Source: Blepharisma stoltei ATCC 30299 (lineage: Eukaryota > Protista > Ciliophora). From it: a DNA stretch of 64,000 nucleotides. The number at the start of each line of letters is the position of its first letter. Position 1 is the first letter of the stretch. The notes under the pieces were generated by a model, which did not search any database, was not told the DNA's origin, and saw only the letters and a program-made list of their open reading frames with translations. Below are positions 1 to 64,000 of the stretch, piece after piece. The DNA is taken from contig CBFDEM010000062.1 of NCBI GenBank assembly GCA_965603825.1, forward strand, positions 62,001 to 126,000, read 5' to 3'. The position numbers were made by a program, and so were the translations under genes.

Positions 1-675
1 ATCATAGACATGAGATCCTAGTAATTTATTATTCGAAATTTTATTTATGAATTTCTAATCATACATAGAAATGAGAGAATTTGTGCTTAGTATAATAAGC
101 TCACAATGAAGGTTAATGCTTAATTAATTTTAATTTTAAATAAAATTTAATATATAAAGGCTCTTTCTGATTATGATTAGGCTCTAAGAAAATCAATATA
201 AATACAACTTTTACAAAATGCAGGTGATATTACAATTTCTAGTTTGTTTCTCAAGCCAAAAAGGATTTTCTTAAAATCCCAGAAGAAGGCGGCACATAAG
301 ATTTTTAAGTTTCATTCATAAAATTTTATTAATGATGATTTAGCAATAGAACTTGGCTTATGCAAGTATTATTTAATCTTTAAATCTGGATGCTATCAAA
401 ATTACTATGGAGAAATTAGAATTTGACTTTAGTCTATAATTTCCTATAGAGAAAGAAACTCTTAAATTTATTCCAAATTAATCCTTATAGGAAAAAATAT
501 TCAATAAAATTAAAAGTATCATATGAGTGGATATAATTTTTTTGAATCATAAATAAGTTAACTAAACTTTCTAGTTATTTTTAACCCCAGCTATAAAATG
601 TTAGGATTTATTTATTCATAAGAAAACTCCGAACCTAAATAACGGCGTTTGAATTAGTTTCGTAAATAAATTACA

Positions 676-1515
676 ATGGCTTTAACGCTGCTTATGAGTT
701 TTCTTGGGATAGCTGCATCCCAATCTTTCTCATACGATTACCATGGAGTTGAGTGGTCCAGCTATTGCGTCAATGGCCTAAGTCAATCTCCAATCAATAT
801 CACAAAGGCCTACGATGGCCTCGAGTTGCATGAAAACGACAATGACGCTAACTACGCTTATTTTAAACTAGACTGGAGTGAGCGCCACCTCAAGCCCACT
901 TACAATCCATTTGTAAACTTCGTCCTAAACTCAGATTTTGGTTTCTCAAACCTCACCAGTGCTGATGAAGTCCTTATAGACTCCTACCACATTCAAACTA
1001 TTAAGGTCCACTACCCATCTGAACATAGATTTAATAATGATGGGAGTGATATTTATGCCCTTACCAACCCTAACGAAATGGAAGTCCAATTCGAACACAA
1101 GAGCTTGACGACTGGCAACGTTATGATTTTGGCAATTATTTATGAGTGGGGAAGTTCTAATTTCTTTATCGAGTCACTTATTGATTCTTTTAACAATCCA
1201 AGTGGCGCTACTATTAGGATGCCAGAAGCAATTCCTGGGCCTAAATATTTGTGGAACTATTATAATTACACTGGGTCTTATACAGTGCCTAGCTGTGGAG
1301 AAGGTATCACTTGGGTAGTTAAAACTCATAAAGAAACAGCCAGCTTAGAACAATTAGACTTTTTCAGAGGAATTCTCATGGCGAATTATTCAGGAGGAAA
1401 TTACAGGTATGCCCAGCCTCTAAACAATAGGACAATTTACAAGTATTCTTCAGATTCAGGAGCAAGCGCAATATTCATGATTTTTGGAGGGTTGGTCCTT
1501 TCTTTCTTAGCTTAA
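676..1515 (+). CDS. Alpha-carbonic anhydrase-like protein, secreted/GPI-like, probably acatalytic
   Basis: QSPINI, PSEH, Y.GS.T.P.C.E.I.W and NYR..QPLN.R motifs; signal peptide and hydrophobic C-terminus; two of three Zn-His appear replaced (IKVH, EVQFEH). Confidence 0.85.
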   Translation: MALTLLMSFLGIAASQSFSYDYHGVEWSSYCVNGLSQSPINITKAYDGLELHENDNDANYAYFKLDWSERHLKPTYNPFVNFVLNSDFGFSNLTSADEVLIDSYHIQTIKVHYPSEHRFNNDGSDIYALTNPNEMEVQFEHKSLTTGNVMILAIIYEWGSSNFFIESLIDSFNNPSGATIRMPEAIPGPKYLWNYYNYTGSYTVPSCGEGITWVVKTHKETASLEQLDFFRGILMANYSGGNYRYAQPLNNRTIYKYSSDSGASAIFMIFGGLVLSFLA

Positions 1516-1599
1516 AATAACTCTAATAAAAATCATTAAAAATATTATAGATAAAAGACTGGATATTAGGCAAATAATAATAACATTTATATATTTAAG

Positions 1600-2886
1600 A
1601 TGGAAGGGAAAAGATCGTCCAAAGATGAAAGCAGCGGTAGTTCAGATGAAATTGAGTCCCAAGAAGATATTGAAGAAGACCTTCCAAAAAGTGAAGAAGA
1701 GGAAGATAAAGGGTCTAATAAGTCACATTCTGATAATGAGCTTGGTGTTATGAAATTACGCAGGAAAAAAACCCAAAGGAGTACCTATAGTTTTCGTACT
1801 GACAGAAGAAATCCTCGAGGCACAAGAACTAAAAAAAGTGAGTCCAAGCGAAAACAAGCTTTAGCCGGCCGCGGAAGAAAAAAAGCAAAAAATTCCTATG
1901 ACAAGCCAGACTGAAGCAAACGCAGCGAAAGTGAAAGCGAAGAATCTTTTACAGCTGTGGAGCATACAGTTGAAAGCCAAGCCCTTCCTATCGTTGAAAA
2001 ATTCTTATACAAGCCTGGAGTCCCATGGCCAGATCTAACACCTTATTTACAGCAGCTTATAGAAATAAGAATAGCTAGAGAATACATAACCCCATTAAAC
2101 AAGCAAGTAAAAGAGCGGCAATTGTGGGGAAATGAAGTCTATACAAGTGAATCTGACATTGTGGCTGCCATGCATCATGTGGGACTCATTAATATATGAA
2201 ATGACCTAAGTTCTCAATATGAAGGCGTCGCCGTAATAGCTAGAGTCACCAAAGGGAGAAATAACTATATAAGCTGCATAAGAAATGGAATCAGAAGCAA
2301 AAGATGCACAAATTATGAAGGGCATAGTATCAAGCCAGAAAGAATAATTCTTCTGCCATCACTAGGGAAACTTGAAGAACTGGTCGAAATGGCCAAAAAA
2401 ATGCCTACAGATTTCCCTAAAATCAGACAAAAACCTAGCTTAAATACAAAAACAATGAAAATTATTCCTGGGACTTATTTTATTTTTAATATTAGCTTTG
2501 AGCCGGCTATTCCTTATTCATTAGAAAATTTTGGAGATAAAGGCTGGGATGAAGCTGAATTTGTGAGTGCAAAATTAAAAGAAAATGCGCTTTATGTTGA
2601 AACTTGTAATAAGAGATTTGAAATTTCACTAGTGAGTGAAGGAGAAGAAGATCAGATTTTTGAACATCAGGATAAATATAGATGGGCTGAGGTGAAATTC
2701 CCTATCATGTTTAAAGATATTGAATTTATGAAAGAAAACAGAGTTCCACTTGATGAAAATTATGTGTCAGTGATATACAAAAATTTAGACTGGACCAACA
2801 TAGAGTGGAGCAGCACTTCAGTATTTGTGAATGGAGTTGAATATGGACCACTTAAATGCTTTAAATATATCCCTATACATGATTAA
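1600..2886 (+). CDS. Rxt3-like histone deacetylase complex subunit (428 aa, UGA=Trp)
   Basis: Three ORFs join in frame through TGA at 1912 and 2197; RQLWG.EVYT.ESDIVAAM.H.G Rxt3/LCCL-like motif; acidic/basic N-terminus. Confidence 0.75.
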
Positions 2887-2891
2887 TTGGT

Positions 2892-4664
2892 CTAAATTAG
2901 CGAATTATTTATAATTTCTTTTTTATTATTTCCTTTTCTTCCTTCTTCTGCAGCTCTTTTTCGTTTATCAAAATTTTTTGCAATTTTATCTATAGACTTC
3001 GACATAATTTCAGTATATTTCATAGGAGAAATCTGATGACTGCCAATCCAAAATAAATTTTTAGACCTTTCTTTATGTCGAAGAGGCTTTAAAGCAGGCT
3101 CTTTTTGTTTTTCAATAAAAGAGATTAATTGGTTGTTTTTATTATGTGGCATAATTCCTATAATATTATAAGGAATTTTCCCATTTTTATCAGATTTTCT
3201 CTGGATTAAATAGTCCTCTTTATTTTTTTCTGAAATTTCAGCGAAGCTCACATTTAAGCTTTTTTTGATTTCTAGCTCTGAGCTTTGTTTTTCTATTAAA
3301 AGCTGCGTCTTTTCTATAGCAATTTGCTCTTTATGAGCCATCATTCGAGTTTTATACAAATTTTCATCAATTTCTTGGTCTTTTTCTGGGCTTTGGTTTT
3401 CACTTATAAAAATCTCAGGGAAAGGTATCTGAATATTATGTTTTGATGGCAGTTTTTTCAAAGGAAAGTTTTCATTAGATTTTTCGCCTTTAATTTTGTA
3501 TCGCTTACAAGCTAAAAATAAAAAATTCCCTTTAGAGTCTTTAATAAAGTCAACTAAAAGCTCTTCAAGGCAATTTTGTTTTTTTATCATAAAAGTGTTT
3601 ATTAAGCTTGCAATCGTTTTAAGCTGATTATTTATTTCTGAAATAGGCTGAGAACTAGCAACTACATTTACCTTCTCATAATTCTCAATTTTTGCAGTGA
3701 ATTTGCTAAAATCTGTTTCCTCAGATTGTTTATTAGAGTCTTCCACTGTGAAATCGCCTAAGCTGAAATATCTTTTATGGGTTTTCCGCGTTTCTGGGAA
3801 AAATGAGCTATTGATTTCCTCAAAATTTTTTTCTGGACTTTTATTTTTATTTATTATAGATGGCTGTCTTGTTTTCGATCTTAAAATTGGTCTGAATGGC
3901 GTTGATAAAGTCAGCGAAGTTTTAAGTTTTTTATTTATTTCTGATTTTTGGCTTTTAGATAAAGGCAATATCCTTGATTCATAATTTTGTCTATTAATAA
4001 TTGGAGTTGTATTTGAAATTGAGTACATTTTTGGCATTTTGTTTGCAGAAGTCCAATGAACCCTTATTTTTGATGCAAAATTGGTTGAAGGTGTTATATA
4101 TTTTTGCAGCCTGTGGGTATAGTGAGGGCAATTAGCGAATAAATCTTTAGCTTCTTGTATAGAAAAGCATAGCCTTTCTCTGTCATTCATAGCGGTATGT
4201 ATATATTTTGGGTAGGATTTATTATCATTTAAATTTTCGACAGTTTTAGCAAAAAATAAGTCAAGGGAATTTTTTGAAATTTCACAGTTGATGTAGCCTT
4301 TATTTGTATGCAAAAATATAGGATATTGAATAGATGAAATAAATAATAGGGTTTCTGGAATATTTAATGGAATTTTGTAACTTGCACATAAATTCGCAAG
4401 AAGGGAATAAATTTGAGGACCTTTGGAGTATTGTAATAAAATATCATGGACGCTTTCTATGATTGATAAATTTTTTATCTGTTGCTGTTTTGAAAGTGTT
4501 TGCATTTTAAAAGTTTGAAACTCTGGGCCTGAGATTTTGGCTTTGCACATTAGCTCTTTTAAGTTTTCAAGCTCTCGCTGTATCTCGACTGTCCGAACAG
4601 ATGCCTAATTGAGGTTTACTTCTTCATCATCTGACGAAAGACTCTGAAAATTGTTAGACTTCAT
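2892..4664 (-). CDS. Uncharacterised protein (585 aa), one 15-nt intron
   Basis: ATG at 4664, intron 4605-4619, then continuous frame to TAG at 2892. Confidence 0.65.
4605..4619 (-). other. 15-nt spliceosomal intron GTAAACCTCAATTAG
   Basis: GT-AG, A at -6, contains in-frame TAG; removal joins upstream ATG exon. Confidence 0.75.
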
Positions 4665-5170
4665 TTATTAGTGTTGTATTTTTAAAAAATTAATTAAGTT
4701 ATAAAATATAATGGGTCGAGAGATTTAATTCTATCATTTTTACGTGTCTTTTAAATGCTAAAAAATATTGGACCATTAGCCAATTTCTTAAACGCTATAA
4801 GAAATTATTGAAAGTGTTATTATTGGAAATTTCATGATGATTAATCAAAATGCCATAAAATCTAATAAAATTTCTTTAAAACATGCTATTTAAAAGACCT
4901 AAATGCCTAATGAGAAAATCAAGCATATTAGGTTATATTTTATACTTGAAAACTAGCGCTTACTTATAGTCTATGCTGTAATTACCCTTAACCTATTTTT
5001 AAGCGAAATTTATGGCACATCCTAAGAATTAACAATCCTGCATTTTAAAGCCCAACTACTTGCTAAAAACATAAAAATTAATTCCAATTAAAATCTTTAT
5101 CCTTCAAAAGCGAAAATTTTCATTTATTGGAAAAATCAAATCTCAAAATTTTAATCACAATTTCCCATAG

Positions 5171-6196
5171 ATGAATCCAGCCATTCTTTCCAAGATCTAC
5201 AAGGACGCATATGCGCCTATTTTTGGGATTATGCTCTTCACAGCTCTAGACCTAAATCTTCCCACCCTTCTTTTAGAACCCAAAACCCTTTCTGATCTCT
5301 CAGAGCTCACATTTGCCAACCAAGCCAAACTTGACCACATGCTCAAAATTCTCTCAGTCCATGGGTATTTTTCTTATAATGAGCAAACCCAACAATGGTC
5401 TAACAGTCCGTCATCCGCTGCTCTAACAGACGACTCCTTAAGTAAATCCATGAAACTTCTCTTATGGCCTTACAAGTATGAATACCTATCCAGCTACCCA
5501 GAATCCATAAAGCACCAAATATCCTGCCATGATGTACATTTTGGCTTTGATTATTTTAGTGGAATTATGAATAATAGAGAAATTCTTCCAATTTATAGAG
5601 ATGGTGTCAATGCAATGGAAAATCTTTTTATTTCAAGATTAAGGGATATTGGACTAGGGGAGTGCCAAAAAGTGCTGGAACTTGCAGGTGGGGAAGGAAA
5701 TTTGATGGTATATCTGGCAGAGCAGTATCCTCATATCACTGGGGCTGTTTTGGAGAGATATGAAGTCATTGACATGATCCAAAAAAACATTTATGAGCAT
5801 AATTTGCAAGAGAGAATTATGGCGATTAATGGAGACATGCTTGGGGATTTACCTACAGACTATGATTGCATAATTATTAAACATTCTTTATGTGAATGGG
5901 ACAATAATTGTGTCAAAAATATAATTTCAAATGCAAGAAAAGCGTTACAAGCTGGAGGCAAGTTTAAATGGATGGATAAGTTTGCAGTGGAAAACTCAAA
6001 AAAATATTTACATACAACAATTCATGAAATGGAAGACATTAGAACAATTAGGACTTTAGAAGAAAGCCAAAATTTACTCACAGAATGTGGGTTTAGGGTT
6101 GAAAAGATTGAAAATTCTCTAAGAGATGAATTTATCAATATCGATATGGAAGTTAATCCGGCTTCCGAATATATCATTCATTCAGTCGCTATTTAA
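5171..6196 (+). CDS. SAM-dependent O-methyltransferase (Methyltransf_2/COMT-like)
   Basis: N-terminal dimerisation-type region, VLELAGGEG SAM motif, GDM, D.IIIKHSLCEW. Confidence 0.85.
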   Translation: MNPAILSKIYKDAYAPIFGIMLFTALDLNLPTLLLEPKTLSDLSELTFANQAKLDHMLKILSVHGYFSYNEQTQQWSNSPSSAALTDDSLSKSMKLLLWPYKYEYLSSYPESIKHQISCHDVHFGFDYFSGIMNNREILPIYRDGVNAMENLFISRLRDIGLGECQKVLELAGGEGNLMVYLAEQYPHITGAVLERYEVIDMIQKNIYEHNLQERIMAINGDMLGDLPTDYDCIIIKHSLCEWDNNCVKNIISNARKALQAGGKFKWMDKFAVENSKKYLHTTIHEMEDIRTIRTLEESQNLLTECGFRVEKIENSLRDEFINIDMEVNPASEYIIHSVAI

Positions 6197-6227
6197 ATAG
6201 GAAACCTCTACTATAAAAATGAGAAAA

Positions 6228-6295
6228 CTTTTAATTATGATTCTATAATTTTTATTATGATTCTGTAACTTTAATTATGATTCTATAACTTTAAT
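6228..6295. repeat. Short tandem repeat, ~3 x 20 bp (TTTAATTATGATTCTATAA-like)
   Basis: Three copies visible; only one copy at the paralogous site ~10698-10715. Confidence 0.75.
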
Positions 6296-6425
6296 ATGTA
6301 AATGCATAATATAATTTTTATTTGGACATTCAAATATCTTTGTCTGGTTTGATTTAAAGTTAATTGCCATCTCCTCATATTAAGTTTAAATTATTGTAGA
6401 ATCGATATTAAGAAAGCTATAAATA

Positions 6426-8415
6426 ATGGATAAATTGAAGTGTATTATAGAAGGATGCCAAAATCTTCCTGCTTACATATGCGATTGCAGATCAAATACT
6501 CTGATTTGTTTTCCGCATGTTGGCCCTCATATAATACCTGATAAAAATAGGCATAATATATTAGAACTTTATGTTGAGCCCGATTCAAACACTGTAAAAT
6601 CTGTCAGGTCATTCTTACTTCTAACCTTTTCTTGGGTTGATGATTTGATTTATATTAAAATCGATAATAATTTTAAGTCATGAAATAAATTAATTTTGAA
6701 AAATTGTAAAATATTTGCAAACCAAATGGTAATTCGTTTATCGGTAAGAATTTAGAAAATTACCAAGAAGAATTATTATTTACAAGAAATACAATCTTAG
6801 AAAAGTCTAGTTTCAAAGTTGCAAAAATTAATGAAATAATTCCAGAATCCCTTAAGCAGATAAATGGTGACATAAAACAGGTCAAAAAATGTCTAAATAA
6901 TCTCAACAATTTATCCAATATTCCAAGAAATACAGAAGATGACTTTTATCAAGCGCTTCTACTTTCTGGAAAAGAATCAATTAATAAAATCAAATCATTT
7001 ATATGTAAAAAGTCAGATTATAAAGACATTCTCTGCAACCTATTTACAGAAGTTGATATAGAATCAATTGTCGAGAGACAAGTACAGGAAAAGTTTGATA
7101 TTTTTTTAAAACTAAGTCTTGAAAATGCAAATAAGATCTGTAAAGAGAACGTTTGCGACTTAGAAACTTCATTACATAAATGCATTAAAACAAAACTCAA
7201 CGCTACAGAGCAAAACTTTTCCAAAAATATTACAGAAAATATAGGCGAAATTGATAAAATAAAAACAGCAAATGAAAATTTCAAAAAAAAAATTGATGAG
7301 CTAGAAAAAAAATATGCTGAAATGGAAAAGCAACATTCCAAAATAAATACAGAAAATAAAAAAGAAATTGGTGAAATAAAAGCAAAAATTTATGATTTTA
7401 GTTGTGATTTATCTCAGCGTATTAGCGATTTTCAAAATTTAAATAAAACTTGCTATCAAAAAATCGATGAATTAGAAAAAAAAATATCTGAAAAAGTTGG
7501 CGTTGAATCTGATAAGATAAAAAGCGAATTAAATGCGTTTGTATTAAAGAAAAGTTTCCTAACTGAGATTAACAATTTATCCCTAGGCATAGCCGTATTA
7601 AAGGAAAGTTTCCTAACTGAGATTAATAATTTATCCCTAGGCATAGCAGCAGTAAACCAAACGCTAGATACTGATAGAGCAAAGTCTAAAGAAATAGAAA
7701 ATAAATATAAAGCTGAAATATCAAAACTGAACAAAATAATCAATGAAATTGGAAAAGAAATCACAGATATGGCCAAAACAATTAGTTATATAGATGATGT
7801 CAATCAAATTGAATCAAAATTACCATCTAGCATAAAAAAAAATGCCAAAATTGATGCAAAAACAAATCCTTTGGAGAAGAGTCAGCCGATGCAAAATATT
7901 TCATCCTATTCTCCTAGAGAGAAAACTTCGCTATCCAATAGCCAAATGGCACTTGAAATAAATACTGCAGCTGAAGAGTGCAGCAACTCAAAGCACAACA
8001 CTGGCTATCATTTATCAGAATGTCCTAAAACCATTGTCTTGATTGCCTTAAAAAATATATTAACGAAAGAAATGGCCTACAAAGAAAGTTTTATTGCCAT
8101 CATGGAATAAAGCTTGGGATTTACGATATAAAACTTCTAGAAATGGAAGCCGAGCGGAAAAAGAGCTTAGACTTAAATAAAATTTCTTCTCCTCGTGCTG
8201 CCAATATTGCTAAAAAGCTTGAGATAAGTGCCCAAGAATTTTATAGAAATGTACAAACGCCTACAGTAAAGCAAATTCCAAGCTATATATCTAGCGAAAG
8301 ATCAGCAATACAAACTAGAACAAGTGAAAAAAATATGTATAGTGATTACAAAGTATTGATGAGCCCAAGAATTGATAAGCGTTTTCAGCACACTCCTTCA
8401 AAAAATAAATTATAA
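6426..8415 (+). CDS. Zn-finger/coiled-coil family gene A, copy 1 (137 bp insert and 1-nt frameshift)
   Basis: Paralog of 10855-12672; removing 6618-6754 joins 6426 to the 7322 frame; one base missing at 8027-8030. Confidence 0.7.
6618..6754. mobile_element. IES-like insertion, 137 bp, TTA direct repeats
   Basis: Absent from paralog (TTC TTA GAA at 11041); TTA at 6615-6617 and 6752-6754; imperfect inverted ends CTTCTAACC / ATTCTTACC; excision restores frame. Confidence 0.75.
7541..7648 (+). repeat. In-frame 54 bp tandem duplication (VLK.SFLTEINNLSLGIA x2)
   Basis: Two adjacent near-identical copies; single copy in paralog. Confidence 0.9.
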
Positions 8416-8815
8416 GTTTTAAAGAAGAAGAAGAGAAAAAGAGCTAAATTAAAATTAATACTTGAAAGATAGCATTTTCTCTGGCATTTTAATTTATTTT
8501 TCCTGTGTTGGAATGGCTCATTAAGATAGAAGCTTGACTTCTTAGGCATTCGGTTAGTATTTTTATAAACTTTTTCTATTAAACTATTCATTCTCAACTG
8601 TAAAAAGTATTTATGTAGATTGATAAACAATGAGAAAGGTTGTCTGATTTAATGTAAAAATCATGATTTTAAATATATTTTACAAAAATAATAATAATTT
8701 CTTAAATAATCAGGGACATATAGCTTGGAGTTGGCTTGCTTGAACATTTCATATGCTGAATAGATTTTTCTAAGGCTAAAAATTTATAATCTTATGCATA
8801 TTTAAGTCAATATAA

Positions 8816-9711
8816 ATGAAAAAGGCGAGAATTACAAATAGAAACAAAATTTTCAACCAAGCTAAAATTAAATTCGCCACAGATGCTCGTCAGCCAAATG
8901 ATCCTAGCTGCGAAGCAGAAGTTCCTCATTCTCTTTCTGAAAGTCCACGTGCAGATACCATCTCTGATATGCCAAGATCCATAATTGTAGAATCGTTCAA
9001 AAAATTCTTAAATGATAAGCAAGAAAAATTCAATTCTGATAAAAAAGAAATTATAAAACGAAATAATGACTATAGCAAAAGCAGTGAGGAACATTTAAAT
9101 AGAGGTCTCAAAATAATTGATGATAAATTATTCATTATAGAAAATGCTTTACTTGATCTTGATGATCTGAATAAAATGAAAGAAACCAATAAGAAGCTTT
9201 ACGAAGCGCTTTTGAACTCTGATCCAGAAGCAGCAATAAATAAAATTAATGCAGACCTATATAAAGTCTCAGAGAGCGAAAATATCACAGACTTGTTTTA
9301 TCCAAGAAATGACATAGGAACCATGATGGATACAAAAGAAATCCAAGAGCTTATAAATGCCTTATATTCAAATCTAGAAGACATGGAAAGACGCATGTTA
9401 GGAATGCCCTATTTGGTTAAAAATATGTTAGCTAATATCATTGATGAAAAATATAATGATCAAAGAACAGTAATATTATCATCATATGAAGGAGCAGAAA
9501 AAAATTAGAAGAGACAGCCAAAAAGATAGATAAAATTTCTTCTCAAATGAATAGGTATGAAAGAAATTCTCAAACATCTAGTGAAAAGAAGGCTTCGACT
9601 TGAAGACAATTTATTATTATGCTTTTCTTTATTTTACTTGGCTTTGCAATTGGCCTTTTTTACAAAAACGGTCCGCAAATGGCTAGAAGTGCAAATGCTC
9701 AAAGCTATTAG
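8816..9711 (+). CDS. Family gene B, copy 1 (coiled coil, C-terminal TM; 1-nt frameshift near 9500)
   Basis: Paralog of 13052-13938; adding one base gives FIIMLFFILLGFAIGLFY and TAG at 9709. Confidence 0.65.
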
Positions 9712-9786
9712 AATTAATAATAAATAATTAGCTATGATAATTAATATTTTATTTATCAAAATAAATCCATATTTTAATAAATTATA

Positions 9787-10026
9787 ATGGAAGTTTTCAA
9801 ATGTTCTGTAGAATCATGCAAGAATGAGCCTCAATATAAGTGTAATTGCTAACCCAATTCTTTATTTTGCCAAGTGCATTTTAGCTTAGACAAGCATATT
9901 GCTCCTGGCTCTAGGCACGGGTTAGTATCTCTTTGTGTTATGCCTGAACCCCGAATTGTAGAATCAGTAAGATCATTCATAGAAGAAAAGCTAAAGGCTA
10001 TACGGGATGAAGAAGCCTTTATCTTA
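9787..10026 (+). pseudogene. Truncated copy of family gene C
   Basis: Near-identical to 14014-14253, CAA>TAA stop near 9850, cut at the duplication junction. Confidence 0.85.
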
Positions 10027-10112
10027 CTTCAATTACCATTTTATAATAAATTAATACAAATTATTTATATTAATAACTCTCCCACATCTTTAAATGAGCA
10101 TATATTTATTTA
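10027..10112. mobile_element. IES-like 86 bp TTA-bounded filler at the duplication junction
   Basis: Matches neither flank; TTA at 10024-10026 and 10110-10112; begins TTACTTC like the 6618 insert. Confidence 0.6.
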
Positions 10113-10597
10113 AGTAAATCCATGAAACTTCTCTTATGGTCTTAAAAGTATGAATACCTATCCAGTACCTAGAATCCATAAACTGCCAAATATCCTATGA
10201 TTAATAGAGAAATTTTCCAATTTATAGAGATGGTGTCAATGCAATGGAAAATCGTTTTATTTCAAGATTAAGGGATATTGGACTAGGGAGCGCCAAAAAG
10301 TGCTGGAACTTGCAGGTGGGAAGGAAATTTGATGGTATATCTGGCAGAGCAGTATCCTCATATCACTGGGGCAATTTTGGAGAGATATGAGGTTACTGAT
10401 ATGATCCAACAAAAACATTTATGAATATAATTTGCAAGAGAGAATTATGGCAATTAATGGAAATATGCTTGTGGATTTAAGCGTGTTTTATGTTTAGGAT
10501 TGAAAAAATTGAAAATTTTCTAAGAGATGAATTTATTAATATTGATATGGAAGTTAATCCGGCTTCCGAGTTTATCATTCATGAAGTCACTATTTAA
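10110..10597 (+). pseudogene. 5'-truncated O-methyltransferase pseudogene
   Basis: Matches 5438-6196 with premature stops, indels and two internal deletions. Confidence 0.9.
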
Positions 10598-10854
10598 ATA
10601 ATTTTAATATATTTGTGTTGGCGATGAAAATTTAATTTATATATTAATAGGAAATCTCCACTATAAAAATTAGAAAACTTTAAATATATATAAGGCATGA
10701 TTCTATAATTTTAATATGTAAATGCATAATATAATTTTTATTTGGACATTCAAATGTCTTTTGGCTTGTTTTAAGTATAATTACCAGTTCCTCATATTAT
10801 ATTTAAATTATTGTAATTATCATAGCATAGAACGAGATATTGATAATTTATAAT

Positions 10855-12672
10855 ATGGATCAATTGAAGTGTATTATAGAAGGTTGCCAAAATCATCCTG
10901 TTTACATATGCGATTGTGAAGAAAATAATATGATTTGCATTCCGCATCTTGGCCCTCATATAATACCTGATGCATTTAGGCATCATATATTAGAGCTTTA
11001 TGTTAAGCCTTATTCGAGAACTGTAATATCTGTCAGGTCATTCTTAGAAAATTGCCAAGAAGAGCTATTATTTGCAAGAAACACGATCTTAGAAAAGTCT
11101 AGTTTCAAAGTTGCAAAAATTAATGAAATAATTCCAGAATCCCTTAAGCAGATAAATGGTGACATAAAACAGGTCAAAAAATGTTTAAATAATCTCAACA
11201 ATTTATCCGATATTCCAAGAAATACAGAAGATGAATTTTATCAAGCACTTTTACTTTCTGGAGAAGAAGCTATTAATAAAATCAAATCAAGTACATGTAA
11301 ATTTTCAGATTATAAAAGCATTCTCTGCAACCTATTTACAGAAGTTGATATAGAATCCATTGTTGAGAGACAAGTACAGGAAAAGTTTGATATGTTTTTA
11401 AAATTAAGCCTTGAAAATGCAAATAAAGCCTGTAAAGAGAAGGTTTACGACTTAGAAACTTCATTACATAAATACATTAGGACAAAAGTCAAGGACATAG
11501 AATATAATTTTTCCAAAAAAACAACAGAAAATATAAGAGAAATTGATAAAATAAAAACAACAAACGCAAGTTTTAAAAACAAAATTGATGAAATAGAAAG
11601 AAAACTTGCTGAAATGGTAAAGCAACACTCCAAAATAAATACAGAAAATAAAAAAGAAATTGATGAAATCAAAGCAAAAATTTCAAATTTTAATAGTGAT
11701 TTATCTCAGAATATTAGCTATATCCAAAATTTAAATACAACTTGTAATCAAAAAATCGATGAATTAGAAAAAAGAATATCTGAAAAAGTTGGCATCGAAT
11801 CTGATAAGATAAAGAGCGAATTAAATATATTTGTACTAAAGGGAAATTTCTTTACTGAGATTAATAATTTATCCCTAGGCATATCAGCAATAAACAAAAA
11901 GCTAGATACTTATGAAACAAAGTCTCAAGAAATAGAAAATAAATCTAAAGCTGAAATATGTAAACTGAACAAAATAATTACTGAAATTGAAAAAGAAGTC
12001 AAAAAAAAAGCCAAAGTGCATGGAGAAAGAGCTGCTGTCAATCAAACTAAATCAAAATTATCATCTAGCATAAAACAAAATTCCGAAATTGATATGAAAA
12101 AAAATACTTTGGAGAAGAGTCAGACGATGCCAAATCTTTTATTCTCTTCTCCTAGAGAGAAAACCTCACTATCCAGTAGCCAAATGGCTCTCGAAATAAA
12201 TATTGCAGCTAAAGAATGCAGTAACTCAAAGCACAGCGTTGATTATCATTTGCTAGAATGCCCTGAAAGCCATTGTATTGATTGCCTTAAAAATTATATT
12301 AACGAAAGAAATGGCCTACAAAGAGACTTTTATTGCCATCATGGAAAAAAATTTGGAAACTTCGAAGTAAAACTTATAGAAATGGAAGCTGAGAAGAAAA
12401 AAAACTTAGACTTAAATAAATTTTCTTCTCCTCGTGCTGTCAATATTGCTAAAAAGCTTGAGATAAATACCCAAAACTTTGATAGAAATGCACAAACTCC
12501 TACAGTAAAGCAAATTCCAAGCTATATATCTAGTGAAAGATCAGCAATACCGACTAGAGCAAGTGAAAAAAATATGTATAGTGATTACTCAGTATTGGAG
12601 AGCCCTAGAATTGATATGCGTTTTCAGCGCACTCCTTCAAAAAAAACAATCATGAGCTTTAAAGAAGAATAG
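10855..12672 (+). CDS. Zn-finger/coiled-coil family gene A, copy 2 (intact, 605 aa)
   Basis: ATG at 10855; N-terminal Cx4C..CxC..CxxH, long coiled coil, C-terminal Cys/His cluster. Confidence 0.8.
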   Translation: MDQLKCIIEGCQNHPVYICDCEENNMICIPHLGPHIIPDAFRHHILELYVKPYSRTVISVRSFLENCQEELLFARNTILEKSSFKVAKINEIIPESLKQINGDIKQVKKCLNNLNNLSDIPRNTEDEFYQALLLSGEEAINKIKSSTCKFSDYKSILCNLFTEVDIESIVERQVQEKFDMFLKLSLENANKACKEKVYDLETSLHKYIRTKVKDIEYNFSKKTTENIREIDKIKTTNASFKNKIDEIERKLAEMVKQHSKINTENKKEIDEIKAKISNFNSDLSQNISYIQNLNTTCNQKIDELEKRISEKVGIESDKIKSELNIFVLKGNFFTEINNLSLGISAINKKLDTYETKSQEIENKSKAEICKLNKIITEIEKEVKKKAKVHGERAAVNQTKSKLSSSIKQNSEIDMKKNTLEKSQTMPNLLFSSPREKTSLSSSQMALEINIAAKECSNSKHSVDYHLLECPESHCIDCLKNYINERNGLQRDFYCHHGKKFGNFEVKLIEMEAEKKKNLDLNKFSSPRAVNIAKKLEINTQNFDRNAQTPTVKQIPSYISSERSAIPTRASEKNMYSDYSVLESPRIDMRFQRTPSKKTIMSFKEE

Positions 12673-12680
12673 AAAAAGAG

Positions 12681-13019
12681 CTAATTAAAATTAATAGTTA
12701 AAAGATAGCCAGCATTTCGCTGATATTCTAATTTATTTTTCCTATTGTGGAATAGCTCATTAAGATAGAAACTTGACTTCTTAGGCATTCCATTGGCATT
12801 TTTATAAACTTTTTCCATTAAACTATTCATTCTCAACTTGAAACAAATATTTGTGTTGATTGATAAACAATGAGAAAGGTTGTCTAAATTAATGTAAAAA
12901 TCATAGTTTTGAATATATTTTACAAAATAATAATTCCTTAAATCAGCAGTGACATATAGCTTGGAGTTGGCTTGCTTGAACATCCCATATGCTGAATAGA
13001 TTTTTCTAGGGTTAAACAT
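12681..13019 (-). CDS. Small hypothetical protein D (112 aa)
   Basis: Open ATG-TAG frame; paralog at ~8440-8785 shows codon-sized indels but lost its start and gained a TAA. Confidence 0.4.
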   Translation of the reverse strand: MFNPRKIYSAYGMFKQANSKLYVTADLRNYYFVKYIQNYDFYINLDNLSHCLSINTNICFKLRMNSLMEKVYKNANGMPKKSSFYLNELFHNRKNKLEYQRNAGYLLTINFN

Positions 13020-13051
13020 TTATAATCTTATGTATCGTTAAGTTAATATAA

Positions 13052-13938
13052 ATGAAAAAAGTGAAATTTGATATAAATAGAAACGAAAGATTCAATCAAG
13101 CTAAAAATAAATTAGCCTCAGATTCTCATCTGCCTAATGATCCTAGTTGCAAAGCTAAAGGTCCTCGTTCTTATTCTGAAAGTCCACGTGCAGGTACCAT
13201 TCCTGTTAAGCCAAAACCCATAATTGTAGAATCGTTCAAAAAGTCCTTAATAAATATGGAAGAAAAATTCAATTCTTATAAAAAAGAAATCATAAATCAA
13301 AATAAGGAATTAATAGAAAAAATTGAGGAAAATTTAAATAGAAGACTCAAAATAATTGATGATAGCTTAGATATTATAGAAAACGCTTTACTTGATCTTA
13401 CCGATCTGAATAAAATAAAAAACAATAAGAAGCTTTACCAAGCGCTTTTGAATTCTGATCTAGAAGCAGCAATAAATAAAATTAATGCAGATCTATTTAA
13501 AGTCTCAGAGAGCCAAAATATCACGGACTTGTTTTATCCAAGAAATGATATATGAGCCGTCAAGAATACAAAAACAAGCCAAGAGCTTAGAAGTGCCCTA
13601 GAAGCCTTGGAAAAATTCAGGTGTGAAATACCCAATATGATTAAAAATACGTTAATTAATACTATTGATGGAAAATATAATGATCAAAGAACAGTAATTT
13701 TATCATATGAAAGAGCAGGAAAAAAATTCGAAGAGAGAGCCAAAATGGGGTGTAATTTTTCTTATGAAAATAATAAAAAATTGGATAGCCATAAAACAAA
13801 TTCTCAACATTTAGTGAAAATAAGGCTTCCAAACTATTTATTATGGCGCAAATCTTTTTTGTCCTTAGTATTGTGATGGTCTTTCTTTACAAAAACGGTC
13901 CGCAAATGGTTAGAAGTGCAATTGCTCAAAGCTATTAG
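13052..13938 (+). CDS. Family gene B, copy 2 (1-nt frameshift near 13806)
   Basis: Reads through TGA 13553; CAAC versus CAAAC in copy 1; corrected frame gives TM segment and TAG at 13936. Confidence 0.65.
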
Positions 13939-14013
13939 AATTAATAATAAAATCATTAGCTATGATAATTAATATTTTATTTATCAAAATAAATCCATAT
14001 TTAATAAATTATA

Positions 14014-15096
14014 ATGGAAGTTTTCAAATGTTCTGTAGAATCATGCGAGAATGAGCCTCAATATAAGTGTAATTGTCAACCTAATACTTTATTTTGCCAA
14101 GTGCATTTTAGCTTAGACAAGCATATTGCTCCTGGCTCTAGGCACGGGTTAGTATCTCTTTGTGTTATGCCTGAGCCCCGAATTGTAGAATCAGTAAGAT
14201 CATTCATAGAAGAAAAGCTAAAGGCTATATGGGCTGAAGAAGTCTTAATCTTAGCTAAACATTCTTTTAAAATTTCAGAAGCTGAAAAACAAATAGCAAA
14301 TTACTTAGAGAAAACAAGCCATATTGAAAGAGAATTAATAAGTTTTGCAAATGAGCTGAATAATCTGAGGCCAAGCCCAAGAAATGCAGAAAATGATTTT
14401 TTTAAAGCTCTTTTGGCTTCTGAGGATAAAGCAATTAACAAAATTGGGCTTACATGCGACTTTGCATCAGAATATAAAAACCGCGTCAATTTCTATGCAA
14501 AATTTGACGCCGAAACATATATTAAGAAAATTATGTGCCAAAATGCTGGTAATATTATAAATCAAAAACTAGCAGAAGCAGAGGAAAACTTAAAAAAAGA
14601 ATTTGAAGAAATTAATAAGAAAAACTTAAAAGAGCAAGAAGAAAAAATTAAAAAAATTAAGGATGAATTTTATTTAAAAATACAAAATATTGAAACACAA
14701 AATTCAGAGTTAAAGGGACGAAATGAAAATTTAACCAAAAAATTAGAACAAATTTCTAATATAAAAATAGCTCAAAAATGTATCAGTTCAGAGCATAATG
14801 CAGATTTTAAAATAATCAATTGTGATCAAAGCCACTGCTCGCACTGCCTTTGGGGCTTTTATAATAATTCATTAATGAAAAGAGGTGAATTATATTGTGA
14901 GCATGAGAAAAGTCTGTTATTTGAGGATGTAGCAAATTTAAATAAAGCTCGTATTAGAAAGATGCGAATTTCTAATTGCAAAAAAAGGACACATAATGCA
15001 TGCGCCTTGCTGTCTGGAATACTATTGTATGGGTTTTTACTATTTTTAGCATTTATGGGATGTTTTGCCCAAATCAAACTCACTAAGCATTATTAA
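14014..15096 (+). CDS. Zn-finger/coiled-coil family gene C with C-terminal TM
   Basis: Same N- and C-terminal Cys/His clusters and FFKALL.S...AINKI motif as genes A/B. Confidence 0.8.
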   Translation: MEVFKCSVESCENEPQYKCNCQPNTLFCQVHFSLDKHIAPGSRHGLVSLCVMPEPRIVESVRSFIEEKLKAIWAEEVLILAKHSFKISEAEKQIANYLEKTSHIERELISFANELNNLRPSPRNAENDFFKALLASEDKAINKIGLTCDFASEYKNRVNFYAKFDAETYIKKIMCQNAGNIINQKLAEAEENLKKEFEEINKKNLKEQEEKIKKIKDEFYLKIQNIETQNSELKGRNENLTKKLEQISNIKIAQKCISSEHNADFKIINCDQSHCSHCLWGFYNNSLMKRGELYCEHEKSLLFEDVANLNKARIRKMRISNCKKRTHNACALLSGILLYGFLLFLAFMGCFAQIKLTKHY

Positions 15097-15611
15097 ATAT
15101 TGCCCATTAATAAATTGATTTCAAAATTAGTATGCATTGAATTGCCTTAATCTACATTAAAAACAATAATAAGGCTTTCTATCATTTTAGGAGTAGTAAT
15201 AAGCTGATAATTAAAACCTTTAAAATAATATGATTAATATTAAAGTTTAAATATTCTATTGACAAAAGTGAGAGAAATTTCTATGATTTTTAAAGGTGAG
15301 TAATTATTTCTGATGCAATAGGACACATCTAGCAGAACTTAAGTTATTTCTTAAGGAATCAATTAGTAATTGCTTATTTATTGCTGAGTAAAAGTTTTAT
15401 AATTCAAGCACTATCCTATTTTCTTATAGTGAGAAGCCCAAAAAGGCTGCAATAAAACAATGAAATTTCATAAGTATATAAATAATATAATTAGTATCAT
15501 TTTTGTTATTGATATTTGATAATTCTACTATGAAATTAAATTTATCCTAACTCAAATCTCTTATAGAGAGCCAACCATCTCTTGATTATTAATGGTTCTT
15601 GCATTAATTAA

Positions 15612-16520
15612 ATGGGATCTTGTTGTGGTAAACAATCCAAACCTCATAAACCTAAAGAAGTCTACATCCAACTGCCATCACCTGCTTTCAATAAAAATAC
15701 CAAAACCTCTCAAAAATCAGCTAACCCTTCCCCAACTCCCAAAGAAAAGCCCAAAAAACAACTCTTAATTACTTGCAAACACCCTTCATTTCAAATTTTC
15801 GTTGATTACAAATCTCATATGCCTCTTTATAGTCTCAAAGACGCAGTCTCTAAATCATTTCCAGACATTGATTTTTCCCGTTATTCCATCAACAAAGGAA
15901 ATTTAGAACTCTTAGAGCATACAGCCCAACTTAAAGACCTTGGGATAGTTTCAGGGGACGAACTTTGCTTTCGCCGGCTCAAAGAAGTCCATTTCCCTTC
16001 AGTGGAGCCTCAGAATATTCGTTTGCATTCTTCAATGAACAATGCGTCAATCCAAAGCGCTGATTTTAATATAAAAGACACAGAAATGGACATCGCTCAT
16101 AGCATCTTAGAAGAAATTTCAGAAGAAGAAACAACAAAACATGACGTGGCTGCAAGTAAGGCAAAAGTGACAATGCAAAAACTTAACAGTAACTCAACGT
16201 CAAAGTCGCCGAAAAGTTCAGCAAAAACACTGTGGGGAAGCGCTTTATTGTCCCCAAGTATCAAGAAGTTTGTAATAAATAATCAAAATGACTTGAGTAT
16301 TGCATCAAATAATACTCATGATTTTTCGTTCAAAGAAAAGAAAATACCTAATTTAAACGTTGGATTCAAAATTGAAGGAAATTCACAAAGCGGAATAGCA
16401 GATTCTGAAGAGAGCTTTAATACTGGAAACCAAGGAACTGATAGAAGTAACCCTGCTAAGCATCCAACAGATTTTTTCAAAGATTTACAAGGGCCGTTTT
16501 TTATGTTCAAGAATATGTAA
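15612..16520 (+). CDS. Dual-acylated protein with probable ubiquitin-like domain
   Basis: MGSCCG N-terminus; L.DLGI.SGD.L Ubl-type signature. Confidence 0.6.
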   Translation: MGSCCGKQSKPHKPKEVYIQLPSPAFNKNTKTSQKSANPSPTPKEKPKKQLLITCKHPSFQIFVDYKSHMPLYSLKDAVSKSFPDIDFSRYSINKGNLELLEHTAQLKDLGIVSGDELCFRRLKEVHFPSVEPQNIRLHSSMNNASIQSADFNIKDTEMDIAHSILEEISEEETTKHDVAASKAKVTMQKLNSNSTSKSPKSSAKTLWGSALLSPSIKKFVINNQNDLSIASNNTHDFSFKEKKIPNLNVGFKIEGNSQSGIADSEESFNTGNQGTDRSNPAKHPTDFFKDLQGPFFMFKNM

Positions 16521-16774
16521 TTTAAAATAATTAATGCTGAATTTTGATTTTATTTTAGGCATATTCTGCCAAATTTATACTGATAAAACTTCTTTTAATA
16601 ATTAACCAAGTTTATGCTATTAAATTATGTTTATAACTGGCCTTACCTATCAATTTATATACAAAACCAAGAAGAGAATGCACGAATACTTTGCATTTTA
16701 AAAAACAAAATATAAATATTTTAAATATTTTATTATAAATAATAATGATAAAATCAATGATTTTAAGATAATAA

Positions 16775-17239
16775 ATGAAGGCCATATTAGCATCTATTAT
16801 CCAGTCAAGAACTACTTCACTCTACCCCTCCGAATTCAAACCAGCCTGTGAAGGTCGTGAAAAAAAAGCATTAGGAAACCAATTCAACCTAAATCAATTT
16901 GGCGTAAATCTAGTAAAACTTCTTCCAGGCGCAGCTTCATCTCAAAGGCATTACCATCTTCAAGAAGATGAATTTATTTACGTTCTATCAGGAAATATCA
17001 CTCTCGTTATAAATGAAGGAGAAGAAATCTTATCCCCTGGTATGTGCTGTGGATTTAAAGCAGGTGATCCTAACGGACACCAATTAATTAATAAAACAGC
17101 TGAACCTGTAGAATACCTAGAAATCGGCACAAGGAGCTTAAATGATGAAATTATTTACCCAGACATTGATTTACAAGCTTTTAAAGAAAATGGAAATGCT
17201 AGATTTACTCATAAAGATGGAACGCCCTACACTGAATAA
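16775..17239 (+). CDS. Cupin-domain protein, bacterial type
   Basis: FGVNL..L.PG..SS.RH.H..EDEF.YVLSG, GF.AG..NGH.L.N and YPDIDL motifs. Confidence 0.85.
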   Translation: MKAILASIIQSRTTSLYPSEFKPACEGREKKALGNQFNLNQFGVNLVKLLPGAASSQRHYHLQEDEFIYVLSGNITLVINEGEEILSPGMCCGFKAGDPNGHQLINKTAEPVEYLEIGTRSLNDEIIYPDIDLQAFKENGNARFTHKDGTPYTE

Positions 17240-17323
17240 AAAACCCTAATATCTTTTTCTATAATTCTCGCATGTTTTTTAAAATTTTCTAATAAATTAT
17301 CCTTAATTTTCTAATAAATTACT

Positions 17324-17668
17324 TTAATCTGAAATTCTTTTATTCAAATTTATGCTTTCCCTTTTCAATACATGCAGCAACGTCTGCGAGCTTTCAAGGA
17401 TTTTCATATAAGCTCCTTCCGTTTCTTGTATGGTTTTATCATATTCATTTCTGGCTTGGATTTTCTTATTTAAGGTTTCTATCTAGAAAATACCATTGAC
17501 CCTTGCCAAATTTTCCCCTAAAGCTGCGATTTGTTTTTCCAGGGTGCTCTTTTCTCGCATGGTAGCTTGGATTTGCTCTTCTAAGCCATTTCGTTGGTCC
17601 TTAAGCTCTTCGAGGAAAGTGACCAGCTGGTTGTTATAGTTTTGGAGAGAAGCGCCTTGTGCGGTCAT
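17324..17668 (-). CDS. SSNA1: SSNA1/DIP13/NA14 centriolar coiled-coil protein
   Basis: [16 protein letters not shown]...[22 protein letters not shown] after removing intron 17479-17493. Confidence 0.92.
17479..17493 (-). other. 15-nt intron GTATTTTCTAGATAG
   Basis: Removal restores conserved SSNA1 C-terminal half. Confidence 0.92.
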
Positions 17669-17690
17669 TTTATTTAAAATTATTCCTTAT

Positions 17691-18648
17691 TTAACTATGG
17701 AAAGAATGAGAAATGCTTTGGGTGAATATATGTGACTCAATATTTCCAATTGATCTGCAAAATTCGAGGTAATCGATAGAGTTGGACCTGTCGATGTCAT
17801 ATTTTTGGAAGAAAGCATTCAAAAGTTCAGGGGATAAATTTACCCCAATTCTTGCTAGAGCTTCATGAAATTCATTTCTCGTCAAGTAGCCATTATCATC
17901 AATATCTACAAACTTAAAAACCCGTAATAACGCTTGTTCCTCAGTTTCATTCCCTATCATTCTCAATCTGACTTTATCTTTCAGCATAGTCTCAACAGTC
18001 GCCAAATCCCCAGCATTAACCTGATGCTGTTCTCCTATATTCCAAACACATTCCATCATTGACACAAATGCTTCGTCATCGTGTGGGTAGCTTGAGCTAA
18101 TATCTCTATATGTAAAGAAAAATTCTTGCTGAGTTATAATTCCATTTGGGCCTTTTTCGCTAGCATCAAAGGCGTCTAAAAATTTTGAGATTATTTCTTC
18201 TTCAGTTTTACGGCCACTTGCAACGTCAGGATGGTTTCTTACATTATAACTGTTATACAGAAAATCCAGGGTGATAGAATTTGAACCATTTCTATCAAGC
18301 TTTTCCCAGACTTGCTGGACGATATTTAATCGTCTAGAATTCAGCTCGGGGACTATTCCATCAATAAATTCAGATAAACTCAAAGTGCCATCCTTATTTT
18401 CTAAGTTAAAAAATACTATCAAAATGCCTCATAAGGTAGTTTACATCCATTCGTGAAAGGAAAAGACCGCTTGATGTCAAAAATTGTTCGAATTCTTCAC
18501 GATCAAGGGAAGTATTTTTATCCAAATCGTACTGGACAAACTTTTTTCGTAAGGCTTTGGTGCTGTTTTGGCCTTTATTTTTCAGTTGCATTTGGAGATT
18601 GAATTTGATCTCTTTGAGAGAGTTTGCAGACATAGAGGTTAGAGCCAT
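17691..18648 (-). CDS. Calcyphosin-like multi EF-hand protein (313 aa)
   Basis: Several EF loops; HPDV.SG.KTEEEI...FL calcyphosin motif; intron 18401-18416. Confidence 0.85.
18401..18416 (-). other. 16-nt intron GTATTTTTTAACTTAG
   Basis: Removal creates EF loop DKNKDGTLS..EF. Confidence 0.9.
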
Positions 18649-18671
18649 TTTATAACTGTTTAAAATTATTT

Positions 18672-19970
18672 CTAGTCTACATGTACCCTTGACTGGGACT
18701 GAGGGATTTGGCTAGTTTTAAGGCTCCTTTTTCTTTGTAATTTCTCAAGCGATCTATTAGACTGAGAAGAATGTCTTTCTAGGCTTCGCCGCTCCGGACT
18801 TAAAGACCCTAGCGCAGACTTCGGCCGAGATGCAGGTCTTTTTGAGCTTGGCCTTGATATAAATGACACGCTATTTCTAGTTTCCCTTGGCACTAAAAAT
18901 GATAAATCTGAGTTCGTCCTCCTTGATTTTTTTCTTTTAGGATTTTCTGGTATTTCTTGAAGTTCACCTGAAATAATATGCATTTCTGTTTCCAAAAAAT
19001 GCTGAATTAATGGACACTCTTCTGGGAAAAATCCTCGCATTAGCTTAATAGCATTTTGGCATAAATTTTCTCCAGGTTTTCTCTGGCTACTATACTTCAT
19101 TTCTGTTCCCATACAAAATTGGCTGATCGCCAATAAAGAAATTTTATATAAAATATAATCTTTTGTAAATTCAGCCTGAATTCCCATCCCATTCTTAAAA
19201 TCTTCAGTTTTTGTAGGGTTCATTATCATAATTTCTGCAATATTAAAATGATAAACTCATTCTGGATGCCCTCTAACACCTAAAGCTGACCTTAATTCAT
19301 TTCCTGATGGTAAAGCACCTTTCCTCAAATAATTTTCTATCGCAGCCAGTGTATTTGCAGCTCTTTTCAAAATTAACGACTTTTGGTCATTTTCTTGGGT
19401 AGGTTTTCGCTTGTTTTTCATTTTGTTAATTTGCTTTTTCCATGAAGCTACAGTCGATTCCAAGGCTGCTCAGGAATACTGATGAGCCATTCTAGCTTGT
19501 TTTAAAGCTTCCATATGGTTTCCTGTTCTTGAAAGAATTCCGCAGTACTGTAAATGGATTTTACATATATATTTTTGACGACGAATTTGGTCTTCTTCAG
19601 GCGATTTTTTTGACTTCATAATCCCAAAAGTCCCTGCGTTATATATGCAAGCATCTAAATACATTGAGCACTTTTTTCAGTCTCCGAGCCTATTTTATTA
19701 TTACTGTTGGTAGCATAAAGCCATGTTGTGAATTGTTGTAATAATTTGGTCAGGATCAGTTGAGCCGCCTTGAGTAGCGACGGCTTCCATTATTTCTTCA
19801 CTTCTTTTTAAAGAAACTAGAGCGGCTGCGTAGTTTCTGTCTTCTATATGCTGATATGCAAGTGTTTCACATGATAGGAGGATTGATGGGAGATCTGACT
19901 CACTTATAATGTCTTCTTTATTAGAAGTAAAAGAACTTTCAGAGCTTTTCCGTTGTACACGGTCATCCAT
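18672..19970 (-). CDS. Uncharacterised TPR-like protein (427 aa)
   Basis: Four ORFs join via intron 19690-19704 and TGA=Trp; TPR-like HNMALCYQ.LG. Confidence 0.7.
19690..19704 (-). other. 15-nt intron GTAATAATAAAATAG
   Basis: GT-AG, A at -6, frame restored. Confidence 0.8.
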
Positions 19971-20191
19971 TTTGACATATATTTGAAATCTAAATGAAAT
20001 TTCCTATTATACATAAAAATTTATTTGCTTTATTTTACTTTAAAAATAGAAGAAAATTTTCAGTTTTAAAAGTATTTTAAGTATGATTTTAGATTATTTA
20101 TTAATTTATTAAAGATTCAAATGCCTTCTTTTTAAATACCTTATAAGTTAATTAATAAAAACTATCATCAATTAGGAAATACAAAAAATCG

Positions 20192-20560
20192 TTATTGAGT
20201 GATATAAAAATATATGCATTTATATTCTTTAGCATCTGGTTCCCAAGATCTCTTCAAGTAAAACTGCACATCAGCTGCGCTAATATATTTGCAATCAATT
20301 GTACAGGATATAGTAAAGGTTTGAGTGCCCCCAGAGCCAACAACGTCTGTGGAATTTGGAGTATAGTTTCCTTCTAAATTATCAGTATATAATGGTCCTA
20401 ATGAACTTTGGTCTATATATCAACTATAGCCTGTTGTTGGATTAGAAGAAACGCTAACTTCAACTGACCCTTCTGAACTTATAATAACCTCACATGCATT
20501 ATCAATATTCCATTCAGCATTACACAGCAATAATATCGCGGCAATAAAGGGTATCTTCAT
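20192..20560 (-). CDS. Chagasin-like cysteine protease inhibitor (I42), secreted, 122 aa
   Basis: Not in ORF track; signal peptide, NPTTGYSW (W=TGA), VVGSGG and RSWE motifs. Confidence 0.85.
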
Positions 20561-20762
20561 TTAAATTACAAATTTTTATTCTGATCAGGAAATAAATTTA
20601 TAGGTTTACCTATTAATGAAATATTTAAAAATGTCATATTTTGTTATCTAACTTTCAGTTATTTGCATATTAAAATTAATTTTTTTAAATAATTATTATT
20701 TGGCCTAGCCATTAAGGATTATTTTTCGTAAACAATTTAATAAAAAGAATAAATTAAGTAGC

Positions 20763-23054
20763 CTAGAGTTTTATTCCTTTTAATTTTCCTTCATCTTGCC
20801 TAGTCCGAATATATTTATTTGTATTCGCTAAATAAACTTTAACGTCTTGGCTTATTTCACTTCCTAATTTTTTGACCCCACTGTTGATCTCAGAAATCAA
20901 GCTATTTATTGCATCAAATTCAATGCTAGGGACGTCCTTCAGTAGAAAACCAACATATTTATTCAAAGTGTCAATAAGAAGCATAAGCTGTTCATTGGTC
21001 GTTCCCAGATGTTCTGCACATTTTTCAGCCTTTTTAAGATAATGGAGGACTCTTTGGTCATTTCTTATTGACTCAGTCCAAAATAGATCTGTAGCTTGCA
21101 AAGCACCACGGATTTCTCCAGTCTTTGTAGGCTGCTTATGAGCATATTGTGCTGTATTATGGACTAGTGTCTCTGAGTTTTCTTCTTCAAAACAGTTCAC
21201 ATACGCTAATGTTGACAGGGCAATTGTAATAGCGTTGGCCTTTACGTCTGCATCTGACAGTTCATCTTGGTACAAAATCAAAGCTTGAGAAATAAATTCA
21301 TAAGCAATTTCTTCATGTGTTTTTTCAGGGTCATGATTATGAATACACAACGCACACTGCAAGCTTAGCTTAAGCCCGAGCTCAGGACTGACTTCTATAA
21401 CTTTATTAACGATTTGTAATAAAATCTTCAAAATGTGATGAAAAGTAATTTCTGAGTCTCCGCTATCAAGATTAGGGACTAATTTGATATATTTAAAAAG
21501 CAAAGCTGGGTAAGTGTATTTAATTCTCCTATTCCCTCCTTGTGACAATTTTGACCTAAAAATATGAAGCAAATGGAATTGGGTTTTTACATCTGGGCCT
21601 CTGATCATAGAAATAATTTTGGCGACTCCTTGCTGCTCGTCTTCAAATTCATAAGCTTCAGATTCTGTAGTATCTTTAGCATCTACCAATAATGAGGAAA
21701 TATACGTAATTAATTTTTCAATAGTATCAGCATCACTAAGCTCCACTTTATTGGCCACAATAGATTGGACTATTTTGAAGGAGACTTGTTTTCGTGCCTG
21801 GAACTGCAGATAGCTCATTAATTTTGGATAATTACTCATAGAGAGGATTGCAATTGATAGAGACTCTAAAGGATGGGTCAGTAGTTTCACTATACATTTT
21901 AAGGATTCTTGGTCAAGTCTGCCATCAGATTGATTTTTTTCTATTAGGGTAATGCAGGAGTCCAATATCATATTGACATAATTGATATTGTCTGGGTAAC
22001 ATTTTAAGGAAAGACGCAAAAATGCAGCGTTGAGCTCTAAGAATTTTGCAGTGTCGGCTGGGTTGCTTTGCTCTTGGATGATTTTGTCGATATAATTTTT
22101 AATCAGCTCAAAAATGTTGACCCTTTGGACGATTTCTAAGTCGGATTCTTTGGCGAAGTCAGAAATCCTGGTAAGAAGATTGATGAAAATCCCTTTGATT
22201 TCGACTGCTGGCTGCAGTTGGGTGCAGGCTTCAAGCAAAGGTTCAAGAGTATGCAGGTGATAATCGTCTGGGAAAGCTTGAATAATGCAGTCCATGAGAT
22301 ATTGCTGTGAAATGGCGTCTTTGCTGGAGGTTACAATTTCAATGATTCGTGGTAAAACAACAGACTGGTAGAGTTCTAAATTGACTCCTTGTAAGTTGGA
22401 AAGTCTAACAATATTTTCTCCTACAGTGACTTTCAAATCACTTCTTTCTTTTTCTCTCTTTGTTTTGTCCCTTACACTTCCAGTATGTTGCATTCTTACC
22501 CAAAGTCTGTTCATCTCAGACAAATTTTGCAGTAGAAAATCAACTGAGTCTGTAACATCTCCAGAATCTTCATACTCTGAGCCTTTATCAGGCAGTTTGT
22601 CCTTGCACACTTTATTGAGATAATACCTTAAAAATAGCCCTCTCATAGGGTGTTGGACTCCTTTGGTCATTTCTATCAAATCTTTTAGGACGTCTTTAGC
22701 TGTGAGCTCGCGTGTTTTAATATAAACCGACCCAGCTGCGACTAGGAGATATAGTCTTGGCAGAATATTAGTTGTATGCTGAACTTTTTCATAGAGCTCT
22801 GAAATTTTGCCAGTCCTGCGGTGCTCTTCCATGAAATAAGACTCAAGGCGGCTCATTTGATCGAAAACTTGCATATAGAGCTCATAGTAAGCTTTTGGAG
22901 AGAGCAGAGAGGTACGAAGCTCAGATATCATGATTGATGCATGCTTAAGGACTTCTTGCATGTTAGAAGAGTCTAAAGCTTTTTGCAGCTGAAAAGCTTC
23001 TTGTTTAACGACTGCGACTGATTCTTCAAGGTACTTTTCCTGCTCTTCGTCCAT
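20763..23054 (-). CDS. VPS35: Retromer subunit VPS35
   Basis: ELRTS.LSPK.YYELY, PRLYL, GVQHP.RGLFLR, EMN.LWVR. Confidence 0.97.
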   Translation of the reverse strand: MDEEQEKYLEESVAVVKQEAFQLQKALDSSNMQEVLKHASIMISELRTSLLSPKAYYELYMQVFDQMSRLESYFMEEHRRTGKISELYEKVQHTTNILPRLYLLVAAGSVYIKTRELTAKDVLKDLIEMTKGVQHPMRGLFLRYYLNKVCKDKLPDKGSEYEDSGDVTDSVDFLLQNLSEMNRLWVRMQHTGSVRDKTKREKERSDLKVTVGENIVRLSNLQGVNLELYQSVVLPRIIEIVTSSKDAISQQYLMDCIIQAFPDDYHLHTLEPLLEACTQLQPAVEIKGIFINLLTRISDFAKESDLEIVQRVNIFELIKNYIDKIIQEQSNPADTAKFLELNAAFLRLSLKCYPDNINYVNMILDSCITLIEKNQSDGRLDQESLKCIVKLLTHPLESLSIAILSMSNYPKLMSYLQFQARKQVSFKIVQSIVANKVELSDADTIEKLITYISSLLVDAKDTTESEAYEFEDEQQGVAKIISMIRGPDVKTQFHLLHIFRSKLSQGGNRRIKYTYPALLFKYIKLVPNLDSGDSEITFHHILKILLQIVNKVIEVSPELGLKLSLQCALCIHNHDPEKTHEEIAYEFISQALILYQDELSDADVKANAITIALSTLAYVNCFEEENSETLVHNTAQYAHKQPTKTGEIRGALQATDLFWTESIRNDQRVLHYLKKAEKCAEHLGTTNEQLMLLIDTLNKYVGFLLKDVPSIEFDAINSLISEINSGVKKLGSEISQDVKVYLANTNKYIRTRQDEGKLKGIKL

Positions 23055-23666
23055 TAAATTATTATATATTTCTGGTTAGATTATAGTGGAGAGAATATTT
23101 ATTAATGCGCTGTGCATCTAAATATGGGATATTTATGTTATAATCGTAGTTAATTGATTATAAATCTATTATAATTGCTGATATGATGATTTACATATTA
23201 TATGCATAGGCAAATAGGCAAATAGTCATTTTAATTTGTAAAATCCCAAATGAAAAGTTTGAAAAATGTAAAATGTAAAATTGCTGTCTTTATATGATAA
23301 ACTTAAGGAGAAATGCTTTTCATAGAGTAAAACAAATAGCAGAAAGAGATAGAAATAGCAAAAAAATTGAATTAATTTTATTTATTTAAATGAAAAATAA
23401 TTCTAGAAAAGCATCAGATTTTAAATAGAAATAAGTGATATTTTATATAATTGAAAATCAATAAACAATGCAAAACTTAATTATTCTTTGATTTTAGTTA
23501 ATAATAAAAAGATCATGCAGGCAGCCAGAGGTTTTATTTTCAATTTGCTCCACCTCTCCCAGCCTATTCTTGCCTCAATAATAGCTAACAATCGAAAAAT
23601 CCTTTTGCTCACTTTGATTATGTATCTTTTATTAATCCACACCACACTGGTGAAAGAATTAATAAA

Positions 23667-24734
23667 ATGGAAAACCTTTTATCCAATACATCAAAGCAAA
23701 ACACCTCAAATCTCAAGCGCCCATTAGCATTATTCTCATTTTTCTGCCTTTTAATAGTTATTTTTACTATTACTTACAATTCATTCTCTAATCCCTCATC
23801 AATTTCTTTACGAAACTCAGATACCCTTCGTCAAGAATTTTTAAGCTTTATATCAAAATACAACAAAAATTATGAGCCATCAGAATATAATAAAAGATTC
23901 AAAATTTTCGTTGAGAATTTCGCATATATACGATATCATAACTTCAAAAACAAGGATTATGTATTAGGGATCAATAAATTTGCTGATTTGAGTCCAAAAG
24001 AATTTAAAGCAAAATATTTTTCATCAGATTATAATAATCCTTACCCAAAAAAATACCCAAATTTACCCAATAATTATACTTATCCTCAAGCATGTGATTG
24101 AAGAACATTAGGAGCTGTATCACCAGTGAAAGATCAAGGAGAGTGTATCAGTGACTGAGCATTTTCTGCAGCCGGTGCTGTTGAAGGTATTTGGGAAATT
24201 TCTGGGCACGAACTGTTTTCATTATCTGTTCAAGAACTAATTGACTGCTCAGGCATGTATGGAAATAATGGCTGCACTGGCGGAATTATGGACTATGGTT
24301 TTGAATATATCATAGATAATGGAATCACATCAGATGCTATATATCCTTATAAAGCTAAACAAGGGATTTGCCAAGCAGGCTTATCAAGTAATATTGCAGC
24401 CCAAATCACGAATTATTATGATCTGCCTTCAAATAATCAAGCAAATATGCTGCAAGTTGTAGCGAATCAACCTTTGTCAGTCGCGGTCGAAGCAAATCAA
24501 GCCGCTTGGCAATTTTATCAAGGCGGGATTCTGACTGGAAATTGTGGAAACGATCTTGATCATGGAGTGCTTATAGTAGGATATAATTTGTCCACTAATC
24601 CAAACTATTGGATTGTAAAAAATTCCTGGGGACCTGATTGGGGTGAATCAGGGTATATTAGAATTTTGATAAAAGGCGGCACTGGGGTTTGCGGTATTAA
24701 TATGGAAGCGTCTTATCCAGTCATAAGTAGCTAA
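23667..24734 (+). CDS. Papain/cathepsin L-like protein with catalytic Cys>Asp (355 aa)
   Basis: N-terminal TM, ERFNIN and GINKFAD prodomain, DWR..GAV.PVKDQGECISDWAFS, LDHGV, KNSWG. Confidence 0.9.
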
Positions 24735-25069
24735 ATAATTATTAATTATTTACTAATTTTTATCATTTTTAGTGTTTTATCACAAGCCATGCTTTTATAA
24801 ATAATTTTTTGTTCTCAATTTTCCTTAAACACTCAATCTCAAAGCTCCCATTAATTTTCTATTTTCAACAATCCCTTCCTCCATTTAAATATGTCATAAT
24901 ATCAGTTTTATTTCACCCTTATCAGCCCATCCAAAATGTCCAGAAATTTAAGTCTTTCCCACAGTTTTCCTCACTTTTTTCTTGGACTTTAGCTTTTTAC
25001 TGATTTTAAATTTCAGCTTATTCTTCTTTAAATTTAGTATAAAATTCTCATTTTATTAAAAATTTAAGT

Positions 25070-27055
25070 ATGAACGATAAAATCTGGAGAGTAAAGCTCT
25101 ATGAGCTCACCAAAGAAGGACAATGGGAAGACCTAGGAATAGGCGCAGCCCAAATAACAGACAACATTTTTGAAATCATCAGTGAAGATGATCACCATTT
25201 GCTTCTTGATTATCCAGTAGGAAATGAAGTGTATAAAAGGCAGGGTGACACAATTCTAACATGGACTGATAGCGACCATTGTACCTTCGCTGTGAGTTTT
25301 CAAAACCCTGCAGGAGCGCAAACCATGTGGGAATCCTTTTTATCTATCCAAGGGAAGGATATTAATGCTCAAATATTGAAAAGCGATAATGAAGCTTTGC
25401 CATACCCTAATGAAACAAATTTGCAAGAAATTATCGAAATTCTTAGCGATATTAGTGCTTCAAATAGATCAAGCAACATCCAAGGTATAATAAAAGACGG
25501 TTTTGTTAGAAAATTAAGCCATGAGTTTCAATTGTCAGTGCAGAAAAATGACAAAGAAGTTATAACACAGTTCTTTTTTGTGTATAAATTGTTGCTACAA
25601 TTCGCGAATAATTCGATTTTGCAAGAGCTGTTGAGTGATGAAAACTTTTTCTCATTTATCGGGGCAATGGATCATGACCCTGATGTGAAGTGCACACAGT
25701 ATTTGCATACGCTTACAAATGAAGTAAAATTCATAAATCCACTAAATATCACTGACACAGATTTTTTAAATAAAATCCATGCAGCTTTTAGACTTGGATT
25801 TCTTAAAGAGTCTCAGTCAGCTCGAGGGCTTGAAGAATCAGCTATTATTTTCCTTTCAAGCTACCAAATCTATTTATTCAACGAAATCATCAATCATTAT
25901 ATAGAATCAGGTAGTATCCGAGCCAATCTTATTATGAAATTAAAAGCAAAAGATTTCAATTCTTTTTATTTTCTATATGAGCTGTCAAATATTGCAAAAT
26001 CTGCTAACATGACAATAAGATCAAATTTCTATGATATTATCGCTAGCGATGATATTCTAGATATAATAGAAAACAATTGGAGCCAAAATGAATGGAATGA
26101 AGACCAAAAGGTGAAATATCGCAGTCTTGTTGCTGAAATATTTTTAGGGATCATACAGATTTCACCTTTTATTATGAAAAAATTTTTACTTAATTCCTGC
26201 AAAAAAGCCTCAGGAGTTCCATTTCTTGCAGATTTCAGTCAAGAAATAGTAAACTCGTCAGAAATAAGCTCGATACAGATAATAGGAGAATTTTTAAGAA
26301 CTTTATTAGATGGAGATGAAGACCAAGGCTCAGATTCTTTATATGAGATTTTATACGACACTGTTTTAAACGAATTTATGAAAAAATTCTCAATTGATGC
26401 CACCCAGCTTGAATCTTCAAAAAACAGTATTTTTGAAATCTTGTCAGTTTTAATTCAATGCATTCAAAGTCATAACTGCAGGATCCGGTATTTTTTAATT
26501 TTCCATCAAGTTATAGAAAAAGCCTTAAACCTCCTAGATTTTTCAGACAACTCATTAAAACTTGCTGTCTTAAAATTTTTCCGGACAGTTATAGAAAAAA
26601 ATGATAAATTTATCGATCGTTTTATTATCACTCACAACAGTTTTTCAAAAATAATTCAAGTTTTCATTAGTAACGGTGAAAAAGAAAATATGATTTTTTC
26701 ATCAATTTTAGCTATAATTGAATCACTTAAGAAGGCAAATTCCACAACTTTAATCGAGCATATCATTACCAAACACTTAGAAACCATTGAAAACAAAAAC
26801 CTTAGAAGCTGCTTTAACTGTCTAATAGACCTATTTACCCATCAGAAAAATGAAGAGCCTCGGTCTTCTCCCAAACAAAACTTAAACTCATCAGCTGAGC
26901 TTACAAGTGACGAGCAATACTCAAGTCCCAGCTGTGGCGAAAGTGATGAAGAAAATGATACAGAATTTCAGCCAACCAAGCGCAAGCATGAAGACAGTGA
27001 AGAATCAGCCCAAAAAAGATTTAAAACAGAGTTTAGTGAAGAATTTATGACATAA
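25070..27055 (+). CDS. PP4 regulatory subunit 3 (SMEK/Psy2)-like
   Basis: RVKLYEL...GQW.D.G.G EVH1-like domain, Y.RQGDTI.TW, helical body. Confidence 0.85.
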   Translation: MNDKIWRVKLYELTKEGQWEDLGIGAAQITDNIFEIISEDDHHLLLDYPVGNEVYKRQGDTILTWTDSDHCTFAVSFQNPAGAQTMWESFLSIQGKDINAQILKSDNEALPYPNETNLQEIIEILSDISASNRSSNIQGIIKDGFVRKLSHEFQLSVQKNDKEVITQFFFVYKLLLQFANNSILQELLSDENFFSFIGAMDHDPDVKCTQYLHTLTNEVKFINPLNITDTDFLNKIHAAFRLGFLKESQSARGLEESAIIFLSSYQIYLFNEIINHYIESGSIRANLIMKLKAKDFNSFYFLYELSNIAKSANMTIRSNFYDIIASDDILDIIENNWSQNEWNEDQKVKYRSLVAEIFLGIIQISPFIMKKFLLNSCKKASGVPFLADFSQEIVNSSEISSIQIIGEFLRTLLDGDEDQGSDSLYEILYDTVLNEFMKKFSIDATQLESSKNSIFEILSVLIQCIQSHNCRIRYFLIFHQVIEKALNLLDFSDNSLKLAVLKFFRTVIEKNDKFIDRFIITHNSFSKIIQVFISNGEKENMIFSSILAIIESLKKANSTTLIEHIITKHLETIENKNLRSCFNCLIDLFTHQKNEEPRSSPKQNLNSSAELTSDEQYSSPSCGESDEENDTEFQPTKRKHEDSEESAQKRFKTEFSEEFMT

Positions 27056-27086
27056 ATAATGATAAATCTAGTAATAATTTCATAAA

Positions 27087-27851
27087 ATGGTAGAGTAAGC
27101 TCTATTTAGAAATTCTGCTATATTACAATTGAGTCCAAACGTATTGACTTTTGACGTTTCTGGTAAAAAAGACTCAACAGCATCCTTAAATATAGCAAAT
27201 CCATCAGGAAGTATTTATGCTTTTAAGGTGAAAACATCTTCTCATAAAAGTTTTTTAGTTTCGCCAGCACAAGGGCTAGTGAAGCCAAATGACTCCGTTA
27301 CCTTGTCTGTCAAGCTGCTTTATTCAGATGATGTTGTCAATAAAATCCATAAATTCATGATCCAAGAGCAGAGGCTGCTTCAATTTGATCTTACAAAAGC
27401 CAATTGGGAAGACCCCAGCGTAAAGTCTCAAAAAATAGCTGGAAATGTTGTGTTTGAAAATTCTATCGATGGAGGGATTCAGTATGATGATCCACCTCAA
27501 AGAAGTCCTGGTAAGACTGTTAATGATAGCTTTAAATCTTATGATATGAATGAGAGCTTTGCCAGCATAAGAGAACCATCAGTGCTAATTCAAGAATATC
27601 CTCAGCTGCCAACAATTAATGAGCTTGAACAGTTAGAAGATCAAAAGAAGAGCCTTTCTAACAGAAGCACAGAGCTGACCAAACAAATTGACAAGCTTGA
27701 AAGAGATATTGAAAATGCAAATCATAAATTAAAATTCGCCCAAGAGACTGAGCTGTTTTATAGCCCAACTGGAGAAGGACAATGCACAATTAAACATCTC
27801 TTTATTACACTTATTATTGGGTTTATAATTGGCTATGTGTTTTTGGGATAA
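27087..27851 (+). CDS. VAP/MSP-domain tail-anchored protein
   Basis: AFKVKT...F.V.P.QG, HKFMIQ, coiled coil, C-terminal TM; intron 27095-27109. Confidence 0.85.
27095..27109 (+). other. 15-nt intron GTAAGCTCTATTTAG
   Basis: Joins ATG 27087 to the MSP frame. Confidence 0.8.
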
Positions 27852-27892
27852 TAACTAATTATAAAGTTCCCAAAATTAATAATCTTTATAAA

Positions 27893-28111
27893 ATGTCTGC
27901 TATGGAAATTGAGAGCCAGCCTGCTCCTAAGAAGGAAGAGGCTCAGCTGATTATCGAAGAAGACGAAGAATTCGAAGAGTTTGAGCTTTATAAGAATAAA
28001 GAAGAAATAAACCAAGAGGCACTAAAAGAGTGGGAAGAAGAGTGGGAAGACGATGTGATTGAAGATGACTTTGCGGCAACTTTGAGAAATGAGCTGAAAA
28101 CCCAGAATTAA
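27893..28111 (+). CDS. SEM1: DSS1/SEM1 acidic proteasome subunit
   Basis: EEDEEFEEF, WEEEWEDD..EDDF...LR.EL. Confidence 0.92.
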   Translation: MSAMEIESQPAPKKEEAQLIIEEDEEFEEFELYKNKEEINQEALKEWEEEWEDDVIEDDFAATLRNELKTQN

Positions 28112-28324
28112 ATTCCACGGCAAATTACATAAAGAAAATTATTAAAATATTTGTGGGAATCCTAATAGTTAGACAATATTAAATAATTGAGAATGCGATG
28201 CTGTGTATTTCGATAATACACAGATTTGTAAAAAATTAAATGATGCGAAAAACTCCCAAAAATGCTTTATCCTGATTAAATAAATTTTTGAATATCTTAT
28301 AATAAAGTATATTATATTTATTTT

Positions 28325-30508
28325 TTAAGCATAATTTTCTTTATATCTCATATCAGGAGTTCCGTCTAGTTTTTTCGGTCCATAAAGGTTTCCATTCCAA
28401 CTCCTTGTCTTGCTGCCTGTAAAAGTGCTTGCCCAGCTAGGGAATTTTGTATTTTCTGTCTCATTTAGAGTGCTAAAATTATATTGCGACTTATTATCAA
28501 GCCTATGCTTATAGTTAGCTCCATATCTCATATCTGGGGTCCCATCTTTTTTCTTTGGCCCTTCTAAGTTTCCATTCCATTTTCTTTTAGAACTCCCAGT
28601 AAAAGTACTAGCCCAGCCAGGAAGGTCTTCAACTTTACAATTTGGATTGCTTATAAAGGAGTATTCAAAGCTAGAGTCAAGGTCTGACTGTTCATAAAAT
28701 GAAGAATTTAGCTCAAGATCATTAAAAGTGGTATATGAAAATTTGGACTGGGGTTGATTAGTTGGCTGCTTAGTTGGGACTTCTTTAACTGCTGATGAAT
28801 TTTCATTTGAACGATATTCTTTGTTGCATGGTGTTTTAACTGGTATTTGAGACGTAAAAAGCCCAGAGAAGCTATTTTCCTCTTCAGAAGATTTATTGGT
28901 AGATTTTTGTAAAAATGAAGACTTTTGTAGAGTTTCTGCTTTATTTTTAATGTTTGATGAATTAGAAAAGGATTCAGAAATTTTGATATCATTTTGATCT
29001 GATCTTATGTTAGGATTGCTTGCTATATTTTGCTTCTTTGGCTGTGGTAAAGCTGCTTTCTTTTCAATTGGCTCAGACTTTATTAATGTTATTTTAATTC
29101 TTTCGAAGGATGGAGTGATTTCAATTGGAGATGAAGATTTTTCTATTGCTAATCTGGATTTTTTATTTTTTAATGCTGGAATTGTAATATTCTCTTGGTT
29201 TTCGAAAGTATTTGTATCAGAAAAATCATTTGTTTGGATTTCTTTTTCTTTGGTTTCTGCTTTTTTATGTGATGGTAATTTTCTTTTGAGAATTTTGGGT
29301 TTTAATTTCCTAAGACTGCTTTTGTTTGATTTTTCGTTGTTTTTTTCTCCGTGTGCTTGATTATTTATTTTATATTGAGATGAAGAAAAATCGATACTCG
29401 CAAGTGGATCAGCTTTATCTTTTGTAAGATTATGATAGTTTTCTGTATTAAAATTGCTTTCCTTTGAAGAATCTAATGGAAAATTATCATTTCTATTTTC
29501 ACTGGTAGTAGAATATCCTCCTTTTGTGCTTGTTTCAATTATTATAGGATGTATTGTGCCCTCTATTAAAATTTTTTCTTCCATTTGGATTTTTAAATCA
29601 TTTTTACAAAAATATCTGTTTCAGATTATTTTTGCAAAACAATTTGACTCTGTGAGGCTTTTTAAGCATGGAAAATACTTGGAGGCTTTGCAAGCAGATT
29701 GATAAGGATTTTTCTGTTGACCTTTTGTGCCAAGTTCAAGCATGTAAGCTAAGCAAATTAGTGATGAATTTATTAAAAACGAAGTCTCACTTCCTAAGCT
29801 TTCCAGCAAAGAATCAACCATCCCCATTTGAATTTTTTCATCGGATATATCACCAATAATTTTCGTGAAAACAGCAGCAATAGAAAATCTGTCCATCCAA
29901 TAGCTCGACTTTGCCATTGCTACTAAATCTTCCAAAATCTCTGAATTTACAATTTTCCCAACTGAAACTTCTTCATTAAAGTACAATTTGTTGATAATAT
30001 CTATTGCTGCGCTTCTAATAGTCAAATTTTCATGAGCTATTAATTTTGCTAAAGACTCAATAACTCCAGAAAAATACATGAAAACTCTGGCATCTTTGCT
30101 TATTTCTAAGATTTCTAATAAAAATTTAATAGAAATTCCGATAATTTTTTCTGAATTATGTGAGCAAAGCTTAAAAATATCTTGAAGAACTCCATTATGT
30201 ACAATAAAATCAATAGATGACTGGTTGGACTTTAAATATTGCAACAGAATGCTTAGGCTATCGAAAATAATATTTTGGTCGTTAGAATTGAGGATTAGCC
30301 TTAAAGAAGGAATGGTTTCTAGGCTCAATGAAAATTCGGGATTTTTATAGATCTTTGTGATTTCTATAAAAGCAATTGTTTTTATTGCGTTGACTTTGGT
30401 TGATTTTATTCATTTTTCTAAAATTTCAAGCTTTGAATTTAGAGGGTCTTTGATTTGATGACTTAAGGTATCTAGTGTGGCAATAGAGTTGGTTTGAGTG
30501 GAACCCAT
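28325..30508 (-). CDS. ARM-repeat (importin-alpha-like) protein with disordered linker and two DGTPDMRY repeats (727 aa)
   Basis: ATG 30508 (MGSTQT); continuous frame through TGA near 30410 and at 29621 into the 28325-29584 ORF. Confidence 0.7.
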
Positions 30509-30666
30509 TTATTTATTATTGATTAATGTTGGTATCCCCTTTATTAAAGATTAATTAATCTAATTTTTATAAAATATATCATATATTGGACTTCTATAAT
30601 AAACTAATTTCCAAGCTGTTTAAGAATAATTTGTTCTTTTAGATTCAAAATAAATAAAATTAGAAA

Positions 30667-31260
30667 ATGAATATCATAGTGTTCATTTCTCCACTCCTCA
30701 TCATAACTCTATCACAAAATATAATCACATTCGACAACTCAGTACTCTCTTTTTCCCGCGAACTTATAGGAATAGGCTTCACCAAACAGCTTTACACAAA
30801 AATTAGCTTAAAAAATCCTTCAGAAAAAGCCTTTATTACCTTGATTGAGCCAGTCCCTTATACATGATTTGTTGACCAAGAAGAGGTCCCTGATTATTTA
30901 AATCCCAAATTTAGTTCTCTAATAGACATTGAGCTGCCTTCATCCCATTCCACAAATCACACATTTACGATTAATTTAGAAATCACTGGGGATTATGAAT
31001 TTACGTATCCTATTCATATGAGATATAATGACCCTACTTATGATGTTCCTTATAAAATGATTAAACTTCCTGGACCTCAAATAAAATATAAAGAAAATCA
31101 GATTTTTACAGTCAATGATGAATTTATGGCTGAAATCCCAGTTGGCTTGACGAAACATATTCCTATTGTAGTTATGGGTACTATTTTATTAGAGATTATT
31201 GCGGTATTCTCTATAATTTTAGCAGCTAACAAATTTACTCATCATATTATCCCTAAGTAA
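30667..31260 (+). CDS. PIG-X/PBN1 GPI-mannosyltransferase subunit-like (197 aa)
   Basis: Reads through TGA 30865; FVD..E, IDIE.P, PIHMRY, IPVG, C-terminal TM. Confidence 0.75.
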
Positions 31261-31795
31261 TTAAAACCCTAAATGCAGTTTAAATTAAAATCATAAATGC
31301 TATGCAATTTTTTATCATTTCTTTACATAAAGCTATCCCAAAATAAAGATTGAAAATTCTAAATGTTAAACTTATCCGCTTCAAGGTTTTCACTTTACTA
31401 GGAAGCTTACTAACTGTTTGAGTTTCATTTCTTTAGTATAAAAGAATAAATTTTTATCTATTTCACAGTTTCCTGTTGTTTTAGCTTTAAAAATTTTTTG
31501 TTTTGAAGCTTAAAATAATTATTTCATGTATAAAATTGCATGCTTACTTGGACTCATTCTTAATATACTAGTCATGGGTATGATTTAAACTTTTTAAAAT
31601 AATTTATGATATAAAATAAATGGCTTTCTACAGTTATATTTCCATAATAGAAAATTCGAAATTATAGAACCATAAATGGCAAAATAAAATTGTGGCTTAT
31701 AATAATAAATGAAATCTTCTTGCAAGAGAAGCCACCTTCTCATAGATGCTGGTTGATAATTCATTAATCTGCATTTATGAATCCCAGTTCATGTT

Positions 31796-32113
31796 ATGAA
31801 TAAAGGATCTCATAGCCTTACTGAAATAGAACTCTGTACTTTGTGTCTAAAAAGCCCTCAAGAGCTTAAATGCATGGAATGCAATACTTGCATACGCCAT
31901 AGTTGTCTTAAAGACCATTTTATGAGTGGACGAATGCAACAGAAAATTGTAGAATTGCAAGAAAATCAGCAATCAGAGCCCTAAGAATCAAGAGAAGAGG
32001 CAAAAGTTCTAGAGAGAAAAGAAGAAAGCAACACTGACGAAAAAAAAGAGCCTGAAATTATTAAGGAATTTAGGAAGTTTACTAATTGTTTATCAGACCA
32101 ATTCTCTATATAG
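31796..32113 (+). pseudogene. Possible B-box-like gene remnant
   Basis: CxxC..CxxC..H.C..H followed by in-frame TAA at 31982, then Glu/Lys-rich coding-like sequence. Confidence 0.35.
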
Positions 32114-32630
32114 CATTAGTTTAAAGTCTTCGAGTTTTCATTAAAGTTCTCTTTTTATCAAGAGTATTTTAGGCTTTCCAATTTAGGCAGACGAAATTTC
32201 ATCTATATTATAAATCATTTTTAGAAGTATTTTGGATTCTAATGCATTTTAATACCGGTCATAAATAACTCATTTAGTCCAAATTATTTTATTAAAACAA
32301 TTAAGAACTAAGACATGCAGTAAACCTCCTTCGCCAATCTTGTATATTTAATAAAAAAATCTGTAGAAAGCTTCAGCTTTTCTAATAAATATGCTATGAA
32401 GCTAATATTTTAGATCTTTCATTCTTGATGCATAAATTTAACAGCTGTTTTTAAATAATTTCATCAGTTCAATTTTAAATTGCATTTGCGTTACAATTTA
32501 AATCTAACAAAAGCTTCAGATCTTTATAAAACCAATTATTTTCTAGAGTTTATAATCAAAATATTAAAAAAATAACTTTTTCGGCCAAAATTAAGCTATA
32601 TCTGTATCTAACCCATCATATTTATAAATA

Positions 32631-34319
32631 ATGTCCTTCTCCAAAAGAACCCGAATTTCTCGCCATATAACGCAAATTGAGCTGTTTATCAGCTGCCAAA
32701 ATCTAAAAGATCTTCATACCTTTGGGCATTCTAACCCTCTCGTTGAAGTCTACATAAAGCACAACCACCAAGAAGAATGAGTAAAACTGGGTCAAACTGA
32801 AATGATAGAGGCTACCCAAAATCCAGATTTTTTAACAAGCTTTAAAATGAGTTTTACCTTTGAAGAACAAGTGTTTTTACGATTTAAAGCTTATGACATC
32901 CATCATTCTCGTCATGGACAAGCAGAAATTCATTATAATGATTATATAGGAGAAATTGAATGCAATTTAGGCCAAATAGTAGGAAATGTCAACAAAGAAA
33001 TAAAAAGAAACATAAAAAATCATCAACATGATGAGTATAGAGGAAGTATTATGATAAGAGTAGAAGAAGTTAAAGAAAATAATGACAGGGTTTTTATTCA
33101 GTTTGAGTCAGAAAATTTGGAAAATGTTTCAAGCTTTTTTGGGCATTTGACACCTTTTTTCTATCTTGGGCAATATATGGATAACGGGGAAATCCAAAGA
33201 TTTTATATGTCTGAGGTCAGAACTGGAAATGGGACATGGAAAATTGTCAATAAAACTATCCATGAATACTGTAACGGCGATTTAAACAGAAATATTTTAC
33301 TAGAAGTCTATGATCACCACCGAGGAGGTGACCATAAATTAATAGGAGTCGCCCATTTTACATTACAAGGCATTTTATCAGGCCTTACCAGCGATTTAAA
33401 CTTACTAAATCCGCATGACAAAAGTAAGCATTCTCAAGGAAAATTTCTAATAGGCAACGTCAGAAGGGCCAAAATTCCAAGTTTTCTTGACTATTTATCA
33501 GGAGGGCTCGAAATTACTGTAAATTTTGCTATTGATTTTACAAGCTCAAATGGAGACCCTTCAAGCCCTGAATCTTTGCATTATCTCGACCCCCGCGGGC
33601 ACAATCACTATGAGTCCGCCATTTTTGCTATCTCAGAATTCCTATTAAATTACAATAACAGTAAATCAATCCCTGTATATGGCTTTGGTGCCGAAATAGA
33701 AGGGTCACTAAATCAATGTTTTCCCTTAACTTTTGACGCTGGAAATCCTACAGCAAATGGTGTAGAAGAACTTTTAAATTCTTATAGAAACGCTCTATAC
33801 CAAGTATCACTCAGTGGGCCGACATATTTTAGCCCTATTATAAGAGAAGTTGTAATAGAGGCTGAGAGGATCCATGAGTCCCAGCTGTGCCAAAGGTATG
33901 ATTTATTGGTCATTTTGACTGATGGGGATCCTAATGATATGCAAGATACAATTGATTGGATTGTAAGAGGATCGTATGCCCCTTTATCAATTGTTATTGT
34001 AGGGATTGGGAGTGATTATTTTGAAAATGTAGAGGTTCTAGGAGCAGATGATAAGCAGCCGCTAATAGATAGTGATGGGAGACAGGAGGAAAGAGATATA
34101 GTGGAGTTTATTCATTATAGAGAAGTTGACCATTCTCCTACAGCACTTTGTCAGGCAATTCTTAGTAAATTGCCTAATGAAATTGTAGCTTTCTTTCATA
34201 AGAGAGGAATATTTCCTAATGTCGAGAATAATAGTGCGAGAAATAAAGAGAAAAGCGAATCTCCTCAAGAAGCCCATCACCACCATCATAGAAATCATCA
34301 ATATAAAGTTGATAAATAA
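32631..34319 (+). CDS. Copine (C2-C2-vWA), 562 aa
   Basis: ATG 32631 via TGA=Trp; SFLDYL.GG, AIDFT.SNG.P..P.SLHY, LSGPT.F.P, ILTDG, PLSIVIVGIG. Confidence 0.93.
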
Positions 34320-34588
34320 AGTGAGATTTATCATTTGCATTTTCCATTTTTAATATAGTTGTTTTGGTCTGAATACTCTAAAATATTTAACATTTTAAGA
34401 CTATCTTTATTTTATTTTTTCGTAGAGGTATACGAAACTCAAAAGATATGCAAATCTCAGTAATTTTTCAAAAAAAAGAGATTAATCGACAATTTAAACC
34501 CATTATCTTTTTTAATCATTAAATGCCGCCCATTATTATATTTATTTTACTATGCTTTAAAGAAAGAATCTATTATTTTTTGCTTCTA

Positions 34589-37500
34589 TTAGCTTTTCGC
34601 AAATTCCAAATTATGCTCAATGATGCGCACAATAGAAGGTATAACAGCTTCTGCCAAATCAGTCATTTTATCTAAAGATATCATTTCCATATTTTCTCCA
34701 TACTCTTCTTTAAAAAGAGCTCCTGTTTTGTTTAAAATCTCGCTGAGTTTCACTAGTTTTACTATTGCTCCTTGAGATTTAATGCCTTTCAATAAAGACC
34801 TTCAATTATGTCCACAAGGACAGCCTTCAGGATATTTTGTATTTATATGAAAGTCTCTGCCTTGGGGACAATCATCTCCTATTATAAAGTAAATTTTAGA
34901 TGCTTCAGGTCTTCACTGGAGACGGTACGCATTATAAATCCCATCAATCATTGCTTCCCCTAATTCTGGGCCTCCTCCACTAGCTATAAGTCTATTTAAA
35001 AACTGAACTGAATCTTCTTGATCGAAATTATTCAGTTTTCCGGAAGGTGGATATATAGTTACTGGATTCATAGGATCAAGCCCACCACTTTCTCCATGAT
35101 CAGTATACCCAACAATTGCAAATTTTGTTGAAACGCTTCTTGACATGCGTTGGCTTATCACAGATTTAATAATTCTTTTGACTTCTGGAAATATATCGCT
35201 CATTGATCCAGTACGATCCAGCACAAAGCATATATCATAATCAAACGGCACATAATGGCGGCAGGGAAAATTATGATCTGCATACTTATCTGAAAAAGAA
35301 TGGTATATTTTGTTTTCACAATAAACTATGTCTTTATGCTCAGCGTTACCGCAAATTGCATTGCATTTACTGAATGATTGCTGAGCTTTAGGATTTTTAG
35401 CTTCTATTGGAGGCTGCCAATTATGGTGTTGCCAGTATGTACTGCATTCAAGAAGATCATATTCGACGTGCGTGTCTGGGTAGTATATGTCCTTTGAATG
35501 GACTGCTAAGCCATTCTTAGTTTTTTCATAGCATCTTTTACCTCCTGGACACTTTAAAGGATGTGAATGGCCTCTGCCTTTTCTTTGGCAGCTTATATCG
35601 CAGAATTCAGGATAAGCAATTTCTCCTGCTTTGAATTTTCTTGTGGCTTTTTGCGATGGTCCTTCGGTCAAATCTTCGTACTCAAAAGTCTCAGCTTTGG
35701 AGAGATAAATGCATTTTTCCTTATTTCTGTGAGTTGGAGTTGAATGCAAGCCTTCATGTCCAACCTCCTTATTGCAATAAGCATCACAGTCTGGGCATTT
35801 TTCTTGACATTTGTGTTTTTTGCAATCATGAGCTCCTGTATGAGAAGTTTTAAATTTAGGAATCGGAATTGCACAAGCACAAGTTTTGAAGCATTGAGAA
35901 GTATAAAGATAAGTGAATCTATTATACTCATTATCAAAAAATCTAGTGCTTTTTTTAATTTCAACTTCACAATTATTTCTTTCGCATTTTTTACCACATA
36001 CATGCTCATTATTGCAGATGTGAACTTGCTTGCGGGATTGGCCTTCTTGAGGGAATTCAATCTCTTTACCAACTTGATTTACAAATTTAATAAAAAATAA
36101 AATATATTTTATTAAGTTTGCTAAGATTAATTTTTACCACAAAAGATATTCTTTGATGGTATTTTTCTAGAATTTTCGGTAAGTGAATGAAAATGGTTTT
36201 TACTTGCACAAGTCATTCCACACTCTGGAAATTCACACCGAATTGGGCAGTTTTCCTGTCCACAATTGTGAGCTTATGAGGTTTTAAGCAATCTATCTCA
36301 CATTTTCTCCCACAATAAGCATACATCTCGCAATTTTTCCCGCATGGGTGCTTTAATTTCCCGCATTTGTGCTCTCCAAGATGATTACGGCTTTCTATAC
36401 ATTTTTCTTTACAAATCTCAAACAATCTGCATTTATGCATGCATGGATTTTTTTTCTCTTTGCATTTATGATCTCCGTTATGGCCAGCATCGTATGCACA
36501 AAGTTTTGAAATTTCCCATACTTTACAATCAAATGGGCATTTATGGTCAGTTGAGCAGTCACATTGACTTTTATGATTTAAATTCTTTATACAGAATCTT
36601 TCACATTGACTGCATTTTCTCCTGCATTTATAATGCTGACTTACTATTTTGTCGATATCTCTTTTTATTGCAACAATTTCGCTATTAGTGGATTGCATTA
36701 ATTCTGTTGACTGAGGCAGACTTTCATAAATATAATTTAACATTTCTTTTCTTCAGACATCGAAATAGCTTTTAATAAGTACGTCAATGCACGAATACCA
36801 GTCATTATGGTAAAACTTTCTCTCTTCCTTGGAAGTTATCTTCTTAAGAATTTTTATGAATGGTTTTAAAGGCTCTTTAGTATTAAGGGTAATTGAGTTT
36901 ATTCGGATGCAAATTTCTATCTCCCTGCCTAAAAATACTAATCTACAATCTAGCAGAACTTCTGATTTTAAGACGTGGTTTGAATTAGCTGGATCATTGA
37001 TTATTTCTTTAAAATGGTTTTTCAAAGCTTCAATTGAGATCTGAGATGCTCTTTCATCAACACTGGCACAGTCATCTGCATAAATTTGTGCAAGAACTAT
37101 CTTCATAGTCATTAGCAAATCTTTTCCAGACTTTCAGAGAATAGGTACATTTTGTATGTATTCTAGTTTACTATCCTCAACTACAGAATCAAATTTTTTG
37201 TTTTCATAATTATGGTAGCAAGAGAAGGTAAACCCTCAGCTGAATAATTTAAATAAAATATCAGCTTCACCTAAGCTTATCAAGTGACCTATATAACTTT
37301 GAAGCCCCTCTATTAGGATTTCTTTATCCTGATTTTCTCCTGCATCTCTAAGAGCTACTTCGAGTCTGCCTTTAAAGAGACTAGACCCTCTGAGCCTATC
37401 TATCCCAAGGGACAATTTATCAAAAAGGCATTCGAGATTTTTATCAAATTCCAAATCTTGATTCAAAATAGTAACATCAGCAATGGCTGATAAAAATAAG

Positions 37501-40500
37501 AAAAGCTTAATTTCTTCTTGAACTGTCCTTTCTGCTGAAAAAAAGCCTTCAGAATCAATAATGAGAAATAAGTTCCCACCGAGAGTGGCTAAAGATAGCC
37601 ATATGCCGTCAGTGCAACGGTGCGCGGCTACATCAAATCTTGTCCCAAAAATTCTATTAATCAGGTAGCTTTTTCCAGAGTTTTGCTTTCCTATAATTGT
37701 TATAACTCTCAGATTACTAGCTGAAGAGATCAGATTTTCTAAATGCCCCAATTTTATGTAATTTACGAAAGTCCCAATAAAACTGTTCCCGCTATCCAGC
37801 TCTTCAATTAAATTTTCAGTATTATTTAATCCATTTTGTAGAGGCATTAAATTTCCTTCTTGAATAGACGCCAAGTGCAGAGGCTGCCTTGTTAATATAA
37901 TTCAACTTAAATCCGTTTTTGAGATTTGCAGCCTGTTACTGATGCCTTCAAGTTTTTGATAATTCCCAGGATAAATCACCCCTTGATAACTTAATGACTC
38001 TTTTATAGTTGCTATAGATCTTATATATTGGTCTACTTCTAAGTTATTTTGATCATAGTAAATAAAAAAATCCTTTCTGCTATCCTCATTGTTGACTAAA
38101 TTAACTGTTTTCCCAAACTTCGCTAATGAATAATGGACAACATCAATAATTGGATATTCAGGGATATCTTTGGGCTTTGCAATCGCCTGACCTAACTCAA
38201 TGGACTTTCTTTCGCCTAAAATTTTATGCGCCTCAAATCTTACCTCTAAATCAAAAGTAATGACAGTATTAAACATTTTATTAGTAAGGCACTTAAAGCC
38301 AGCAGATATCGAGTTTATCCGAATTCTTTTCAAAAAATTAAAATTGATATCATAAAGTTCTATATCCATTTTCGTCTTTAATAAATATATAGTTTCGTCA
38401 TCTGAACATTTTATTTCTAGAAAACGCTCGCCAGATTGAGACTTGATGAAATCAACACTGTGGTTTGCTTGCATGACCTTAACAGGATGAAGCAATTTGT
38501 CATAGCTAAGCAGTTCCATGTAAAATAAACGCCCAACTTCGTTAAGTAAAAATACTCTAGGCGTTTTAGGTAAAATGCAAGCTGATACAACTTCTTTCAC
38601 ATGCATATACACTTTTAGTTCAGTTCCTTTAGTTATATATTTCTTCTGCTGAATAGCTCCAAAATATGCTTTTTTAATGCTATTTTGGAAGGCTACAAAT
38701 ATATTTGGGGTAGAACCTGAGGCAATAAGTAAATCGTTTTCCATCACAGATACCATGCTGATCTCGGAAGCATAATTTTGAGTAGGGTTAAATTGAACTA
38801 TCTGAGTTTGAAAGTTGTTGCTAAGTAAAAGATAAGCCATATCTTCAGAAAACGAAATAATTTCCATATTTATAAAATCTTCCTCAGCCATGTACTTATT
38901 TTCAATACCTGTGGACTCTATACATATTTCTGTTTCAGTCTGGATTATTTTTAAAGTTTCAAAACTATAAATATATTTCTTTTTCGAGTCAATTGAATTA
39001 TGAATAATTATTCTTGATTTAGTAAGTACATCATTTGTTAACCTTGTTGTAAGCTGTAGATATCAGGACTCAAGATCTTTATTTCAGTTGTTTATAAATT
39101 GAAGAGATATCTTTGAAGAGTCTTTTTTAGGATCAAAGCATTCTCTGATGCACTTTTTAAGCTCTTTTGATTTAGATTTAAGGCTTTTAAAATCAAATTT
39201 CTTTAATGCTTGATTGAGGTTTTTTAACTTCATATTAAACCTTGATAAAGAAGCCCTTTCTATTTTATATTTGCGTTTAAACTTGGAATTTAATTCATCC
39301 GCAAGCTGTTTGAATTTATTGTCAGCTATTTCTGTAATCATATCAAGGACTTCTCTATATAAATTTTTTATAGAAGCGCATACACCATCTGCATCATTTA
39401 AAGACCTCTCGCATGTATTTTTAAATGTCAAAAAGCAGCTTGCATCATCTATCGATTCTATAAAGGAATAGAGCCCATTGGATTCTATTGTATTACTTAT
39501 TATTTTGAACAATTTTTGAATTGCCTCATCAATTTTTTTCGTTTCAGTGTTTTTGTCTTGAAAAACTTTTTTTATTCTAAAAATGTGAAAATTTGTTAGG
39601 AAAATAGATGATTCGTCTCTATTATTTATTTTCTCAATAACTCTAACAACAGCGTCTTCTGTATCGGAAACCTCGACATTTTCTCCTTCAGGCTTGATAT
39701 TCACTCCTTCGCAAAGCTCTAAACTATGATTCTGCTCTCCTTCTATTTTTGGAGGATATCGGCTTCTCAATGCTTCCTGAGACGGGCAGCATATGACAGC
39801 CCCGCAAATATCAAAAAGTAGCCTTACAAAAATTAATTCTTTTGATTCTTGTGGATATGGCTTATTTATATAGATATTTGGATCTCTGCATTTAAAGTAT
39901 AAGCCCAACCTTCCCGAATCTTTATTGTAAAAGAAAACAATCCCCTCTTTAAGCGTTGAAATATCTTTATTGAGCCTACTTGCACTCAAATAGCTGCTGA
40001 GAAGCTCTAAACACTTATCCTCGCAGCCATAAACTCCAATAACTTCATTTTGCAAACTTAAGACATTTGCCAATTTTTCATAGCAACTGATATTTATTTG
40101 CCATTTATTAATAGTAAAATTTTGGATGTTATCAGCAATACTTTCAAATAATACTCCTTGTATAATATTTCGGTCATTACTGACATAGCATTCGAGGTTA
40201 TGTTCTTCGTAACTCTCGCTCACCTTGAGCAAGTCAAAATATTTGTTATCATCAATGCTTTCAGATGATACTTGGATAATATTTCGGTCATTACTGACAC
40301 AATGATTTCCTGGAATCCAGGGTTTGGGTTTATATAAAGAACCAATGATTTCATTGCTTAATGTTCCCCTGCCTGTATCACACTCAATTTTTTTTTCTTC
40401 GTAAGAATTTTCTTTCAGGCAACTGAGACATAGAATTGTTCTATTTTCTGAGACTCTGAACTTTTTCAAAGGACTCTTGCACCTGTCGCATAATATATAA

Positions 40501-40625
40501 GTCACATCATGATATGAATCGATGCTAACATGAATATCAGTGCATTTTAAACAAAGCCTTGTTTTATCGGCTTTGCACCAATAAATGCATGGATTCTCAC
40601 GGCACAGTGCACAAAAAAGTTCCAT
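34589..40625 (-). CDS. Giant B-box + GBP/atlastin-like GTPase + Cys/His repeats + vWA protein (~1990 aa)
   Basis: Seven ORFs join via TGA=Trp, removal of the 68 bp insert and one base added near 36274; GKQNSGKS, RCTDGIW, DSEG, LRD; DICFVLDRTGSM. Confidence 0.8.
36072..36139. mobile_element. IES-like insertion, 68 bp, TTTACCA direct repeats
   Basis: TTTACCA at 36065-36071 and 36133-36139; very AT-rich; excision gives FCGK|EIEFP in frame with the vWA ORF. Confidence 0.7.
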
Positions 40626-40661
40626 ATAATTATTATTAACTCAAATAAAAATTTAGATATG

Positions 40662-40892
40662 CACTATTTTTAATTCTTTCTACAATTTTTCTTATTAAAT
40701 TACTATTAAAATTTGAACAAAAAAGAAGATTGGATAATATCAACTATTTTTAATTCTTCTATAATTTTTACTATTAAATTGCCTGTAAAATTTGAACAAA
40801 GAGATTGGATAAATCCACTATTTTTAATTCTTTCTATAATTTTTATTATTTAATTGCTATTAAAATTTGAACAAAAAAGAAGATAGGATAAT
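40662..40892. repeat. Three tandem ~77 bp repeats upstream of the giant GTPase gene
   Basis: ACTATTTTTAATTC...AAAATTTGAACAAAA...GAT.GGATAA x3. Confidence 0.85.
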
Positions 40893-43462
40893 TATTTGGA
40901 ACTTTTATATAAAAATAAATATATTTAGCAATTATACAGGCATTAATTCATTGTAAAATTGATTTCATTCAAATAATTGTATAGCATATATAATAAGCTA
41001 ATTAATAAAATATCTAAGTATATTTTTCGTGGTTCATTCATTAAATAATTAAGCCCTAGCCGCTCTAATTTCTTTAGGAATTTTGTTGGAAAATTTATAA
41101 TAACTTATTATGTCTTTTTTGTAATAGACTCGCGAGCCATCCAAAATTTATTGATATGATAGATGATAAAGCCTAAATAGTGGTTGATGCAGATTTTTAA
41201 CTTTAAAAATAGATTAAGATAAATAAATCAAGCTATTCCTATATAAAGCGCTTCTATATAAATCTAAAAGCATAAATATCGTATAGCAAATATTTACTTT
41301 TAATTATATATCAGCTTTTTATTAAAAAATTAAAATTTAAATTTACATTATTTATGGTCTTCCACTTAATAACTTTAGTAGGCCTTTCATAAACAAATAG
41401 TGAGACTGACAGGATACAAATTATAGCCTTATCAAGATACCAAAGGCTTTGGATAGCAAACCCAAATATAGAATATTGCATCCCATACAAAAAATAAATT
41501 TCTCCGACCACAAATCTTATATGCATAAAATATTCCAATCCTCAGTATAGATTCTGGATTTTAATTGCAAGATAGTTCTTTATCAGTTAGAGCCTTTCCT
41601 AAACCAAAGAAAACTCATTTATTAGGTTTTCTAATATTTAAGTGCAAGTGTATAAACATTTCCCGCACATAATGGTGCTTTTGCGCCAAAAGTTTGGAAG
41701 TGCTTATCCTGTCAATTCTGAAAGGAGTTGCAGTATGAGAGGAGATTTTGCGTCAGCGGTAGTCTCTTCGGTGCTGAATCCATGGAGTGCAGGAGTTGAA
41801 GCGAAGATGGAAGCATGGTGCAATGGACGATGGCATGGAGACAGCACATGATGATCCAAAATGTTAAAAAATGTTAAAAATTGAAGACACTGAAGAAAAT
41901 GAAGTTTTAGTGAACCTTGAAGATACCTAAATTGTCAATTGAGTTGATGCTAGAGTTGTAGCTGGATCTAATGCTGCAGTAATGCTGGTGTTTTTTCCTG
42001 GAATCGTTGATATTGTTGTCACTACATTGATGATGCTGCAAAAGACTTATTGATTTTAATTATGAGAAATAAAAACTAAAGGCACCTCGGGTGCGATAGA
42101 GCATAATTTATTATTATTATTAATATTTAAGCGCAAGTGTATTTCGGTTCAGCCAATGATCTCAAGAGTGGTTAGATCTTTAAATTCGTATTTATATTTT
42201 AAAACCCTATGCATTTACTTTGCGAATAAAGATGATTTGGCTAGCAAATGCTATTCTACATTCCTTCATGCAGCATGTTGAAGGGCAATTTGACCGTCAG
42301 CAGTCATGAAGCTGATGATCCTCTAATTTTGATAGAACAAGGGTTAATATTTTTAAAATTTATAGATAGACACTATCAAAGAAAAGTTGATGATATTGAA
42401 AACAATCACAGAAAACTGATGTCACTTGTAAATACATTGTATATTTTTGGATTTACCAGGAGGTAGATGAAGTTTTTAAAGAAAAGCATATTGAACTAGC
42501 TTCGCTTTTTATTTTTCTTAAGATCTTACTCTCGGATAAGGGAATGTGATGAAATGGCTCTTCTTCAAATTTAGCCTTCCTAAACTTGAAAATAAAATGC
42601 TTTTTGATTCTGAGTTCACGAAAAGAGAATCTAATAATAGTTGGAGATTTTGAACTAATATTTTATAGAGAATCAGCTGTATGAACAGTCAGTAAACCTT
42701 CTATGGAAGTTGACCTAGAAGAAAGAAATTCTATAGATATAAAGACTTGTGTATATTCTTATGACTATTAGCTTTTCGTTTGATGATATTTTGCTTATAG
42801 TGAACCCATTAAAGTATATATATTAATAAAAATGTTAAATATAATTATAATAGCAACCGAGTATAAAGATAAACAATAAGGCAGAGAATAATAAGAAGTT
42901 TTTATTGTATCTGACATATAAATTGCTGTAAAAATTGTCCCTCCAGAAGAGAAGGCAGTATCCTTAAAAATTTCGCACAAGGCAAGCACAATCCTCCCGC
43001 AGTTAAAACTTGCTTATCAATATATGCTACAATATTTAGTTTACTCTTAACGTCCAAATCAGAACTGCTTAAAACAACCCACCTCCACTTTTTGTGAGCA
43101 AAAGGTTTTTAAGCATTTTTTGGCTATGTTCTTCGAAATTAATAAAATACAGTTTCCTTGCTAATTTCATTACTTTTTGATAATTCTTATAAACAATTTT
43201 ATCATATTCTCTGATAAATCCTTATCTAAATCAATTTTACCAGCTTTGATTGTAAAAATCAATATATTTGCACTATGGATCTTAAATAATTCATTTATTA
43301 TATCAATTTAACAATATGTCACTATTTTATTTGTGGAAAAATTAATTATAGCAATTCCTATTTTTACAAAAAATTAATTTATAGCCCTAAACACTTATTA
43401 ATATTTTAAATATTTTCTCTACCCTTTAAGCTTTAAGAGACAATTAAAAAACTAACTTTACG

Positions 43463-44023
43463 TTAGAAATTTAAGATCCAAACCCAAACGCATAAAAGCG
43501 CCCAGTTTAATTGAACTCCCCAGCCACTATCAAAGCAGACCTTTTCCGAAATGAGGATTGTATAATTTTCGAAATACGGGGGTTTTACTTCATCGAAGAA
43601 CTCATAAGCGTTATCCCACTCCAAGCTTGGGATAACAGTTTGAGGATTTGCTCTCCAATAAGTATACATCCCACAGTTATCGTATTTTTTAGTTCGCTTA
43701 CTTAAATCTCCTCCTCATATATCTTCGGCGTAGCCCTTACATAGTGTTACTGTCATGTTTGCCTCGTCGGTATGTTTGCCTTGGGATGGATGACACCCAA
43801 AGCAAAAATAATCCTCCATTCAACCGTATTCTCGTTGACACTGATCAGGGAAAATTTGTCCATATACAGACTGAATATGTTGGTCATGAGCTGAAACACA
43901 GCAGGATGACCCATTCTGTCTGTAACATTTAACTAGAGATGGGTTTGGATCTCTGGAATCTGATCCAGGGAGAAGTGTGCAATTATAGGCGAAAACAGCG
44001 CCTATAAGTAAAATCAGAAACAT
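43463..44023 (-). CDS. Cys-rich secreted/GPI protein, folate-receptor-like (186 aa)
   Basis: Joined through two TGA; C..Y...SCC, C..C.P, LC...A..W; signal peptide and hydrophobic tail. Confidence 0.7.
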
Positions 44024-44166
44024 ATTTTTATATAAGTTTAAATTGATTTCCTTGCTGTTACATTTGAGAAAAGCCTAAAAATTCAGCATTCAATATCGAT
44101 AAAAATCAACTGAAATTGACACGTATTTTTTTAAAACAAATAGTAAAATAATGATCATAATAAAGT

Positions 44167-45075
44167 ATGAAGAAACTTGACCTATTCACAAAAACTAATC
44201 CAGACATTGCCAGGCAAACAGTGCTAGGAGGTATTTTTACAATCTTTGCATTTTCTTCCATGCTTTTACTTTTTCTATTTGAGCTGGATTCTTTCAAATA
44301 TCCATCCATTTCTAAACAAATTACAATTGTCCCTACAGAACTAGCCAAGGTTGTTAACATTTCTATTGATATAACGATACCCAAATCTCCCTGCCTATTA
44401 CTCACAGTAGATTGACAAGATATAATTGGATCTTATGAAGAAGATTGCAAATCTATACACAAGGATAGGATAGACGAAGAAGGCAAAAATATTCCTGGCA
44501 TCTTAAATCTAACATATGAAAATATAGAAAATGCTGTAGAGGACTTAGAAGGATGCCACATATGAGGCACAATCCCAGTACTGACTGTCCCAGGGAATTT
44601 TCATATAGGTTTTCATGCGCATGAAAACCTATTACATAGCCTGCCTAGTGATATTTTATCTGAGCTTTCCCTAGAACACACAATAAATTCCATTCAAATA
44701 GGTGACGAAAAGTGGAACGAAAAAATTGGAAAATATTTCAATAACAGTGAGATAAAAATGAAAAAATATTTTAAAGAAACCTTTGAGGAAGAGGAGCTTG
44801 GATTTAGGCATGAGCATGTGATGAAAATAACACCTGTGCAATATGAAGCTGAAAATGAAATATATAATTTTTATGAGTTTTCAATGAATTCTTTGTCAAG
44901 TAGGTCGAGCTCAGAAGTTAGCACGATTTATTATAGATATGATTTTGATTGTATTTCAATGAAATACTCAATAGAAGAGAAATTTACTTCGCAGTTTATT
45001 ATCACACTTTGCTCGATTTTGGGTGGTATTTTTTCATTAATCAGCTTTATAGATATACTAATAGATAAAAATTAA
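44167..45075 (+). CDS. ERGIC/Erv41-Erv46 family protein (302 aa)
   Basis: LDLF.K, GGIFT, PC..LTVD, EGC.IWG.IPV..VPGNFHI, LCSILGGIF. Confidence 0.9.
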
Positions 45076-45308
45076 AAAATTATCATCCATAACTAAGAGG
45101 AAATTCTGTGGAAATGATTAATTTTTTTTTTAAAAATCGCTTAATTTTCATTTCTTTTTGATTTAGGCATCATCTAGCATTTTTATATAAATTATTATAG
45201 CTTAAAATGAACTGGTGGCTGAATTTTACCTTGCTAATAAAACGTTTAAAACGGATAATTTACCAAAATTGACTAATAAAAAATTTCATCCCATAATTAT
45301 TTTAAATT

Positions 45309-46184
45309 ATGGACACAACAACTCTCGTAAATGAATTTGTCAAAGCTTTTTACGAAGAAGATTTCGAAAAAGAACTTGATCTTTACTATCAAATCGGTAA
45401 CATCTATTTAGACTCTCAACTTAGAACCAATCTAGATCTTAAACTCCTCTTGCGTAATAATAATGAATATCAGCATTTTTCTCAAGAAATGGATGATGTA
45501 AGCTTATTACTGGGCTACCTCATCGATGAAGAGGATTGAGAGACAATTGCGGAGAAAAATGAGATATCAGTATCAACAAAAAGAAAAGGAGAAGATTTTT
45601 TTATTAAATGTCAAGCAACAATTCATTGTCCTGCAATTAATTTATTTGCAATTTTACGAGAGGTTGACTTGCTTCCTTCATGAATCCACACTGTAAAAAA
45701 CAGTGAAGTTTTATTTGATCCTAGGGAAAACAGAAGATTGCTGAGATATCAATATGACCTGCCATGGCCACTGGTGAATAGAGAAAGTATTTTAGCTGCA
45801 AAATATATCCCTATGGAAGAGCTGAGGTCTATTTTAATTGTAATGGGAAGCCCTAGACATTCAGATTATCTTGGATTTACGTTGCCAAGTCCAGAGAAAA
45901 AAACAAGAATGACGATACCACTGGGAGGAACACTTTTAAAAGCGACAGAAAATAATGAATGTGAAATTATGTTTTTTAGCAAAACTAACACAGCAGTGGT
46001 ATTTTTTATATAGAAATTTATACCAAAAGCGATTTTAAATTACATTACAAAAAGCATGTTTTTTAATATGATGTCAGAATTAAAAAATCAAGCTGAAAAG
46101 TTTGATAGCGGGATTTATTTTGACAGGGTAAAAGAGAAACAAGAGTTTTATGAGAGAATGAAAGCTATTTTCCATGAGGATTAA
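45309..46184 (+). CDS. START-domain lipid-binding protein (286 aa)
   Basis: EVDL..SWI, LPWPL.NRE; TGA=Trp twice; intron 45999-46013. Confidence 0.8.
45999..46013 (+). other. 15-nt intron GTATTTTTTATATAG
   Basis: Removal adds START C-terminal helix (FIPKAILNY). Confidence 0.88.
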
Positions 46185-46395
46185 TTTTTTGTTTCATAAT
46201 TAAGATATAGAAAACTGGTAAATATACTTAAATTTATATTACGATTGTTTGTATAAGCACTTATAAAAATATTTTCGAGTAAATTTGCTCTAAAGAGAGG
46301 GATTTTTACTAATTAATAAATAATTTTGCTGTGTTGATCTTAAGGAAGACAAGTATTTTTGCATTGGTTGCAAACATAATCTTTTGCATAACATA

Positions 46396-46438
46396 TGTTT
46401 ATGAGGCAAAAATTGTGAGTTCGAACCTCACTGAAGCA
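46396..46438 (+). pseudogene. Degenerate tRNA 3' portion, resembling tRNA-Ile(UAU)
   Basis: TTATGA loop, perfect T-arm GTGAG-TTCGAAC-CTCAC, TGAAGCA then T-run; no matching 5' acceptor or D-arm. Confidence 0.45.
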
Positions 46439-46588
46439 CTTTTTATAACAAGTTTTAAATTTCAAAATTTTAATCAATATTTCTAACTAATTGAAAACTT
46501 ATTGAACATTTTTACTAATTTTACTTATATTACTATTATTTCCCAATAAACTCACAAAAATTCTAGCCATTTACAATCTAAATTACTA

Positions 46589-47785
46589 ATGAATTATCTG
46601 CGCACAATAGTCTCAGGGAAGAAGAAACGGCTTAAAGAAGACGGTTATGACCTTGACTTATCCTACGTAACCCAAAGGATAATCGCAATGTCAATACCTG
46701 CTGAAGGAATTCACAAAATATATCGAAACCCACTAGAATCTGTATCAAAATTCCTAAATGACAGACATCATCAAAAGTACAGGATTCTAAACTTATCAGG
46801 AATTCCTTATGATTATACAAAATTTGAAGGCACTGTCAGAGAATTCCCATGGGAAGATCATTATCCTCCTCCTATTGATCTCTTATTTAGTGCATGTGAA
46901 GACATGCACAGATGGCTTTCACATGATGTAGAAAACGTGGTATCAGTTAATTGTAGGGCTGGGAAAGGAAGGACTGGGACTTTGATTTGTTGTTATCTAA
47001 TATACTCAGGAAGGTTTATAGACCCTGACGAAGCATTAAATTACTACAAACAAAAGCGATTTACCAAAGGAGGAGGCGTAACCCAGCCATCCCAAATTCG
47101 CTATGTAAAATATTTTGCTGAGATTTTCCATGGAAAAGTAAAAAGTCCGCTAATTACTCTATTGACAAGGGTGCAATTAAAAACTTCTCCACATATAAAT
47201 GGGAATTCTTGCAAGCCCATTTTCGAAATTTTTAAAGAAGACCAACTAGTTTTCTCAAGCAAAGAAGACCAAAGAGATAGGCAAGTTCATATACAAGATT
47301 CATGGGATGATTTAATTACACATGATATTATTGCAATGAAGAGGGATTTAATTTTGCAAGGGGATATTTTGTGTAAACTTTCTAATTGAGGGTCGATTAA
47401 AATGAAGAAAATTTGTAGATTTTCGTTTAATACTGGATTTATTCGTTCTGAAAATTTAATTGTCTTGCCTAAGTCCGAACTAGACCCATGTAAATTCAAA
47501 AATAGCAAAAAAGTGTCTGAGCATTTTGCTGTAAATTTAATTTTTCAGGAGTTATGCAATTTCTGCACCTCCAGGATGGATTTAAATGAAAGATGTGATT
47601 TTTGTAAGAGAACTTTAAACCCTCGAGAAGTTGAAAAATGAAGCAGAATAAAAACAATTATTTTGGAAAGAGAAAACAATGACGGCACCATTTCTCTATT
47701 TGGAGATCCTTCATTTGACGATGTGGGGGCAGTGCTAAGTGAGGGATTCCAGCCACCTACAACTGAGTACGGTTTTTTAAATTAG
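46589..47785 (+). CDS. PTEN-like phosphoinositide phosphatase (398 aa)
   Basis: DLDLSY.T.RIIAM, DH.PP, NCRAGKGRTG, GVTQPSQ.RYV, C2 domain through TGA=Trp. Confidence 0.9.
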
Positions 47786-47822
47786 AAGAATATTAGAATA
47801 ATTAGCTAATTAATTTTGAGGC

Positions 47823-50800
47823 TTAGCTTGTATTAGTATCTATATCCATATCATCTTCTTTCTTATTTTCTTGTGCATTTTTTTTTTTTACTGTGATTTT
47901 TACGCTTTTTTCTTTTTCTGGTTCATATCTACTAGTATAGCTACTTATATAAGAGCTTGTTGATTTTGGCATATATTTTGCTTTTTCTTCTTTTGTCATG
48001 TCTCTTAAGATATCTCTGCTGTCTTTGATACTAAATATTTCTTACATGAAAAGTGTACCATCAGAGCTCAGATGCCATGGCTGTGTTGACATATAATGAT
48101 AATTATTATATGTGCTAATAAAATCCTCAGTCAGCAATTCTCCTCTAATAAAGCTCCACGAATACGTAATTTTTGCTACCTCAATATTTTCTTGAGGGAT
48201 ATTATAAATTTCACTTAATTTTGTGCCGAAATCTGAAAGTCTCCAATGCTTATTCACCACAACCTCCTTTGGAGTTGACAATTCCCAAGTAGACGGGCAC
48301 CATCTCCTCACGACCACCAGCAATTCATAATAATCCAAAGCCTTTTCTTCTTCCTCTAAAATCTGAATCCCAATATTTTTCCTATCAAAAGTATGATAAA
48401 TATTTAAACTGTCATCATTCATATATGGTTTCGCTAATTTTTCATTGACTTTTTCCCTCAATCTAATATTGAGTGGATTTAACTCCCATTCTGGATGGAT
48501 TTTTTTTAATTTTTCATAGATGATCTTCTTAATATCAATGATTTTTGCTTTTAAATTAACCGAAATTTCAAAGGTATCTTCAAAGCTAAACACAACCCCA
48601 TCGTTTTCCCCATCTTTAGGTGGTACCGCAACTGAAAAAACGAGCCTAATTTCATTAGGATTTGCAGGTATTCCTTTTTCTATATAAATATAAGAACTAT
48701 TCATAATATTGGCGATGCTGAGTTTTAAAGTCATGTCTTTTAGCTCGCTGCCATATAAGCTGCCTCTTTTCATAATAAATCCATTTTCAGGGATATTTAA
48801 ATGTGAAGAAATTAAAGCTTTAAGGTCAGCCAAAGTTTTCTGTGAATGGATTGTGACAAATTCTTTGAAATCTGGAGAAGAATATTTAGTGACTTGGTCA
48901 GGGTTATTGAACTTAATTACAAGCTTATTTGACTCTTTTTCGAACTCAATCTGCCACTTGGACTTTGCTGTAATATCGTCCATTTCTTCAACAAAAAGTG
49001 TGGAGCCATCATACACTCTTGAAAATGCTAAAGTTTGGTCTAAATAATGTTTAAGTGACAGCACTTCTGTCTGTGATGTCATGGTGACAAAACTTTTTTT
49101 CAGGACTTTTTGCTTATTAAAAGGAATCCCGAATTTTTCTTCAAAAAGTGTCATCATTTGTCGAATCGTGCATCTTTTGTCAATTAAAAATTTTTTTGGG
49201 TTCGCGATTTTTTGGTCATATGGGATATCATCATTTGCGTATTTATCATCCCACACATTGACTTTTATTGTATATTTACTCGGGTCATAGTCTTCAAAAA
49301 CCTCATCACTTTTTTTAGTCTCCAAAGCTAGTATTTTTTGAGAAAAAACATTTTCGCTTTCTATTGAATTTTCTTCATTAAGGACTTCTTGGTATGTATC
49401 ATAATATTGGCTGTAATTTCTAACCCTCACATTTTGTTCTTCTTCAGCATGGATCTTAAAATCTTCCATTGCTTTAATTTTCAGTTCTCTGATCAGCATT
49501 TCTCTATTGATTTCAAGCTCTTTTTCTTTCCCTTGATAAAAAATCCTCAGCTTAATATTTTTTCTTTTTTCTTCTCTTGCATTCATTTCTTCTCTTTCTT
49601 TATTTCTCTCAAGCTCAATTTCTTCTAAAATATAAGGCGGGATTTCTGAGTCCTCAACCCTCAAAATATTGCGGCTTTCGTCAACTTTTCGATACATAAG
49701 GAGATAGGCATTTGTGGAATAAGAGCTTGACCATCCATAACTTTTGGTTTCCCCGCCAAATACTTTTTCTATGTCTTTTTCGTCAATTTCTTTTACAGAA
49801 GAGTCATCAAAATCATACCATCTTTCAGTCTCAAAAGACTTTATATAAGCATAATAATGCCCGCCGTTAGCAGACCCTGAATGAATCATGATGGAATAAA
49901 GCTCATAGACATCTTCTCCGTCTTCTCTGTATTTGTGGATCATTTTGGCTCTTTCATGCTTTTTTTCTTCAGCTCTCATGGCTATGTGTTTTTCCTTAGC
50001 CACTTTGTCAAGTTTTAAAGGTTTTTTGTCAAAATCCCCTATAATGGCGTCATAAGCATTAATTTTGCTATGGACTAATTGCAGATTGTCAAGGTTTTGA
50101 GGGATTATCATAGGAGTTTCTTCTTCTTCAGAATCTTCTGACTCAATTTCTATTCTTTCAGGGTCTCCATGTGGGATTTCTCTTACAAATGGGTTCATAT
50201 TCAAAATCTGCGGAAAAGTGACCTTATCATTTAATTTTATCCTCTGAAAAGTCTCATAGTCTAAGTCAAACCTTTTCAGCTGCAATACCAAAATATATGG
50301 CAACGACTTAAATTTCAGCCCTTTTATGGCATCTTGTTTTCCCCCACAATGTTCACAGTAATACTGATTGCTCCCAGTCAGCTCTTCAGGCCTTATATAA
50401 TTTGCTAGTGCTTTTTCTATCGAGTCATTGTAAATTTTATCGAAATCGTTTCGGACAGTTAAGCTAAGATCCAGGAATTTGTCCTCTCTAGAGCTTTCTT
50501 TTAAGCAATTTAAGCATTTTACATAGTCTATGTAGCTTCCTTCATATAAGTTTTTTATCATGTTAGCTTGGTCAGTGCTTTCAACACTTTGTTCAATAGC
50601 GTCAAACAGAACTCGACAGAATTCTTGGACATCGTGTTGTTGGAAGCCATCCCGCATGTCCCATTGGAAACTTTTGGTCAGTCCTGTGGTTTCGATATAG
50701 TGGTATTCTCGCAGTTGAAGCTTACTGAAAAGCAATTGAAGCTGCAAAGGGATACAATCTTCTTTTTCACCATGGCGATCTTGATTATATTGCCATTTGT

Positions 50801-50948
50801 AAAGCTCTTTGCGGAAATCGCAGGACATGAATAAGGTTTGGAGAAGACTGTTCATGTAGCAGGTTGCTCCTTGGTTTGATAAGCCGACGTAGCTTTTTTT
50901 ATCTTGCTGAAGGGATCCCCATGTATCGTAATATCTTGTTGAATACAT
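47823..50948 (-). CDS. Ubiquitin-specific protease, USP47/USP40-like (~1036 aa)
   Basis: GL.NQGATCYMNS, QHDVQE, HSG...GGHY, FDD; Ubl-type tail; intron 48031-48045. Confidence 0.9.
48031..48045 (-). other. 15-nt intron GTAAGAAATATTTAG
   Basis: Removal extends the frame to TAA at 47823. Confidence 0.85.
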
Positions 50949-51320
50949 ATTTTTTCTTATAAATCTAAAAATATATCCTATCTTCCTTCTAAAAATTGTT
51001 ATGATTTTCAAAATTTCACCAAAATTGTTCTTTACCCTTCTATCATTTTGCTGATTTTTTATCTTATAACACTTTATTTAGCCACTATCAGTTTCGCCAT
51101 TTCATCAGTTATGCCAGATTATGAAATTTCTCAATTTCATAAAATCTAGGCCAATATCAGTCTATTTTAAATTTAATTAAATTTTTGATATAATTGATTT
51201 ATTATATTCTATTAAAAATAAGAAATTTGCGCATTTGGATTTAAGATGCCAGGAAAAAAAGAATGCTTAACGTGTGATGAAAAATGGTCTCCGATATAAT
51301 TTGTAAAAATTTAGCATAAA

Positions 51321-51545
51321 ATGGGCTGCAGTGTTATAAGCAAGGTTAATGTGAAGTTGATAGAAAAAGAAGGGGAAACGGCTTCTCGGAATGCATCTAA
51401 TTTACAGCTAGTTCGGAACAGCGAAATTAATCAGTCTGCAAGAAAAGACTCAAATGCATCATTAAATTTTGAGATGGATGGTAACGTCTACACGATTAAA
51501 GTTTCATTTGTAGGCACACCAAACTCATCAAATATTTTACAATAA
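51321..51545 (+). CDS. Small putative acylated protein
   Basis: MGCSVIS N-terminus, 74 aa. Confidence 0.45.
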   Translation: MGCSVISKVNVKLIEKEGETASRNASNLQLVRNSEINQSARKDSNASLNFEMDGNVYTIKVSFVGTPNSSNILQ

Positions 51546-51786
51546 TTTGACACATATATTATAAAGCAATGCAACTAGAGGATAAAGTTAATTAAATTTT
51601 TGAATCATTTATTCTTTTGTATTTAAATAAAAGCGTTTCATTTCACTATTAAATTGACATCATTAAAATCACATTCCCTGCATAATATTTTTCGATTATT
51701 TTATAATTTATTTAAAATTTGTTCAGACCTCCTTTAATTGAAAAATTCTTTACTATATAATCAAATTAATTTACAAAATTTTAATT

Positions 51787-51859
51787 GGGAGTCTAGCTCA
51801 AATGGTAGAGCGCTTGCTTAGCATGCAAGAGGCACGGGGATCGATACCCCGGTCTTCCA
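51787..51859 (+). tRNA. tRNA-Ala(AGC)
   Basis: Full cloverleaf, G3:U70 pair, anticodon loop TTAGCAT, ATCG T-loop, downstream T-run. Confidence 0.95.
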
Positions 51860-52149
51860 TTTTTTATTGCATCGCAAAATCCCTTTGCTTTTTTATCTAC
51901 CATCTATTAAATTGTCAAACCCTACTGATTTTTAACAGAAAAGCTCTTTTTTGATTTTTTATTCTTCATCATTTCTACCACTATCTCATATCATAAAAAA
52001 ATGGCTAAATCCAAGTTTTAAATTTCTTAAATTTTCTTATAATTTATCCCTTTATTTATTAGTTATTAAAGACTTAATATATTATCAGCTTGGCAAAAAG
52101 ACGCCACATCATTCAGTAATTATAACTAATAAAGAAAGCTCAATTCAAA

Positions 52150-54027
52150 ATGGTCAAGAAATCAATCATCAGCAAACATATAATTCATTACTCTTACAGA
52201 GAACCAGTGTATGGCATAATATTAATAGAAGATGAAGACATCAAATCGATACAAATTTTCGATGAGACTGTAAATATTGATGCAGTCATTTCGAGGTACC
52301 AAAGCTGAAACCCAATGAATTTTGGGGATTTTTACATATCTCCTGGGATAATAGATATCGGCATTAGGCCAGAGTTCGAGAATTTGCAAAATACAAGCAG
52401 AATGGCCGCCTCTGGAGGGGTGACTTTTTTCCTTGAAGAAAAACCTTTATATAACGAAGAAATCACTGAAAATCACAGCGATCTTTGCTGTGATATTGGC
52501 TCACTACTTCGCATTGATGATGAAAAATGCAATATTGACGAACTTAAACAAAAATCCCACCCATTTGCAATTAAAGCTTACCTCTCCCAGCCATCTGCAA
52601 TTGTGAATGCTGTATCAGACTTGCCAAGCCTATTTTTTAAAGCCCAAAAGACTGGTTTGCCACTAATTCTAGACCCCTCATTGCCAAACCAGAGGATGCT
52701 TTATATGGCATCTCCATGTAGATTTTTGAGAATCAATGAAAGAATAAGTCAAGATACCTCAAAAGATCTACGATACTTAGCAGCTGCTTTCCCAGATAGC
52801 ATTGACTCTGAAAGTGACGATGACGAGATTACCTTAAATTTTGAAAATAAAAATAGGAGAAGAGCTTCAGAGCCATTAGTTCCGATTTTTCAAGAAGATG
52901 GGCAACCAGTCAAAAGAATGAAGGTAGAAGATAAAGTGAATTACTCTTTAGACGAAAGCGCAATAGAAAAAATTGAGTCTCCCAATATGATTATTGAGAA
53001 CTCAAGCCCAGAACAAAGTACAGTGAATAGCATAGAATATAGAATTAAAGTAATAGAAGAAAGCATTGAAAACTTAAGCAAAGCTGAACAGCTCTCATAC
53101 CAAAACTCCGGTATCACTTCTTATACAGACCCCCAGCGTCGAAGAAGTGTCTCAGTTTGCTATTTCAATACAAACTCAGCAGAAGAAGCTGAATCCCCAG
53201 CTAAAAAAAGACTAGAAGGCTTCCGGCCTAACCCACTTATTTTATCTACAGATTCAAGTCCCCACAATGATGATTTATATATAGTGTATATCGCAAATAT
53301 TCCTGATAAATGGGAAATAGCTGGCGTGGACAAAATTCTCCAAGCTTTTAGCACCCAGAAATGCAAGCTTCATATAGCCAACCTATCAAGTGCAAGCTCA
53401 GTCAATAAAATCCGCCATGCTAAGCTGCCAGCTACCTTTTTCAGCTGTGATACTGCTTCAAGCTATTTATGCTTTAATGACCAAGATATAGGAAAAGGTG
53501 ATACAAGGTTCAAGGATTTTCCACCAATCAGGACAAAAGCAAATTCTGACTTGTTATGGGATTTATTGAAGCTTAAAGACATAAAAATGATTTCTTCTCA
53601 TCATGCTTCAATTCCAAACCGCTATAAGCAGCTAGACAGCGGAAGTTTTAGAAAATCCTTAAGTGGAGTTAACAACCTTGGGTTTAATTTACAGTCAATT
53701 TGGACCCACCTTATGAAAAAGCCTAACTTGGAGCCTCTCAGAGAGCGCTATTTAGTCAACATGTCTAAGTGACTATCTTTATACCCTGCCCAGCTGTTAG
53801 GAATCGACACCAAACGAGGGTCCATTTCTATAGGCCAACATGCCGACTTAATCATATGGAAACCCTATGAAGCCACCACAGGAAAATCCTACTCAGAGTA
53901 CAAGGAAACTTGTATATACCAAAACTCCTCATTGTATGGGAAAATCTCCAAAGTGATGATAAGAGGGAAATTCGTTTATAACGAAGGCACTTTTTATCCG
54001 AACGGCAGATTTGTAAATAATGCTTAA
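52150..54027 (+). CDS. Allantoinase/dihydroorotase-like amidohydrolase homolog, degenerate active site (625 aa)
   Basis: A.SGGVT, PPIR, PA..LG...RG.I..G..ADL.IW through TGA=Trp; HxH replaced in PGIIDIGIR. Confidence 0.8.
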
Positions 54028-54049
54028 TTTAATCCCCATTTAAATTAAC

Positions 54050-56740
54050 TTAAACTTCTTCTTCAGCTTCTTCTAAAGGCTTATGCAGCTCAGGATGAGA
54101 GTCCATATATTCATACCCTCTGCCGCCTTCTGCAAATTCTTGCTCTAAAACCATCAAAAGTTCTTTTAATAAATTTCCACAGGCCTGTGGGACTGGGTAA
54201 GGCAGTTTTAGTATTTCTTTTATAGTGCAGCGGATGCCTTGCCTTTGTGGGACTTTTTCCCAAAATTCTTCACTTATGGCTTCAGCTGTAAAATTGTTAG
54301 AAATTGTTTGGGCGACGATTTTTCGAACAAATGGGTGGGAATCGTGAAGGCCGAGAAGCAAAGAGCGGAAGGTAGAAGGGCCGAAGAGCCCAAGACCTTT
54401 GGCAGCTTGGGCACGGATTTGAGGGTTTTGGTCTTTGGTTAAGGCTTCGATTAGCATCAGCTGTCCTTGTGGGCCGAGAAGGACTATACATTTCATAGCT
54501 GTATCTTTTACTTCGACAGCTGGGTCGTTAAGGAATCGGAAATACAGAGGCAGCAGGCTTCTTGGCTTTAGATAAGTGATTTGGTTTTTAGCTCGCTCTG
54601 AAAGGGTGTTTAAAGCTAAAAACACTTCTTTTCTGACTGCTGGCATCCTGTCGTTAGATAGCCTGAATAAAGTTTCGACTACAAAATCAATGTTATTGTG
54701 GTAAATATTTGCTTGAGATAATGCTTTTACAGCACCAGTCCTAAGGGTGATATTAGAATTTGGCTCATGGTTCAATAAATCAATTAATAATCTTTCTCCT
54801 TGTGGCCCAAGTCTGACTATAGTTTCTGCTACAGTTCCTCTATTAATCGACCCATCTCTTAAAATCTTAAATAAAACAGGGATTGCTTTTTGAGCTATAT
54901 TTTGCCCTGTACTGGCTAATGATATACATGCAGCTGTCCTTACTTTCCAATACCCATCTTTAAGCAGCTCTATAAGCCCAGGCCCCGCTCTATAAGCAGC
55001 TGGTCCTAATCTCCCTAATGCCCATGCTGCCATAGTCCTCACCTGTGGGGAGGCATCCTTCAGTAGTTTTATTAAAAAATTCGCAGAATCCGCTGCTTCA
55101 GGCAGCCCAATAAACCCTAGTGCATAAGTACAGGTTTCTCTGACGCCCTCAAATGGGTCTTTTAGCCCTCCACACAACGCTTGTATGGCGTTTATTGAAA
55201 TATTAGGAGACTCCTCAGTTTGGGCTTCACTTACACAAGGCATTATAGGAAGATTTGGGAAAACTTCGCCTAAATCTTCTTCAGACTCTCGTTTTATCCA
55301 CCTTTGGAGACATGCTAAAAAGTCACGGGCGTTTATTTCTAATATAGCGTCGTCTTCTTCGCTTTGGACTATTACTGGGGTAAGTGGCCCTTTATAAGTG
55401 CAGATAGTCCCTGGGAAAGTTCGCTGCTCATAAGTAATTGAATCATTAATTACTCTAATTTCAAGTTGCCTAGGACGAATTGGGACTCTCCAGCACAGCG
55501 CAGCAGCACTTGCCATTCTAATTTTTGGTGCATCGCTTTGTCTCAGCAATTTTATCAGTGTTTGTTCTCCGATATTCCCACATGCCCTAATGGTACAGGC
55601 TATAAGCTGCCTATCAACTGAGCCTTCTTCCATCAAAGTTAATAAGACAGGCAATGCTCCACCTTCCCAAACTACTGAATACATACGGTTTAAAGCGGCT
55701 ACAGCTTGAGTTCTTAAGGTAGAATCAGGGCTTAATGCATCTTGGGATAAGGCTGGGACTATAATTTGCCGTTGTATAGCATTAGTTAATGCAAGTTTGT
55801 CAAGCAGCCAAATTTGTAAGTGTGGGTAGTCTTTTGAAGCGAGTCTTATTAAAGCATCGACACCATGGAATCCAAGTCTACATAGGCAAGCAAAAGCAGC
55901 TTGGTGAATATTCATGTATTCTGAGGTCTCATCGTGCACAACCATTGATACAAATAAAGGGATTTGGTCTAAGGTCATTGGATGTGGACCTAAACTTCCT
56001 ATGATATCTAGAGCACATTCAGTGAAATCTGGCTCGTGCTCGTCCCACCTCATTAAAACGTTTAGAACTTCGCCGATAATGATTTCTTTAGCGTTGTTTG
56101 TGATATTTTCTGTTTCTATTAGTTCGTGAATCCCTTGCAGCCCTGCTAATTTTATTTCTTTGCTAGGGTTTTCTAAGCAGCTACTGTATTTTGCTATTTT
56201 TTCTTCAATTGGGTATTTTTCTAAATCTTTAAACTCGCTTGATCTCCTCAAACTTTCTATACTTCTATGCAACTTATCAGCTTTTTCCACAAATGGGACA
56301 GCTTCTTCATGGTAATTTTTGAATTTTTTGGCTGTGATTAAATCAACATTTCCCTTTGTATAAAATTCTGGGGATTCTTCTCTTTGAGATATACTCATTT
56401 TATGCTGTAAAAGCTTAAGTCGCTTTTTTTGTGATGGAGACCGGACTGACAGTTCTTCATCAAAAACTTTTGAGAGAAGAACTTCTGATGGCGCAGGAAC
56501 AGAAACTGGCAAATTGTACTGGGAATTTGAAAGATATGAGTCTTTGTTGAAAAGACGTGATGATGGCTTTTGATCGCGAGAATATTTTGGTTCATATGCA
56601 GAAGCTGGCCTTTGACGGGAATAGGAGTGCTGCGCCTGAGGAGGAGACTGAGAATGGTCTTGATAAGCGTCTGGAGAGTAGTCTTCGATAGGCTGCATAT
56701 CATTTTCTTCAGCTTCTGGAGAGGAGTATTGGAAACTCAT
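54050..56740 (-). CDS. HEAT/PBS-lyase repeat protein
   Basis: Many L.D....VR..AA.ALG repeats; probable ATG at 56740. Confidence 0.85.
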   Translation of the reverse strand: MSFQYSSPEAEENDMQPIEDYSPDAYQDHSQSPPQAQHSYSRQRPASAYEPKYSRDQKPSSRLFNKDSYLSNSQYNLPVSVPAPSEVLLSKVFDEELSVRSPSQKKRLKLLQHKMSISQREESPEFYTKGNVDLITAKKFKNYHEEAVPFVEKADKLHRSIESLRRSSEFKDLEKYPIEEKIAKYSSCLENPSKEIKLAGLQGIHELIETENITNNAKEIIIGEVLNVLMRWDEHEPDFTECALDIIGSLGPHPMTLDQIPLFVSMVVHDETSEYMNIHQAAFACLCRLGFHGVDALIRLASKDYPHLQIWLLDKLALTNAIQRQIIVPALSQDALSPDSTLRTQAVAALNRMYSVVWEGGALPVLLTLMEEGSVDRQLIACTIRACGNIGEQTLIKLLRQSDAPKIRMASAAALCWRVPIRPRQLEIRVINDSITYEQRTFPGTICTYKGPLTPVIVQSEEDDAILEINARDFLACLQRWIKRESEEDLGEVFPNLPIMPCVSEAQTEESPNISINAIQALCGGLKDPFEGVRETCTYALGFIGLPEAADSANFLIKLLKDASPQVRTMAAWALGRLGPAAYRAGPGLIELLKDGYWKVRTAACISLASTGQNIAQKAIPVLFKILRDGSINRGTVAETIVRLGPQGERLLIDLLNHEPNSNITLRTGAVKALSQANIYHNNIDFVVETLFRLSNDRMPAVRKEVFLALNTLSERAKNQITYLKPRSLLPLYFRFLNDPAVEVKDTAMKCIVLLGPQGQLMLIEALTKDQNPQIRAQAAKGLGLFGPSTFRSLLLGLHDSHPFVRKIVAQTISNNFTAEAISEEFWEKVPQRQGIRCTIKEILKLPYPVPQACGNLLKELLMVLEQEFAEGGRGYEYMDSHPELHKPLEEAEEEV

Positions 56741-56868
56741 AAAATTAAATATGACGATTGAAAGTTTGCGATTCAAATTTTGAGGGGAATATTTTTAGCT
56801 AGAAAATAATTGAAATTTTACAAGAAATCTATGCAAATTATATTAGGGATAATAAAATCTGTGATTAG

Positions 56869-58137
56869 TTATGGCTGCTGCTTTATTTCTTCATTTCTTT
56901 TCGGAATTATTTGTAACCTAAGGATATCACTTTCAAAAACGCCTACTCCTGCTTGGAGCATCGCAGCCATGCATCGAGCTATATTTGTAACATCATCAAT
57001 TCCAGAATGATGCCTTCCTACGTGCTCGATTTCTAGTAAACTTATCATTCCCATCATTCCTTTTGCCATAAATGAAGGGAAAATTTTTTTGATATTCATT
57101 CAGCTATAAAAATAAGGAGCAAGCTGATAATTTTTATATTTAGCTTCTTTTTGGAGACAAGTCTTTAAATCCCAATCTCCACAAGTAAGAAACGACCATT
57201 TTTTGCTTGATAGGCCAGTTTCTTCTAAAAATTCATGAAACTTCCCCAAAGCTTCTAATAGTGGAATTCCTGCATCAACCATATTTTGAGTAATCCCAGT
57301 CAATTGTGTGCAAAAAGCTGAGAGATCTGGTACAACATCAGGCTTAATATAATAGTGAAAAGTATGGTCAATCTGCAGAGTTTTTGTATTTAAAGCTTGA
57401 ACTGGAAACTCAATAATTTCTTGGCATTTTAATTCTCCATTCTCTATACAATTTGCTTCAAAATCTAGTACTAAAAAGTAGTCTAACTCTAACGGTTTCC
57501 ATTCAAATGGTGTTTCTACTCTATCTATATAAATTTTTTTGAAATATTTTGGCGATAAAAATCCTTTAATCCCAGAGGTCAGTATCACTGAATTCGAAGA
57601 AATAAAAAATTTTACCCCATCTTGCATAGCTTTTTCTATATCAATTTCAATAAAAACAGTGCAGTTACTTCGAGCTCCGCTTATAACTTGCCCATTTTCT
57701 GGAAATCCAGGCGCGAAATGTATATGATTTCTCCTCATCCTATATAATCCCCTTTTCATTATAGTAAGCCATGATTTTTTGTCAGTACCATGGACCACCA
57801 CAGGATATATGCTAGGGTCTGTAATTTCTGTCAATAAATCTTCATCTTTTACGATATTTATGGTATGGCCTTGATTGGCTCTTATCCACTGCATTCCATC
57901 AATTTCAGCTAAATCAAATCGTTTTTTGTCATTTTCAGCGACCACTTGTTTTATATGCTCTTCAGTCCATTTAGAAAATCTTTGGTGGGCAAGTAACTCA
58001 TCGACCCTGACAAATCCTGCTGAGGTCATAGCAAGCCCAAGCTCGCCAATTCCATGTCTGAGTGCCCAAGAAAGAGATTTAGATAATTTTACCATTTCAT
58101 TATCTCCTACTCTTCGAGCTTTTCCTCTGCGGTTCAT
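56869..58137 (-). CDS. Tpt1/KptA RNA 2'-phosphotransferase fused to ERI1-family DEDDh 3'-5' exonuclease (422 aa)
   Basis: LRH, KKRF, IRANQGH, HGT, MRRNHIH; then LDFEA.C, EIIEFP, CGDWDL, YF.SW.NIKK (W=TGA), GRHHSGIDD..NIA. Confidence 0.92.
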
Positions 58138-58169
58138 TAAAAGGGTTTATTATAACAGATCATATTAGA

Positions 58170-59652
58170 TTAAAAAGATTTAGTGTAAGAAACGTTTTTT
58201 TGATAAGCTTGGTCTTCAGTTATATCGAGGGGGTTATCAGAATTAGTTAATTCTAAGTCACTTGTAGGCCTAGCTAGCTGGATGCTCATTTCTTTTATTC
58301 TTTGTTTAGCAAGTCTTGACTCGGGGTGGTTGGAGACTATAGCTAAAATTTCATGCATTTTTTCTTTTTCTATCATTACTTTGCGAGCATTTGCCCGCTT
58401 TGTGGTGATGCTGCTTTCAAGCTCACTCCTCATTGCTTTTATGCGTTTTCTGGATTCATGCTGTTTACCAAGAATATGGTCTCGTTTGGCAAGCCTAATT
58501 GTGAGTTACCATTATGCGCTTGTGCCGTTCTCGATTTGTTTGAGTGTCTCTTGTTTTTAATCTATGCAGTTCTACTTTTAGTTCTAAATTTTTATGTTTT
58601 GCTGCTTTTTTAGTTTCTAAAAGCTTTTGCAATGATTGTGCTTTTTTTTCAAAATTTTCTAGATTTTTCATAATTTCGTCATCTTTTTCTTTTAATTTTT
58701 CTTGTGCAAGTGTGAACCTTTCAAAATATTTACGTTTCGATAAATTTCTAGCTTCTTGCTGTTTCATAGCACTTTGTGCTCTTCTTTCGGTAGCCTTTTT
58801 GTGTCTGCTTATTAGCTTTATAGCAGTTTCTATAGCCTCTAAATCACTATTTTCAAACTTTTTTACATTGATTTCTGAATGTTTTCTTGAAATTTGGCTT
58901 TTTTTTCTATTTATTAGCTCATCGTGCATTCCTTTAGATTTTTCTATTTTTTTATAAATTGATGTCAGTTGTTCTTCAATTTCTTCTTCTGAAATATCTC
59001 CTGACTTAGTTTTTAACAGTTTTGTATCAGAGCGTCTGCCATTAACTGAATTAATTTTTCTACTACCAAGCAAAGAGTCAGGAGACTTCCTGATAACTGG
59101 AGACGACGATTCACTTTTTAAAGCTTCTAGAAGGCTGTTTTGTTCTTTTCTTTTGATATCTTCAATATTCCTTTTTTGCACATCTACAAACTTATTTAAT
59201 TTTGATTTTCTCAGCTTGATTTCTTTTTCTTGCAGTTTTTCTTTAATATTTCAAGCTTTTTTTAATTTTTTTTCTTTGTTTTCTCTTGCTTGAATTTCTC
59301 TTTCATAGTCATTTAGAGCATTGCAAATAATTTCTTTATGCTTTTCTTTTAATTTTTCGAAATTAAAAGATTTATTTAAAGGCTCAGGGGAGAATATGTG
59401 AAATTTTGTTTCTTTTGAGACTTTATCTAAGCTTCATCCGCGGCTTTCTTTAATTTTGTTTTTGATAAGTTTTACAGTGTCGTTTAATTTTTTAATGTAA
59501 TGATCGTATCTGAGTTTTTGGATGTCTTCATCTGCGTTTCTTTCGTAAAAATCGTCATAGGAAAGCTGGATTAGCTCTGAAGGGTCAATCCCAAGGATTT
59601 TCATTGCTGCGGAAATTTTGTGATTGTTTATGTCGATTGCATAAATTGTCAT
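58170..59652 (-). CDS. Coiled-coil protein (~488 aa if a 16-nt intron is removed)
   Basis: Frame continuous via two TGA to 58510; tiny intron at 58494/58495-58509. Confidence 0.65.
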
Positions 59653-59896
59653 TTAATTTTTACCTACTGAAATAAATCTAATTTTAATCTTAAAATCATA
59701 AGAAAATTAACACCTAAGCTGAATTTATATAAAAATGAGATAAATTAAGTTAAATGAATTTCCAGTAATAATAATGAACTTGATAATTTTCTTAAACAGT
59801 CATCATTTTTATTAATTTGAGTAAACTGGCCCATTTTGTAAGTATCCCATTTTCTTGCGTAAAATTATCAAAAATTGCTGATTTCACTAATAAAGT

Positions 59897-60658
59897 ATGG
59901 CCGGCAAGCAAACCCACCCTCACACTGGTCTGAAAGTTTACTTAATTCGTCATGCCGAATCTAACAATAACTTAGCAAGCTGCACGATGGAAAGATCAGA
60001 ATATGAAAGAATCAGAGAGCATGACCCTACCTTATCAGAAGGAGGAATTGAAGAAGCTCGCCAGCTCGGCCAATACATGAAAAACCATCCAGATAAATTC
60101 GACAACTTTATTGACCAATGTTTCGCAGAAATACACTGCAGTGCAATGACCAGGTCATTGCAAACTGCTGACATAATTTCTAAAGAAATCGGATTAGACC
60201 CCATTGTATGGGTAGATATTCATGAAGTAAAAGGCTGCCGATCTCGAGGCCAAGCATATTTAGGCAAAAGTCGCGGACAAATTTTGGAGAGATTTCCCAA
60301 TTTTGTGCTACCACCAGAAATTACAGACGAAGGTTGGTATTTTCTTGGGAGAGAAGAAACTGAAGAAGAAGCCTGGGAAAGGGCTGGGAGAGTCTGGGAA
60401 AGACTGACACACTTAAGTGAGCTTGATGAATATCAAGGAAAAGCGATTTTAATAGTGACACATGGGCTGTTTTTGGATTTTCTGATGGGAAGACTGTGCA
60501 ATAGAGAAATGAAAGGGCCACCAAGGTTTGCGTTTTATAACACAGGGTATTCTCTTGTGTGGCTTAAGAAGCCTAGAACAATAGTGCATTATATTGACAG
60601 AATTGAACATTTGACTGTAATCCCACTTTTGTATAGGAATGGAGAATTAGATGATTAA
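59897..60658 (+). CDS. Histidine phosphatase / phosphoglycerate mutase family
   Basis: LIRHAES, S...R..QTA, E, LIVTHG. Confidence 0.9.
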   Translation: MAGKQTHPHTGLKVYLIRHAESNNNLASCTMERSEYERIREHDPTLSEGGIEEARQLGQYMKNHPDKFDNFIDQCFAEIHCSAMTRSLQTADIISKEIGLDPIVWVDIHEVKGCRSRGQAYLGKSRGQILERFPNFVLPPEITDEGWYFLGREETEEEAWERAGRVWERLTHLSELDEYQGKAILIVTHGLFLDFLMGRLCNREMKGPPRFAFYNTGYSLVWLKKPRTIVHYIDRIEHLTVIPLLYRNGELDD

Positions 60659-60763
60659 ATCGAGCTGCTGGCTGGTTTTAATTCCTATAATTTAGAAATT
60701 TATATAAAATTCTTCTTTTATGATAAAATAATAATTATTTCTTTATTTAAAATTAAACTCAAA

Positions 60764-62776
60764 TTAGTTAAACTCGAAATCAAATACCGGGACATCAGGG
60801 CACAGCATGCTAATAAGTTTTGATTCCCTAAATTCAGTTTTTTCTGCAAGCACTGCTTTCAGTCTTTCCATATCAATATTTTCGTATCCCCTTACATTTC
60901 TTACCCATTGGCACAAATCAGCTCTGATAACTCTTTGGGCGGCCTGATGAATCACAAACACACTCATATCGTCACTAGTAGGGTTTATCATGAGGGCTCG
61001 GTCACTGATTTCTACTTCTTTTGGAGATCCAGGCTCTTGGTCTTCTTCTCCCAGAGGAGGCTCAGGGACTCTCCTGGGGATAACAATTTTTATTAATGCG
61101 ATTTCTTGGCCTTGTTCAGGAAGCTCTGTAGGTCTGATTTCAACCTTAGGTCTTAAGGGGTTAGGATGGGCTGCGTCTGCATCTTTTAGGATTAAAGCGC
61201 TAAAAAATGCAGTTAAAAGTCCTTCGAAAAGGCCTTGTCTGATACCAAACTCATTTGCGTTTTGCCAGAACAGAGTAAGTGTGGTTCTTGGGACTGAGTT
61301 TTCGACATTAATCAAGTAGGCTAAAATTTTATTTTTTATATCGTCCCCTGCCAAATGTATATTTTGATGAGTCAAACTAGGCTTTCCAAAAGTTTTTATA
61401 AATTCTGCTAGCGGTTCAGCCCTTATATTATTATAAATAACAGTCGGAGCTCTCAAACAATGCAGTAAGAAATCATAAAACAGCAAATTTATCTGTTCTT
61501 GACTCAATGCAAATTCAGTTGCTTCTTCAATAGCACTAAAAAACTGCAGCAGCTCTCCAAAGAGCCCTCCAGGAGTCCCAATGATATTTGTGGCCTGTCT
61601 TCCATCAATATCAGAATAAACTTGTTGTGCTGCATTGTCTACAACAGCGCCAGTATTTACAATTTTTTCTTCAATTTTAGCTCTGAGTGCAGCGATTTCT
61701 CTTTCTTTTTGTCTAATAATTCTGAGCTCAACCCTGTGTTTTTTTCTTGCTTCGTCTTCTTGCTGGGCTTTTATTTCGTTTTCTTGGGCTTCTCTTCTTC
61801 TTGAGTATTCTTTTTCTATTGCTTTTTTGTGCTGTTCTATAAGCATATTTTTGGCTTCTTGAGTGGCTTCTTCTAAAAAGGCAATAATAGCATTTTCTTC
61901 ATTTAAAGATGCCAAACTTTCAATAGAAAGCCACGGAATCAATTGGTCATGAAACGCGACTTCTCTTGGGTCACTGAAAATTCCAGCATCTCTTAAATAA
62001 GTGATTGCGTTGTTCCCCAGCCTATTCAAGTATTTTTTGGCTAAAATCCTTGCTAAATATTTTTTATGTGCAAATTGTAACTGCTCTTTTCTCGTTCTTG
62101 CCTGGACTTTTCTTCTTTCTGCTTCGTCCCTTCTTCTAAGCTCTTCTGCTTCTAATCTTTGCACCTCTATAAGTTTCGCATTCCTTTTCTGCTCAAACTC
62201 CCTCTGATGCTTTCTCATAGCTTCCAGTTCTTCTTCTTCAAGTACTTCCATTCTACCCTGCTCTAGCGATTTTCCTATCAAGACTTCTAATATGGGCGCC
62301 ACTTCTAAGTCAAAATCAAATAACTCGCCATCTTCTACCTGCGTAATCACATCTTCACCGATTTTTTTCGGCATGAATAAAGGTGTAGGCGGGCGGTCCA
62401 TAAGGTAATCAGTCTGGGTTTCAATTTCGAATTCTTTTGGCTTGTCAGAGAGCTCTTCTGGCATATTTTCAGTTTGGGCCTCTTCGTGCTTTCGCCCTTC
62501 TACAGGCTCTGGGGTATGGATTTCACGGTCTTTTTCTTCTGTGGCTTGTTTTTGTAAGCCGTCAGATTTTGTGAACTTTTTTTGAGTTTTTTCGAGTTCT
62601 TGAGGTGCATTGGAAGGGACGATCATTGCAGCATAGGTGTTGCCTCTGACGACGCGCTTATCTCACATGATATTGACTGAGGCCTGACCTTCTTCAGGCT
62701 CTCGGTATTTGGTGTTGCGGGCTTTTACAGCGCGAGGCTCTGATGAGAATTGGTAATCTCCTGTTAGTGCTGCCAT
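60764..62776 (-). CDS. RSP3: Radial spoke protein 3 with long C-terminal extension (670 aa)
   Basis: NIMWDKRVVRGNTYA (W=TGA), TPEPVEGRKH...QT, DRPPTPLF.P.K.G.D..TQ, LFDFD.EV.PILEVL.GK. Confidence 0.92.
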
Positions 62777-62860
62777 GGTTTTATTATAACTGTCTTATGA
62801 ATGAAATTTGGATTTAAGATGGAAGAAAATAAAGACTTAGGAAAATATGTTACAGATTAG

Positions 62861-63580
62861 CTAATTTGAGTCAGAGTTATATCTGCTATTGTGGATTTGT
62901 TCAATTTTATATCTGGCCATCAAAATAATTTCGTCGCATTTGTCCATGAGTCTGTCTAGAAGAAGCCGTTCATCTTTAATCATTTGGATTCTTAAGCAGA
63001 GCATGCATTTTTTATTAATAGAGTCGTCAGTGATTAAATCAAACCACCCTTCTTTTAGCAGCTGGTCATCTAAATTGTCTAATTTCAAGGTATAATTCCC
63101 TAATAGCTCGTCTTCCCTCATATTTCTTTTTAGCAGAACTTTAAAATCAATGCTTTCAAATGATCACATGGTGTTTCTAAACTGAATAAATCGATATCAA
63201 TAAGGCTTATAACTGTCAGACTCGTGGGTCTCGACAATTGGGCCATTAGGCTCTAAAGATATTTTAACATATGGCTTACTTTGAGAAAAACAATTATTGT
63301 TTTTGTATAAATTATGTCCTTTTTGTATTTCAATATTTAGTTCTGGCACAGCTTGGGACCCTTGAATTATGTTTTCTTTTTTATATTGGCATCCTTTTTT
63401 CATTTTGATAAGAAAATTAATTTTTTGTTCGAGATTCGTTACATTCGTTTCTTCAGCAATTTCTTTGCTGAAAAAATCGATCCTGGGGATATATCGGAAA
63501 TATGAATCATTTTTTGGGTTTGACTGGAGCAAATGCTCTTCAATTTCTGATTCATTAGGACGACTAGCACAATCACCCAT
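62861..63580 (-). CDS. Myristoylated C2-domain protein (239 aa)
   Basis: MGDCAS; PYVKI, P.W (TGA), D.LLG...L.L..L...W..L. Confidence 0.75.
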
Positions 63581-64000
63581 TTTTATATTAATCCATTTTA
63601 AAGATGGTGACTCAGAGATATTCTATAAAATGAGCAGCTTGATTTCTCTAAGTAATTCTCAAAGGAATCCAGCAATAATATTTAAAAAATAATAATGCAT
63701 GTACATTCTAAAATAAAAGAATAATAAAATAAAGAATAGACTTAGCTTTTAGAATTAAATTGATCCCTTAAAGCAGCCCATTGCGAAACAAAATAATCTT
63801 AATATCTCTAATAGAGATGAAGCGAAGTGAATTTTCTTCTCCTAAAAGTATCGAATGAAAATCTAATAAAATTTCCAAATAGCCACACTTAACAGATGAA
63901 ATCGTCGCTGGAAACGACCATATCTTTTTATTTTCCATAAATTTGCGATTTGGAGTCTTCAGCCATTTTCCCTTTTTTACGAGAAGACTATGTATTGCTA

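Follow-up and report, generated by a model that had tools for sequence, protein, structure and literature searches.

GBP- and VLIG-type large GTPases have a central place in the cell-autonomous immunity of animals. To our knowledge, the history of these GTPases outside animals is poorly known. Human GVIN1, which belongs to the VLIG type, is described as having two large-GTPase domains with a helical linker between them (bioRxiv 10.1101/2025.03.24.645074). The window analyzed here, a 64,000-nucleotide stretch of contig CBFDEM010000062.1 of the ciliate Blepharisma stoltei ATCC 30299, contains a locus from an abundant family whose GTPase-zinc-vWA core is strictly conserved and occurs across eukaryotic supergroups. 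The best explanation, which we regard as probable, is that this locus is a heterotrich gene with UGA read as tryptophan, that it encodes a giant cytosolic large GTPase of the GBP/RHD3/VLIG group with a proposed assembling mechanism and a core common to an uncharacterized family, and that its frame is twice interrupted. All positions below are those of the window.

A single gene with TGA as a tryptophan codon

The gene occupies positions 34589 to 40625 on the minus strand, with an ATG at 40625, a TAA at 34591 to 34589, and about 1,985 codons. The apparent open reading frames across 40625 to 34592 on this strand are one ciliate gene for a GTP switch protein about 1,990 residues long. In tblastn, Stentor P0002 (1,921 amino acids) is collinear with the locus, with matches in three reading frames (residues 107 to 1388 at 40133 to 36270, residues 1388 to 1437 at 36273 to 36136, and residues 1432 to 1915 at 36028 to 34598), and four further full-length homologs are likewise collinear with it. 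These results agree with the initial annotation, which had joined seven apparent open reading frames into one gene. However, the breaks between the frames are of three kinds: eight sense codons, one 1-nt frameshift, and one insert of 65 to 68 nt. The count of seven arose because the sequence was read with the standard code.

Between 40625 and 36216 every in-frame stop is TGA, and two more TGA codons are in the last exon. The eight in-frame TGA codons start at 39084 (39084 to 39086), 39065, 37904, 37238, 37136, 36755, 34915, and 34804. The gene has 8 TGA and 8 TGG codons, compared with 13 TGA and 67 TGG codons in the other long open reading frames of the window together. The TGA at residue 1164 is aligned with tryptophan in 18 of 24 homologs, and the TGA at 34804 is aligned with a TGG tryptophan codon in a paralog from the same genome. 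The genome (41.46 Mb in 64 contigs) has features that match the published B. stoltei somatic assembly, in which UGA is read as tryptophan and introns are tiny (PMC9942806).

Exact look-ups of the open reading frames of the locus returned no match. In the public annotation (GCA_914767885.1) the locus is three genes, with products of 1,512, 138 (in the wrong frame), and 204 amino acids, because the 1-nt gap and the AT-rich insert interrupt the frame. Homology replaces these three annotated genes with one and marks the exact points of interruption.

Domains of the conserved core and the N-terminal half

The active large GTPase domain (residues 909 to 1130; 37236 to 37901) has the motifs G1 GKQNSGKS, G2 RCT, G3 DSEG, and G4 RD, whose key residues are invariant in family sets of 25 and of 16 sequences. 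As a 221-residue piece, the domain scored 54.0 bits with URGCP_GTPase (PF25683; cut-off, 55), 32.1 bits with RHD3, and 22.7 bits with GBP. URGCP_GTPase was also the top family in a genome scan (52.3 bits) and on P0001 (48.8 bits) and was matched by 19 of 25 homologs; its match covers only model positions 176 to 287 of 396. The Sey1 structure 5ca8 matched the G domain with an E value of 6e-7. The G domain belongs to the GBP/RHD3/VLIG group. Thus, of the GB1/RHD3 type proposed initially, the four motifs and the group were upheld, but the RHD3 assignment was not, because the best Pfam match is of the URGCP/VLIG type. An RHD3/Sey1 identity (PF05879) was rejected at 31.7 to 32.1 bits versus a cut-off of 42.4, over positions 1 to 87 of 245; true RHD3/Sey1 orthologs, at C44 and C15, are elsewhere in the genome and score 241.6 and 223.1 bits. 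A GBP identity (PF02263) was also rejected, its score of 22.7 bits versus 21.1 being reached on the isolated piece only and over profile positions 11 to 112 of 264. No GBP match was listed for the 1,512-residue product at E ≤ 0.01, and Pfam found no GBP C-terminal domain in any family member examined.

The G domain is followed by a conserved, helical middle region (residues 1131 to 1324; 36654 to 37235), which holds the tryptophan-coding TGA at 37136 and was matched in 42 fetched proteins with phmmer. The tryptophan at residue 1164 within it is conserved. Next is a Cys/His-rich zinc module in three parts. The first (residues 1325 to 1450; 36276 to 36653) matches positions 3 to 131 of the family profile at 106 bits, and the second (36138 to 36273; 45 codons in the -1 frame) matches profile positions 129 to 180 and Stentor residues 1388 to 1437. 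The third (35237 to 36064), located with the same profile, has a pLDDT of 90.6 in the model of the Stentor ortholog, and from this part onward profile positions 170 to 644 match 36046 to 34595 at 469.6 bits. The family alignment has 56 invariant Cys or His positions in the module. These repeats had been called NF-X1-like; the Cys-His repeats are real, but the NF-X1 label lacks a Pfam match even at E ≤ 10. NF-X1 (PF01422) was found neither in 25 members at E ≤ 1e-3 nor in four Cys/His regions at E ≤ 10, the module matched no other Pfam family, and a PDB sequence search returned nothing for this part.

The C-terminal vWA domain with a MIDAS motif, predicted at the outset, was confirmed (34592 to 35236). 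It scores 26.0 bits with PF00092 (cut-off, 23.8), has the MIDAS sequence D-R-T-G-S, and holds the tryptophan-coding TGAs at 34915 and 34804. D-x-T-G-S is present in the family consensus with a nearly invariant Ser, and the family profile of the domain matches collagen VI and integrin I domains in the PDB. The Stentor ortholog model has a vWA fold (integrin beta-8, Z of 18.4 in VIA-align; vWA/integrin beta I-like, E = 2.5e-8 in Foldseek).

The family with this core is large and its members are uncharacterized: a threshold of E ≤ 1e-3 gives 1,448 cluster representatives, and one of E ≤ 1e-30 gives 50. In nearly every long match a P-loop, a window rich in Cys, and a DxTGSM motif follow one another in the same sequence. 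The core was found in ciliates (Stentor, Paramecium, and Tetrahymena), rotifers (Adineta and Rotaria), an acoel (Convolutriloba), fungi (Phlyctochytrium and Diversispora), an oomycete (Lagenidium), amoebae (Dracoamoeba), Anaeramoeba, Mesostigma, and a fern (Ceratopteris). In UniRef, homologs carry the name "VLIG-type G domain-containing protein," databases otherwise label members "VWFA domain" proteins, and a literature search found no paper on the family. The N-terminal regions vary widely among members, whereas the core is constant.

The N-terminal half begins with the B-box-like fingers that the initial annotation had recognized. The first (residues 4 to 41; 40503 to 40616) has the CONSTANS-type pattern C-x2-C-x8-C-x7-C-x2-C-x3-H-x6-H and matches the CONSTANS B-box 7vsq with agreement of the aligned ligands (E = 6e-4); with Pfam zf-B_box (PF00643) it scores 19.5 bits (E = 1e-3), under the cut-off of 24.1, and the fold model is of low confidence there. 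The closest relatives, P0160 and P0159, likewise begin with a B-box-like finger, which in P0160 scores 18.7 bits with zf-B_box. A degenerate second finger read from the sequence, C-x2-C-x16-C-x2-C (residues 45 to 75; 40401 to 40493), weakly matches ANCHR-like_BBOX (E = 0.38). The alpha/beta domain at residues 151 to 290 (39756 to 40175; pLDDT, 85 to 95), with a conserved G-x-Y-G at the place of the P-loop, probably forms the N-terminal portion of a large-GTPase fold that is GBP-like but has no P-loop. The basis for this assignment is a single structural alignment, made on a model whose mean pLDDT is 67, in which VIA-align placed GBP2 (6vkj_A; Z of 14.3, rmsd of 3.4, 203 aligned residues) and GBP1 (6k2d_A; Z of 14.0) over a span of model residues 151 to 908. 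Profile-profile comparison of this fold with the active G domain in hhalign was not significant (probability, 0.3%). In the model, a long helical, coiled-coil-like segment (residues 358 to 553; 38967 to 39554; DSSP, pLDDT of about 60) precedes a predicted beta-propeller (residues 555 to 815, approximately; 38181 to 38963), for which Foldseek returned WDR91, G-beta, and RACK1 (E of about 3e-7) and VIA-align returned Sec12 (Z of 16.7) and many WD40 and NHL propellers.

Interruptions of the reading frame

The frameshift is at 36274 to 36275, where only 2 nt are between a His codon (36278 to 36276) and an Ala codon (36273 to 36271). The 1-nt gap falls, by consensus spacing, inside the conserved H-x2-H-x-C motif of the family Cys/His module, and Stentor HEVHDC is aligned across it. 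The sole frame-restoring GT..AG excision at this site (29 nt) would remove conserved C and H residues. The frameshift makes the 1,990-residue protein unobtainable from the reference by ordinary translation. The AT-rich insert (36069 to 36137) is 86% AT, compared with 66% for the gene. By enumeration of frame-restoring excisions, it fits either a 65-nt GT..AG intron (36137 to 36073) or a 68-nt TA-bounded element flanked by GGTAAA repeats (36136 to 36069), and the frame is likewise recovered by longer GT..AG excisions, of 113 nt at most. Positions 36047 to 36132 do not match the family profile, and the homolog loop at this position is 3 to 34 residues long. Either an intron or a germline segment that was not removed could account for the insert; a further, improbable possibility is that a former germline-limited segment is nowadays excised as an intron.

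Downstream of the break 514 codons are open, with about 40% identity to homologs, and therefore any break is recent. The somatic reference copy is either very recently disabled or dependent on correction. It is conceivable, although we lean against it, that the living cell has an intact gene and makes the full-length protein (about 1,990 residues), with the 1-nt gap being an assembly error, a minority somatic variant, or bypassed in translation, and the insert being spliced as an unusually long intron. The open, conserved 514-codon frame, the GT..AG ends of the insert, whose excision restores the frame at 65 nt as well as at several greater lengths, and the freedom from any further defect over about 6 kb of gene would be consistent with this. 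However, the assembly was made from PacBio HiFi reads and Blepharisma introns are mostly 15 to 16 nt (PMC9942806), the gap is not within a long homopolymer, the RNA-guided public annotation has no intron here and ends the gene in the shifted frame, and a slippery motif is absent at the frameshift site.

Possible functions and comparison with known large GTPases

The core comprises the active G domain, the conserved middle region, the Cys/His module, and the MIDAS vWA domain; ahead of it the subfamily has the probable P-loop-less GBP-like fold, the coiled coil, and the beta-propeller, to which the Blepharisma branch adds the B-box fingers. In the proposed mechanism, GTP binding would cause the G domains to pair and to build higher-order assemblies, the end with the propeller and the B-box would pick the assembly site, and a partner or a surface would then be clamped by the zinc module together with the metal-dependent vWA site. 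By analogy with GBPs, atlastins, and vWA domains, assembly and clamping is the most likely mechanism, and defence against intracellular invaders would be a plausible use of it.

The initial annotation proposed a cell-autonomous immunity effector; a dedicated one, a coat former of the GBP/GVIN type recruited to intracellular bacteria or viruses, would be an analogy with GBP and GVIN1, and we consider it unlikely. The G domain is VLIG/GBP-like, a fixed core is combined with highly variable N-terminal regions, the distribution among taxa is patchy, phagotrophs and bdelloid rotifers included, and a laboratory culture kept for 50 years may be able to do without the gene. On Burkholderia, human GVIN1 makes an antimicrobial coat, but it has neither a zinc module nor a vWA domain (bioRxiv 10.1101/2025.03.24.645074). 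The suggestion that this is a fast-evolving defence locus was also not sustained, because the genome has one copy of the module, with no expansion and no close GTPase paralog, and across eukaryotic supergroups the core shows strong conservation rather than diversification. The genome also has one stand-alone vWA paralog. That conservation (a core in at least six supergroup-level lineages, 56 invariant Cys or His positions, and invariant G motifs), together with kinship to fusion GTPases such as Sey1, might instead point to a housekeeping machine for membrane or organelle remodeling, of early-eukaryote origin and with losses in many lineages. This is unlikely. A role in ER fusion is unsupported because the two true RHD3/Sey1 orthologs are elsewhere in the genome and already fill it; in addition, the protein showed neither a transmembrane nor a lipid-binding element, the named matches seem to include no vertebrate or yeast, and the culture shows no obvious harm from a copy that seems broken.

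A further reading, which we hold to be distinctly improbable, is that the core is the ancestral, early-eukaryote form of VLIG/GBP-type defence GTPases, a GTP-driven coat or clamp whose front end is exchanged among lineages for recognition of different intracellular targets, with animal GVIN and URGCP as reduced descendants. The front end in B. stoltei comprises the B-box, the putative propeller, and the probable P-loop-less G fold. Least probable of all is that the Cys/His module binds nucleic acid like the NF-X1-type fingers of ZNFX1, making the protein a GTP-gated RNA or DNA sensor. The consensus repeat unit contains H-x-C-x3-C, which we take to resemble the NF-X1 finger core, but this part had neither an NF-X1 Pfam match nor a PDB sequence match. 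The tractable ciliates Stentor, Paramecium, and Tetrahymena carry members of the family, and therefore the assembly target of this machine is directly testable.

Like NFX1 and ZNFX1, the Blepharisma protein has repeated Cys/His units with H-x-C-x3-C, but the spacing and ligand pattern differ. Its N-terminal finger aligns with the CONSTANS B-box, but the RING, coiled-coil-SPRY, and CCT domains of CONSTANS/BBX and TRIM proteins are lacking, and within the family the B-box is an add-on confined to the Blepharisma branch. With RHD3/Sey1 and atlastin it has in common a highly similar P-loop region and the RD-type G4 motif, yet it matches just 87 of the 245 model positions and does not have the transmembrane hairpin. 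GBP1, GBP2, and GBP5 belong to the same G-domain superfamily, the Pfam GBP match is weak, and the modeled N-terminal alpha/beta fold can be aligned with the G domains of GBP2 and GBP1 (Z of about 14); the GBP C-terminal helical domain is missing, and the architecture differs. The VLIG-type GTPases (GVIN1/GVINP1 and URGCP; PF25683) are the best Pfam family for the G domain, just under the cut-off. Their interferon control is inapplicable to a ciliate, and mammalian GVIN1 lacks the Cys/His module, the vWA domain, the propeller, and the B-box, but giant size is common to both, and the two-domain layout of GVIN1 resembles the order of a probable P-loop-less GBP-like fold and then an active G domain in the Blepharisma protein.

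A single gene with two interruptions

The initial annotation had read 34589 to 40625 as a single gene, and that reading was right because homologs and the family profile are collinear with the locus (minus strand, about 1,985 codons) across three frames. The full-length Stentor coeruleus ortholog OMJ80154.1 (P0002; 1,921 aa) aligns on the minus strand through residues 107 to 1388 (window 40133 to 36270), 1388 to 1437 (36273 to 36136), and 1432 to 1915 (36028 to 34598). Four more full-length relatives show the same three-frame behavior, and the family profile, which spans 645 positions of the C-terminal part, aligns with the locus in the same frames through positions 3 to 131, 129 to 180, and 170 to 644. 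Assembly GCA_914767885.1 is the same assembly as that of the window, identical save for added germline segments, and therefore provides no independent evidence for the frameshift. There the locus is annotated as three genes, of 1,512, 138, and 204 aa, with the 138-aa gene in a frame without homology; the public annotation thus tracks the broken frame. Exact-ORF look-ups with three pieces of the gene returned no independent contigs. Alignment and folding relied on the 1,512-aa database product of the locus (P0001) and the Stentor ortholog, and the gene pieces were searched separately.

The somatic genome of Blepharisma stoltei ATCC 30299 consists of 64 telomere-to-telomere contigs assembled from PacBio HiFi reads, its introns are predominantly 15 to 16 nt, and UGA encodes tryptophan (PMC9942806). 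The window, bases 62001 to 126000 of contig 62 within the 41.46-Mb assembly of 64 contigs, is AT-rich (about 32% GC). On the minus strand from 40625 to 36216, the in-frame stops that divide the apparent ORFs are all TGA, and a 1,521-codon frame is obtained once TGA is taken as sense. Of 24 homologs, 18 have tryptophan opposite the TGA at residue 1164, and the TGA at 34804 lies opposite a TGG tryptophan codon of a paralog in the same genome, as well as opposite tryptophan in most homologs with the C-x-C-G motif. These two direct checks support the reading of in-frame TGA as tryptophan in this gene, which has 8 TGA and 8 TGG codons; the other long ORFs of the window total 13 TGA and 67 TGG.

At the frameshift, only two bases separate the His codon at 36278 to 36276 from the Ala codon at 36273 to 36271 (minus strand). 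Because the family consensus at this site is C-x3-C-x7-H-x2-H-x-C-x4-C-x3-C and the Stentor residues across it are HEVHDC, the zinc-binding motif is short of one base. The only GT..AG intron that restores the frame here, of 29 nt, was rejected because its excision deletes residues aligned with conserved cysteine and histidine positions.

The frame then closes after NIFCG, followed by an insert with 86% AT versus 66% in the gene. Excision of a 65-nt GT..AG segment (36137 to 36073, minus strand) restores the frame, as do longer GT..AG excisions of up to 113 nt and removal of a 68-nt TA-bounded element (36136 to 36069) with GGTAAA on its flanks. Short germline-limited segments of Blepharisma are TA bounded and start from about 65 bp, with length peaks at, for example, 72 bp (PMC9942856). 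Homologs have a loop of 3 to 34 residues at this point; a 17-nt tiny intron is disfavored because it would leave a hydrophobic loop of 49 residues, and it is the sole insert excision that the loop range rules out. Because the 514-codon frame downstream of the interruptions has stayed open and shares about 40% identity with homologs, any inactivation would be recent, or else the gap would be an error or be bypassed.

Two germline-limited segments lie inside the gene in GCA_914767885.1 (MAC+IES), one of about 113 nt at about 39527 and one of about 136 nt at about 37656, directly after the P-loop codons. Three others lie outside it, at about 41075 (388 nt), 41016 (326 nt), and 34163 (323 nt). A 75-nt tandem repeat in three copies (83% matches; 40663 to 40892) ends 38 nt upstream of the ATG, and only small ORFs, none matching the family, are present over the 2.8 kb preceding the gene. 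The convergent neighbor, at 32628 to 34319 on the plus strand, is publicly annotated as a copine (C2 and Copine/vWA domains) and ends about 270 nt from the stop codon of the gene.

Domain architecture

Residue numbers are those of P0001. The protein begins with a CONSTANS-type B-box (residues 4 to 41; CONSTANS structures at an E value of 6e-4, Pfam zf-B_box at 19.5 bits with a cut-off of 24.1) and, from its sequence pattern and a weak domain match, a degenerate second finger (residues 45 to 75). Such fingers also start the two closest relatives, environmental proteins of 1,994 and 2,044 aa, but not the Stentor protein or the remaining relatives. The linker that follows (residues ~105 to 165; ~40130 to 40315) is internally duplicated, with VSNDRNIIQ occurring twice about 45 residues apart and ESI-x-DN recurring six or seven residues beyond each copy. 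The 513-aa N-terminal piece had no matches in a word-based search, and an ESM Atlas feature search with the 386-aa piece gave no informative ones.

The structure model of residues 1 to 908 (mean pLDDT, 67) contains a confidently modeled alpha/beta domain that carries G-x-Y-G at the P-loop position (residues 151 to 290), long helices (358 to 553), a beta-propeller (about 555 to 815; Foldseek matches to WDR91, G-beta, and RACK1 at E values of about 3e-7, VIA-align match to Sec12 at Z 16.7), and an alpha/beta segment (823 to 908). VIA-align placed the G domains of GBP2 (Z 14.3, rmsd 3.4, 203 residues) and GBP1 (Z 14.0) on the model span 151 to 908, from which we infer a fold like that of large GTPases but without a P-loop. 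When this region and the active G domain were compared profile to profile, no significant match emerged.

The active G domain spans residues 909 to 1130. The initial annotation had identified its motifs, G1 GKQNSGKS, G2 RCT, G3 DSEG, and G4 RD, all of which are present with key residues invariant in the family. Pfam ranks URGCP_GTPase highest (54.0 bits, cut-off 55), ahead of RHD3 (32.1) and GBP (22.7), and the best solved relative is Sey1. RHD3 orthology was rejected: two true RHD3 orthologs, full RHD3/Sey1-type GTPase genes, sit on other contigs (C44:193776-194486, 241.6 bits; C15:291967-292677, 223.1 bits), and the gene under study therefore appears not to encode the ER-fusion enzyme. The C15 gene contains two in-frame TGA codons.

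A conserved middle region (residues 1131 to 1324), defined by family matches, leads into the Cys/His module, which family consensus and profile place from residue 1325 onward and in which 56 cysteine or histidine columns are invariant across 44 sequences. These repeats had been labeled NF-X1-like, a membership that was rejected because Pfam returned no match to the module even at an E value of ≤10; PDB sequences gave no match either. A single ESM Atlas row weakly aligned the module with Basidiomycota vWA proteins (TM 0.31).

The C-terminal vWA domain with its MIDAS, also called at the outset, was confirmed by Pfam (26.0 bits versus a cut-off of 23.8) and the presence of DRTGS. In the Stentor C-terminal model (pLDDT 90.6), all fold matches fell on the vWA domain, which matched integrin beta I-like domains at Z 18.4. 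A close paralog of this domain, a stand-alone 257-aa vWA protein on contig 18 (655850 to 656623; L011:1399-2172), scores 156.7 bits with the family profile. It has a short, repeated, Pro/Ala/Ser-rich N terminus and no Cys/His or GTPase remnants upstream; either a partner or a detached copy would be conceivable.

Family distribution

A search of 1.84 billion cluster representatives with the 221-aa GTPase piece returned 1,448 matches at an E value of ≤1e-3, 50 of them at ≤1e-30. Nearly all long matches share the order P-loop, Cys-rich window, DxTGSM. The G domain is positioned anywhere from residue ~60 to ~2,180, so front ends vary among members; among the fetched proteins, about 29 have the propeller region and about 10 the region preceding it. 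Named members occur in ciliates (Stentor, with two paralogs 41% identical, Paramecium sonneborni, Tetrahymena malaccensis, and T. utriculariae), animals (the rotifers Adineta and Rotaria and the acoel Convolutriloba), fungi (Phlyctochytrium and Diversispora), other protists (Anaeramoeba, Lagenidium, and Dracoamoeba), and the green lineage (Mesostigma and Ceratopteris). Databases name them "hypothetical," "VLIG-type G domain-containing," "VWFA domain-containing," or, wrongly, "sey1," and literature searches found no description of the family.

Among 185,579 genomes of bacteria and archaea, a motif pattern scan, which requires near-exact motifs and which distant bacterial relatives could escape, gave one match, the 3.9-kb MAG contig CALAYS010000231.1 (L017; 3931 nt, "uncultured bacterium"). 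The start of a family G domain (57% identity over 59 residues) lies at the extreme end of this contig, which is probably eukaryotic DNA binned in error.

Candidate functions

The VLIG-type G domain, front ends that vary among members, and a patchy taxonomic distribution make a role in defense plausible for this GTPase-zinc-vWA protein. However, the Blepharisma genome has the Cys/His module in one copy only and lacks a close GTPase paralog. Neither this copy number nor the divergence seen here lends support to a defense role, or to the earlier picture of a fast-evolving defense locus, and a conserved function in cell biology has about the same likelihood.

The domains suggest how the protein might operate. 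Recognition could fall to the propeller and B-box end and binding to the zinc module and MIDAS site, while GTP would drive pairing and assembly. GBP, atlastin, and Sey1 are established examples of GTP-dependent pairing and assembly. Human GVIN1, for which the same behavior is predicted, coats Burkholderia (bioRxiv 10.1101/2025.03.24.645074).

What the first reader, a model, noticed from the sequence alone, without database searches (positions are those of the whole stretch)
56869..58137. Intact Tpt1/KptA - ERI1 exonuclease fusion: candidate RNA end-healing and trimming enzyme
One ORF (hidden by a TGA-Trp at 57100) joins an NAD+-dependent RNA 2'-phosphotransferase to an ERI1-type DEDDh 3'-5' exonuclease. 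Both keep their catalytic residues: Tpt1 LRH, KKRF, RxxHIH and HGT; ERI D-E, D, H, D. Tpt1 removes 2'-phosphates and can ADP-ribosylate nucleic acid ends, while ERI1 trims siRNA, 5.8S rRNA and histone mRNA ends. Inference: the fusion couples unblocking or marking of phosphorylated RNA ends to trimming, possibly in RNA repair or in the small-RNA pathways that guide ciliate genome editing. I do not know this as a characterised architecture.
Basis: partly seen in the sequence, partly recalled or inferred. Interest (0 to 1): 0.82.

Follow-up and report, generated by a model that had tools for sequence, protein, structure and literature searches.

The report
Tpt1–ERI3 exonuclease fusion gene
This ciliate gene really does join an RNA 2'-phosphate-removing enzyme (Tpt1) to an RNA-trimming exonuclease (ERI3 type) in one expressed protein. 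The same fusion is widespread in protists and already sits in public databases, so the gene is an ordinary member of a common, biochemically unstudied architecture.

Summary
Observation confirmed. Minus strand 56869-58137 is one 422-codon frame with a single in-frame TGA (57100-57102). The genome matches Blepharisma stoltei MAC, where UGA codes for Trp. The TGA falls on a Trp/aromatic residue conserved across homologues. With Trp346 the protein has a complete Tpt1 domain and a complete DEDDh exonuclease domain, and all catalytic residues are present. RNA-derived contigs from two species cover the whole ORF as one unspliced piece.

Interpretation partly supported. The exonuclease is an ERI3 orthologue, not ERI1, and it has no SAP domain. 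The fusion is not rare. This exact 422-aa protein is already in NCBI/UniRef. At least 77 Tpt1→exo and 7 exo→Tpt1 fusions were retrieved, from ciliates, trypanosomes, stramenopiles and a green alga. I found no paper that characterises the fusion.

The genome's only two Tpt1 genes are both fused. The second, which has a dead exonuclease, was noted earlier by this scan on other DNA of this genome (s1-638782). RtcB and Archease were not detected, and tRNA-Tyr genes carry an intron. The likeliest role is therefore housekeeping 2'-phosphate removal coupled to 3' trimming. Nothing links it to genome-editing small RNAs. Interest is moderate to low.

The parts
56869..58137 (-). Complete CDS of the 422-aa Tpt1-ERI3 fusion. 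ATG at 58135-58137, TAA stop at 56869-56871, no intron.
   Evidence: Identical to public protein P0121. An RNA contig covers 56861-58141 with 0 differences and no gaps.
57571..58098 (-). Tpt1/KptA RNA 2'-phosphotransferase domain (aa 14-189).
   Evidence: Pfam PF01885, 205 bits, model 2-177/177. Mouse and human TRPT1 7yw2/7yw3: E 1.5e-41 by sequence, TM 0.85-0.86 by fold.
58054..58059 (-). Codons for Arg27-His28 of the Tpt1 catalytic tetrad (LRH motif).
   Evidence: Invariant in 49 Tpt1→exo, 7 exo→Tpt1 and 48 unfused Tpt1 domains.
57919..57921 (-). Codon for Arg73 (KKRF motif) of the Tpt1 tetrad.
   Evidence: Arg in 103 of 104 aligned Tpt1 domains.
57730..57732 (-). Codon for Arg136 (RRNHIH motif) of the Tpt1 tetrad.
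   Evidence: Invariant in the alignment.
56974..57474 (-). ERI3-type DEDDh 3'-5' exonuclease domain (aa 222-388).
   Evidence: Pfam PF00929, 86.5 bits, model 1-162/164 on P0121. Human ERI3 7k05/2xri: E 3e-45, TM 0.84-0.90. Nearest stand-alone relatives are named ERI3.
57457..57465 (-). Codons for Asp225 and Glu227 (DFE motif), the first two DEDDh residues.
   Evidence: Asp in 173/173 and Glu in 171/173 aligned exonuclease domains.
57169..57171 (-). Codon for Asp323 (last D of GDWD), the third DEDDh acidic residue.
   Evidence: Invariant in 173/173 domains.
57100..57102 (-). In-frame TGA read as Trp346.
   Evidence: Aligns with a conserved Trp/aromatic position. TGA is kept in the organism-B transcript contig and in L009. 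UGA=Trp is reported for B. stoltei (PMC9942806).
56992..57009 (-). Codons for His377 to Asp382 (HSGIDD), the DEDDh general base and last acidic residue. They lie downstream of the TGA.
   Evidence: His in 172/173 and Asp382 in 172/173 domains. Read directly from the sequence.
56861..58141 (-). Extent of the assembled transcript contig (X1 record 2, 1281 nt).
   Evidence: table 8. The neighbouring genes lie on separate contigs and the intergenic DNA is uncovered.

Best explanation
A real, expressed, intron-less gene encodes a 422-aa bifunctional RNA-processing protein. The N-terminal part is a Tpt1/TRPT1-type NAD+-dependent RNA 2'-phosphotransferase. It is joined with almost no linker (about residues 203-211) to an ERI3-type DEDDh 3'-5' exoribonuclease. 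It is the Blepharisma orthologue of a fusion that is widespread in protists. Shown: the ORF, UGA=Trp at a conserved Trp, both domains complete with all catalytic residues, one transcript, a confident two-domain model, and a wide distribution of the fusion in both domain orders. Inferred: it is the cell's housekeeping Tpt1. It would remove the 2'-phosphate left at splice junctions of intron-containing tRNAs such as tRNA-Tyr by a 5'-phosphate-type ligase, transferring it to NAD+. It is also the cell's only catalytically intact ERI-family exonuclease. The fusion would keep the two steps on one RNA, so that a 2'-phosphate, which would be expected to block a DEDDh exonuclease, is removed where 3' trimming or decay takes place. 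Alternatively, Tpt1 may simply deliver the nuclease to freshly ligated RNAs.
For: Gene and code. Conserved Trp at the TGA and all catalytic residues. One unspliced transcript contig in this species (56861-58141, 0 differences) and one in a related species (1292 nt, 93 differences, TGA kept); uncovered intergenic DNA and a 15-nt intron removed next door show the runs are RNA-derived. AlphaFold2 model with mean pLDDT 90.7 and pTM 0.85, ordered across the junction. Folds match TRPT1 and ERI3. Fusion seen 77 times as Tpt1→exo and 7 times as exo→Tpt1 among 235 fetched proteins, including Trypanosoma, Cymbomonas, Heterosigma, Discosporangium and Pseudomicrothorax. A 1533-bp contig capped by telomeric repeats at both ends in another ciliate carries only this fusion ORF. 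Own genome: only two PF01885 matches, both fused, and no other close ERI homologue. No RtcB and no Archease match, although the controls rang. tRNA-Tyr(GUA) genes with about 10 extra nt at the canonical intron site. Tpt1 two-step chemistry: PMC10946426.
Against: No activity has been measured. No Trl1-type ligase was found in the genome, although the Pfam models used had uninformative controls. Absence of RtcB rests on a six-frame HMM screen only. Coupling of the two activities on one substrate is inferred from the fusion alone. The paralogue keeps Tpt1 but has lost the exonuclease residues, so exonuclease catalysis is not obligatory for every Tpt1 function. Tetrahymena has an unfused Tpt1.
Confidence: 0.6

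Rival explanations
1. The TGA is a true stop. The locus would then make a 345-aa Tpt1 with a truncated, inactive exonuclease stub, and the downstream 76 codons would be a separate small ORF or untranslated.
For: Under the standard code the frame stops at 57100-57102. Standard-code ORF callers truncated the homologues P0001 and P0002 at exactly this point.
Against: In-frame TGA is frequent in long ORFs of the window. The codon aligns with a conserved Trp. The downstream piece carries the conserved HSGIDD motif in frame and completes the Pfam domain. TGA at this codon is kept in three species. The deposited protein reads through it. UGA=Trp is published for this genome.
Confidence: 0.02
2. The fusion acts on ADP-ribosylated or 5'-phosphorylated nucleic-acid ends rather than on splice-junction 2'-phosphates. 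Tpt1 would cap or mark phosphate ends with ADP-ribose, and the ERI3 module would process or degrade the marked RNA or DNA, as part of an NAD+/ADP-ribose nucleic-acid pathway.
For: ERI3-type domains are also fused to NADAR, an ADP-ribose-related hydrolase domain, in three independent environmental proteins. Tpt1/TRPT1 ADP-ribosylates phosphorylated RNA/DNA ends in vitro (abstracts of PMC8053099 and PMC9458441). Animals keep both TRPT1 and ERI3 although they splice tRNA with RtcB (PMC10946426).
Against: There are no data on substrates. The genome appears to need a junction 2'-phosphotransferase and has no other Tpt1. The NADAR fusions come from short, N-terminally cut contigs of unknown organisms.
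Confidence: 0.2
3. The protein works in the small-RNA pathways that guide ciliate genome editing: ERI1-like trimming of scan or guide RNAs, with Tpt1 healing their ends.
For: ERI1 trims small RNAs in animals and fission yeast (general knowledge). The organism is a ciliate with developmental DNA elimination (PMC9942806).
Against: The nuclease is ERI3-like, not ERI1-like, and lacks a SAP domain. The same fusion occurs in trypanosomes, algae and stramenopiles, which have no genome editing. Contigs of it appear in all four same-study runs listed as holding it; the three laid each give one. It is the only intact Tpt1 and ERI gene, which points to a general role.
Confidence: 0.04
4. The fusion has no mechanistic meaning. 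Two housekeeping genes that were neighbours became joined, and the domains act independently on unrelated substrates.
For: Ciliate macronuclear genomes are very gene-dense, with intergenic gaps of about 30-100 bp. Tetrahymena has an unfused Tpt1, and many eukaryotes have unfused ERI3.
Against: The pair is kept together across very distant lineages and in both orders. Both active sites are conserved in nearly all fused forms. The junction is short and predicted to be rigid. The paralogue kept the exonuclease fold even after losing catalysis.
Confidence: 0.14

Closest known systems
Tpt1 / TRPT1 / KptA RNA 2'-phosphotransferase (Pfam PF01885; yeast Tpt1, human and mouse TRPT1 7yw3/7yw2)
   Same: Full-length domain match at 205 bits. 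About 41-43% identity to mammalian TRPT1. The same two-lobed fold (TM 0.85). The catalytic Arg-His-Arg-Arg residues and the HGT/HIH motifs are all present.
   Different: It carries a C-terminal exonuclease domain. The characterised Tpt1 enzymes are single-domain proteins of about 180-250 aa.
ERI3 (human ERI1 exoribonuclease 3, PDB 2xri and 7k05)
   Same: Best solved-structure match (E 3e-45, about 42% identity, TM up to 0.90). All DEDDh residues are present. Stand-alone proteins named ERI3 from animals and other eukaryotes are 47-50% identical to this domain.
   Different: The N-terminal region is replaced by a whole Tpt1 enzyme. The physiological substrate of ERI3 itself is poorly defined.
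ERI1 / 3'hExo (PDB 1w0h, 1zbh, 4l8r)
   Same: Same DEDDh nuclease fold and catalytic residues (E 1e-34, TM 0.88 to the nuclease domain).
   Different: A weaker match than ERI3. The SAP domain that ERI1 uses to bind the histone mRNA stem-loop is absent. ERI1's small-RNA, 5.8S rRNA and histone mRNA roles should therefore not be transferred.
Exonuclease→Tpt1 proteins of trypanosomes (T. cruzi P0085, T. cruzi marinkellei P0092, T. rangeli P0108; annotated 'putative phosphotransferase')
   Same: The same two families in one polypeptide, with both sets of catalytic residues conserved.
   Different: The domain order is reversed (exonuclease 71-253, Tpt1 346-523) with a spacer of about 90 residues. 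They form their own clade on the Tpt1 tree (97 SH-aLRT).
Paralogue in the same genome (G000 contig 41; L002:205-2112, minus strand; 636 aa)
   Same: 44% identical over 402 residues. Tpt1 is intact, followed by an RNase_T-like domain.
   Different: In the exonuclease, Glu227 is replaced by Lys and His377 is deleted, so it is probably inactive. It has an extra tail of about 215 residues and an Arg/Gly-rich N-terminus.

Membership tests
Tpt1/KptA RNA 2'-phosphotransferase (PF01885) | Full-length profile match above the curated cut-off | tested here: met
   204.7-205.3 bits against a cut-off of 26, model 2-177/177.
Tpt1/KptA RNA 2'-phosphotransferase (PF01885) | Catalytic Arg-His-Arg-Arg tetrad (from my knowledge of the yeast and Clostridium Tpt1 literature) | tested here: met
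   R27, H28, R73 and R136 are present and invariant across 104 aligned domains.
Tpt1/KptA RNA 2'-phosphotransferase (PF01885) | Two-lobed Tpt1 fold | tested here: met
   The AlphaFold2 model (pLDDT 90.7) matches mouse and human TRPT1 with TM 0.85-0.86 and rmsd 2.6-2.7.
Tpt1/KptA RNA 2'-phosphotransferase (PF01885) | [quoted passage not shown] | not testable with these tools
   Needs an enzyme assay or yeast tpt1 complementation.
ERI3 subfamily of DEDDh exonucleases (PF00929) | Complete RNase_T/DEDDh domain with Asp-Glu-Asp-His-Asp | tested here: met
   86.5 bits, model 1-162/164. D225, E227, D323, H377 and D382 are present.
ERI3 subfamily of DEDDh exonucleases (PF00929) | Closer to ERI3 than to ERI1 or ERI2 | tested here: met
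   PDB E-values: ERI3 3e-45, ERI1 about 1e-34, ERI2 6e-30. Every named stand-alone top hit is ERI3. No rooted tree with ERI1 and ERI2 outgroups was made.
ERI3 subfamily of DEDDh exonucleases (PF00929) | 3'-5' exoribonuclease activity | not testable with these tools
   Needs an enzyme assay.
ERI1 / 3'hExo | N-terminal SAP domain that binds RNA stem-loops | tested here: not met
   The Pfam scan of the whole protein finds only PF01885 and PF00929. The region N-terminal to the nuclease is Tpt1.
Tpt1-exonuclease fusion architecture (PF01885 + PF00929 in one polypeptide) | Both domains in one ORF and one transcript | tested here: met
   A single frame, one RNA contig over 56861-58141, and a deposited 422-aa protein.

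The most novel reading that the evidence does not exclude
ERI3-type exonucleases have become linked in three ways to NAD+/ADP-ribose nucleic-acid enzymes: Tpt1→ERI3, ERI3→Tpt1 and NADAR→ERI3. This marks a conserved eukaryotic pathway in which ERI3 trims or degrades RNAs whose ends or junctions carry 2'-phosphate or ADP-ribose. If so, animal TRPT1 and ERI3, both without a settled physiological role, would be partners. No paper in the searchable library mentions the two together.
Probability: 0.25. Interest if true: 0.7.

Novelty: new member of a known kind. Interest (0 to 1): 0.35.

Why it matters
For this locus the result is mainly a correction. The gene is real and intact, but it is an ordinary orthologue of a database-known fusion that is widespread in protists. 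It is not a ciliate-specific invention tied to genome editing.

The wider pattern has some value. Tpt1 and an ERI3-type nuclease are kept together in both orders across very distant eukaryotes, and ERI3 is also fused to NADAR. This is a classic fusion-based hint that the two enzymes share a pathway. It gives a concrete, testable idea for the unexplained retention of TRPT1 and ERI3 in animals. It also suggests how protists that seem to lack RtcB finish tRNA splicing.

Tried and rejected
- The 76-aa piece after the TGA gave no Pfam hit on its own. It only scores as part of the whole domain.
- Pfam models for yeast-type tRNA ligase (PF09511, PF08302, PF08303) found nothing in the genome. Their control genomes did not ring either, so this says nothing.
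- The 30 best-scoring tRNA loci and six 81-nt tRNA hits held no intron-containing tRNA; the 81-nt hits were all tRNA-Ser. A short anticodon-arm pattern then found the tRNA-Tyr genes.
- BLASTP of the paralogue's C-terminal tail against the exonuclease domain was not significant (E 0.54). I therefore could not confirm a second 'tandem' pseudo-exonuclease domain.
- Seven literature searches found no description of a Tpt1-exonuclease fusion (one search failed on syntax). Subscription journals are not covered.
- The reads tool returned only assembled contigs. Expression level, strand, transcript ends and conjugation timing could not be measured.
- The trees could not settle how many times the Tpt1→exo fusion arose. 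The backbone is weak, and one origin is not excluded. Several 'exonuclease-only' rows inside fusion clades are fragments or ORFs cut by standard-code calling.
- The large representative-protein search was not run, because relatives were plentiful.
- Model coordinates are not exposed, so the distance between the two active sites was not measured.

Full report
**1. What is in the sequence**

On the minus strand, 58137 down to 56869 is a single reading frame of 422 codons. It starts at the first ATG after two stop codons and ends in TAA. It is interrupted only by TGA at 57100-57102.

The 345 residues before the TGA give a full-length Pfam PTS_2-RNA (Tpt1/KptA) match: 205 bits, model 2-177/177. 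They also give an RNase_T exonuclease match that breaks off at model position 113 of 164, exactly at the TGA. The 76 residues after the TGA carry the motif HSGIDD in frame.

**2. The TGA is a Trp codon**

- Long ORFs bounded by TAA/TAG across the window often contain in-frame TGA.
- The assembly has 41.46 Mb in 64 contigs. This matches the published Blepharisma stoltei ATCC 30299 somatic genome: 41 Mbp, 64 telomere-to-telomere contigs, 66% AT, UGA reassigned to Trp, and 15-16-bp introns (PMC9942806). The organism name is my inference from these figures.
- Residue 346 aligns with the Trp of human ERI3 in the stretch 'yfkqWinlkk'. In 173 aligned exonuclease domains the position is Trp in 143 homologues, Phe/Tyr in the remaining 27 homologues.
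- The same codon is TGA in a related species' transcript contig and in a 67%-identical orthologue on another assembly, L009.
- A cluster look-up returned a 422-aa protein, P0121, held by NCBI, UniRef and nr. It equals the two pieces joined by Trp. So the gene model is already public.
- On P0121 the exonuclease domain becomes complete: model 1-162/164, 86.5 bits.

**3. Both active sites are intact**

- In an alignment of 104 Tpt1 domains, R27, H28 and R136 are invariant and R73 is Arg in 103 of 104. These hold in 49 Tpt1→exo fusions, 7 exo→Tpt1 fusions and 48 unfused proteins.
- In 173 exonuclease domains, D225, E227, D323, H377 and D382 are invariant or nearly so.
- His377 and Asp382 lie downstream of the TGA. 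Read-through is therefore required for a catalytically complete nuclease.
- An AlphaFold2 model built on 32 fusion homologues has mean pLDDT 90.7 and pTM 0.85, with high confidence across the junction. The TRPT1 alignment runs to residue 202 and the ERI3 alignment starts at 212. There is almost no linker.
- Foldseek matches the N-terminal half to mouse and human TRPT1 (TM 0.85-0.86). It matches the C-terminal half to ERI3 (TM 0.84-0.90), then ERI1 and ERI2. No solved chain covers both halves.

**4. It is ERI3-like, not ERI1-like**

- By sequence the best solved relatives are human ERI3 (E 3e-45), ahead of ERI1 (about 1e-34) and ERI2 (6e-30).
- A search with the nuclease domain alone returned stand-alone proteins named ERI3, from molluscs, cnidarians, nematodes and others, at 47-50% identity. 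Naegleria also appears, under another name.
- No SAP domain, the RNA stem-loop binder of ERI1, is detected.
- The small-RNA, 5.8S rRNA and histone-mRNA roles of ERI1 should therefore not be transferred to this protein.

**5. One transcript**

Assembled contigs of three runs of one 2022 study, and of one 2015 run of a related organism, were laid on 55800-59300.

- In run X1 a 1281-nt contig covers 56861-58141 with no differences and no gaps.
- The neighbouring genes sit on separate contigs that stop at 56696-56749 and start at 58176-58191.
- The intergenic DNA is uncovered, and a 15-nt segment is removed from the neighbouring gene at 58494. Genomic DNA would not give these features, so the runs are RNA-derived.
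- The 2015 run gives a 1292-nt contig over 56847-58131 with 93 substitutions, no indels, and no listed change at the TGA. The protein from that species (P0001) is 95% identical, so most changes are silent.
- The two domains are thus on one unspliced mRNA in two species.
- Contigs cannot give expression level, strand or timing.

**6. The fusion is common**

- The word-based protein search with the first 345 residues found 988 relatives.
- Among the 235 proteins fetched in two searches, 77 have Tpt1 followed by the exonuclease and 7 have the reverse order.
- Named Tpt1→exo examples are the ciliate Pseudomicrothorax dubius, the green alga Cymbomonas, the raphidophyte Heterosigma and the brown alga Discosporangium.
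- The reverse order occurs in Trypanosoma cruzi, T. cruzi marinkellei and T. rangeli. In T. cruzi the exonuclease spans 71-253 and Tpt1 spans 346-523.
- In another ciliate the fusion ORF fills a 1533-bp contig capped by CCCCAAA/GGGGTTT repeats at both ends. This is a gene-sized chromosome carrying only this gene.
- Tetrahymena has an unfused Tpt1.
- On a Tpt1-domain tree the reversed forms are one clade (97 SH-aLRT), while the Tpt1→exo forms are scattered on a weak backbone. A single origin is not excluded.
- On a FastTree of the nuclease domain the reversed forms sit inside a supported clade with 11 Tpt1→exo forms. The reversed order may therefore derive from the forward one, for example by duplication and loss of the outer domains. 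Either way the partnership was retained.
- I found no paper that describes or characterises the fusion. The library lacks many subscription journals.

**7. Context in this genome**

- A six-frame search finds only two Tpt1 genes, and both are fused.
- The second lies on contig 41 (L002:205-2112, minus strand, 636 aa). It is 44% identical over 402 residues and keeps the Tpt1 tetrad. It has Lys in place of Glu227 and lacks His377, so its nuclease is probably dead. This scan had already noted it (s1-638782).
- No other close ERI homologue exists in the genome.
- RtcB and its cofactor Archease give no match, although the controls rang in 10 and 6 genomes respectively.
- Four tRNA-Tyr(GUA) genes carry about 10 extra nucleotides just after the anticodon, the canonical intron site.
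- Taken together, this suggests that tRNA exons are joined by a ligase that leaves a junction 2'-phosphate, which makes Tpt1 necessary. That ligase was not found; the fungal-type Pfam models gave no usable result.
- T. brucei, which has the reversed fusion family, is known to splice tRNA-Tyr with a Trl1-type ligase (PMC4931112).

**8. How it most likely works**

Shown: a single polypeptide with a complete Tpt1 active site and a complete DEDDh active site, tightly joined.

Established for the families: Tpt1 transfers an RNA 2'-phosphate to NAD+ in two steps through a 2'-phospho-ADP-ribosyl RNA intermediate (PMC10946426). DEDDh nucleases remove 3' nucleotides one at a time using two metal ions.

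Inferred: the protein is the housekeeping 2'-phosphotransferase of the cell, and the attached ERI3 module trims or degrades the same RNAs from the 3' end. A 2'-phosphate is expected to obstruct such a nuclease, so removing it on the same enzyme would let trimming proceed. Alternatively, Tpt1 delivers the nuclease to newly ligated RNAs. I put the housekeeping reading at about 0.6 and strict same-substrate coupling at about 0.4.

An alternative tied to end ADP-ribosylation gains some weight from three independent NADAR→ERI3 fusions.

A role in genome-editing small RNAs has no support. The fusion occurs in lineages without genome editing, and it is the only intact gene of either family in this genome.

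**9. Verdict**

The architecture is common and already deposited, so this is one more member of a database-known but unstudied fusion family.

The most interesting residue is the fusion-based hint that Tpt1/TRPT1 and ERI3 work in one pathway.

Noticed in passing
L002:205-2112 (minus strand; G000 contig 41, about 115252-117159): A second Tpt1-exonuclease fusion of 636 aa. Tpt1 is intact, but the nuclease has Lys for Glu227 and no His377, so it is probably a pseudo-enzyme. It also has an Arg/Gly-rich N-terminus and an extra tail of about 215 residues. The tail shares only an 'FFKRWINLYK' motif with the nuclease domain (BLASTP E 0.54).
   Followed up: partly
whole genome G000: No match to RtcB (PF01139) or Archease (PF01951) in six-frame searches, although the controls rang. 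This heterotrich ciliate may have lost the RtcB ligation pathway. No Trl1-type ligase was identified either.
   Followed up: partly
L053:1482-1564 (also L051, L054, L055): Four tRNA-Tyr(GUA) genes of 83 nt with about 10 extra nucleotides right after the anticodon. This is a short canonical-position tRNA intron. By contrast, the tRNA-Ile(UAU) genes in L023 and L024 have none.
   Followed up: partly
proteins P0141, P0159, P0182: Environmental eukaryote-like proteins with a NADAR domain fused in front of an ERI3-type exonuclease. They form one clade next to the Naegleria ERI3-like protein. This is a second link between ERI3 and ADP-ribose chemistry. P0187 carries a zf-AN1 finger instead.
   Followed up: partly
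window 58494-58509, minus strand: One RNA contig (X1) lacks 15 nt here. If the deletion is placed at 58495-58509, it is a canonical GT...AG 15-nt intron in the coiled-coil gene upstream. Contigs of two other runs end at or run into this spot unspliced.
   Followed up: partly
L012:1-1533: A complete gene-sized chromosome of another ciliate, capped by CCCCAAA/GGGGTTT repeats at both ends. It carries only a 445-aa Tpt1-exonuclease ORF (85-1422).
   Followed up: partly
window 54050-56776 (minus strand) and L009:3930-4077: The 908-aa HEAT-repeat gene downstream of the fusion also has a HEAT-repeat counterpart downstream of the 67%-identical orthologue in L009. In L009 one extra gene lies between them. 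This suggests partly conserved gene order.
   Followed up: no
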